The position numbers and the translations under genes are program-made. The notes below the pieces were generated by a model. It was not told the origin of the DNA. It saw only the letters and a list, made by a program, of their open reading frames with translations, and made no database searches. This document shows, in pieces, positions 1-39,998 of a DNA stretch of 39,998 nt. Each line of letters starts with the position of its first letter. The first letter of the stretch is position 1. The stretch comes from Dimargaris cristalligena (Eukaryota): positions 1 through 39,998 of the forward strand of contig ML002344.1 of the NCBI GenBank assembly GCA_003614675.1, in the 5' to 3' direction.

Positions 1-3000
1 TAGGAGCGGAGTCCGACTCGGGTAGCAATGGGGCGGATGGTTCCAATTCCGTGGTGGTGGGGGAGGGAGGGGGCATAACCGAGACTAGCATCAACCGCCG
101 ACCGGATTTGGGTGACGGGACCTTGGGCTCATAGTAATTACCAGATTGGGTAGGATCGAGGGACTCAAGTCGCGGAGGAATGACATAATTGGACGGTAGG
201 CTGGGATCGGCGTCTGACGAATGGTGGGAGCAGTCGTCAGCACCGCTGAGCTCACTCCCGGACTCGGTCTTGGAGGGCGAGGGGGCCGCTGAATCAACCG
301 GGTTGTTACTGACTGCACTCACAAAGGAAGCAGAGTTAAAGTCTGACCCCAAAGACAACTTGGAAATCTGACGTTTAGACTGGCCTGCAAGGGGTACAGT
401 CAGGGTATCCGCTGGCACGGGGCTCGGCGGAACGGACAGGGCTGCGGGCTCGGTAACAGGGGCCGCTGCGGAAATGGGGGCTACGGATTCGAAGAAGGAT
501 AAAATAGAGCTCCGGCGGTTGGCGGGATCAGAGCCGGAAGCACTCGTCGATTTTTGAGTGCGGAATCGGCGACTAGTCCACGAGGGCAAGGCCAGGGAGG
601 TGCGGGCACCCGCTGATACGGTCGCTGACCCCAACGATAAACTAGCCCGGGGTGGTACCGGGTCTCCAGAGGGTGTCACCACTTTGGTTGTTACACATGT
701 CGGTGAATTGGTGGTCACCATAAGCACGGACGAGCGGTTGGAGAGGGGTGGGGAAGGGGATCGGCCGCTCCGGGGGCTTGTCCGAGTAGGTGGGCTACGG
801 GCCCGAGTGGTGGAATTCCGGCGACGCATCGAATTGCGACGACCCACCACAGTTGACGGACGCTGCTTCCGCTTGGCTTGGGCTTCCACGCGATAGTGCA
901 CTTGACAAGTGGCCGAGATATCCGCCATCCACTTCCGGGCCAGAGAGCGGTCAGGAGCCTCGAGAAGCAGAACTTCGCCCGAGCCTACATCAACCAATTC
1001 AAAGAAACGGGCGGGTTCGGTCATGAAAGGTTTGGGTTCGACGGGGCGCACCATGATGTTATTGGTGGACCAAGGCTACAAAGGGAAACATAATGGAGTT
1101 AGGGCAGTGGCGGAATGTAAGGGGGCGTTATTAACCATTGTTAAATCGGGCTGGAGCAGGGGATGGGGAATGCTATTACATAGTATATCGGCATTATATT
1201 GTCGTATGGGACGGTTCTTGCGGGACAGGGTTGGCTAGTCGGAGATGGACCGAATAAAGGTCTGTCCTAAATAGGATGGGCCAAAGCCGGTATCAAAGCA
1301 TCGATTATTTCTATTCCCGATGGCCAAGGCCGTCTAGGGCGGAGAGGTTTTGACCTCTTTTGATGTAGGAATAATGACAATGTGCCGGTGGGTAGACAAT
1401 AACACAAGCCCGTAACAATGAGTTAAAACTATACTTACCTGACGATACAATTCTTTACGACCTTCGGTAAAGATGGAGCGGGGAATTTTGACCAGTAAAA
1501 GTACGTCATTGAAAAGATGGAAAATCAGTTTACGATTGCCCTTCCACTTGGTGACGGTACCCTCAATCACAAAGTGACGTTTGCCAAGCAACGGGTGCTC
1601 GGCGAAGGGATCCCAGGTGACTCCAAAGCTTCCAAAGTCAACGGTGTCACGGATTTCTAGGCATTTGTCGAGGTCCTCCTGCACGCGCGTGATTTCGTTG
1701 GCCTTTTCGGTAAGTCCAGACATCATATCGGCCGCCAGCCGGAGCTGAAAGTGATCGGGGTGGTTCGGCTTGGTGTAATGCAGAATCTTTTTGAGCAGCA
1801 TGGGGTAGCGGCTGATGCGTTGTGTGGGTTGAAGTAGAAAGCTGGAGAGGGGCAGGCGCCCGCAACGGGGATTCTCGTTGGCCTTGAGCAGAAAGCGGGA
1901 TAAACGCTCGTCCGCGGTGGTTCGGGCCATGAGCCGTTTGATGGCCTTGGAGTGGTTGGCATTGTAGTCGACGTAGCAGTCGAAATTCTGGGAGAGGCTC
2001 ATGAAGATTTCACCAATGCAAGTCGGTTTGCCCGTCACGAACTCCTGTTCCACCTGGAGCTCGATCATACTTATAAGCTGGGCGCTGCAGAGCATTAGCG
2101 ACTCGAGATTGCAGAAGATAATGGTCATTTCCGACTCCTTCAGCATGTAGCTCATGGGGACGTAGAATACTTCCAATACGACATTGAGGTTTTTGAGGTA
2201 AGTACGCTCGGTTTCTAGAAGTTCCCGGATGGAATTTTCACGGGCGCCCTCCCGTTTCATACTAGCATTGCGTAGGAGAACACAGGGGTCTCCACTGGTG
2301 GACGACGAGGTGACAGAGGCGGCGGTGGGACCCAGGGTCTCGGTGCTGGTAGATTTCTTGAGCACGGGTACAAGGGGCAGGCCCGCATCGTTGAGCATAT
2401 CGGAGTCGCCGTTGCTAACGGACCGGTTGCGACCGGGCGAGGGGACGCGTGACAGTGCGTTCAGGTGAAGAGCGGACCGTGTGAGAATCTCGAGTGGGGG
2501 TGCGGAGGGTTCCGGGGGGAATTCTAGCGAAGGTGCATCCATGCCAGTGGGGGTGGAGTAGAAGCTGCTGGAGGTGGGGCTGGGTTCGCCATCGGGATGG
2601 CATGAACGACTGAGGCGGTGTTCCAAGTGACGGGGAATGGTCAAGTCGGGGACACTGTATGCGGACTCCTCCGGCGACAGGTAGGAGGCAAAGCGAAAGT
2701 GGGCGGGACGGGGCGGTGCCACGGGCCGAACGGCCCGCGGGGAGGCCGGTGGCGTGAGGGATATGGTGGTATGAACGGTGGTGGGCTTGGCGACGGCCAG
2801 TACAGGAGAGGCGTCGGGCCCACTGGGTAGGGGAGGAATAAAAGAATCGAGGGAGGAAGCGTTGGAATCGCGCGGGGAGGGGGTCCAGACGGGAACGTAG
2901 TCGGAGGAAGGAAGAGGATTCGACTCGTGGCGGATGAGGTTGGACCCCAAAAGAAAGGAGAGATAATGCGAGGAGACGGAGGGATTAAGCGAAGGATTAA

Positions 3001-3061
3001 CAGTTTGCCGGTAGTGACGGTGGTGGGTAGGGACACCGACTTCGTCCGAAGAATACCACAT
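1..3061 (-). CDS. Dbl-family Rho guanine nucleotide exchange factor (DH-PH, intersectin-like catalytic module) with S/P-rich N- and C-terminal regions; 3' end runs off the window
   Basis: Exon 1 is 3061-1439 (DH motifs RENSIRELLETERTYLKNL and LSSFLLQPTQRISRYPMLLKKIL; PH start HLFNDVLLL). Intron 1438-1076 (GTAAGT...TTTGTAG, phase 0). Exon 2 from 1075 continues in frame (LYRQ|PWSTNN...LEAPDRSLARKWMADI, the PH C-terminal helix) and stays open to base 1. Confidence 0.9.
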
Positions 3062-5228
3062 GGTAGGATAAATAGACGGGAGAGATAAACAATAGGGAGG
3101 GAGGGCGGTGGGACAGGGTGGTTGGTAAAAATTATTGGTGAGAGCGTCGCGCCAGGGGATGATAGGGAGGGGGGAGGGAGTGTGAGTAATAGTGGTTGTA
3201 GGGGGGAAGCTCTCAGGATAGGCTAAAGTCAGCGCTTTACAACGTCATGCAGCTGACTAGTGCGCGGGGGTAGAGAGTGAGAACGGGAGGGGCGTTAACA
3301 GTCTCTCAGCGGAGAAGTGCGAAAAGTTCCGTGTAGAAAACGACACTGAACCGAGAAGACTAGAGGGGATATGAAAAAGGAAGAAGGATTGGGGGATAAT
3401 ATCTGAAGAAAGGACGAATCAATTCGGGTGGATAACAACAATAGGGAAAGAGAGGACTTAGTTGGTTGGTTAATAATAGTAAGATATAACAGCGTTGGTA
3501 ATAATGGGTTGATGTAATCACCATAGTATATAGTAAACGCGAAAAAGGAGGAGGAATTCGCGAGTGGCTCGGCGGGTTAAGTAGACCCACCCCGCGGAAA
3601 ACCCTGATTGGGCTCTATCAAGCGACCCCCCGTATAGTATAGGAAGGGGTGTAGCAGTGAGTTGTCCTCCCACCCACTACCACAGGCTCAGCGTAAAATG
3701 AATCCAACCGGGGCAATGTGAGAGTCTATGCACTCCCAGTATTGGCGTGATAAGGGGCGAATAACGTTCGTTCGTACGTACCTACGCGGTCTCCACACGA
3801 CTGGGTGGAGGAATTGGGACTTAATCCGACAGTCGGAAAGCTTACAGATAAAGGGAGTATATCATATATAATCTGAAACCCCAAGGAAGCAGATGGCCGA
3901 GACGCAGTGAATGAGACAGGAGGTGGTCGCAATTAAAGAAGCGACCCGCAGTGGGGGAGGATTAATCGAAAGCCGGAAGTGAAACGGTTCCAAGTGTCTG
4001 GGAGGGAGACACTGTCCGAAACTGAACGGGTTCAAGCTTATTAAGCGGTGTTTTAACAGGGCAGTGGAAATACAAGAGAAACGCAGCAGGGCAACACAAT
4101 ATAGGGAAAAGAGGGAGCGGAGCGTCTTTGGGAGTGGCGTGCAGACTGGGCCATTTATATACAACGGATGCATATAGCAAGTGGGTGCATATAGCGAGAG
4201 GATTAGCGGACCAGGAATATATTTTTAGATGCGAATGAGATGCAGTTATTTCAATAGAGTGTGGGTGATCAGTGCATGACGGAAGAAGGCCCGATGGTCC
4301 TCCAGGAGGAGTAAAAATAGCTGGCTGGGACCAAGGCGCATATGTAAGAAGAGGAAGAATGTATGCGGGAAGGGTCAGTTGGGTGGGAAACCACACCCTA
4401 CCCTGTTGAAAAAGAGAGGGTTAGTTAGGGGATTGGATTGAGCTGGTAATAGACAGGGCTGGAACAATAGGCTGGGCCTGTGACTGGCCGAATTGGCGGG
4501 GATGGCCACCTGCAAGCCCCTCCCTTTTAAGACCCTAGGCTATTCCTCGTACAACCAAACTTTTCTGCCCACCGCTGTGTCTACCTGGAAGAATTTGGCT
4601 CCCCTTTTCGACTTTATCTCCGGGCGGTGTTCTTACGGAGGAAGACGCTGGTTCTATTACTGTTGCTATTCCCATACCCTAGGATATCTTCAGCCGGTTC
4701 TATACACTTGACCAGGGTTCATCACCATTCTGATACTCGGCAGAAAAAAGGGCCGACCATTCCGGCTTGAATCATTCCATCCGACCATGCCCTTTTTCCT
4801 TACTTGGCTACCGGCCGATGCTGGGGCCAGTATTCCACTAAAATCTAATTAAACTCCTTCTGTAAATGCACTAAACGACCAGGCATGCAAGGTTAGCCTC
4901 CGTGGCACGCCTTAAATACCGCTGGGTTGTCCCAGATCGAATTATCGGGTTGGCCGGGTGGCTGCGGAAGACTGATGTAACCAGAGGTCTCGGCAAACAT
5001 GCTTAGAGATTTGCCAAGAAGTTCTTTATTTCTATCAAAGCGACCGGGTACCTTCCGTTAATAACCCCCGGGCCCAATCAACCTACAGTAGAATCCGCTT
5101 TAAAGTCCGTCAAAGGAAACTGCGTAGCTTGGCCCGTAACGTGTTCTAGTCACGTCAAAGTAGTTCATTGCCAAATTATGCCACGGGGTATGTGTGTGAT
5201 TTCACCCCTGGCATGCTGGTATGGAAGA

Positions 5229-5361
5229 ATATGGGAGTAGTTCATCCAGGCTGTATAACGAAAAATCCATTACATTACTGGTTAAAATGGTTACTCCCGC
5301 ATACTCTCCCATACACAAATCATGTAAAACTTTATACAGCTGGCTTGGATTTCACCCATAT
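5229..5361 (+). mobile_element. MITE-like element, copy 1 (133 bp, short internal deletion)
   Basis: Starts ATATGGGAGTAGTTCATCCAGGCTGTATAA and ends TTATACAGCTGGCTTGGATTTCACCCATAT (imperfect ~30-bp terminal inverted repeats). Homologous to copies at 15478, 21013, 23923 and 26531. Confidence 0.8.
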
Positions 5362-8300
5362 CAACAAGGCCCACCCACATTGTACCCGGAATCCGGGTTA
5401 ATAGAAGCATAACTCGGGTGGAATATACTACAGCGGGTTGGATAGTGCTGAATAAAGCCCCATAAAACAGGGTCCGGTGGTGATAATATGCCCAGGGCAT
5501 GTGATAGTAACCAGTATCCTCGAGTATCTCTAGCACAGTTCTCCCGTAGGCATCTTTTGCGCTTTGGTAAATATCCCCTCTTTAAACCTTGTTTTTCTTT
5601 TTTTTTGCACCCAGTCAAGCCACTATACATACCCTCCGCAGGTAATGGGCAGTAGCCGCCGATAAATAAAGTAAAGGCAGGCTTACTGCAGTTGGGTATT
5701 GATTGATTACTTGGAACTTGTAGGGTTATCCTGGCCCCCATAGCGTGCTGGTCGCCCGGGTGCCACTCAATCAAATCCCCAAACCATCACAGCCACAAGC
5801 CCTCGGGTCTCACTGGGAGACTGGCCGAATAAACGGGCAGTGTCGGAAAGGTTGCCTCTACGAGTGATAGAGCGCCAATAAAAACAAGTCGTCCCTGGGA
5901 AACCCATTTGCATCCCTTAATAGACTGCCGCCTCAGTGTGTGTGAATCCCCATTTCCGCAATGTTTATCTCATCACCTGGCCTCTATTTATAGTTAGCGG
6001 ATTCCCAGCCTTTTTCGATTAGTCCTTCTTGAACGGGCTGTTATTTACTAACGGTTGGGCCTTGGTGAGTAATCGGCAATTTCATAATCGAGGGAACTAT
6101 AGTCCGGCGGGAATAAGCGATTCGGACGCACACCTCCACCTAAACCCTGGTGCCAAATAGTCGCAGCACGCTGGTCCTATCATACACCCGCTATGTTTTC
6201 AGGGCCGACCAGCTCTTTTGGACACCCTTTTCCAATAATACTACCATCAAGGAATTCCCAGAATGAATCACTCACTGGCCCTTGGCTGCAGCTAGGCCTT
6301 GGATCCTTAAACCAATTAAACCCCGCAACTGTATTTTAATACAGGGTATAGAGGCAATTTGGTCACACCAACCCCTTTTTTCTTCCTAACTTTCTTGTAT
6401 ATCAATCATGCCGATTCCCATGCAGAACCAAACTAAGCCCCAGTATTTAGTCGTGAGGCAGGGCTGCCTCACTTCGCCCGGGGTGGAGGCGGGTATGTCT
6501 CCCCCTCCCGAGTTATACTTGGTGAAGAAAAAATAATATTACTGCATCCCAAATCCCAAACCCACACTGTGCTGTATCAATCCCCCGCCAATGGCCGTGG
6601 TTCTTTTTTTAGACACCTGCGTCTAGTTGGGCCAACAAAGGATGGTCGGTGAGAACTCCACACTGCCGTCAGCTGATCCAGGCTAATTATATACCGGCCA
6701 GTAGTGGGGATTTTCCGCTGAAATCTGACTGGATGCCTGGGCTATCCAGCCTTGATTGGCATATTAATCACTGTAGAATAGTTTAATTATAGAATCACCC
6801 CTCTTAGTCTAAATTGTAAAGAGAAATCGGTGTATATATATATATCAACGCATCGATAATCGAAGGTGTTTGTTCCACACCCTGGGCAACTACTTAATCG
6901 CCGGGACTTCCATCACCACTAGCAATCGGAGTAGATTCATCGGGTTAGGAAAATAGTCGGAGAGTCTTTTCTCATGCCTCTATGAGGCGACCAAACCCGT
7001 TGCTGGTCGGCATTACTGACAATTATAAATCATCCCCAACTCGGTGTGGGAAATCCCAATCTCTCATTTGTAGGGGTGAATGTTGTCACTGTGAAGGGTA
7101 GATGTTTCGTCAATAGCGTCCACCTGCTTGGTGCAAAATAGCCCCAATACGTAGGGTAGAGCCGCCGGCGGTGGAAAAGACTGGGTAGGTCGGGTTTGGT
7201 CCAGGTGGTTGAATGGAACCCGATATTTTTTAATGTGGAATTGGTGGGCCAGCTCAGTGCTCTGAATTGGAAGTATACAGGGTTAAGAACGCTGGATAGC
7301 ACACCCACGCGTTGGCCAGAGGTAAGGCTGCTTTGTAAATGGAGGGGGTTTGTTAACACGGCACTGTGGAACGGTCCTGGGTGGAATACTACGAATAGAT
7401 TGGATAAAAGGCAACCCACGGTATATGAAACGTCGCATATCCCCCCTAGGGATGGCGTTTACCGTGACCACCACAGTCGATGCCCGACTTAGTAAGGCCA
7501 AACTCACTATGTTGTATGAATTGGAGGTAGTCAACCGTAATTCAATGAGGTTGGTACATAACAGGTTGGTTAGTTTAATGAGTGGATACTGCATGGTTTA
7601 CTAGCCACCATTACCTGGCAAATGGGCTCGCGATTGGTCAGTAATAGGGGATGACAGGAGCGGGTAAATTCCGAGACTGCGGTTGTATGGGGGGCTAGAG
7701 TAAGAGTGGCAAAACCGGGATATCAGCATGCTATGCTGCCTCATGTAAATGTTGGGTCTAAGCGGTGTAAGGTATACTTTCAGGCCCCAGGGGTTGGCCC
7801 TGCAATAACGCTGCCAAATTACCCATGGTAATGCAGTAAGTGCGGCATGCAATCAAAGTCCCGGCTATGGGCAACCAGATAAATATACCAGATCGTCTAT
7901 ATCCGGAGGATCCTGTCTGTAGAGTCGAGCCCCCGCTTCTTTTTCTTTTTGAAATTCGGCCGGTGATTAATGCCCCGATTTACCTTAACCACCCCGGCTT
8001 GGTGCTCCTAGTCGTGCAATTGATATCGAGTAGTGTAGTTTGTGGTTCAACTGGGTTCACGGCCATCGTCCTGTACCATTTTTGTTTAGACATCAACTGA
8101 ACCCAAAGCAAGGCGTATGCATTCACCAAGATCGTCAAGGCCACCAGCCGCCGTGAAGGGTTGCTGGCTCTAGAAGAATACAGCCAGTAAGTCGACATTG
8201 GCCCGGGTAGGTTGCGTCTCTGATTTTGCTGTTGGGCCTCACATAGTATCTCGGATAATATGAGCGTCTACCAATGGCCCAGTTCATTGCCATTGCTCAT

Positions 8301-10461
8301 GGGGAGTTCATATACTAGTGGATTCTGGCCTGTAGTATAGCTGGCCAGATGGATAGTATTGTTAACTCGCTGTTTTAGTTAGCCTAGGGTGAATCCAGCG
8401 CACTTGGTTACCCAGCCCGTATATCCGTTTACTGAGGAACGGGGTCGCCCGATTCCCGTTTTTTATCATGTTCCCTGTGAAGTAAAACCCACCTAGTGTG
8501 CCTACATGTACTTGGCGCATAGGCCAATCCTAAATTATACTTTAATTGTTGGTCAATGGAGTGTTAATGGCAATCAGCTGTCGGCCGAGAGTCGAACTCT
8601 GCGACATGGCCGGTAACGGTGGATTCATCGGGGCCCTATATATGTATGGTTTTTCAGGAATATTCCCACTGTTACACATACCAGTGAATGTCGCTCTTTC
8701 TCGGCTAGTCAAGGCCGACTACAAGTCCGAGATATCCGAGAACCTAAGCTGGGCCAGTATACCAATGCGGTAGCCGAGACGTGGGGATCGGAATAAAACC
8801 ATCGGATCGAATTCGGCCGGATCCACGGGACGGCAGATGCACCCAAGGGTCTAGGTAATCAACGAATGTAATAGGGGCGAATCACCGAAGCGGAAGGTCA
8901 ATAGTCTGAGAGGAGAGGCATCGGCTTAGATCCAGTCGATGTACCCTTTTATTCAGCCCTGGGGTGTGATTAATAGGAGACCTATACTCCACCGCGACTC
9001 CTTTTAATGCGCCAGGGGAGCCCGGTGAACAGATTGCATGCAACAAATTCGCCGGCTGAGTGGAATGATGAGGTGTGTGATACGATCAAGGGGTCAGGGC
9101 CGAAGCAGGCACTGTCAATTATATTGCACAGTAAATCACTAGTTGATGGCCATCGGCCCTAACAAAGCCCCAGGTAATCGGTACTGCCGATATCAGATGA
9201 GTGGTGTGGGTGGGATGACAGCCTGTTTCAAGACCTACAGGCAGATGAGCAACGAAGGTCGATCAAGGGGTTGCGAAGCCCAGTTCCGTGATCGGAATTT
9301 GCTGTTCCACACTACCGATAATAACTATTTACCCCGCTTCCGCGTAGACTCCGACGCTTGCCATCAACTGACAGCCCCTAGATGAACATAAAAGAGCGGA
9401 ATTAAAGGGAAATAACCGGTAATTTAGAGGCAGGTCCAGTTTTCTACCTATTATTGTGGACCGCCATCCATGAACGGTGGAATCAGCGGATCCCCTGGAC
9501 GAGGTATAGGCAAATGGTAAAGATAAATCGGAAGTGGTGCCCATTTCCTAATAGGACAAATGATACTGGTTTATGGATTCGTTTAAATTAGGTGAAATAA
9601 GTGGTGTCTGAAGATAAGTAAAGTAGATCTCGCTCACTATGCCAACCGGAGCGGATACTCTATACTAATCAAGAAGGTGGTATTTGTGTTGGTATTCTAG
9701 AGTGACCCATAGTATGTTATTGGCTTTTCGAAGTTTCCACCAAGACCACTTGGTCGGTTGTTACGGACAGTGTTATGGTCCTGGTCAACAAATTAGGGGA
9801 TCTCTAATAGTGGCTCAGCTATCAGTGAGAAACACCGACTGATTGTACTATTGACTGGAAGTTCCGACCAGTATGCTTGTCAGGGTGAAGGCCGTCAGGC
9901 AAATCAGCTTTCCAATCAGAATAGGACACTGAAGCACAGTAAGTAGGGGTCACGGAATTCTTAAAAATACCTTATTCTGTACGTATTTCCATCAATGCCC
10001 AATATTTAGGTGTCCTGATAAATTTAGCGACTACCAGCAGTTGTCGCCTCTCAGAATAGTATCACCAGTGCAATTCTCCAACTCTAGATTGAATTATTTA
10101 TAAGCACATTAGCCCTTTATATTTTGTAACTTTCTAGACAATCCACCAGGTCTAGTATTGGGGAGGGGGGCAATCTGCCTAGTTGTCCGACAAATCACAA
10201 GAACCTACCATTACTACACATGGCCCAATCGAGCCTATGGTTAAGTAAAGTGGCACTCGCTTGGGCAATTTTGTGGTACTGGAAATTAATGGCAAAGTAG
10301 AAAGAGGCACCTATGCGCCAACTATAGAACAAATCCTGTTTAATAACTGTATAATATATGTATATATAACTGACCCCAGGTAGGACATATTTCTTACAAG
10401 TTGCTCATCGTTCCTATTAGGAGTATCGCAATCACACCAGTTTCCAACTAAATTGAGAAAA

Positions 10462-12353
10462 TTAATAATATTGCGATTCGGCAATCTGTAGCAAATGGCT
10501 TTCTAGTTCCGGGTCTTCCTCTTCCAACTGGAACAGGGAATTGTTGAAAATGCTATCGGATGTATCCACGCTCCGGGCCCCTGTGGAGAGGCGGTGGGAG
10601 GTTGGCGCTGCGACAGGCTTGGCGCTGGAGCCTTGCTGGATCAACCATCGGGCCTGGCTCTGTAAGCCCCGCGTAATGAGATAAATACTATACCAAATCA
10701 AAGTGATTAGTTCCTAATGGCATTTGCCATTGGCTCAACAATTTTATATTCGAGACGCCCAGAACCGTTCCAGGTTATACTTCATAAACCAATCTAACCA
10801 TGGTGTGGCCTTTAAACCCCCACTTAAAATCTGTTTCAAAAACTACATGGACTAATAGCCAACCGAACTTACCTTGATAGTGTGGGCGAAGTGTTCCAAA
10901 ACCATATTGGTCCCGTTAGTGGGGATTCGCTTCATCATTTCTTGAAATAGCCGGATAGTATCCACAGGGTTCGAGCATCTGCACCAACGTATTGTAATAA
11001 AACCCACCCCAGTATATTTACAAAAGGTAGTCCAATTCCATGGAAACATTAAATCGTTAGTGAGGCAGGAGTAATGGGTTTTGCGATGCCCCTAGTTCAA
11101 CTAAAGGGGCGAATAATGTCGATAATTGGGACGTGAATGGCCTCGTGTGTGAAGTATACTGCAGTCATTGTCCATATGTCTTACCGTGCTATCCCTCTAA
11201 GACCTTCTTTTTCGTCCAGGCTCAGACTTACTGCCGGAGTGGGCAGAGAAGTTGTAATATATGTCGGGAGTGGCTTAAGGGGTATATGAAGGCTTGTTCC
11301 CGGCTGGTCTACATTCCAGAAGGACCATTGTATGTTTACGAGTGGTAGAGACGGTGGGGCGCTCTGCTCGGGTAAGGGCTGGTCGTATTCTGTGGGGGCC
11401 GCGGTCAATACGCCGAGAATGAACGGGTCCGAGTGGAACCCATGCAGGCCACAGGATAGCAGGAAGTCCCGTAAATTACCCGTTAGAGTCATTTCCCGCA
11501 TGGATGGATAGTTGGGCGACTGACCTCGGTAATGGTAATAACCCACGACCCGCTAGTTTGAAATGTAAATAAATAGAGAGAGATAAAACCACATGAACTA
11601 TGGCATTAGTTTACAACTAGCAATAAGGAAAGTGATGCATAATTCGGTCATATAATTTTGGATGAAGATGTCACTCTTTGGAGCAAAGGGGTGGGCGTAT
11701 TAGGTGATTAGTATACCTTGTCTCTGATTCCCCAAGAATGCAGTATGTCGCCATCAATTGACCCATCGGGGTTGTAGAACTTGGGGTCGGAACGGTTCCA
11801 TGGGTGGTAGTCGCTGATCTCTAAAAGTGGCCAAATCGGGGTAGCATTTGAATCAATTAACATATATTTATATATAGGCACCCAATATATCCCATTAGCA
11901 CCCAAATTCACTGGTTTTTTTTATAAAACCCCTATTTACGTTAAAGCTCTAGTTTCTCCCCATTAATTTCGGGAAGCCGTGTAAATGGTACAGAGGTATA
12001 GCCGGACTTACCCATCGAGTGCGCCGGTTGGAACTCGGCACGCCCATCATCGCTATCGTCGGTAATGCCAGATGTGACATGGTTCATGTGTATGACCCGT
12101 CCTATCAGAAATCCTTCCTAATAACCACGGTCAGTATAGCCAGTAACAAGGTTAAAGTATCAATGAGTACTGGATAAATACCATTACTTATGAAGTGAAG
12201 GGCCAATGCGGTCCGGTGTAAGGCTTGCTCGGCTCCCGCTGGAGTCGGTGAGGCTTAACTTACCTGAACCTCGGGGGACTTTTCCAAGTCTTGGGAGAGC
12301 CGCTCGAGAAGCGCGGGCGCAAGGTTTAGGGTAAATGGTGTGGCTTCGGCCAT
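10462..12353 (-). CDS. ABRAXAS/FAM175 (Abraxas1/ABRO1)-like MPN- pseudo-DUB scaffold protein, ~363 aa, 6 exons
   Basis: Exons 12353-12264, 12117-12012, 11820-11717, 11552-11232, 11091-10873 and 10713-10462, all GT...AG and in frame (1092 nt). Spliced protein: MAEATPFTLNLAPALLERLSQDLEKSPEVQEGFLIGRV...GITDD...EISDYHPW...KFYNPDGSID...RVVGYYHYRGQSPNYPSMRE...FILGVLT. This matches the ordered human Abraxas1 motifs EGFLLGEV / SITD / FSFYNSSGEVN / VVGWYKFRR / MTFRE / VFLLLT. Exons 5-6 rest on splice signals and frame only. Confidence 0.78.
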
Positions 12354-12849
12354 GACTATTACTCTCCGTGGGGTTTAAGTCAGAGATGCAGGTATAGGTC
12401 TAATGGGAAAATATGGCATAAGAAAAGGAAGACTGGCCCTCAAGGCTGATGAGCAATAGGGGGAAGGAACAGTACAAGAGGCAACCATGGTTGTACAAAA
12501 TCTATCAAGCATTCACCAAGGCAGCCCCACCCGGCCCACTGTCAACCTCGCCTTCGATAGCACACCGCTCACATTGCAAAACCATTTCAGTTTATATAGT
12601 TGGCTTGTTTTAGCTACTTGACCCATCCTCTACTTACATTTCCGAGGCAGCCCCACCGTTCTTAGTCGAGTCCAGCGCTGGTTAGATCGCCCTCTCCCGA
12701 AGTCACACCGCTAGCGAACGTAAAGCCCCACCTGTGTGCATTTCTCAACCTCGGCTTACAGCATTTAGGATAAACCTTTCCGGCAAGCCCCTACCTACGT
12801 TTTGTATTGCATTTACGCTTCTCAGCTCCAATATTCGATAGCTAACATT

Positions 12850-14007
12850 ATGGCCGATCCCCAACCCGAATATGTCGACCGGGCCAAGCAGATCCTGGCT
12901 CAAGACACCAAGGTGGTTCCCGAGTTTTGGGTCAAGAAGTACCGGCAGGAAGCTTCGAAGAACTGGTAAGGGACCTTACATTATCACCTAAAAAATAATA
13001 CGTTATTTGGCCAGACTGATAACCATCCCTAAGAGGTCTTTACTAACGCCCCATATATTCATTTGATAACCCCTCCCCCATTCCCTATCCCACCAAATAG
13101 GGATAAATTCTACAAGCGTAACACTACCAATTTCTTCAAAGACCGGCACTGGATTGAGCGGGAGTTTCATGAGCTCCAATCGCAAAATGGTAACGAGCAA
13201 AGCAAGTTGGTAAGACCACAGCCCAATTACAATGTTTCTATATATTTGGATATGGCATATATATCCAATTTTCAAAACGGGTATTTTCGAAGGATCACCA
13301 TGATATAGGAATTACCTGCAGAGAAAAACCAACACCGGCTAATCGATGTCTAACTTATTGGGTTTACGCTGCCTGTGTTTTTTTTTATATACCTTCACAC
13401 TTGTGGGGTGTCAACCATACCATGCGTATAATAGACCCTTTTGGAAGTCGGCTGCGGGGTCGGTAATTTCCTGTTTCCACTACTCGAATCCCACCCCAAC
13501 CTGTTCGTCTACGCCTGTGACTTTTCGTCGCGGGCAGTAGGTCTAGTCCAAGCCAACCCCCTCTACACGGCCTCCGACCGCTGCAAGGCCTTCGTGTGTG
13601 ACCTGACGCAGGACGCGTTAACCGACTCCGTCCCCCCCGCCACCGTGGATCTCATCTCGATGATTTTTGTACTGTCCGCCATTCCCCCCGAGAAAATGGA
13701 CCAGGCCGTCGCCAACGTATTCGCGGCGCTCCGGCCCGGGGGTAAAGTCCTGTTCCGGGACTACGGGCTTTACGATGCCGCCCAGCTCCGGTTCAAGAGT
13801 GGCAGCAAATTGGAGGATAACTTTTACGTGCGGCAGGACGGTACCATGGCGTATTATTTCAGCCGTGCGGAGCTCGAGGCCCTCTTCCGTCGGGCCGGGT
13901 TTGTACCCGAGATGGTGGATAATATTTTCCGTAAAACTACGAACGTCAAGCAAAACTTGGACGTGGATCGTATTTTTGTGCAGGCCAAATTCGTCAAACC
14001 ATTGTAA
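12850..14007 (+). CDS. METTL6: tRNA N3-methylcytidine (m3C32) methyltransferase, METTL6/METTL2/Trm140 family, ~265 aa, 3 exons
   Basis: Exons 12850-12965, 13101-13209 and 13435-14007. Motifs KNWDKFYKRNTTNFFKDRHWIEREF, LEVGCGVGN, YACDFS, IFVLSAI, LFRDYGLYD and YVRQDGT are family hallmarks. The short N-terminus and C-terminal RIFVQAKF favour the METTL6 subgroup. Confidence 0.93.
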
Positions 14008-14258
14008 ATAGAGACATATCTCCTTGGTATAAATACGCAGTGCCTGATATTATTTATTTTATTTTGCAAAAAACGAAGTAACTTTCGATTGAGCTGGTGT
14101 TCTTTTTTTAATATAATATAAATAAATATAACTATATAAAGGTGATTAGCTCAATTAAGGGAAACGCGAGACTTGCGAGGTTTCAAGACTAATCGCGGTG
14201 TGCGGAGGCTCTTCCAAATAACCGAAATAACTGGGCCTAAAGCGAGAAAAAGACGTAG

Positions 14259-16337
14259 TTAGGACAGCGCCAGGCAGGTTAGGCGACAGCCGGTCGTGTA
14301 GTTGGCTAACGGAGTTGGTGGCTCGGAGGTCGATGTTGTTTCACCAGTCGCTTGATCGTCGGCCAACAAGTCGTTGAAGTCCCAGAATTTAACCTTGCCA
14401 TCGGTAGAGATGGAAGTGACAATCGGGGTTGGTGACTTCTTGTCGGCCGTGGGGTGCTCTAGAGAAATGACTTGCAACGCCCGCACTCTGGATGGATGGA
14501 GTAGTTAAGCAATAAAATGGGTTGATAATTAGCCCACAGGAAATTGATAATAAGGTGTATCGGGTTAACCTCCCCTTCTCCCCCCTCCTCTCTCGTTTGT
14601 CGGCAATATGCCCAAACGTTTGATCGAATAGGAAACATAGGTCGATTATTGCCATTGGTGCACATGGCCGCAATCGGATACCAAGGTACGTCAGGAAAAC
14701 TTACCGAGCTTCGTGACAGATGGGCGATGCCCGGAGCTTGCCCGTGCTCATATCATAAATATGGATCCGTTTGTCGTCTCCGCCGCAGAGAAGGTACTCG
14801 GTGTCGGGATCATTGGGGTCAACCAAAGGATAGATGCAGTGGATACGCTTGGTCAATGGGATGTTGTGCAGAACCGACGCGTCCTGTAGATGGTGGAATT
14901 GTCAATGCAAAATCGGTAAAAAACTGAGTTAGTACTAGGATGGTAATTTGAAAAGAAACAAAAAGGGGGAGAGACCAAGCGATTGGTAAGTAGATTTCGA
15001 CTGCCCAAGATGTGTTTGGCATATCGTAATAACTACGCGTCCTCGCCCCGCCTCCCATTAATGTATCCTAATATTGGGGCATGTAAATGAAATACAACTG
15101 GGGTGTATTCAGCGCATAATTAAAAGTGATGTAGGATAATACTTGTATCCATTAACTTACCGCCACATTGTAAATGGTAATCTCGCGTTCGCTGAGGACG
15201 ACGTAGCGCTTGCCACTGGTGTCCCATTGGACAGCGAGACCCTCTTTGTATATCTTATTCACACTGGCTTTACGGCCAGTAAGGAGATTCCACAAGCGTA
15301 GGGTACGATCCTTCGACACGGACATGGCCAAACGACCGGTGGGGTGGACCGCCACATCATTAACGCGATCCCTAATTATGCAGCAATAATAAAGAAGACA
15401 CAGAGGATCGGTTCGGTAGACACCAAGTTAGAAATAGGTACTAATGAATCTGGTTTCAAGCAAATAGTTATATATATATATGGGAGAAGTTCATCCAGGC
15501 TGTATAATGAAAAATCCATTGGGTGAGGTCAATATTACTGGTTAAAAGCTATTCCCATATACATTTGCCGATACATGTATTATGTAAAACCCTATACAGC
15601 TGGTTCGAATTTCATCCATATGGTGTTGTATTATAGCAAAGCTCCCATCGTCGGGTGAGGTTTAAGTTAGCGACTTACTTGTGTCCTTTAAAAACAGTCA
15701 GACATTCCCAGTCCTTAGTCCGCCAAACCCGGATAGTCTGGTCCTCACTGGCGCTAATCATGTGGGTCTTGCTGAAGAAGCGAAGGGCGGTGATTGTACC
15801 GTTGTGTTGGAGAAGAGAGCCGATTTCCTTAAGACGCTTAGTATTAAACAGGCTGTAAAACAATGTATAAATGCAATAACCACGGACAAAGAAGGGGTTA
15901 GCAGGAATGGTTACGGTAAAAAAAAATGGACCAGGCATATTGACAATCTCTATCCCAAACTTGTATATATAAGATGATTTTATATAAGGCCGTTGGATTG
16001 CTTACTTTATGTTTTCATCAACACTACCAGTAACCAGGTGGGTTCGGGTGGAAGCCACCGCTGTAATAGAATTTCCGTGAGCGGGGAACCCGAAAATAAG
16101 GGACACTTTCAGCGCGGGCCGGTCGGTAGGGGATTCCGTCGTAGTCTCGGCCCATTCCGCTTTCAGACCGTACAAAAGTCGCTCATATGAGCCAACCGTG
16201 GCAATAAACGATGTCATGGGTTCGCTGTCCGGGCTGGTGGATGGGCTAGGCTCATCGATAGACTCCTTAATAGCGACGGGTTCAGGAGTGGGGGCGGCCG
16301 ACCCTTTGGAGAGCTTTACTTTCTTACTCGGGGGCAT
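14259..16337 (-). CDS. MAK11: WD40 60S ribosome biogenesis factor Mak11/PAK1IP1, ~374 aa, 5 exons
   Basis: Exons 16337-16006, 15852-15679, 15371-15161, 14883-14705 and 14487-14259 (1125 nt, in frame). Motifs VGSYERLLYG, KEIGSLLQHNGTITAL, FKGHKDRVNDVAVHPTGRLAMSVSKDRTLRLWNL and C-terminal GCRLTCL. Confidence 0.92.
15478..15621 (+). mobile_element. MITE-like element, copy 2 (144 bp), inside intron 2 of MAK11
   Basis: ATATGGGAGAAGTTCATCCAGGCTGTATAA...CTATACAGCTGGTTCGAATTTCATCCATAT. Lies within intron 15678-15372, next to a (TA)n run. Confidence 0.82.
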
Positions 16338-17196
16338 TGTTTTTTAGAATTATACAGGCGAGGAAATGTGGTGCGAGAGGTTTGAGGGGGAGGGGGGGTG
16401 AACTATATCAATATTACGAATAACTCAAGAATAGAAAACCTAAATGTGACCAATGGTGTGGACTTTGGTTCAACTGAAGGAATCGGGCGCATGAGCAAAA
16501 TGCTATATGGTACAGCATATTACTTTTTTTTTGCTTGACTTTCTAAAAGTATGGAAAATTTGGCCTGGCTCATATTTTCATAGTGGAGGATTTTTATAGG
16601 CAAAATAAGTGGGTGTAAAAATCACGTGCCTACTAATCGGATATTAAATGGGGGTGGTGGTGGGATAGAGTAGTATTAGTAAGTTCGGTTCAACTGCGAA
16701 ACCAAAAATACGCATACTGGGAGGTGGTATGCATTTGGACATCAGTCGATTTTTCCGAGTTTCACGCGTCCATTTCCTTCAATATCATCTAAACCGGGCT
16801 CAGTCTATCCATTTTGAACTGACTGCTTTGTGTAAATAAATTTGGGCCAAATATAATTTCTGCTCATAGCAATTCTAGTGTCGTTTGTTGAATATAAAAC
16901 CATTGAGAAGTCCAATGCCCCTGGATAGGGTTTTAAGCTGTGGATAAAAGGTGAGATTGGAAAAGAAATAGCCAATTCTTCAAAGACAGACCTAGGAAAA
17001 ATGTGACTTTCGTGTATAGTTAGACTGACCATGTGCAATTATTACATTTAATCCTATTATCTATCAACTAAAACAATGAGTTTTGGATAGAGACGACATT
17101 GAAATCCCCTGTAAATTTCAAGTACTATATTAATGCCGAATCATTACTAGGTCTGATTCATATAACTGCGGAGGTCTATAAGAATTTAAAGTTTAG

Positions 17197-17215
17197 AAAA
17201 TAAAAAATAAAAAAA
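17197..17215 (-). terminator. Pol III oligo(dT) terminator of the 5S gene
   Basis: TTTTTTTATTTTTTATTTT on the minus strand, starting at the 5S 3' end. Confidence 0.7.
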
Positions 17216-17331
17216 TTGTAGCACCAACTATTCCCAAGTGGTCACCCACCTCAGTACTAAATTGGCTGATATCCACTTAACTTCGCAGATCTAACGGGAT
17301 ACGGTGCAAACAGGTACATATGGCCACAACT
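17214..17331 (-). rRNA. 5S rRNA gene (single dispersed copy, variant)
   Basis: Reverse complement reads AGTTGTGGCCATATGTACCTGTTTGCACCGTATCCCGTTAGATCTGCGAAGTTAAGTGGATATCAGCCAATTTAGTACTGAGGTGGGTGACCACTTGGGAATAGTTGGTGCTACAATT. It folds by hand into helices I-V, has AGTTAAG (box A region), TAGTA loop E and GGGTGACC, and is followed by an oligo-T tract. Confidence 0.92.
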
Positions 17332-18279
17332 GAAAAAATTTAAATTAAACTAATTGTATTAACAATTCTTATATTACAACTAATTCGGGAGAAGTGACAG
17401 CATATTTTGGTATTGTTTAAGGACTCATGGCCAGGTCTATCAATTACCTAGAGCTCTGGTGTGCTTTAAATTCGAGAGGGACTAGTAAACTATTCATTCT
17501 ACCTATGAATCCCTACCGGTACCGTCAGTTGCTACTTTTACCAGATATATAGTATATATGCTTACCTGTTATGAGTGATACCACTACCGAAGATATATAT
17601 TTCAATGGTGATATCCGTTAGACATATATTATAATATGAGCATAGGGTAGTCCGATTGGATAATAGTAGTTCAAGAATGTTGGAAAGCTGTACGTTCCTA
17701 AAAGATTCATCTTAATCATGATATTGGCACTAGAGAGTGGAGTTTAGTTTCTCACATATGGTCAGCCGGTGGTGGTAGAACACGTCGGTAGACTAACTTG
17801 CGGCAAGCAGATATTATCTATACCTTCCTGCTAACCGCCGGAATATTGCAACCGCGGCAATATTTAATGGGTAGACTATCTTCGCGGCTCCGCTAACACT
17901 GATAAGTACGGATGACGTCGTTTTAGGACTTATCGATGCCACTTGGAGAAATAAAATGCGGTCATGGTACGTCTTTATTGGTGGGAACGGTAGTATACTC
18001 ACAGTAAAAGCATCATCCAGTGACGCTGGGTTACATGCTCGTGTTTATGTACTGGTTTTGGCGCCCAAGCGGATGGTTCGGAAGCTCATGGCTGCTCCAT
18101 TCAACTCAGTACCTCCGCATAAACGTAGGTCTCACCTCGTTTTTCTTCTCAATGCCCTTGGCAATTGTCTTACCCTTTTAATACTTCTTGGTTTGTTTCT
18201 TCGCATTAGCTGCACTCACCATTCTAGTCGTTCGAGCTGATTCAAAGACACCAGGCCCCTCATTTCACCACCCTACACT

Positions 18280-20291
18280 ATGCAGCCCCCCACTGAACAA
18301 CTGGTCGATAAAGAGAGTAAGGCCGAGGCCAACAAACTGGAAACGACGGGTAACGAAACCACGATGAACCTCAACAACATTGTGTATCAGAACATTCAAT
18401 CCTCCCCGTACTTCAAATCCTTATAGTAAGTTTCCAGGTCCCATTTCAAATCGGTATAGTGATGTGAATGGAACCCGACTGCTGCACTTATGGGTGAGCG
18501 TAACGTGGGCTAGCTTATGGAAATATCCTTCACCCCAGCCCCCTATGAGCTTATTGTCTGTTTGGATAGTTACTTACTCATCTAGCTAATCACACTGTGT
18601 GATTTTTATTTTGGTCGCCGGTTGTTATTTGATTACCAGTGAGTTTAAAACATACCATGAAATTATCGATGAGGTTTATAACCGAGGTAAGTGCATACAA
18701 TAATACCTAGGCGTATTGGGGGACGGAGGCTCACAGTCTATTCTGGTGCGGCTAGTCTAGTGTCCAAGTGTAGTTCGCTAATCCATTTGCAGTATACTAG
18801 TCACTTTAGTTCCTTGGTAGTGACTGGTTGAATAACCCAATGTTTCTTGGTTTTTGCTACTATTTCTCTATGACGTATTTCTTTATTCCCAGTGGAGTCC
18901 CTAGGTAGGTGACGAACGTCCGCGGTCTCTCTTATTTCTTTCTCCGATACCTCGCGAATCCTCTGTATTTGGCGTACCAGGGCAGTAAGGGCCTTTTCCA
19001 TGAATGTCATATCGACTGTGTTTTCCTGATAACTCCACTAAAGGTAGAGGGGGTATCTTTACCATCCATCCCCCCTTGCGGATCTGAAGGGACTAAAGTG
19101 TCGAGCAATAACCCTTATCAAGTGGTATGGTCCACACCCGAACCTATTTATCGAGCCTATTTCCTAGTGCTATTATTGGCTAATTGGTTACACTCCCTGG
19201 TCAATAGATCCATTCTTAAAGGGAACCACCGCCTCGTCAGCGTTCTGTCTTCTCTACAAGCTATGGACCTTGCGACTTACCGTCAAACAGATCAATGGTC
19301 TCCTCAACCACCCCGACTCTCCGTAAGTATATTCGGATATCTTCTACTCTTATCAAACTTTTCTAGCCACAGTGAGCCAGGGTCAACATGGCCCCATCTT
19401 CATACCCATAGCGTTGATGACTGCCGTATTAATTTCCATACGGGTTTCCTTTACTATTATTTACTGTTACTGCACTGTGCCCTTTAATTAGTTATATTCG
19501 AGGACTGGGTCTGCTGTACCTTCGTTACGTGTGTAAACCCGTTAAGCTCTGGGATTGGTTCGAGCCATTTCTTGATGATCGCGAAGAAATTGTAATTCAG
19601 AATGGCGCACCGGCTAAGTATGTCCTCTCTCTTTAGTTTCCAATAAGTGCACCTAAGGTTCGTTGCGCACCATTCCCAAACCCTACCCGAGTCCAAGTGC
19701 CCACTAGTTTCAACGTATAGACTAAATGGCCAACTTAACCAACCTTATTAACTGTTATTTTTATATATTTAATGACCAACTATCTCGATCGACTACGCTA
19801 TCCCACTATATAGAACCATCGGCCAATTCTGTCATCAACTTTTAACGGAGTTGAAATATAGTGGAACATTACTCCCTCGTATCCCGGTCCCCATTGCCCG
19901 CACTATTGAAGAGAAGCTCGCGGCGCGCCGAGGGAGTGGGAGTCGTGATCAAAGGGCCGAGTCTCGCAGCCACCATAGCCGAGGGAGACGTTCGCCAGCC
20001 CGTCATGAACGATCACCGCCACGTTCCCGTAGCCCTTCGCACCGGTACCGTGGACGTGAACCAGCCCGTCGGCACGACCGCTCCCGGAGTCCGAGACATA
20101 GCTATAGACCCAGTCGAAACCGTAGCCGCAGTCGGGATCGGTATGCCCATGATCGTCGTTCTTACGGATCTAGTCGCTCAAGTTACGACCGGCGTGAACG
20201 GTCTCGAGATTGGCATACCAGCCAGCACCACCCCAGACGGTCCTCCCCACCTGAAGGAGATGGGTCAGAAGATGGTCAGATTCTTGATTAA
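18280..20291 (+). CDS. PRPF38B: PRP38B-type (PRPF38B/SRL1-like) splicing factor with C-terminal RS-rich domain, ~307 aa, 6 exons
   Basis: Exons 18280-18425, 18640-18686, 18893-18904, 19208-19322, 19492-19617 and 19814-20291 (924 nt). Motifs GNETTMNLNNIVYQNIQSSPYFK, KTYHEIIDEVY, SAFCLLYKLWTLRLTVKQINGLLNHPDSPYIRGLGLLYLRY and TLLPRIPVPI, followed by RS/RD repeats. Confidence 0.9.
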
Positions 20292-21012
20292 TCGGAGCTA
20301 CCTTTTTATCCATCCTATATTAGCGGTTGACTGCTATAGGCTGGGGTCAACTTGGGATCTTCTTGATATCCCCCGAGAAAATAGGTGTTGTATAGACCTC
20401 ACTATAGGTTTCCCACAGCACGCCTAATCGTATACTAGCGTTAGTCCAACTTAAAATTGCCTTATAAAGGGAATTAAGATCGCATGATTATGTTAGCAAA
20501 ATAAAGAATATTCCACCTGAAATTAAATTAATATTCACTACCCTTTCCTTAATAGTAGTGTATTATAGATAGCCGATTTATGTACCCCAATTCGTGTAGC
20601 TTTTCCTAGTATTATCAACCGGGAGTTCCACCGTTATTCGCTAACCATGTATAGTACATTCAGTGATAAGTCGCGGGGGGCTTCGCTATCATCCACCCCA
20701 TATACTTGAAGTACGCATTCTTATATGTTTTTCTGCGTTCCCGTTAACCTCTGAGACTATAGCTCGGTAGAGCTTTATAATTGATGTAGACATGGCCTTC
20801 TTGATATCTTTAACGAAGTTGTCCTATTTTTTTTAAAAAAAATGCTTTAGTCGTTGCATTATCCTTTCTAGTCAGTATCGTTGTATATCTTATACTCAGG
20901 GGCAGCGACGGGTGTCCAAATTAATAGTCATGAGACATCGCAAATGATTTACCAACCACCCTTGTAAGCCGGACAATTTACGAGTTGCCACCACTTCGAG
21001 GCTTACATACAT

Positions 21013-21156
21013 ATATGGAAGAGATTCAGCCAGCCAGTATAGCAAAAAATATGGTTGATGAACCCGATTTTACTGGTTAAAAATAAATGTTAGGTATATT
21101 TCTCCATACACATAACATTAATTAACTCGTACGGCTGGACTAAATTTTACCCTAAT
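21013..21156 (+). mobile_element. MITE-like element, copy 3 (144 bp, more diverged)
   Basis: ATATGGAAGAGATTCAGCCAGCCAGTATAG...TTACTGGTTAAAA...CGTACGGCTGGACTAAATTTTACCCTAAT. Same length and internal landmarks as the other copies. Confidence 0.65.
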
Positions 21157-22813
21157 ACATGAAAATGGCGACCTTATAGTCTAATGAGATCGCCCTTTGG
21201 TATGCTAGCCAAGTCAATAAGTTTGTAAAGCGGGAGCCTCATAAACAAAAACAGAAAAAAATATGATCCAAAATGCCTCGCGGGGGACACAATGGGCAGG
21301 GTGTTATCGATGTATTACATGTTGGAAATATAAGTTTGATGGTAAACGCAAGTGCCTTCAGATACAACTAAAACAATTTAAAGAAGAGAGAAAGAACCGC
21401 AAGGGGCAAGGCTAGATGCCCGCGGTAGGTTTTATTGAGTTGGAATTAGTAGTAATAATGACTAGGACGAAGTCCCGGGTATAGAATGATATAGTAAAGA
21501 TTAGAATATAGTCCCGAGTATAGGACGAGCCAATCAGAGTAAAGGAATTGGTGGGACGGGGGAAATGAATTTCCAACATTACACTGTCATACCAAGGGAG
21601 GAGAGGGAGGGGCATAGGGATGCTTAGATTTGAACGGAACCTAGTGAAAAAATATGGAACGGATCAAAACTATTGGTCTAAATATTATGAACAAGGGGGC
21701 TTGTTAGGGATATATTCAAGGACGAACTACCAGAGGGCAAAATGTTGACTGGATACTATTAGAATTGTGCTATGAAAGGTATTGCCAGTTCGAACTCAAT
21801 GCCTGTGTTTTCATTCGCGCGTTTATTGACAGTTCAATGTCTGTATCATCGAAATCCTTTATCGATACCTTTGTAGTGCGACAATGGTTGAGTTTCTAGA
21901 CCACTTAGAGCTGCCTGATGCGCAGCTGTATTGCATGGGAAGCCGCCTTGTATAACATGGCGGTATACCTTCGGTCCACTAGCGGTAAATAGAGAGTCTG
22001 ATAGTCCCCAGATCTAAGTACCATTGCAAATACATACTTGTTGATGGGCAGCTATTCGAAAACATACTAAGCGAAAAAAAAAAGAATACGCAGGAAATGA
22101 TATGTTGCTGCTTGCAAATCGGGCCTATCCTTCCCGATACAGTCCGTTTATTTAATCATACGGTTGCCCCACAAAGCGATGTGCTTTCAAAAAATTTTAT
22201 TCTTGCTTCAGCATTTTGGCTGCTTACTCGTGGTTTATCTCGGCCCTACGGACTTTGTTGACTTGCAGACTCATTGGCACACTTATACAGCCAGTGTATC
22301 GATCGATAGTATTTCCATTACTACCGCGTCCCTTCCCCCCCCCGTTCCCTTCGTCGCAATCACCGGTTTCGATATATATGTCAACATATTGGGCGGTTGG
22401 AATCGCTTTACTAGGCTGTTTGCAGGAGCTTGAGGCCAGGCCCGGTCGCGTTTCTTCCCCGGTACCCACGAAAAGGCTTAAACCCATGTCGCTCAATTTC
22501 ATTATCAACGATTATCGTGCACCTACCGGCTCGCCAGCCAGACTAAGATGGTCTCAGTACCCTCACAACACTCGTCCAGTTCTTACCAGTACAAATGAAA
22601 TGAACACCTCTTTGTCGGCGAGGGGCGATGGCGTAGCCTCCAGACCGAGTGATGGCAATCCCAACAGCAACAACTACACCGGCAATGGCGAAGTACGGGC
22701 CATGGCTGACAGTGGTGCACCAAGTGATGGCGGAGTTCTCGCCCAGGACAAGCCCTCCACCTCAAGCTGGCGCAATAGTAGTATGGGAAACGCTATTGCT
22801 TTACTTGTAAGAA

Positions 22814-23293
22814 ATGGTTATTAGCTGGTATCAACGACGGCGCCCCCATAACCCGAGCCATGGGACTTTCGAAGCCCATCCGTGTACCAAGTGTGAAAAT
22901 ATATATGTCCGTCCTCCAGCCCTGAAAAGCCATTACGACTACATCCATCGACCAATCAAATGCCCTAAGTGCCAACATATACTTAAGAGCCGCCGGTCAT
23001 TTTACATCCACGCTAAGGGGGTATGCAGTAGGCCTTTTAAATGTACTAAATGTTCTAAGCAATTCACCCGGGAGGTTCATTTAAATGCACACAACTCGAG
23101 ACCATGTGATACGCCCACGTACGATTGTCCGGATTGTGGAATAGAGAGCGTACGCCCTTCGGATTACCGTAGACACCGATTTGGAACTGGAAACAAGTCA
23201 GGTACTGTTGATCCATGCCAATACTGTCCCGAGGCATTCACGTCTAGATGTCAACAAATCAAGCACATATGTCCTGAGATGAACAATAAATAA
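22814..23293 (+). CDS. C2H2/C2HC zinc-finger protein (five finger-like units); true N-terminus possibly at 22486 in another frame
   Basis: CTKC...H...H, CPKC...H...C, PFKCTKCSKQF...L..H...C, YDCPDC...H and CQYC...F...H repeats. Confidence 0.7.
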   Translation: MVISWYQRRRPHNPSHGTFEAHPCTKCENIYVRPPALKSHYDYIHRPIKCPKCQHILKSRRSFYIHAKGVCSRPFKCTKCSKQFTREVHLNAHNSRPCDTPTYDCPDCGIESVRPSDYRRHRFGTGNKSGTVDPCQYCPEAFTSRCQQIKHICPEMNNK

Positions 23294-23638
23294 AATATTA
23301 GATTCGTAAATTTACCCAGTATTGCAGTGCAGGTGGTTTTGATGAGTAGATTAAAGGAAATGGTCAATAAAAAATAATAAAACTAGTCCATTAATGGGTT
23401 TAATAAGACGGTAACATGGGTACCAAGATACATTTTCAGAATGCTATTTCAGGGATTGGAGAACTCTGACATCACGGTTGTTAGTTGCAAGCTTCAAGTG
23501 GGAGGTCGGGATACATTGCCGGAATAATTCACTGTTGCCTTTAAAACTGCCAGTGGCTAAGAACTGTAATGTTTGTCAGATTAAAAGAGTTCAACTTTGA
23601 GGCACATGGGCCCATGCGTAACTTATATAGGGGATTGG

Positions 23639-23710
23639 ATATGATATAGGTTCAACCAGGCTGTATAGCAAATAGTCCATTCGATGGGGCAAGGTCCTGT
23701 GGTCTAAAAT
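23639..23710 (+). mobile_element. Truncated left half of the MITE-like element
   Basis: ATATGATATAGGTTCAACCAGGCTGTATAGCAAATAGTCCATTCGATGGGGC...TGGTCTAAAAT matches the left TIR and the first internal segment. No right TIR seen. Confidence 0.55.
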
Positions 23711-23922
23711 GTAGAGATTATATATATATCAGCGTCACAGTTACCGCTTAACAATGGGTCCCCATAAAATAAGTATGGAACTATAAGGTTGAACCATCCA
23801 AGAAATTTATTAAAGAATGGTAAGCACCCGCTTTCTCAGGAGTCCAAATTTTGGCTTCTCAAGTAAAAACATGAAAATGGGATGGGGAGGACTGGGCCTC
23901 ATTGGCGACAGTGGTAAAACTA

Positions 23923-24066
23923 ATATGAGTGAAGTTCATCCAGGCTGTAAAACGAAAAATCCTTTAGATGGTGCCAATATTCCTAGTTAAAAGGTGTTCT
24001 CCTTCATATTCTTCTATACATGTTTTAGGTAAGACTTTATACAGCTGGTTTAAATTTCACCCATAT
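23923..24066 (+). mobile_element. MITE-like element, copy 4 (144 bp)
   Basis: ATATGAGTGAAGTTCATCCAGGCTGTAAAA...TTATACAGCTGGTTTAAATTTCACCCATAT. Confidence 0.82.
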
Positions 24067-24659
24067 TCTTGGTGGAGTTATTTCACGTATACGGCTGTGA
24101 AAGTGTACAGTAATACATCTCGGCTATGAATTCACTGAATTACTATATTAACAATTATTTGGATTGGAAGTGAAATCTTAGCCAATTAATACTGGCTTAG
24201 CAAACTGGGGTTTCCCTTTACAGCTGGACGGAACCACTTTCATGTGAGCTATAGTAGGAATCAAAGTGTAAGTGTACTGGCAGTGTCTTATTTGTTGTAA
24301 TATAAAGACGTAGTAATAAAACTGAAAGTAAAGGAAGAAAGCAGCTAGAGGACGGTAGGTACCTCTAAGTAGTTAGTTTTATTGGTTAGTATAATCGGTA
24401 GTGCGAGCTATACAGGGGCTCCAAACAGTGTATTGATGTTTTGCACCTTTGGATTTAAAGGGTGATTACAGCGAAAACTAAACTAACTGTAACTAGGTGA
24501 ATAGCAAATTTCTTAGCAATATTTATTTAAAAAATGAGGAAGGCCTCAAAATTCAAAGGCAGTGGCCACCGCGGGGCCTAAACAGTTACAAGCAATCATA
24601 ATAATAGCTTAGTGACTGGGGTTGGCGGAAGCGCAGTTTGAAGCTAGTCCGGGATTTTG

Positions 24660-25652
24660 TTAGTTGAGCGATTGAATAGCACGCTGAATCCGGTGGTTCA
24701 TTTCATCCCAGCTTTTGGTCAATGGGATAGCTGTTGTCACCACACTGCCACTAAGGGTTTCGTCAGCCTTCACAAGTTCGCCACAGTCATAACCACCATG
24801 CATATTGGTAAATACCCGGTAACGCATCTTTTTTTTTGCGGGGTCAAATGAAAGGCCGTATATGAAGGAGGGCCGGGTTAACATCGATATATTGACTGTA
24901 ATGAACTGACCCAGTCGCCTTTTAAAGGACAGGTAATTTTTCTTTCCAGCTTTTAGATTTGATCGAGTGTTGGTTGTATGCCCTCGAATTCTGGAAATAG
25001 TTAATTACATTCTACTCCAACTGCCAACCTCTCTGCCCCCATCGCTTGGGAGATAAAGAGCATGGGGGTATCTCTTAAAGGCCAAGTCTGAGAGATCACT
25101 ACAATACTGGTGGTTTAGTTTTGGGGGTCGATTTTTCACTACAGCACGTTGATCAATAATGGCACCAGAAAAAAGCCTCCAGGCAGCCCATTGCATGCTA
25201 TCTATATGGGCCTGACTATCGATTGTGTCGTCGGCTAGAGTACCCATTGATGTAGTCAGTGGAGCTTGGTCACTTGCCATGATTTCTAAGGCATTTCCTA
25301 CTGAGTCGGGGAGGGGGTCCTCGGGTCCGCCCAGCGCTGATGGAGAGCCCTGGAATTGCGAGGGCATCCCCTCGTCCATAAGCGGAACAGCTGTCTGATG
25401 GCAGTGGTCGTTGGGGGTGGATTGAATGGCCGGATACTTGACATATCCATATTGGATAGTACCGGTACGCTCGTTTTACGTGGAGCTTGAGGTCCAGCTC
25501 ATGATGGCTCCAGCCGAGTTGCCCAGATCGGGGTACGTGGTTTCTGACGAGTTGGGAACTTGATAGCCTTGATTGGCGGCCCACGCCAAATTAGAAGAAA
25601 CGGCTAACAGCCACACCAAGGAGAAAGTTACCTGCGAGAAAAATTGGACCAT
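24660..25652 (-). pseudogene. Probable pseudogene of a secreted protein of unknown function
   Basis: ATG 25652 gives a signal-peptide-like MVQFFSQVTFSLVWLLAVSSNLAWA. One reading frame runs to 24660, broken only by TAA at 25478-25476 and 25007-25005, so ORFs 25005..25379 and 24660..24884 are in this same frame. TATAAATA at ~25792-25799 upstream. Confidence 0.5.
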
Positions 25653-26530
25653 TATTGAGACCGGAAAAAATACAAAACAGTTAATAAGCAGTAGGGGGTG
25701 GGTAAAAGAGATTGGCCGACGAAGTGGAGACGGATATAGACAGGATGGGGTAGGGTTTATTTTGGGGGTAAAAGGGGATGCAAATGCCGGCTATTTATAG
25801 AATGCAACATATAAATAAAATAGGGGTACTACTTTAGTTTATTGGCGAGGGCCATGCTGTATACCCGTTGCGATGCTCACTATATTTAGACTGGCCTAAG
25901 GTCAACTCGGACGGAAAGGCCACATACACACCCATGCTTGGTGGAGGTGAAACTGCCCCCACGTCCAACCTGCCCCATCCCCAATAGTTGTTGAGTAGTT
26001 TGCTCCCCGACTCGTATAGTTCAACAAAGAATTTCACAATACAGTTTATTGGAAGAAAAATGAAAAGTAAATACAAGTTCACATTGAACCTATAGTAAAA
26101 GCTAGGGCTCTCCGCAGCCTACCTATCCACGAATATAATACTGTGCTGTAACAGGTCGGTGCAATGAAGAGTGTAACAACCAGCGGGACGGGAGGATTTG
26201 TCCCTGTTGGCTGGTATCTAAACGCACAACTACCGCCACCTCTTCCTAGGCTGAGGGCGTTCCTTTAGTTATTCATTCCTATATCAATAATTCATAGAGA
26301 CAACGCTGAGCACCCACCTCTCTCTGTTAGCCTGTAACAATTCAATTCCCTTGTCCCACTTTTAAACCCCCTTAGTGGAGAAAAGTGCAACAGGCTATAT
26401 TCACTATATAGTTAGAGTAGTATGGCATTTAATGCTGCGACCCTAAATACGCACAGCATAAGAAGTCAGCTATAGATGAAAAAATACCGCATCGCTATAC
26501 TTCCCTTAGCTTAGCAAGTCTGGTTGTAGG

Positions 26531-26674
26531 GTACGGGTGAAATTCAGCGCAGCTGTACAACGTTTGAAATGATATGTGTATAGAAAAATATATGTGGGAT
26601 TGGTTTTTAACCAGCACTCTTTGCCTCATCCGATGGATTTTTCGTTACACAGCCTAATTGAACCTCTCCCATAT
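26531..26674 (-). mobile_element. MITE-like element, copy 5 (144 bp, inverted orientation)
   Basis: Plus strand GTACGGGTGAAATTCAGCGCAGCTGTACAA...TTTTAACCAG...ATGGATTTTTCGTTACACAGCCTAATTGAACCTCTCCCATAT, the reverse complement of the consensus. Confidence 0.8.
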
Positions 26675-27025
26675 TACTCCATAATTAATAGTAAATATTC
26701 TGGCCAAATCTCCTTTAAATTGGAACATCAATCTCGGGGAAGTAGAGACAAATATAGATGCCTAGCTGGATACTAGTTTGGCTCCATTAAGCATATCTCG
26801 CTTCGGCTGTTGACGAAATCGGGGTCCATCAGGAGGGACACTATGTAATTTGACACTCGTGCAGTTTATAAAATTGGCACATGAATTTCGGTGTTACCCT
26901 ATTTCCCATGAATACCCCACTCGAAGGAACAACAGGCAAGCAGCGAGGCTTTTCTGACGACTGGGATGAGACTGTTGTGACTGGGTGTGGGTAAAACCCT
27001 AGAAGCGCTCTTCCCAGCGCAGTAA

Positions 27026-29755
27026 ATGCATCCATTGTGCCTGTCGCGTCCACCCTCACAATATTTACCTCTACTTTCACTACATTCCACTTCGTCCATC
27101 CTTTCCCGTTTTCAAGCCACCTCCGTAATGACAAGCCCCATTACTGACCACCCGCGTCTACTCGCCTGGCACCGCCGGCATTTCGGGGCCGCTCTTCCCA
27201 ATAATGGTCACCGTCGGCATTCCGCATCGACGCACCCCGAGGCCTTTCAATTCTTCGCCGAAACCCTGCCCTTCTTATTAGCCCAGCTGGACCACCACCC
27301 CTCCTCCTATCTACCCACCTCGCTGGCACCCCTAACCCCCGTCGCCGTAGAGGCCCTCCATACTCTCCTGCCCCGTCTATCGGATCGGGACAGCGACCGA
27401 TTGGCCTTTGTCGCACCCGCATGGACCGGTACAGCGGGCCGGCAGCGGGTGAAGTGGTACCACCAATGGGTACGCACCCTCTGGGCCCAACCGACTGTCC
27501 AGCACGCCATGCGGTCCCCCCCATTTCGGCGCTGGATTCAGGCCGCCCGGTCGACCTCGGCCCTCAATCCCCCCCGGTCTTCCGATGTTCAGGGCCACTT
27601 GCGTACCCTACGCGACGCCATTAGAGCTGAAGCAACCTCAACGACACCCAACAAACTATCCCAACTTCCGGCCACCCTTTTACCCGCCCTGATTGTATGG
27701 CCCGAAACCATCCAGCAAGTGGCCGGGCTCGTGGCGCTAGCCGCCCAGCATCAATTCCAGCTGGTTTCCGCCGGTTACCGAAGTAATATTAGCGACCCGC
27801 GTACTAAGAGTTTCGATCCGACCCGGCCTCTGGTGACAGTTGTCACTCGGCTGCTAAATCGGATCTCCCCAATCGACGAGGCCAATGGTCTGGTGACGGT
27901 GGAAGCTGGAGTTTCATGTCATAATCTTGCCGACCTTTTAAGTGAACGGGGCTGCCAGGTAGTAGGTATGGATTTGGGGAATTATTCTGGATCCGTCGGC
28001 GGGCTGATTGCTGCCCCATACGGTGCACCCCCGAGCCTGTCACAGCGCCAGCAACTTTACGCGCTATACTCACTAACCGTTGCCACGCCTAAAGGTATGA
28101 TCCCTCTCCCATTGGACAAGTGATTTTTTTATTATATACAATTATATGGTGTGGTATAAATATTTGCTCCCAGCCAGTACTTATAACTTCATTAATTCCG
28201 GGGCTAATAGCTAAATCCCTATATCACTTTTGGCATGTCCCCCATATATAGGTGTCATCAATCACATATGTCAGTATCCATCCCTCAACCACGGACCTGA
28301 CAGTACGTGGGCATTCGTTGGCTCTGTAAGTGGAAATCAAATTCCCAAATGATTATTTTACTATTTAGCACACTTTACCTTTGTAAAGTCCACCCCTTTG
28401 CTTACCCTTAATGTACTTCTGTTTATATCTATTGCCACAACTAGTTGGGCACGCTAGGCATTATTACTCAAGCCACGTTTCGTTTGGCCCCCCGCCCGCC
28501 TAAACGGTCTACACGCACCATTATTTTTCCCTCCTGGGACCGGGGCCTCGGGTTTATCCACCGTTTATCTCGCTTAGCACTCCCTGGCCTAGCCGAATCT
28601 CTACTGCTCGATCCGTCGGAAACACAATTGGCCCAGTGCCTATATTCGCCCACCGCGTTGGACCGCCTCTACAGCCGTATTCGAGGCCTTTACCTATCCC
28701 ACTGGAAAGGTTTTACCTATGGACACACCGTGGTAGCCCACCTCCGACTATCTGCCCCAGATGAGATGGCGTTAAAACGCGACGAAACTCGAGTGCTGGG
28801 GGAGGCGGTTAAGTTCAGTGGGTATGATATAGGACCTCTTCTCGGTGACCGGGTCGAAGAGCTGCAAAAACTTCGTCCTAGCCTGCGTGAATACAGCCTA
28901 CAATCCCACTGTGTCTGGGTAAGTCGCTGTTAGCCCTATTAGGCATAGTTTTTTCTTTAAAAAAAAACAATAGCACACTGAAAGCAATCAAGTAGGTGAG
29001 ATACTGCTTCCTTCCCGTCAACTAACACGTGTTCGCTTGTCCTCTGGGTACTCCCTATATGATATGCGTGGATTCTTCAGGACTGTCTCCCGCTCACGGT
29101 ACCGTGGTCCGAAACTTTAGTGACCGCCGAAGCCGTCCGCGCCCGTTATTATCGACTTACGCAACCGCTGGGATTCAGGCCGTACCTAGGTATGGTAGCC
29201 ACCTTCGCATCTTTAGCTGACCCCGTTCTTTCGATTTATATAGGCTGGTCTATTGACCGTCCGGTGTCCCAACCATCCAGAAAGTATATGGAGGCTATGC
29301 ATACTATAGTTCCCCAGATAACAGCAGCGTTACTAGGCTCGGACTCCAGTTCGGATTCCGAGTCTGGATCCGATTCCGAAATTGAACCCGAACCCGAAAA
29401 ACCGGGGCCAATCCAGACTACTGAGAAGACCAAATCACCCTCCACCGAGCCTGGGGAGTCTTCCGGGACCAATGCCCTTCCTGCCCTAGAACTCCCCACA
29501 GAAAATAACCAACTGGTGGCTTCTTTCCAGGGGCCAGTTGACCAGTTAGCGCTATGGACCGACGTATCCTACGCCCTGATGGAACTTCCTGTTCGGTATA
29601 GGTCTACCATGGGAAACCCGCGTATTCTAGGACCGGGTACATCGGCATCGCTCCGACCCCCAGCCCCCGAGTCCAACCTCACGGGTCTTTTGGTAAGTAA
29701 GCTATTGTTTGATGTGAATCAATACATCGCATACCGCACCATTATGTCCCTTTGA
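27026..29755 (+). CDS. FAD-linked oxidase (VAO/PCMH fold), divergent alkyldihydroxyacetonephosphate synthase (AGPS/ADPS)-like, ~730-760 aa, 4 exons
   Basis: Exons 27026 (or ATG 27128)-28094, 28252-28325, 28445-28918 and 29081-29755, in frame. Motifs PALIVWPETIQQV, LNRISPIDEANGLVTVEAGV, GSVGGLIA, VATPKGVI, GPD...FVGSLGTLGIITQATFRL, LLDPSETQL and TVPWSET are colinear with AGPS. Confidence 0.75.
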
Positions 29756-30442
29756 TATTACACTGGTTATCTGTTGAGTAAACGCGACCAATATTAACCT
29801 ATTTCCTTATATAACATGCCCGTCATTTCGGTTCCTCTGCGCACCTTAGATATCATCCGAGCTAACAATAGTTTTCCAAAAGGCCCTGGACCCAACGGGT
29901 ATATTCGGTCACTTAGACATCCAGACAGATTCCAAAGCCTAAGGCCGCGGTGTACTCTAAAACCTAATTGGCGCGCCCCCTCAGGCATTCGATATGTCGA
30001 GACTTGGCGAAGTTCGAAGCAGTCGTTAAATTTTTAAACTCAGCATTAACCATTGATATACTATTATTTTTTAATATGCATCCTACTTGATCCTTATCCC
30101 TAGGTGATATTGTTACAATTCCCTTCCCGCTAACCATAATGTAATTTTTTAAAATGGCTTAATATAATGGTGAGAAGTATGGGCGACCCAATCGATCAAA
30201 AATGACCATTTATGATACAAAACCAAATATCCAGACATACATGGGCATTGGGACGAGGATATCTATAATCACCCAATAGCTAACCCTACTTTCTGCTTAT
30301 AGCGTAATTTAAATGAGTGTGATTGAGAACGGGTTGTTTGGTAGGAATAACGGGGGGAAATCTAAAATTGCTCATATTCCAAAAGAAAAAAAAACAGAGG
30401 GGGGAACTTTTGCCAGCTGGCAGTTTAAATCATGAACTAGCC

Positions 30443-32095
30443 TTACTTTTCCTTGGCCGACTCCTCCCGGGAGCCGTTGAGGTGCCATTCGTGGGCAGGA
30501 ATGCGGACCAGACGGTTAATCTCGGGTAGGATGAACCAGAAGAAGAAACCACTGCCCAACACGGCGCAAACCGCGCCCACAATGTAGTAGCCGTCCTGAA
30601 TAACCAGGCATTGGCCCTGGAGGCTAGCGCAGAGTTGCTTACCCTCTTCGTTGAGGCAAGAGAAGGTCTGGCCGAGTTTGTTGGGTACACTACAGGTGGA
30701 TACGCTGAAGTAGTCGACTGCTTCCAGGATAAAGTACTTGGGCCACGTGCCCCCGAAGTTGCTGATGGTGTTGAGAAGGGTCATGTAGGTACCGCCAATG
30801 GCGGGGTCGGCGATGTTGGTCATGAATACGCTGATGCTAACAAATTGCACATTACTCATAAACGAGCTGAGGACGGTGGTGGCCACGACCACTACGAAAT
30901 ATCCGAATGAGGTATCCTGGTCGGGACAATAGGCCACCACGAGCATTCCAATTACAGCAAAGATTAACCGACCAATGAACGCGTACAACCAAGGCTTCAT
31001 GGGATTTTCCCCGCGGCTCCACTGGGCAGCATAGTAGCCGAAGATAATCTGGAAGGGGAAGTCGATTAGAACGGTGAGGGCCAGATCTTCTTTACCGATG
31101 CCCTTCTCGAGCAGTTTCAGGCCCGTGACGGCCTCGTTGGTCACGAAACCAATTTTAGCGCACAGCATGATGAGGATAAAGCTGCGCATGTGGGGCAGCT
31201 TGATGATATCCCAGATGGTACGGTAGGTTTCGGTGATGCCAAATTCCTCCTCCGTGGAGTTATCCTCGGATTTGAACAGGACCAGCCAAAGGGTGACTAG
31301 GAAATACATGAGGGCCCAGAATTGCAGGTAGCCACTAAGGGGTAGAACGCCGACGTCGTTGGGCACCGAGCGGAGGTATTTGTTACTGAATTCGGCGGAG
31401 TTAAAGGCCAAGAATACGGTGAAGGACAGGAAATAGCCGGTGTTCAAACCAATGGTTTGGCAGGTCGAGGCATACGACATGTTTTCCTTGGACAGTAGAG
31501 TCAGAGCCCAGCCGTCGACGGAAATGTCCTGGGTAGCACTGAGGAGTACCATGGCGAAGAAGACCAGGGTAATGGTGGTCATGTATTCGGCGGGCTGGGC
31601 CATGTACGTGTCGATGGTCCGGGCCAGCCATAGGCAGAGGCAGCCGATGGCGAGCTGGATGGGGACGATCCAGGTCTTGCGCCGACCAAAAGAGCGGAAA
31701 TAGAGAGAGTCGACAATGGGCGACCAAAACAGCTTGAGGGAGTAAGGGTAGGAGGCCAAGGAAAAGACGGCAATTTGGGCGTAGCTCAGTTTGGCCTTGA
31801 GGAGGAACGGAATACTACCAAAGGCCAGGCCCACCGGGACCCCCTGGAGTAGGTACAGGACTACTAACAGGAGAATATTGGCCCAGTCCTTGCGGAAGTT
31901 CGAAGGTAGGTCGTCTTCCTCGACCTTTTCGGAAACTACGGGACTGACATGGGCGTGGGTCGGTCCGTGCTGGGGCGCAAACGGTGGGTGGTGGCAGGGA
32001 ATGTCCAGGCAGTCACAGGCCTTTACCTTCGGGGATGCCTGGGACGAGTCCTTTTCGAAGGGCTGGCGTTTACGCACGTCGACTTTATGGGCCAT
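30443..32095 (-). CDS. SLC33A1: Acetyl-CoA transporter 1 (AT-1/SLC33A1, Acatn family MFS), ~550 aa, intronless
   Basis: Motifs LLVVLYLLQGVPVGLAFGSIPFLL, YPYSLKLFWSPIVDS, FGRRKTWIVPIQ, SATQDISVDGWALTLLS, DPAIGGTYMTLLNTISNFGGTWP and DGYY. ATG 32095 sits in a GCCACCATGG context. Confidence 0.95.
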   Translation of the reverse strand: MAHKVDVRKRQPFEKDSSQASPKVKACDCLDIPCHHPPFAPQHGPTHAHVSPVVSEKVEEDDLPSNFRKDWANILLLVVLYLLQGVPVGLAFGSIPFLLKAKLSYAQIAVFSLASYPYSLKLFWSPIVDSLYFRSFGRRKTWIVPIQLAIGCLCLWLARTIDTYMAQPAEYMTTITLVFFAMVLLSATQDISVDGWALTLLSKENMSYASTCQTIGLNTGYFLSFTVFLAFNSAEFSNKYLRSVPNDVGVLPLSGYLQFWALMYFLVTLWLVLFKSEDNSTEEEFGITETYRTIWDIIKLPHMRSFILIMLCAKIGFVTNEAVTGLKLLEKGIGKEDLALTVLIDFPFQIIFGYYAAQWSRGENPMKPWLYAFIGRLIFAVIGMLVVAYCPDQDTSFGYFVVVVATTVLSSFMSNVQFVSISVFMTNIADPAIGGTYMTLLNTISNFGGTWPKYFILEAVDYFSVSTCSVPNKLGQTFSCLNEEGKQLCASLQGQCLVIQDGYYIVGAVCAVLGSGFFFWFILPEINRLVRIPAHEWHLNGSREESAKEK

Positions 32096-32960
32096 GGTGG
32101 CCGCTTGCCAGGAGCAGGGGAGTAAGGGTGAATGCCGCTGGGGATGGGAAGTGGAACTGCGCAATGTATGGGCAGGTGTTGGTAAATAAACAAATGAGAA
32201 AGTGCAGGGAGGGTTCAACGGGACGGAAGGAGCCAAATGGGCGGCTGTGGATAAGTTATATGGCCTCCACTAACTAAGCGAAAGAAAATCAATGCGATAA
32301 CTGAAAGAAGGGGGAAGGGAGCCAGGGAGAGAGTGTATGTATTATACTCGATGTGGTTTATAGGGAAAAGATGATCGCTGCGGCTCCAAGGGCCCCTCTC
32401 TCTCTGCACCAGGGCTTAGTTCAAAGTACACCTGTCGCATCGGCTGGCGATTGACTATTGGCTATTATTATGAGCCAAGTACAGCTCAGGATTATACAGT
32501 GAACCTCTCCTCCTCCCCTTTGTAGCTTGTTCGCACATGGAGTATTTTTAGTGCACGGACTACTGCTTCAGGCTCAGCTAACCCCGAACGGCTTACATTC
32601 CGACAGGAACCGCGTAGAGAGAGGATCCCTTTCGGGAGGATAGTCAGTCCACTGAGGGTGGCCCCAAAGTACATTTCAAGGGCTTTAAAAAGGCACACCA
32701 GTTGAATAGACCACCTTGCAGTTACGCCTCGCTGCAGCTAAAATCCACGGGTTCCGAGGGACGTGGTCGCAGTGATTGGTTGAATGGAATGCCTGAGGAG
32801 GGGAGGTCGCCTGGCAGCGCATCCATCATATGCCAGCTACTTTGGCTTTGGCCACCCATCTCCAGTTGGCCAGCGGATGCTAATACTTGGCCCTATTCAC
32901 CCTGTTTTAGCTAGCTAACCCATTGTCCAGCATTCGCCCTCTTCATTATTCTGAATCCCG

Positions 32961-35900
32961 ATGGCCTACTTCTCTGGCTTGGTGCGTTCGACTCTATCCA
33001 CCGTGGGTCTCGGTGGTGCCCACGCCAACTTCCCCTACACCGTCGGCGAGCCGCTTGAGCATCAGGAGTCCGATTCCCTCTGGACCCTACATAAAGGAAC
33101 CAAGAAGGTAGGTTTATCCCGGCCTGGAGCATTAGAGTTGGACATGATTATGGTGGTGGCTATCTATCGGTCTTATTAGTTGGAGGCAGATAACTCATTA
33201 TCCTATGTATGCCATCAACTCCAACCCCCGTCCATATCCAGGAGGACCAAAGCGAAGTAACCGTTTTTGTTTACAAGACTACTCAACGGAGCGACCATCT
33301 ACCCTTGACCAAGAATGCCTACAAACGCTTTCGTACCATGCGTCACCCTCACATGTTGACGTACTTGGATGGTATTGAGGTAGGCCGACTTTATACATTT
33401 TCCTCATTATCGCATCTCTTAAGTGTCCTCCTCCCGAAAATGAATAAGTTCAACTAACCACCGCTTGGCCTATTCATCTCTTTAACACCAATCTCCCCGA
33501 CCTCTCTACCCCCCTAATTGACAACTGGATAGTGCCCCGAGTACATCTACATTGTCACCCAGTCAGTTATTCCCTTGTCCGCCTACCTGCGGGAGAACAG
33601 GCATGACCAGTTGATTAGCTGGGGATTGTACACCATTGCGCAGGCCGTCAAATTCCTGAATGTGGACTGTAAATTGGTCCACGGCAACCTCCGAAGCTCG
33701 TCGGTATATGTCACTCCCGCCGGCGAATGGCGCCTCGGAGGCTTCGAAACCCTGTGCAATCCCAGCGAACCGGATGCCGTGATTAAGGTGGGTTACTGAC
33801 TATCCTAGTTCCGTCTTTACTAGAGACTCCCCTGTGCTGTTATCGTCTCCATGAATTTAAATTAACCATCGAGTCTCACATTGGCACCATACCTCCCCCC
33901 CTGCATAGACCTACCACGGACTATTACCCAGTATCCAGCAGTACTGCCCGCCCGAAATCCAGAGTCAGAACTGGTCTAGCTTGGAAAATGGTTCCCTCGA
34001 TGGCTGGCAATTCGCGACTCTCATCTACGAGTCATTCCAAGGCAAATTGAACACCGCCGCCGACCTATCCCATACTGACACTATTCCCTCGACCATGCTG
34101 CGAGCCTACAAACAATTACTCGCCCCGGCTCCCAACTCCAGAATGACGGTGGCCCAGTTCATGGCCGCTGGCACCCAGCCCCGCAGTTTCTTTGACAATG
34201 AATTCATCCGGACCAACCTGTTTCTCGAGAACCTTAGTGTAAAGGATGTTAAGGAGAAAAATGAGTTTTTCCGGTAAGTTGGCGGAGCTTTGCTCCACGA
34301 GCCTACTAATTTGAGTAGCGTATGTGTAATGTGGGGGGTTTTTTTTTTGGCAAGAGTCGATATATGACTTTCCAAAACCATCTTCGAGCTGTTAATGATT
34401 TATTAGCTAATGCTTCTAGATTCTTACTCAAACTATATACATGTACTCACATATCTATAATCTTAATCTGGACAATCCTCAGTCAACTCGGTGGCCACGT
34501 CGAAAAGTTCCCCGTGTCGTTTTCGACCCATAAAGTACTCCCGGAGCTCCTCAAATCCTTGGAATTCGGCGCTGGTAGGTCATTCATTATTCATAATTGA
34601 TCCATCTCAAACAACCCTCTGTAGCTGTTCCCGTCTCTCCATATATATATATATATATATATAACGGCGTCCAAGTGAGTCGAATTAATAAGCACGCCGT
34701 ACCATAACAGCTACTAACTGAACGACTGCCAAATCTTCTGAACATTGTTTACCCTTTAACAGGCGGCCCTCAAGTTTTACAGGCAGTGGTTAAGATCGGC
34801 AATCTTCTTGACGACGAGAACTATGGCAAATACATCACCCCTACCATCGTAAAGCTCTTCTCACTTCCCGACCGGGCCCTGCGCTACTGTCTTTTGGAAA
34901 ACATCGCCTCCTTTTTGCCGCATATTTCTGACAAGGTAGTCAACAACTCCATCTACTCGCACGTAGCGGCCGGTTTTGTGGATACGGCGCCCGCTATCCG
35001 CGAACAGACGGTGAAGTCTTTCTTGACCATCGTGCCACGTCTAAATGAGAGCACAGTGCAACGGGACGCAGTTGCCGCCCTTAGCAAAACGCTGTATGAC
35101 CCCGAACCGGGGATTCGAACCAACACGCTTATTTGCTTCGGTAAACTGGGCCGCTACATGACCCCATCCACCCACCAAACCATGGTCGGCCCACTATTCG
35201 CCCGCAGTCTACGAGACCCCTTTGTTCACGCCCGGGCGGCTGCCCTCATGGCCATTTCGGCAACGGCCGAATGGCAATTACCCAAGGACGTTGCCAATCG
35301 TATTTTACCCGCGGTATGTACCCTCCTGCTGGATCCGGAAAAGCCCGTTCGTACCCAGGCCCTGAAAACCGCAACAGAGTTGCTGAAGGTGGTAGAAGAG
35401 GAAGCCCAGACCATGCCCGAGTCGGCCCAACCCAAGACGGCCACCTCGGGGGCTGTGGGCGGGGGACCCGGGGGCCAATCACCGAATTCCACGGAAGGTG
35501 CTCTCCAGGAAGGCTGGAGTGGATGGGCCGTTTCCTCTTTATCCCGCGGTCTTACTGCACTTGGCACTACCATGGTCACGGCCAAACTGGCCGAAGCGAG
35601 TATCGACGGGTCACCCACATTGACCGAGCCCTCTGTAACTGGCGTTTCGCATGCCACCATTAATCCCGCTTCTAGTCAGACGTCTCCGCCCAGCTCCCCT
35701 CGAGCTGCCATTGTTTCGCCCAACCCGGCCTCGGCCTCCCGGCTGAAGCTAGCCTCTAGCTCGACCCTTTCAGCTCCCTTACATATTGCGCCTAAGTCGG
35801 CCGGCAGCGATGACTTCGACGACGGCGGGGGTTGGGGCGCCATTGACGACTTTGCAGTAGACGACGATATTCCCGCTCAGTCCTCCCAACCCAAACCCAC

Positions 35901-36177
35901 ACCGATTCAATCCACTAACGATTATGACAATGACGATTCGTGGGATTCCCCCATGACCTCCCCCACCCGTCTGAGCGGGGGCAGTGGTGTGCGTTCAGCT
36001 ACTCGACTAGCCCCCAAATCTTCAATAGGGCTCGGGCCTGCTTCAACCGGTTCTATATCCGGACTCGCAGGAGCGAAGGCTTCATCCCTACAGCAGAAAC
36101 GCGAGGAGCGCAAACTTAAACTCCAGCAACACCGGGAGCAGAAAAAGAAAACGTCGTTGGGCGCCAAGAAACTGTAG
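32961..36177 (+). CDS. CEX1: SCY1-like pseudokinase with HEAT repeats (SCYL1/Cex1 family), ~803 aa, 6 exons
   Basis: Exons 32961-33107, 33242-33379, 33533-33787, 33909-34273, 34483-34574 and 34763-36177 (2412 nt). Motifs WTLHKG, FRTMRHP, LVHGNL...GEWRLGGFE, AIREQTVKS, GIRTNTLICFGKL, LRDPFVHAR; C-terminus LGAKKL. Confidence 0.93.
34641..34662. repeat. (AT)11 microsatellite in the last SCYL1 intron
   Basis: Perfect AT dinucleotide run. Confidence 0.9.
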
Positions 36178-37430
36178 CGTCATGGGGATATAATGAATAT
36201 TAAGCACCTTCTCTATTATGGTATAGAGTTTAGGCCCAGTCTCTCAATGGGCTGTAATAACGATATTACTAGTTGGCTCCAACTGCGTTTAGTATCTCCC
36301 TGGTCTCTGTCTGGTACCCTTTAGGTTCATTTTTAAAAACACTGTGTTAATTGTGATGGCAAGTATATATAAAGCTCCAAGTCTTTTTTACAGTATGGTT
36401 GTTATTTTCGACATCAGCCGCTGGCAAATTCAAGAGTCGCATGCGTTGGGTAACCACGGCTATACCAGACTTGCCTGTAGGCAAACCATCAGCTCTACAT
36501 GGATATCTGGCATATATATATGTTATTTGTGGCCACACTTACGCCCGTTTGGCTGGAGGGAACATTACCATTGTCGGAGGATACGGTGTGGGCTACCCTT
36601 TTTCCACCGATTCAGGTATTGACCAAAACTCCATCCAGTACTCAATGTATTACCAATGTATTTATAGCATTTAATGCATGGGCATAATAACTTATCGTTA
36701 TGTGGATGGGTGGGGAGAGGGAGAGAGGGGGGGGGAGGAACTGGCAATGCCGTATAACTCAGCCTTGGTAGGCGTCGTGCTTGTGCAACTCACAATACAT
36801 GTAAACATAAAACCCCACCAAAGAGCGTACCCCTATGTTGGCCTCCTTCACCAGTCCCTCACCCTTTGCCAGTATAAGACTATACATTTTTAATACCATT
36901 AATGCCAGCTAGTAATGGGGAAAGGGGAAGCTAGATTACCAACAGCGTTACAAAGAATGGGAGAGTGTCTAGGGCGGTATACATGAGCATCTAATGGATA
37001 TCAGAGGCAGGTTAAGACTGGCATTAAAATAAATTCGAAAAATAATAGTGCTAGATGGGGCGCGCCTGGTTTGGAGTTCCCGCGTGTTTGAAATACGTAA
37101 TGGCACTTTGAGAACACGGTGGTACCGGGACTTCCGACGATAGATGGGTTGAGTGCTCCGCGATTGCAATGGGGAGTAGTGATATAATCGGGGGGCTTGC
37201 ATGTGCAACTGTGGTGGAGTCGGCTAGTCACACAGGTACCACAAATCAGTGGACGAAAGTAGGTGGAAATAGAGGTCCAGGTAGTGCTTTACATCAGTAA
37301 ATGCCGAACAAGGGTTGGAGCCCGGATATTTCGATTGGTCAATTGGTAGGAGGACAAGGCGTCGATTTGGGAATTCATGGTGATCTTTTTATATAGCTGG
37401 TTTTTTCATCAACTACGGGCCATATATAAT

Positions 37431-37440
37431 TATATATAAA
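37431..37440 (+). promoter_or_regulatory. Candidate TATA box of the secreted-protein gene
   Basis: TATATATAAA ~170 nt upstream of ATG 37604. Confidence 0.45.
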
Positions 37441-37603
37441 TGCGAGACATTCCCCTATTGATTTTTTCATTAGTTAGCCCATAAGTGTGCAGTTAATAAT
37501 ACACGCGTATTTCGTTCATTGTCTCTTGCACTTTTAATTCAACCAACTATTACTTTATTGCCAACGTTTTACTGAATTATTGCACTTCACCCTCACATTC
37601 AAC

Positions 37604-38308
37604 ATGAAGGTCCACTGCGCTGCTCTGGTCGCCGTCCTGGCCACCGCCAGTTTTCTTACCCGTCCCGTCTTGGCCAACCCCATTGGGGAGTCCCGGGGGT
37701 CCAGCCTGACCACTGAGTCCAACATCACCGAACCCGACAGTGATATCCGACCCTACTGCGACACTCTATCCAACATTATCAATGGGACCAAACTCGCCAA
37801 GTGGCACGCACTTGCCCGCCGGGTGGGAATTTGGGCCGGTCAAAGCTCTTTGACGGACGACGAAGCCGAAGCCTTCAACACTCTTCGGAAATCGCTCGCC
37901 CAGGCGATGAAAGGCAATTCCGCTTTTTCCGAGTCCTTAGCCAGCGCCGAACCCCAGTGGGTCACCTTTAATCCCGACATTGTCGCTTACGATGCGGTGG
38001 ATATCACGGCACCCTCCAGCGGACTGTTGCATTTGAACGTTGCGGATCCTAAGGACAAGGTGAAGCGGGATTTTCTGGTGCGTTGCTTCGGTGAACGAGC
38101 CTTTGAATCGGCTTCTGACCAAAACGGAGCTGAGGCGTCTCTTCATGCTGATACCAATGACCTCGTTGTTGACGGAGGGTATGATGCGGCCGAAGCGCAG
38201 TCTATGACCCCGCCCTATTACTACCCCCCTCCGCCGGAGGTATACATCGAACGGGTGTACTCGCTTTCCAGCGATGAGGTAAAAGATGCGGATTCTGCCC
38301 CCCTGTAG
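37604..38308 (+). CDS. Predicted secreted protein of unknown function, 234 aa, intronless
   Basis: ATG in CAACATG context. Signal-peptide-like MKVHCAALVAVLATASFLTRPVLA|NP; C-rich third codon positions; AATAAA downstream at ~38551. No family recognised. Confidence 0.75.
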   Translation: MKVHCAALVAVLATASFLTRPVLANPIGESRGSSLTTESNITEPDSDIRPYCDTLSNIINGTKLAKWHALARRVGIWAGQSSLTDDEAEAFNTLRKSLAQAMKGNSAFSESLASAEPQWVTFNPDIVAYDAVDITAPSSGLLHLNVADPKDKVKRDFLVRCFGERAFESASDQNGAEASLHADTNDLVVDGGYDAAEAQSMTPPYYYPPPPEVYIERVYSLSSDEVKDADSAPL

Positions 38309-38699
38309 CCCAGATGATAGAGCGACATTATTTCAAAGATTGACTAACTTAACCACCTTGCTTCAGCTAATCTTTTCGATACCTTTTCTTTTTTATTGGG
38401 CATTATCGTTTTTTTTTGTCCTTTTTTATACGGAGCCACTCGTGGGACAGACCGACTTCATAAAAGCTATTAACCTGACTATAGTAATTTCAAGATAAAT
38501 GTCGTTCTCGTCATTTCCCGCTAGTTACAAATGTCCAGGATTTAATGGTCAATAAATAAACACCCTTGCTATTATAATCATAAATATAAAGAAAGCCCAG
38601 GCCGATATTTTATCTAAAAATACTACACCCAGGGTTAAATTTCCCTGCAAATGTAAAATAGCTGATGAACTCTTCAATGTACAATTCATCCAATACTAT

Positions 38700-39998
38700 T
38701 AATTCACTTACTATTCTTGACCTATATTCCAGAAACATATCAGTGCCTTGGCATTATCTCATTATATAGAACAAAGGACGTGGTGAAGGATAATCAACAC
38801 TATTAATACCTGGCATTTTGCTTCCATTGTTACCTGAAATGAACATTCCTACGCCATAGTACCTTTCCCATGACAACCCCAGCCACTATGTTAATATTAT
38901 ATAGATACCTGGCCTACACTTGAGGGCCTTTTTCACTGACTACCGCCATTAAACCAAGGACTCTTCTCAGTCCCATTAGGGTCTTCTGGATGCTCCTTTG
39001 GTGCTCTCCTTGTATATAAACTCCCCCCCCTGTTTCCCCCCAAAACGTAGGTCCTGGATAATATAATTACAGTGGTTGTATTGGTTAGACACCTTATCTT
39101 GTAAACTCAGTTATGCTACTAGATCAGCTAACCACAAAAGCAGGGATATGTAATGCCAACCTTTTGAGGGGCTTTGCGGGATCATCCTTAGGAGGGTTAG
39201 TAGAGAGAAATCTCTGGTTTGCTGTCCCCAGACAGTTCACCTTTCTTGGTCCAGTAGTGTGGAGGGCTGGACTTGATTAGTTTTGAGGGGGTTGAGACTG
39301 AGGTGGCTTTGGGGAAGTCACCACTGAGTTCTCTGTTATCCATTGTGTCATGTGTTGTCAGTTAAGAAAAATAAAATAAAATAAAAATGTTATAAAAAAT
39401 CATTATAATCAATCCAATACTCAGAAATACCAAAACTTCAAACTAAAAATAAAAATATAAAAAAAACAGTGTAAAGGGTAGTCATCAGGGTCATCTGGTA
39501 AAGTTACTATAAATATTTATTCTGAGTAATAGAGGCTTATATCAAAAATAACATATCACAAAAACACTTATCTTGAATTTAACTTGTCCCTTTAACTGAG
39601 GGGACACTACTAAGGTATATATAAGAAATCAACTGAACTAAATAACTATAGCTAAGAATAATAACAGCAATAATTGTAGGTCAAAAAAACCTGCAATAAG
39701 TAAAAAACTGACCTACTAGCTAAACTATGGTTATGAATATGTTAAATGGAAGTAAAATATAGAAATTGGAAGGCTGGAGGACACAGTCTTCCCAGTCCTC
39801 CTTCATGTCAGATATTGATAAAACTAATAAAAAGAATGCATGCTACATAATTGTATAGTGCAATTCTAAGGAATCCACTGGAGGCTAGTTATAAAGAACT
39901 GAACTTTATTTGAAAAGGTAGGTGATAAAAGGGAAAGGTGATGATAGACCTACTGTTCCAAGAGGTGGCAGTAAGGGGGAGTATTTATACTTGAAAGA
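38700..39998 (-). mobile_element. Possible decayed retroelement (gag-like) remnant in an AT-rich, CpG-depleted tract
   Basis: Stop-interrupted frame from ATG 39351 and a broken CCHC-knuckle-like string (..WGCHGKG..EC) at ~38890-38843. No CG dinucleotide from 39179 to 39998. Confidence 0.35.

Follow-up and report, generated by a model that had tools for sequence, protein, structure and literature searches.

The fungus Dimargaris cristalligena carries an intact six-exon nuclear gene for a 323-residue pseudo-deubiquitinase of the Abraxas/ABRO1 (FAM175) family, which most likely pairs with a BRCC36-type enzyme for the cleavage of K63-linked ubiquitin chains; we give this reading as a whole a probability of about 0.7. 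The gene lies on the minus strand at 12353..10462 of the window, by which we mean the whole 40-kb stretch of DNA that was analysed (39,998 nucleotides), and its six exons are separated by five GT-AG introns. An open frame runs unbroken through all six exons, from the ATG at 12353 to a TAA at 10464-10462, and this spliced translation bears out the earlier note on this DNA, which had described six exons with canonical GT-AG ends that join in frame. The exons and the domain that they encode are as follows.

12264..12353, minus strand: exon 1, residues 1-30, with the ATG at 12353-12351 and the donor GTAAGT at 12263.
12012..12117, minus strand: exon 2, residues 31-65 plus 1 nt, beginning with EGFLIGRV and holding ITDDSDD.
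11717..11820, minus strand: exon 3, up to residue 100, holding KFYNPDGSID, with the donor GTATAC at 11716.
11185..11552, minus strand: exon 4 of the preferred 323-aa model, residues 101-222 plus 2 nt, with the donor GTAAGA at 11184.
10873..10978, minus strand: exon 5 of the preferred 323-aa model, residues 223-258.
10462..10659, minus strand: exon 6 of the preferred 323-aa model, residues 259-323 plus the TAA at 10464-10462.
11274..12344, minus strand: MPN- (pseudo-deubiquitinase) domain, residues ~4-193, split by introns 1-3 and placed by Pfam, AF2 and VIA-align.

The structure of exons 1-4 is established here. The start codon is the sole Met within the stop-to-stop frame 12255..12374, the exon 2 acceptor at 12117 has no other in-frame, stop-free option, and for each of junctions 1-3 (12264|12117, 12012|11820 and 11717|11552) there is a single sensible in-frame solution. 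A family HMM from which Dimargaris sequences had been left out scores the protein at 80.9 bits and aligns unbroken over these three junctions (residues 14-154), with no alignment beyond residue 154. Exon 4 of the 323-aa model reads VVGYYHYR...PSMRE...FILGVLT...IQWSFWNV, and the strings that the earlier note had quoted from exons 1-4 (EGFLIGRV, ITD, KFYNPDGSID, VVGYYHYR, PSMRE and FILGVLT) are all present exactly.

Several sequence searches support membership in the Abraxas/ABRO1 (FAM175) MPN- family and in no other MPN family. In Pfam, the spliced protein matches PF21125 (MPN_2A_DUB_like, 'BRCA1-A complex subunit Abraxas 1 MPN domain') at E 3.4e-08 and 33.7 bits, only 6.7 bits above the cut-off of 27, over residues 17-134 and profile positions 8-121 of 171. 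PF21125 was the sole family reported at E up to 10, a range in which the HMMER filters discard most matches above E about 0.1, and JAB, MitMem_reg and UPF0172 were not reported. When the six exon translations were submitted singly, again at E up to 10, none of the six yielded any family, indicating that the MPN domain is recognisable after splicing only. When the whole protein was used as query in a word-index search for homologues, two Dimargaris entries and no others were returned. Exhaustive HMMER searching of 1.84 billion representatives gave eight matches at E up to 0.001, two of them self; the other six all carry PF21125 (33.7-146 bits), the three with informative names are all 'BRISC complex subunit Abraxas 2-like', and identity to animal proteins is 33-37% across the matched stretch.

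Searches of the PDB point in the same direction. With the single sequence as query, all five matches at E up to 10 were Abraxas 1 or 2, at E-values that are weak (0.002-0.26). With a five-row profile from which the named animal sequences had been left out, seven of eight matches were Abraxas 1, Abraxas 2 or FAM175B (E 3e-16 to 1.8e-08), the eighth being a phycobiliprotein at E 1.5. Rpn8/CSN6, eIF3f/h and EMC8/9 were absent from the PDB sequence matches at E up to 10, both for the single protein and for the profile. In the ESM Atlas, the top match by features was an Abraxas 1 MPN cluster (0.95, 209 shared), and rows 1-4 by structure were PF21125 clusters of chordates, arthropods and streptophytes. 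The Abraxas/ABRO1 identity that had been proposed from the letters alone thus stands.

As judged from its sequence, the domain has lost the catalytic motif of active JAMM enzymes and would be a pseudo-deubiquitinase.

11493..11534, minus strand: degenerate JAMM site H107-Y-R109-x7-S117-M-R-E120, which replaces H-x-H-x7-S-x-x-D.

A regular expression for H-x-H-x7-S-x-x-D found no match in the deposited 323-aa protein (P0001), in agreement with the earlier statement that this zinc motif is missing, as is typical of MPN- domains. The spacing of the degenerate site is that of the family, in which most relatives read K/R/T-F-R-x7-S-x-x-E; R109, S117 and E120 are invariant in a seven-sequence alignment, and the family-invariant residues F80, Y81, G85, G104, R109, S117, E120 and L127 are all retained.

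This conservation bears on the possibility that the gene is an orphan or a decaying relic, that is, a true FAM175 homologue in a lineage that has lost BRCC36, where it either serves another role or is turning into a pseudogene. The protein is the most divergent PF21125 match that we met, at 33.7 bits compared with 57.7-146 bits for full-length relatives, and its MPN domain contains, according to the alignments, an insertion of ~11-13 residues within EYDQPLPEQSAPPSLP. Moreover, fungal members seem to be few: the only other named one that we met is BJ944DRAFT_263571 of Cunninghamella echinulata, which carries PF21125 at 57.7 bits and shares 22% identity with the Dimargaris protein. However, the six-exon frame is intact, the splice signals are good and the eight residues listed above have been kept, and BRCC3 and BRE are reported from non-model fungi in the survey PMC3969565, so that we consider a relic unlikely. 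The two deposited Dimargaris proteins are identical over their overlap, and no dN/dS can therefore be obtained from this pair.

The AF2 model of the protein was built from a nine-row alignment; without an alignment, the mean pLDDT was 37 and the model unusable. The MPN core reaches pLDDT 80-92 and shows the predicted MPN fold, a beta-sheet flanked by three helices (strands 7-11, 30-45, 58-72, 102-109, 145-152 and 173-180; helices 13-24, 89-94 and 118-134). The first 11 Foldseek ranks are taken entirely by chains of Abraxas 1, Abraxas 2 or KIAA0157, and the seven best entries in VIA-align are all Abraxas-type (Z 16.0-17.4, rmsd 2.2-2.8, 139-163 residues aligned), a likeness that exists partly by construction because four of the nine alignment rows are animal or animal-like Abraxas-2-like sequences. 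These structural alignments extend over residues 4-193. The best Z outside the Abraxas type is 12.1, with Rpn11, Rpn8 and CSN chains at or below this value.

It is conceivable that the protein belongs instead, in divergent form, to another MPN- family (CSN6, Rpn8, eIF3f/h, EMC8/9 or Prp8-type), as one fold is common to all MPN domains: Rpn11/Rpn8, CSN5/CSN6 and eIF3 chains reach Z 10.5-12.1, and ESM feature ranks 2-27 include JAB, eIF3h and EMC8/9 clusters at 0.83-0.89. This reading is largely refuted and highly improbable, since Abraxas-type chains score about 4 Z units above every other, and since, at E up to 10, these families are absent both from the Pfam result and from the PDB sequence matches, including those of the profile that leaves out the named animal rows.

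Far from being hidden, as the earlier note had it, the gene is already called in two public annotations of D. cristalligena, as BJ085DRAFT_31940 and H4R33_005884, and PF21125 is already attached to a D. cristalligena protein in the protein collection. The translation of exon 4 retrieves P0001, 'hypothetical protein BJ085DRAFT_31940 [Dimargaris cristalligena]' (323 aa), at 100% identity. Our analysis corrects two database entries, of which one is nameless and the other mis-spliced, with half of the MPN domain gone. Dimargaris, which belongs to the Kickxellomycota, is a mycoparasite of Mucorales. A contaminating contig from a mucoralean host or an animal, which would fit the presence of the FAM175 family in a Mucorales species and the animal origin of the best named sequence matches, is hardly credible, because two D. 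cristalligena annotations with different tags, on contigs of unequal size, contain the same protein pieces, because identity is only 22% to the Cunninghamella protein and 33-37% to animal proteins over the matched stretch, and because the neighbours of the Abraxas-type gene within the same 40-kb window are ordinary eukaryotic housekeeping genes.

The course of the 3' part of this FAM175 gene required a choice between two models, which disagree at introns 4 and 5 only. The earlier note had proposed a protein of 363 aa (exon 4 ending at 11232, exon 5 at 11091-10873 and exon 6 at 10713-10462), one of ten in-frame splice combinations that we found for this part, and the deposited P0001 corresponds, letter for letter, to the combination 11185 / 10978-10873 / 10659-10462. 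Homology has no power to separate them, as the family HMM alignment ends at residue 154; four splice variants score 80.5-80.9 bits. A YTRAY branch motif is present in all three shared introns and in both introns 4 and 5 of the 323-aa model (CTAAC and TTAAT in intron 4), and in neither intron 4 nor intron 5 of the 363-aa model. Furthermore, W, C, Y and F make up 25% of the 56 residues unique to the longer model, compared with 9% of P0001. On these two grounds, we prefer the 323-aa model. Two stretches are coding in the longer model alone.

10979..11091, minus strand: GHRKTHYSCL...IRWC, GC 0.42, codon score -0.10, containing the CTAAC of intron 4; most likely intron.
10660..10713, minus strand: ELITLIWYSIYLITRGLQ, GC 0.37, containing the CTAAT branch motif of intron 5; most likely intron.

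The GC content of both stretches (42% and 37%) resembles that of introns. The codon-usage score per codon is 0.30 for the preferred exon 5, compared with -0.10 for 11091-10979. For 10713-10660 it is +0.24 over 18 codons and gives no argument against coding; what speaks against coding of this stretch is GC content and branch sites alone. Both deposited models read ...HTIK|SQARW... at the exon 5/6 border. The 3' exon borders are thus probably those of the 323-aa model, and the 363-aa length probably errs at introns 4 and 5.

Two further features lie downstream of the MPN domain.

10630..11219, minus strand: post-MPN helical region, residues 212-268, with helices 212-222, 227-239 and 247-268, interrupted by introns 4-5.
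10465..10476, minus strand: C-terminal S-Q-Y-Y-COOH, after the acidic stretch EEEDPELE.

The helices are predicted by AF2 at a pLDDT of about 46-57 only, and no Pfam family covers this region at E up to 10, PF21125 being the sole match of the protein. Set against the anatomy of KIAA0157 as given in PMC4579573, they are a candidate counterpart of Abraxas alpha4/alpha5, the two helices that build a coiled-coil bundle together with BRCC36. The C-terminus reads ...AESQYY, which places S-x-x-Y at the carboxyl end and contains neither Pro nor Phe. The defining C-terminal motif of Abraxas 1, pSPxF, which binds the BRCT repeats of BRCA1 according to PMC4747905, is not found at this C-terminus. MAFFT aligns S-Q-Y-Y with the ...SPVF ends of two hemichordate proteins, which we treat as a lead only. 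The SQ in S-Q-Y-Y is a kinase-consensus site, and its +3 position, the last residue of the chain, is aromatic.

Abraxas 2, also known as ABRO1 or KIAA0157 (FAM175B), the MPN- scaffold of BRISC (PDB 6h3c, 6r8f and 8py2; ant 5cw3-5cw5), shares PF21125 with the Dimargaris protein, accounts for six of the seven top fold entries (Z 16.0-17.4) and gives its name to the named sequence relatives, which are 'Abraxas 2-like'. The layout described for KIAA0157 in PMC4579573, in which helices follow an MPN- domain whose zinc site is degenerate, is predicted for the Dimargaris protein too. However, identity in the structural alignments is just 14-17%, the Dimargaris MPN domain has an extra loop, the helical region of the protein is short and modelled with low confidence, and its total length of 323 aa falls well below the 408-641 aa of the named relatives from animals. 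The BRCA1-A scaffold, Abraxas 1 (ABRAXAS1/FAM175A; PDB 6gvw, 9smn and 9sqv), provides the best PDB sequence matches (E 0.002 for the single sequence, 3e-16 for the profile), Foldseek ranks 1-2 and a VIA-align Z of 17.2. The Dimargaris protein resembles it in ending with S-x-x-aromatic-COOH, but pSPxF is not present as such, S-Q-Y-Y having no Pro and Tyr for Phe. Members outside animals are represented by the plant BRCC36/Abraxas-like proteins, with Arabidopsis BRCC36A described in PMC3017590; a Streptophyta cluster of the ESM Atlas, with PF21125 on 50% of its members, has a TM of 0.67 to the Atlas's own model of the Dimargaris protein. Rpn8 and CSN6, which accompany Rpn11 and CSN5 as MPN- partners, follow the same logic, in which an inactive MPN twin supports an active JAMM enzyme (PMC3431379, Table 1). 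They have the fold in common at Z about 10.5-12, with no match at the sequence level, and reside in PCI-domain complexes, unlike the Abraxas-type proteins.

The 323-aa protein has an N-terminal MPN domain with a degenerate zinc site, and two or three predicted helices and a disordered acidic tail come after it. By analogy with the solved animal complexes, and in particular with the CfBRCC36-KIAA0157 structure described in PMC4579573, it most likely pairs with a BRCC36-type JAMM deubiquitinase through MPN-to-MPN and helix-to-helix contacts. This pairing would keep the active site of the enzyme in a productive shape, and the pair would cleave K63-linked ubiquitin chains. In the six-frame translation of the 40-kb window, H-x-H-x7-S-x-x-D does not occur. 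D. cristalligena may possess a complex resembling BRCA1-A or BRISC; as the origin of the protein lies before Abraxas 1 and Abraxas 2 diverged, we assign it to neither of the two. A more far-reaching picture, which we regard as quite unlikely, is that zygomycete-grade fungi (Kickxellomycota and Mucoromycota) keep a working BRCC36-Abraxas K63 core, that the Dimargaris S-Q-Y-Y could be a phospho-dependent ligand of tandem BRCT domains, that the ancestral opisthokont complex was wired to DNA damage like BRCA1-A, and that the module was lost in Dikarya.

To our knowledge, BRISC and BRCA1-A have been studied almost exclusively in animals, with some work in Arabidopsis. Both are treated in PMC3431379 as absent from fungi because yeasts lack them, and a 2014 survey (PMC3969565) dates FAM175A 'before vertebrates' and places BRCC3, BRE and MERIT40/BABAM1 in some non-model fungi. 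No fungal Abraxas appears in the titles and abstract openings of the literature on BRCC36 and fungi; a search for BRCC36 together with Mucoromycota found nothing, and one for FAM175 together with fungi yielded PMC3969565 alone as relevant. Given this prior report, the idea of a BRISC-type complex in non-model fungi is not new, and the novelty is limited to the Abraxas-type subunit. As there are plant members, the family predates opisthokonts, the fungal copy represents retention rather than invention, and differential retention is no surprise in principle. The Abraxas-type scaffold in Kickxellomycota and Mucorales closes the gap left by the survey; the pair of enzyme and pseudo-enzyme, beyond the enzyme alone, would date at least to the common ancestor of fungi and animals, and would have been lost toward Dikarya.

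A reading frame on the minus strand opens at the ATG at 12353, the sole methionine of its stop-to-stop frame, and runs through six exons to the TAA at 10464-10462. Splice enumeration left a single sensible in-frame, stop-free option for each of the first three introns, which are therefore unambiguous:

Intron 1, minus strand: donor GTAAGT at 12263, acceptor before 12117
Intron 2, minus strand: donor GTAAGT at 12011, acceptor before 11820
Intron 3, minus strand: donor GTATAC at 11716, acceptor before 11552

That six exons join in frame, as an earlier note on this DNA had claimed, was confirmed, and all strings quoted there are present in the spliced product. The 3' half is not unique, since we enumerated ten in-frame splice combinations, one of which is the 363-aa protein of the earlier note. 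Another yields 323 residues, identical to a deposited protein:

363-aa model, minus strand: exon 4 ending at 11232, exon 5 11091-10873, exon 6 10713-10462
323-aa model, minus strand: exon 4 ending at 11185, exon 5 10978-10873, exon 6 10659-10462

Four splice variants all fall within 80.5-80.9 bits against the family, so homology cannot choose between the models. We prefer the 323-aa model on the grounds of branch motifs, GC content and codon usage, and residue composition. Introns 4 and 5 of the 363-aa model contain no YTRAY branch motif, whereas each of the three shared introns has at least one and the 323-aa model places CTAAC and TTAAT 78 and 70 nt from the 3' end of intron 4, and CTAAT and TTGAT 47 and 38 nt from that of intron 5. 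The two stretches specific to the longer model resemble introns in GC content (42% and 37%, against 35-47% in introns and 46-59% in exons of the 323-aa model), and W, C, Y and F make up 25% of their 56 residues compared to 9% of the whole protein. Codon usage scored negative for the longer stretch and positive for the 18-codon one, the latter being of no help in choosing a model. Judged from these sequence features, the 3' exon borders probably follow the 323-aa model, and the length of 363 residues is probably wrong.

The gene had also been described as hidden, which did not hold: the exon 4 translation retrieved two database proteins at 98-100% identity, both from this fungus of the order Dimargaritales (Kickxellomycota), so that the gene is unnamed rather than hidden.

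P0001: 'hypothetical protein BJ085DRAFT_31940 [Dimargaris cristalligena]', 323 aa, with PF21125 already attached in the collection
P0002: H4R33_005884, D. cristalligena, 234 aa

P0002 is mis-spliced, with exon 1 joined straight to exon 4 and part of exons 4-5 missing. It thereby loses EGFLIG...KFYNPDGSID and half of the MPN domain, and for this reason lacks any Pfam match, an annotation error worth correcting.

While none of the six single exon translations gave a Pfam match, the whole protein matched PF21125, 'BRCA1-A complex subunit Abraxas 1 MPN domain', at 33.7 bits (cut-off 27), with no second family reported up to E 10. When 1.84 billion cluster representatives were scanned exhaustively with HMMER, eight proteins had E up to 0.001, namely the two Dimargaris entries and six others (E 2.4e-07 to 9e-04), all six carrying PF21125. 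Three of these (two hemichordate proteins and one from a spider) bear the name 'BRISC complex subunit Abraxas 2-like'; the others are a metagenome 'hypothetical protein' and two entries without a name. A profile search added an ENA fragment and BJ944DRAFT_263571 of Cunninghamella echinulata (Mucorales), which has PF21125 at 57.7 bits and is 22% identical to P0001 (pairwise E 1e-05). Three environmental proteins from metagenome, Logan and ENA records (P0003, P0007 and P0009) form a tight group sharing KFYNW[RK]G[ED]I, IVGYFKFRRQT and THTYDYSFWTV and align with the Cunninghamella protein; of all non-self matches in the representatives scan, P0003 lies nearest to P0001. The group may represent additional Abraxas-like genes of fungi.

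A different MPN family (CSN6, Rpn8, eIF3f/h or EMC8/9) was considered and rejected, as no such chain appeared in the PDB sequence lists, be it with the protein alone or with profiles with or without animal rows. P0001 alone retrieved five matches at E up to 10, all of them Abraxas 1 or 2. With a profile of five alignment rows, no named animal sequence among them, seven of eight matches were Abraxas 1, Abraxas 2 or FAM175B (3e-16 to 1.8e-08), the eighth being noise (E 1.5); the profile including animal rows reached Abraxas at 2e-54, by construction. The proposed Abraxas/ABRO1 assignment is thus upheld by both Pfam and PDB sequence matches.

AlphaFold2 gave an unusable model without an alignment, and an MPN core at pLDDT 80-92 with a nine-row alignment. 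Foldseek ranked Abraxas-type chains 1-11 against this model, and VIA-align placed seven Abraxas 1, Abraxas 2 or KIAA0157 entries on top at Z 16.0-17.4, followed by a proteasome chain at Z 12.1. The nine-row alignment included four animal or animal-like Abraxas-2-like proteins, so this match is corroboration rather than independent proof. In the ESM Atlas, which uses its own model of P0001, the top feature match was an Abraxas 1 MPN cluster, while by structure PF21125 clusters filled the first four rows and BRCC36 came next.

No JAMM motif was found in P0001, in agreement with the earlier note, or in the six-frame translation of the 40-kb window. The aligned place in P0001 reads H107-Y-R109-x7-S117-M-R-E120, and mostly K/R/T-F-R-x7-S-x-x-E in its relatives, with R109, S117 and E120 invariant in a seven-sequence alignment. 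One histidine of the zinc triad is kept, while the second histidine and the aspartate are gone, a degeneration in keeping with the MPN- state. C-terminal to the MPN domain, low-confidence helices are predicted at 212-222, 227-239 and 247-268; in the model they would occupy the place of KIAA0157 helices alpha4/alpha5, described as bundling with BRCC36 helices (PMC4579573). The tail is acidic and ends in S-Q-Y-Y, which MAFFT aligned under the ...SPVF ends of two hemichordate proteins. This apparent resemblance is a lead only: the hallmark of Abraxas 1, according to PMC4747905, is a pSPxF motif at the C-terminus, which binds the BRCT repeats of BRCA1, and S-Q-Y-Y falls outside this definition.

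The larger genes of the window are ordinary (RhoGEF-PH, methyltransferase, acetyl-CoA transporter, FAD-binding oxidase, HEAT-repeat protein, C2H2 zinc finger). Its features include:

1334-3244, probably continuing in 2-1075, minus strand: large RhoGEF (E 7.5e-43) and PH-domain gene (Pfam)
12850-14007, plus strand: SAM-dependent methyltransferase (Methyltransf_12, E 4e-18, on exon 13435-14007)
19776-20291, plus strand: open frame encoding an extended Arg/Ser-rich run, RSRSPSHRYRGRE...SRNRSRSRDRY
27026-29755, plus strand: FAD_binding_4 oxidase-type gene, at least three open frames (27026-28123, 28445-28933, 29063-29755)
30443-32269, minus strand: acetyl-CoA transporter (Pfam Acatn, E 1.9e-164)

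The methyltransferase and Abraxas-like genes are arranged head-to-head; the first exon of the former likely opens at ATG 12850, in which case both share an upstream region of about 500 bp (12354-12849). The RhoGEF-PH gene has a long Ser/Pro-rich N-terminal region, the Arg/Ser-rich run resembles a splicing-factor RS domain, and the oxidase-type gene has its Pfam match in the first frame only. Unlike the intron-rich Abraxas-like gene, the transporter is a single uninterrupted frame of 608 codons.

In solved complexes, as described in PMC4579573, the MPN- protein binds BRCC36 via the MPN domains and a helical bundle and supports its catalytic function. By analogy, the fungal protein would most likely act in the same role, binding a putative BRCC36-type partner and supporting its catalysis, and a candidate BRCA1-A/BRISC-type complex in Dimargaris is a reasonable inference. 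Both complexes are described as absent from S. cerevisiae in PMC3431379, and within the literature searched we found no published description of a fungal Abraxas-type protein. The observation from which this analysis started is largely right. Since plants also carry the PF21125 family, the fungal copy is an ancestral gene that has been kept, rather than a system of a new type.

What the first reader, a model, noticed from the sequence alone, without database searches (positions are those of the whole stretch)
10462..10476. Abraxas-like protein ends in S-Q-Y-Y-stop, an H2AX-like candidate phospho-BRCT ligand
Seen: the last codons are GAA TCG CAA TAT TAT TAA (E-S-Q-Y-Y), after an acidic stretch (LEEEDPELE). 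Known: human Abraxas1 ends in pS-P-T-F, bound by BRCA1 tandem BRCTs; gamma-H2AX ends in pS-Q-E-Y, bound by MDC1 BRCTs; SQ is the ATM/ATR site. Inference: a serine four residues from the end plus a terminal aromatic is kept, but as an SQ site. This would make it Abraxas1-like rather than ABRO1-like, and possibly a direct Tel1/Mec1 substrate that recruits a BRCT protein.
Basis: partly seen in the sequence, partly recalled or inferred. Interest (0 to 1): 0.7.

Follow-up and report, generated by a model that had tools for sequence, protein, structure and literature searches.

The report
Fungal Abraxas with possible BRCA1-docking tail
An early-branching fungus carries a worn-down relative of the human DNA-repair scaffold Abraxas that ends in four residues that could, once phosphorylated, dock the fungus's own BRCA1-like protein, but the few other fungal relatives found do not share this ending, so it is about as likely to be chance.

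Summary
The codons are there: minus strand 10476-10462 reads S-Q-Y-Y-stop and ends a six-exon gene identical to a Dimargaris cristalligena record (323 aa; Abraxas MPN domain, Pfam E 3e-8; best fold match the BRCA1-A complex). A codon model supports this frame up to the stop; no RNA was available. An S-x-x-F/Y end is rare here (1 of 102 predicted C-termini). The genome supplies the partners the idea needs: a RING + tandem-BRCT BRCA1-like gene keeping the R-T-x-K phosphopeptide residues, an MDC1-like gene, BRE, ATR, and H2A ending S-Q-E-M. Against: only 2 of 6 full-length homologues end S-x-x-F (both hemichordates; 0 of 2 fungal or fungus-like); the end fails the S-P-x-F rule; there is no long flexible tail. 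'Abraxas1-like rather than ABRO1-like' is ill-posed, since that split is a vertebrate duplication. BRCC36 and RAP80 were not found, and the BRCC36-activating Asn is missing, hinting at a scaffold without its enzyme. Odds that the end is a real phospho-BRCT ligand: about one half. The scan's earlier notes hold no such finding on other DNA.

The parts
12264..12353 (-). Exon 1 (ATG at 12353), start of the MPN- domain
   Evidence: coding score +7.6 in frame
12012..12117 (-). Exon 2 (EGFLIG strand of the MPN- fold)
   Evidence: aligns to human Abraxas1
11717..11820 (-). Exon 3 (KFYN block)
   Evidence: aligns to Abraxas1 and to homologues
11185..11552 (-). Exon 4 (VVGYY..R, SMRE; rest of MPN-). No Asn between residues 180 and 226, where the BRCC36-activating Asn should lie
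   Evidence: profile homology is detectable only to residue 153
10873..10978 (-). Exon 5, low-confidence helices standing where the family coiled coil lies
   Evidence: AlphaFold helices 227-240 and 246-268, pLDDT 46-57; coding score +2.4
10462..10659 (-). Exon 6 as annotated: end of helix, disordered linker, acidic stretch, terminal helix, S-Q-Y-Y, stop
10477..10515 (-). D307-P308 followed by a predicted helix (residues 308-319, pLDDT about 40)
10462..10476 (-). S320-Q321-Y322-Y323-stop, the candidate phospho-BRCT ligand
   Evidence: background rate
10553..10687 (-). Rival reading of the last exon: acceptor AG at 10689-10688 gives another frame, 44 codons, ending ..GYIR-stop, without the motif
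   Evidence: splice score as good as the annotated site but the frame is disfavoured, -2.8 against +8.3

Best explanation
The gene is the single, strongly diverged Abraxas/KIAA0157-type scaffold of D. cristalligena (shown). Its protein ends S-Q-Y-Y-COOH (shown at DNA level, not by RNA). Most likely mechanism (inferred): the catalytically dead MPN domain binds BRE; after DNA damage or replication stress ATR phosphorylates S320, an acidic-flanked SQ site; pS320 sits in the S-G / R-T-x-K pocket of the BRCA1-like tandem BRCT, the terminal Tyr in the groove between the repeats, and the free carboxylate on the Arg equivalent to R1699. As in animals the scaffold would tether or sequester BRCA1, but under direct PIKK control rather than through a proline-directed, constitutive site.
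For: Family: Pfam PF21125 E 3.4e-8; top PDB sequence hits Abraxas1; Foldseek top hit BRCA1-A, E 1.5e-14. Family precedent for a terminal S-x-x-F outside vertebrates: 2 hemichordate homologues end S-P-V-F. Rarity: 1 of 102 and 0 of 102 C-termini. Reader: G000:C154 has a RING whose best PDB hit is BRCA1 (E 6e-13) and a BRCT whose best hit is BRCA1 (E 4.7e-9), with R-T-K-K-Y opposite human R-T-L-K-Y; three GT-AG introns give a 526-aa RING-BRCT-BRCT protein with S-G in the first BRCT strand. S1655, G1656, K1702 bind the phosphate and R1699 the terminal carboxylate of Abraxas (PMC4747905, passage). BRE present (Pfam E 1e-7; Atlas 0.93). ATR present (E 1.9e-115). H2A ends S-Q-E-M, so terminal SQ signalling is in place.
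Against: 4 of 6 full-length homologues lack the end, among them the Cunninghamella protein, which stops right after the coil, and the fungus-like P0003. Human BRCA1 wants F at +3, mostly P at +1, and no large residue at +2 (PMC4728184, sections 3-5 read); S-Q-Y-Y departs at all three. The serine directly follows a predicted helix, whereas human Abraxas has a long unstructured tail (PMC7692841). The second BRCT of the BRCA1-like protein matches nothing in PDB at E<=10, so its +3 pocket could not be checked; two pocket positions seen differ (L1701 to K, F1704 to L). RAP80 and BRCC36 were not found. No basic cluster like a nuclear import signal besides RDKR in the MPN fold.
Confidence: 0.42

Rival explanations
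1. The ending has no BRCT role. It is the accidental end of a shortened, fast-evolving scaffold: S-Q-Y-Y caps a terminal helix (possibly the counterpart of the Abraxas helix 277-287 that binds RAP80, which also follows a D-P and ends in Phe), in a complex that has decayed after losing BRCC36.
For: No motif in 0 of 2 fungal or fungus-like full-length homologues. Human Abraxas has D-P-Q at 273-275 and a helix Ile277-Phe287 that binds RAP80 (PMC6695476, passage); P0001 has D307-P308 and a helix 308-319, which would put Q321-Y322 near Phe287. The protein is only 21-29% identical to all homologues and lacks the Asn and the T-H-x-Y strand motif that 6 of 6 full-length homologues keep. Looser motifs arise in up to 2.8% of ends.
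Against: The helix homology failed every test: no PDB hit for the tail, no significant local alignment to 5 homologue tails (shuffle p 0.21-1.0), no PDB hit for a tail profile. Chance must hit both S-Q and a terminal aromatic (about 1 in 4000) in the one family known for such an end, in a genome that kept BRCA1.
Confidence: 0.38
2. The end is a gamma-H2A mimic read by the MDC1-like protein or another histone-tail BRCT, not by BRCA1: it would tie the scaffold to damage chromatin in place of the missing RAP80, or compete with phosphorylated H2A.
For: G000:C53 encodes a long disordered protein with a C-terminal BRCT pair whose best PDB hit is MDC1 (E 2.2e-10; T-G and R-R-T-V-K kept; second repeat Pfam E 2e-9). 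MDC1-type pairs read the phosphorylated C-terminal tetrapeptide and its carboxylate (PMC8651625, passages). S-Q-x-Y fits that pattern better than S-P-x-F.
Against: No precedent found for Abraxas binding MDC1.
Confidence: 0.12
3. The transcript does not end this way: the last intron uses the acceptor at 10687, the first AG after a CTAAT branch-like site, giving a frame that ends ..GYIR-stop.
For: Both acceptors score alike and poorly on a splice profile from 49 predicted introns (14th and 16th percentile); both have a short AG-free zone, seen in 4 of 49 introns. No RNA check was possible.
Against: Over the rival frame's own span the annotated frame wins by 11.1; in held-out coding DNA the shifted frame beat the true one by that much in 0 of 607 windows. 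The 31 codons that would be 3' UTR score +4.6 without a stop, seen in 11 of 3038 non-coding windows against 68% of coding windows. Four other in-frame acceptors (10713, 10653, 10635, 10527) all still end S-Q-Y-Y.
Confidence: 0.06

Closest known systems
Abraxas1 (FAM175A/CCDC98) of the vertebrate BRCA1-A complex
   Same: MPN- fold and sequence blocks; serine four residues from the end and a terminal aromatic; BRE and a BRCA1-like protein in the same genome.
   Different: S-Q-Y-Y, not S-P-x-F; no second serine two residues upstream like S404; about 55 residues after the last long helix against about 150 in the 409-aa human protein; no equivalent of Asn170; RAP80 and BRCC36 not found.
KIAA0157, the single pre-duplication scaffold of invertebrates (ant BRCC36-KIAA0157 structure; hemichordate homologues)
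   Same: Single-copy scaffold, co-orthologous to Abraxas1 and ABRO1; next-best fold matches; hemichordate members end S-P-V-F.
   Different: Those keep the activating Asn and a clear coiled coil; P0001 has neither in recognisable form.
ABRO1 (FAM175B) of BRISC
   Same: Same MPN- family; weaker sequence hit (E 0.26 against 0.002), a gap too small to assign orthology.
   Different: ABRO1 lacks the terminal phospho-motif (PMC3315748, passage).
gamma-H2AX / gamma-H2A tail read by MDC1, Mdb1, Crb2, Brc1
   Same: Terminal S-Q-x-hydrophobic with free carboxylate; ATR and an MDC1-like reader present.
   Different: Not a histone; +2 is Tyr rather than Glu; the fungus's own H2A ends S-Q-E-M.

Membership tests
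Abraxas/ABRO1/KIAA0157 MPN- scaffolds | N-terminal MPN domain of family PF21125 without JAMM residues | tested here: met
   Pfam 33.7 bits over cut-off 27; fold; YHYRG where JAMM enzymes have H-S-H-P
Abraxas/ABRO1/KIAA0157 MPN- scaffolds | Coiled coil after the MPN domain that bundles with BRCC36 | tested here: inconclusive
   Low-confidence helices 227-268; profile match stops at residue 153; best match to the coil's second half lies in the tail, 10554 on, reached by 1.5% of 400 random regions, one of four blocks tried
Abraxas/ABRO1/KIAA0157 MPN- scaffolds | Asn that activates BRCC36 (Asn170 Abraxas, Asn164 ABRO1; PMC6695476) | tested here: not met
   No Asn between 180 and 226; N-[LI] present in 6 of 6 full-length homologues; depends on the exon 4 model
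Abraxas1 proper (BRCA1-A) | C-terminal pS-P-x-F | tested here: not met
   End is S-Q-Y-Y: S at -4 and a terminal aromatic kept, P and F not
Abraxas1 proper (BRCA1-A) | Orthology after the vertebrate duplication | tested here: not met
   A fungal single-copy gene (1 match in G000) predates the split described in PMC7692841; no tree was built
BRCA1-A complex | BRCA1 with RING and phosphate-binding tandem BRCT in the genome | tested here: met
   BRCT2 and the +3 pocket unverified
BRCA1-A complex | BRE in the genome | tested here: met
BRCA1-A complex | BRCC36 in the genome | tested here: inconclusive
   Not found by PF18110, PF01398, PF14464 or two motif scans; the assembly has 2220 contigs and unknown completeness
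BRCA1-A complex | RAP80 in the genome | tested here: inconclusive
   PF18282 0 candidates; the search rang nowhere, so it does not show absence
BRCA1-A complex | MERIT40 in the genome | not tested
   No query or family model was at hand
Phospho-BRCT ligands of PIKK type | S-Q four residues from a free C-terminus | tested here: met
   (DNA level)
Phospho-BRCT ligands of PIKK type | Motif conserved in orthologues | tested here: inconclusive
   2 of 6 full-length homologues have S-x-x-F, none S-Q; no close orthologue from another species found
Phospho-BRCT ligands of PIKK type | Phosphorylation and phospho-dependent BRCT binding | not testable with these tools
   needs bench work

The most novel reading that the evidence does not exclude
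D. cristalligena has lost the deubiquitinase BRCC36 and RAP80 but kept an Abraxas-BRE adaptor whose only job is to hold a miniature (526 aa) BRCA1 through an ATR-switched, gamma-H2A-like S-Q-Y-Y end: an enzyme-free BRCA1-A in a fungus, showing that the Abraxas-BRCA1 link is older than animals or was invented twice, and can be separated from ubiquitin editing.
Probability: 0.15. Interest if true: 0.72.

Novelty: new variant of a known kind. Interest (0 to 1): 0.45.

Why it matters
The Abraxas-BRCA1 phospho-contact is described from vertebrates, and a 47-species survey dated FAM175A to just before vertebrates and found the BRCA1 complex lost in model fungi (PMC3969565, passages). BRCA1 in early-diverging fungi is already in print (PMC11061109, passages); my searches showed no paper on a fungal Abraxas or its tail. 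If the tail binds, the link reaches back to the fungus-animal ancestor or evolved twice, and a small RING-BRCT BRCA1 with a 323-aa scaffold would be a compact system for asking what BRCA1-A does without its enzyme. If it does not, what remains is a new, divergent fungal member of a known family.

Tried and rejected
RNA: no RNA holder listed, so no reads were laid; no evidence either way. Metagenome locus scans: 111 and 182 pattern matches, none confirmed. Protein searches found no orthologue from another Dimargaritales species. Single-sequence fold of the BRCA1-like last exon: pLDDT 33, useless. Homology could not choose between four models of the last exon (79.5-79.9 bits). A by-eye heptad fit favouring the rival acceptor was dropped after the codon tests. 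An alternative donor GTAAGT inside exon 4 near 11232 was considered: with the exon 5 acceptor it runs into a stop and was not adopted; that segment's coding score is negative (-6.7), so it stays open. Tail as the RAP80-binding helix: three negative tests. The H-S-H-P-[HN]-I scan gave 13 matches against 8 for the control; none reads like a JAMM enzyme. One search's Asn print-out showed wrong stretches; one search replaces it. Earlier scan notes: none for this genome or sequence; one unrelated Abraxas-MOV10 chimera.

Full report
What is there. The finding lies on the minus strand. GAA TCG CAA TAT TAT TAA begins at 10479, so S-Q-Y-Y-stop fills 10476-10462. It closes a six-exon gene (12353-12264, 12117-12012, 11820-11717, 11552-11185, 10978-10873, 10659-10462). 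A search with exon 4 returned a 323-aa protein, P0001, named by NCBI as a hypothetical protein of Dimargaris cristalligena on a 39998-base contig, and a 234-aa model from another record of the species, P0002. Exons 1-5 translate to residues 1-258 of P0001. Both records end AESQYY. The gene has one match in the genome.

Family. P0001 carries Pfam PF21125, the Abraxas MPN domain (E 3.4e-8, residues 17-134). Its five PDB sequence hits are four Abraxas1 entries (E 0.002-0.021) and ABRO1 (E 0.26). The AlphaFold model (mean pLDDT 61) has a confident MPN fold to about residue 194, weak helices at 212-268, a disordered linker and a last helix at 308-319; Foldseek ranks BRCA1-A first (E 1.5e-14), then ant BRCC36-KIAA0157 and BRISC. 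The Atlas agrees (0.93). Abraxas1 and ABRO1 arose from one scaffold by a duplication before cyclostomes (PMC7692841, passage), so the fungal gene is co-orthologous to both.

Is the ending real? The last intron is the weak point. Two acceptors compete: 10659 (annotated) and 10687, the first AG after a CTAAT, which gives another frame ending ..GYIR. On a profile from 49 predicted introns they score alike and low (16th and 14th percentile). No RNA holder was listed. A codon model trained on 71 long ORFs from 400 kb of the genome (true frame best in 97-98% of cross-validation windows) gives +11.3 for the annotated frame against -19.6 and -27.2, +8.3 against -2.8 over the rival frame's span, and negative values after the stop. 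In 400 kb not used for training, the shifted frame beat the true frame by 11.1 in 0 of 607 windows, and 11 of 3038 non-coding 93-nt windows were stop-free and scored as high as the last 31 codons, against 68% of 870 coding windows. Other in-frame acceptors keep the same end. I put the S-Q-Y-Y end at about 94%. One loose end: the coding signal in this frame starts about 30 bases upstream of the annotated acceptor, so the junction itself may be misplaced.

Is it more than chance? Among 102 predicted C-termini from 800 kb, 1 ends S-x-x-[FY] (0.46% expected from composition) and 0 end S-Q-x-[FY] (0.025%); [ST]-x-x-hydrophobic is 2 of 102 (2.8% expected). For a gene whose family is known for a terminal pS-P-x-F this is a real coincidence, but it is one gene in one species.

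Conservation. Searches returned 8 homologues outside the species; two are fragments (P0007, P0009) and were left out of the count. Of the 6 with apparently full ends, the two hemichordate proteins end S-P-V-F, the spider protein and an unnamed look-alike end without a motif, the Cunninghamella echinulata protein stops right after the coiled coil (..QLKNRR), and the unnamed, fungus-like P0003 ends ..DLLMQ. Their ends are gene predictions that I could not check. No orthologue from a related genus was found. Conservation therefore gives no support within fungi, and some support for a terminal motif older than vertebrates.

Partners in the genome. A BRCT search gave 14 matches on 9 contigs and a second model added one contig. 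C154 encodes a RING whose best PDB hit is BRCA1 (E 6e-13; next family 1.6e-8) and a BRCT whose best hits are BRCA1 (E 4.7e-9; BARD1 1e-3). Three GT-AG introns give 526 aa with RING, S-G in the first BRCT strand and R-T-K-K-Y opposite human R-T-L-K-Y. In the human BRCT-Abraxas structure S1655, G1656 and K1702 hold the phosphate, R1699 the terminal carboxylate, and L1701, F1704, N1774, M1775, L1839 form the +3 pocket (PMC4747905, passage). R1699 and K1702 are kept by alignment; the S-G match is my inference from position; L1701 and F1704 are changed; the second repeat matches nothing at E<=10 and did not fold. C53 is MDC1-like (E 2.2e-10). BRE is on C82 (Pfam E 1e-7; Atlas 0.93). Of four FATC matches on three contigs, one is ATR (E 1.9e-115); I read the others as TOR and SMG1 from their translations (recalled); no ATM was seen. 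The one H2A found ends S-Q-E-M.

What is missing. BRCC36 was not found: PF18110 0 candidates; 12 JAB matches on 10 contigs that I read as Csn5, Rpn11, eIF3f, eIF3h, Rpn8, Prp8, Csn6, an AMSH-like and two MYSM1/MPND-like proteins (names recalled, not tested one by one); 4 W-Y-H-S-H-P matches, all on contigs already listed. RAP80's UIM model found nothing. The assembly may be incomplete. Independently, the scaffold lacks the Asn that activates BRCC36 (Asn170; PMC6695476, passage; human context): P0001 has no Asn between 180 and 226, while 6 of 6 full-length homologues have it. The two absences fit each other and suggest a scaffold without its enzyme; both rest on negative evidence and on the exon 4 model.

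How it most likely works. Shown: an MPN- scaffold ending S-Q-Y-Y, in a genome with BRCA1-like, MDC1-like, BRE and ATR genes. Inferred: the MPN domain binds BRE's first UEV domain, as in mouse BRCA1-A (PMC6695476); ATR phosphorylates S320; the BRCA1-like BRCT pair binds the end (0.42) or an MDC1-type reader does (0.12). Against: human BRCA1 takes F at +3, mostly P at +1 and no large residue at +2 (PMC4728184); the serine abuts a predicted helix; fungal homologues lack the end. The main rival (0.38) is an accidental end of a shortened, decaying scaffold; the idea that it caps the RAP80-binding helix failed three tests and is a lead only. A wrong last exon gets 0.06.

Literature seen. Passages: PMC7692841, PMC4747905, PMC6695476, PMC8651625, PMC3315748, PMC11061109, PMC3969565. 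PMC4728184: parts 1 and 2 of 4, which hold the whole main text. BRCA1 in early-diverging fungi is reported (PMC11061109); FAM175A was dated to just before vertebrates (PMC3969565). Searches listed no paper on a fungal Abraxas tail; most subscription papers are not in the library. Supplements not seen that may bear on this: Figure S1C of PMC6695476 (history of the two scaffolds) and the species table of PMC11061109.

Verdict. Observation confirmed; interpretation partly supported. A new variant of a known kind: a divergent fungal Abraxas with a plausible but unconserved and untested phospho-BRCT end, next to a true BRCA1-like gene. Interest 0.45; 0.72 if the enzyme-free, ATR-switched BRCA1 tether (probability 0.15) proves true.

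Noticed in passing
L015 (G000:C154), about 86-2253 +: Compact BRCA1-like gene, 526 aa: RING, about 150-residue linker, tandem BRCT with the phosphate-binding residues kept and a strongly diverged second repeat.
   Followed up: partly
L012/L030 (G000:C53): MDC1-like gene: long disordered region and C-terminal BRCT pair, closer to human MDC1 than to Brc1 among PDB entries.
   Followed up: partly
L002:565-1995 + (G000:C82): Intron-free, divergent BRE homologue of 477 aa; the Atlas does not hold this exact sequence.
   Followed up: partly
L013:1156-3174 - (G000:C360): Unidentified protein with a long coiled coil and a C-terminal BRCT region keeping S-G and R-T-F-K, another possible phosphopeptide reader.
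   Followed up: no
L040:1222-1620 + (G000:C5): The only H2A found ends S-Q-E-M, with Met in the last position.
   Followed up: no
G000, whole genome: No BRCC36 and no ATM or DNA-PK FATC match were found, while two MYSM1/MPND-like JAMM genes are present (C194, C1281); may reflect assembly gaps.
   Followed up: partly
window 10687-10660 -: Coding signal in the final frame begins about 30 bases before the annotated acceptor; no canonical junction joins it to exon 5 in frame.
   Followed up: partly
80 stretches of G000: Predicted introns are long for a fungus (median 211 nt) with long AG-free zones before the acceptor (median 79 nt), in a set biased to clear cases.
   Followed up: no
window 12853-14007 +: A methyltransferase gene (METTL6-like by my reading; Pfam Methyltransf_12) starts head-to-head about 500 bases from the Abraxas-like ATG.
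   Followed up: no
window 3300-10350: About 7 kb with almost no coding signal on either strand, in an otherwise gene-dense contig.
   Followed up: no
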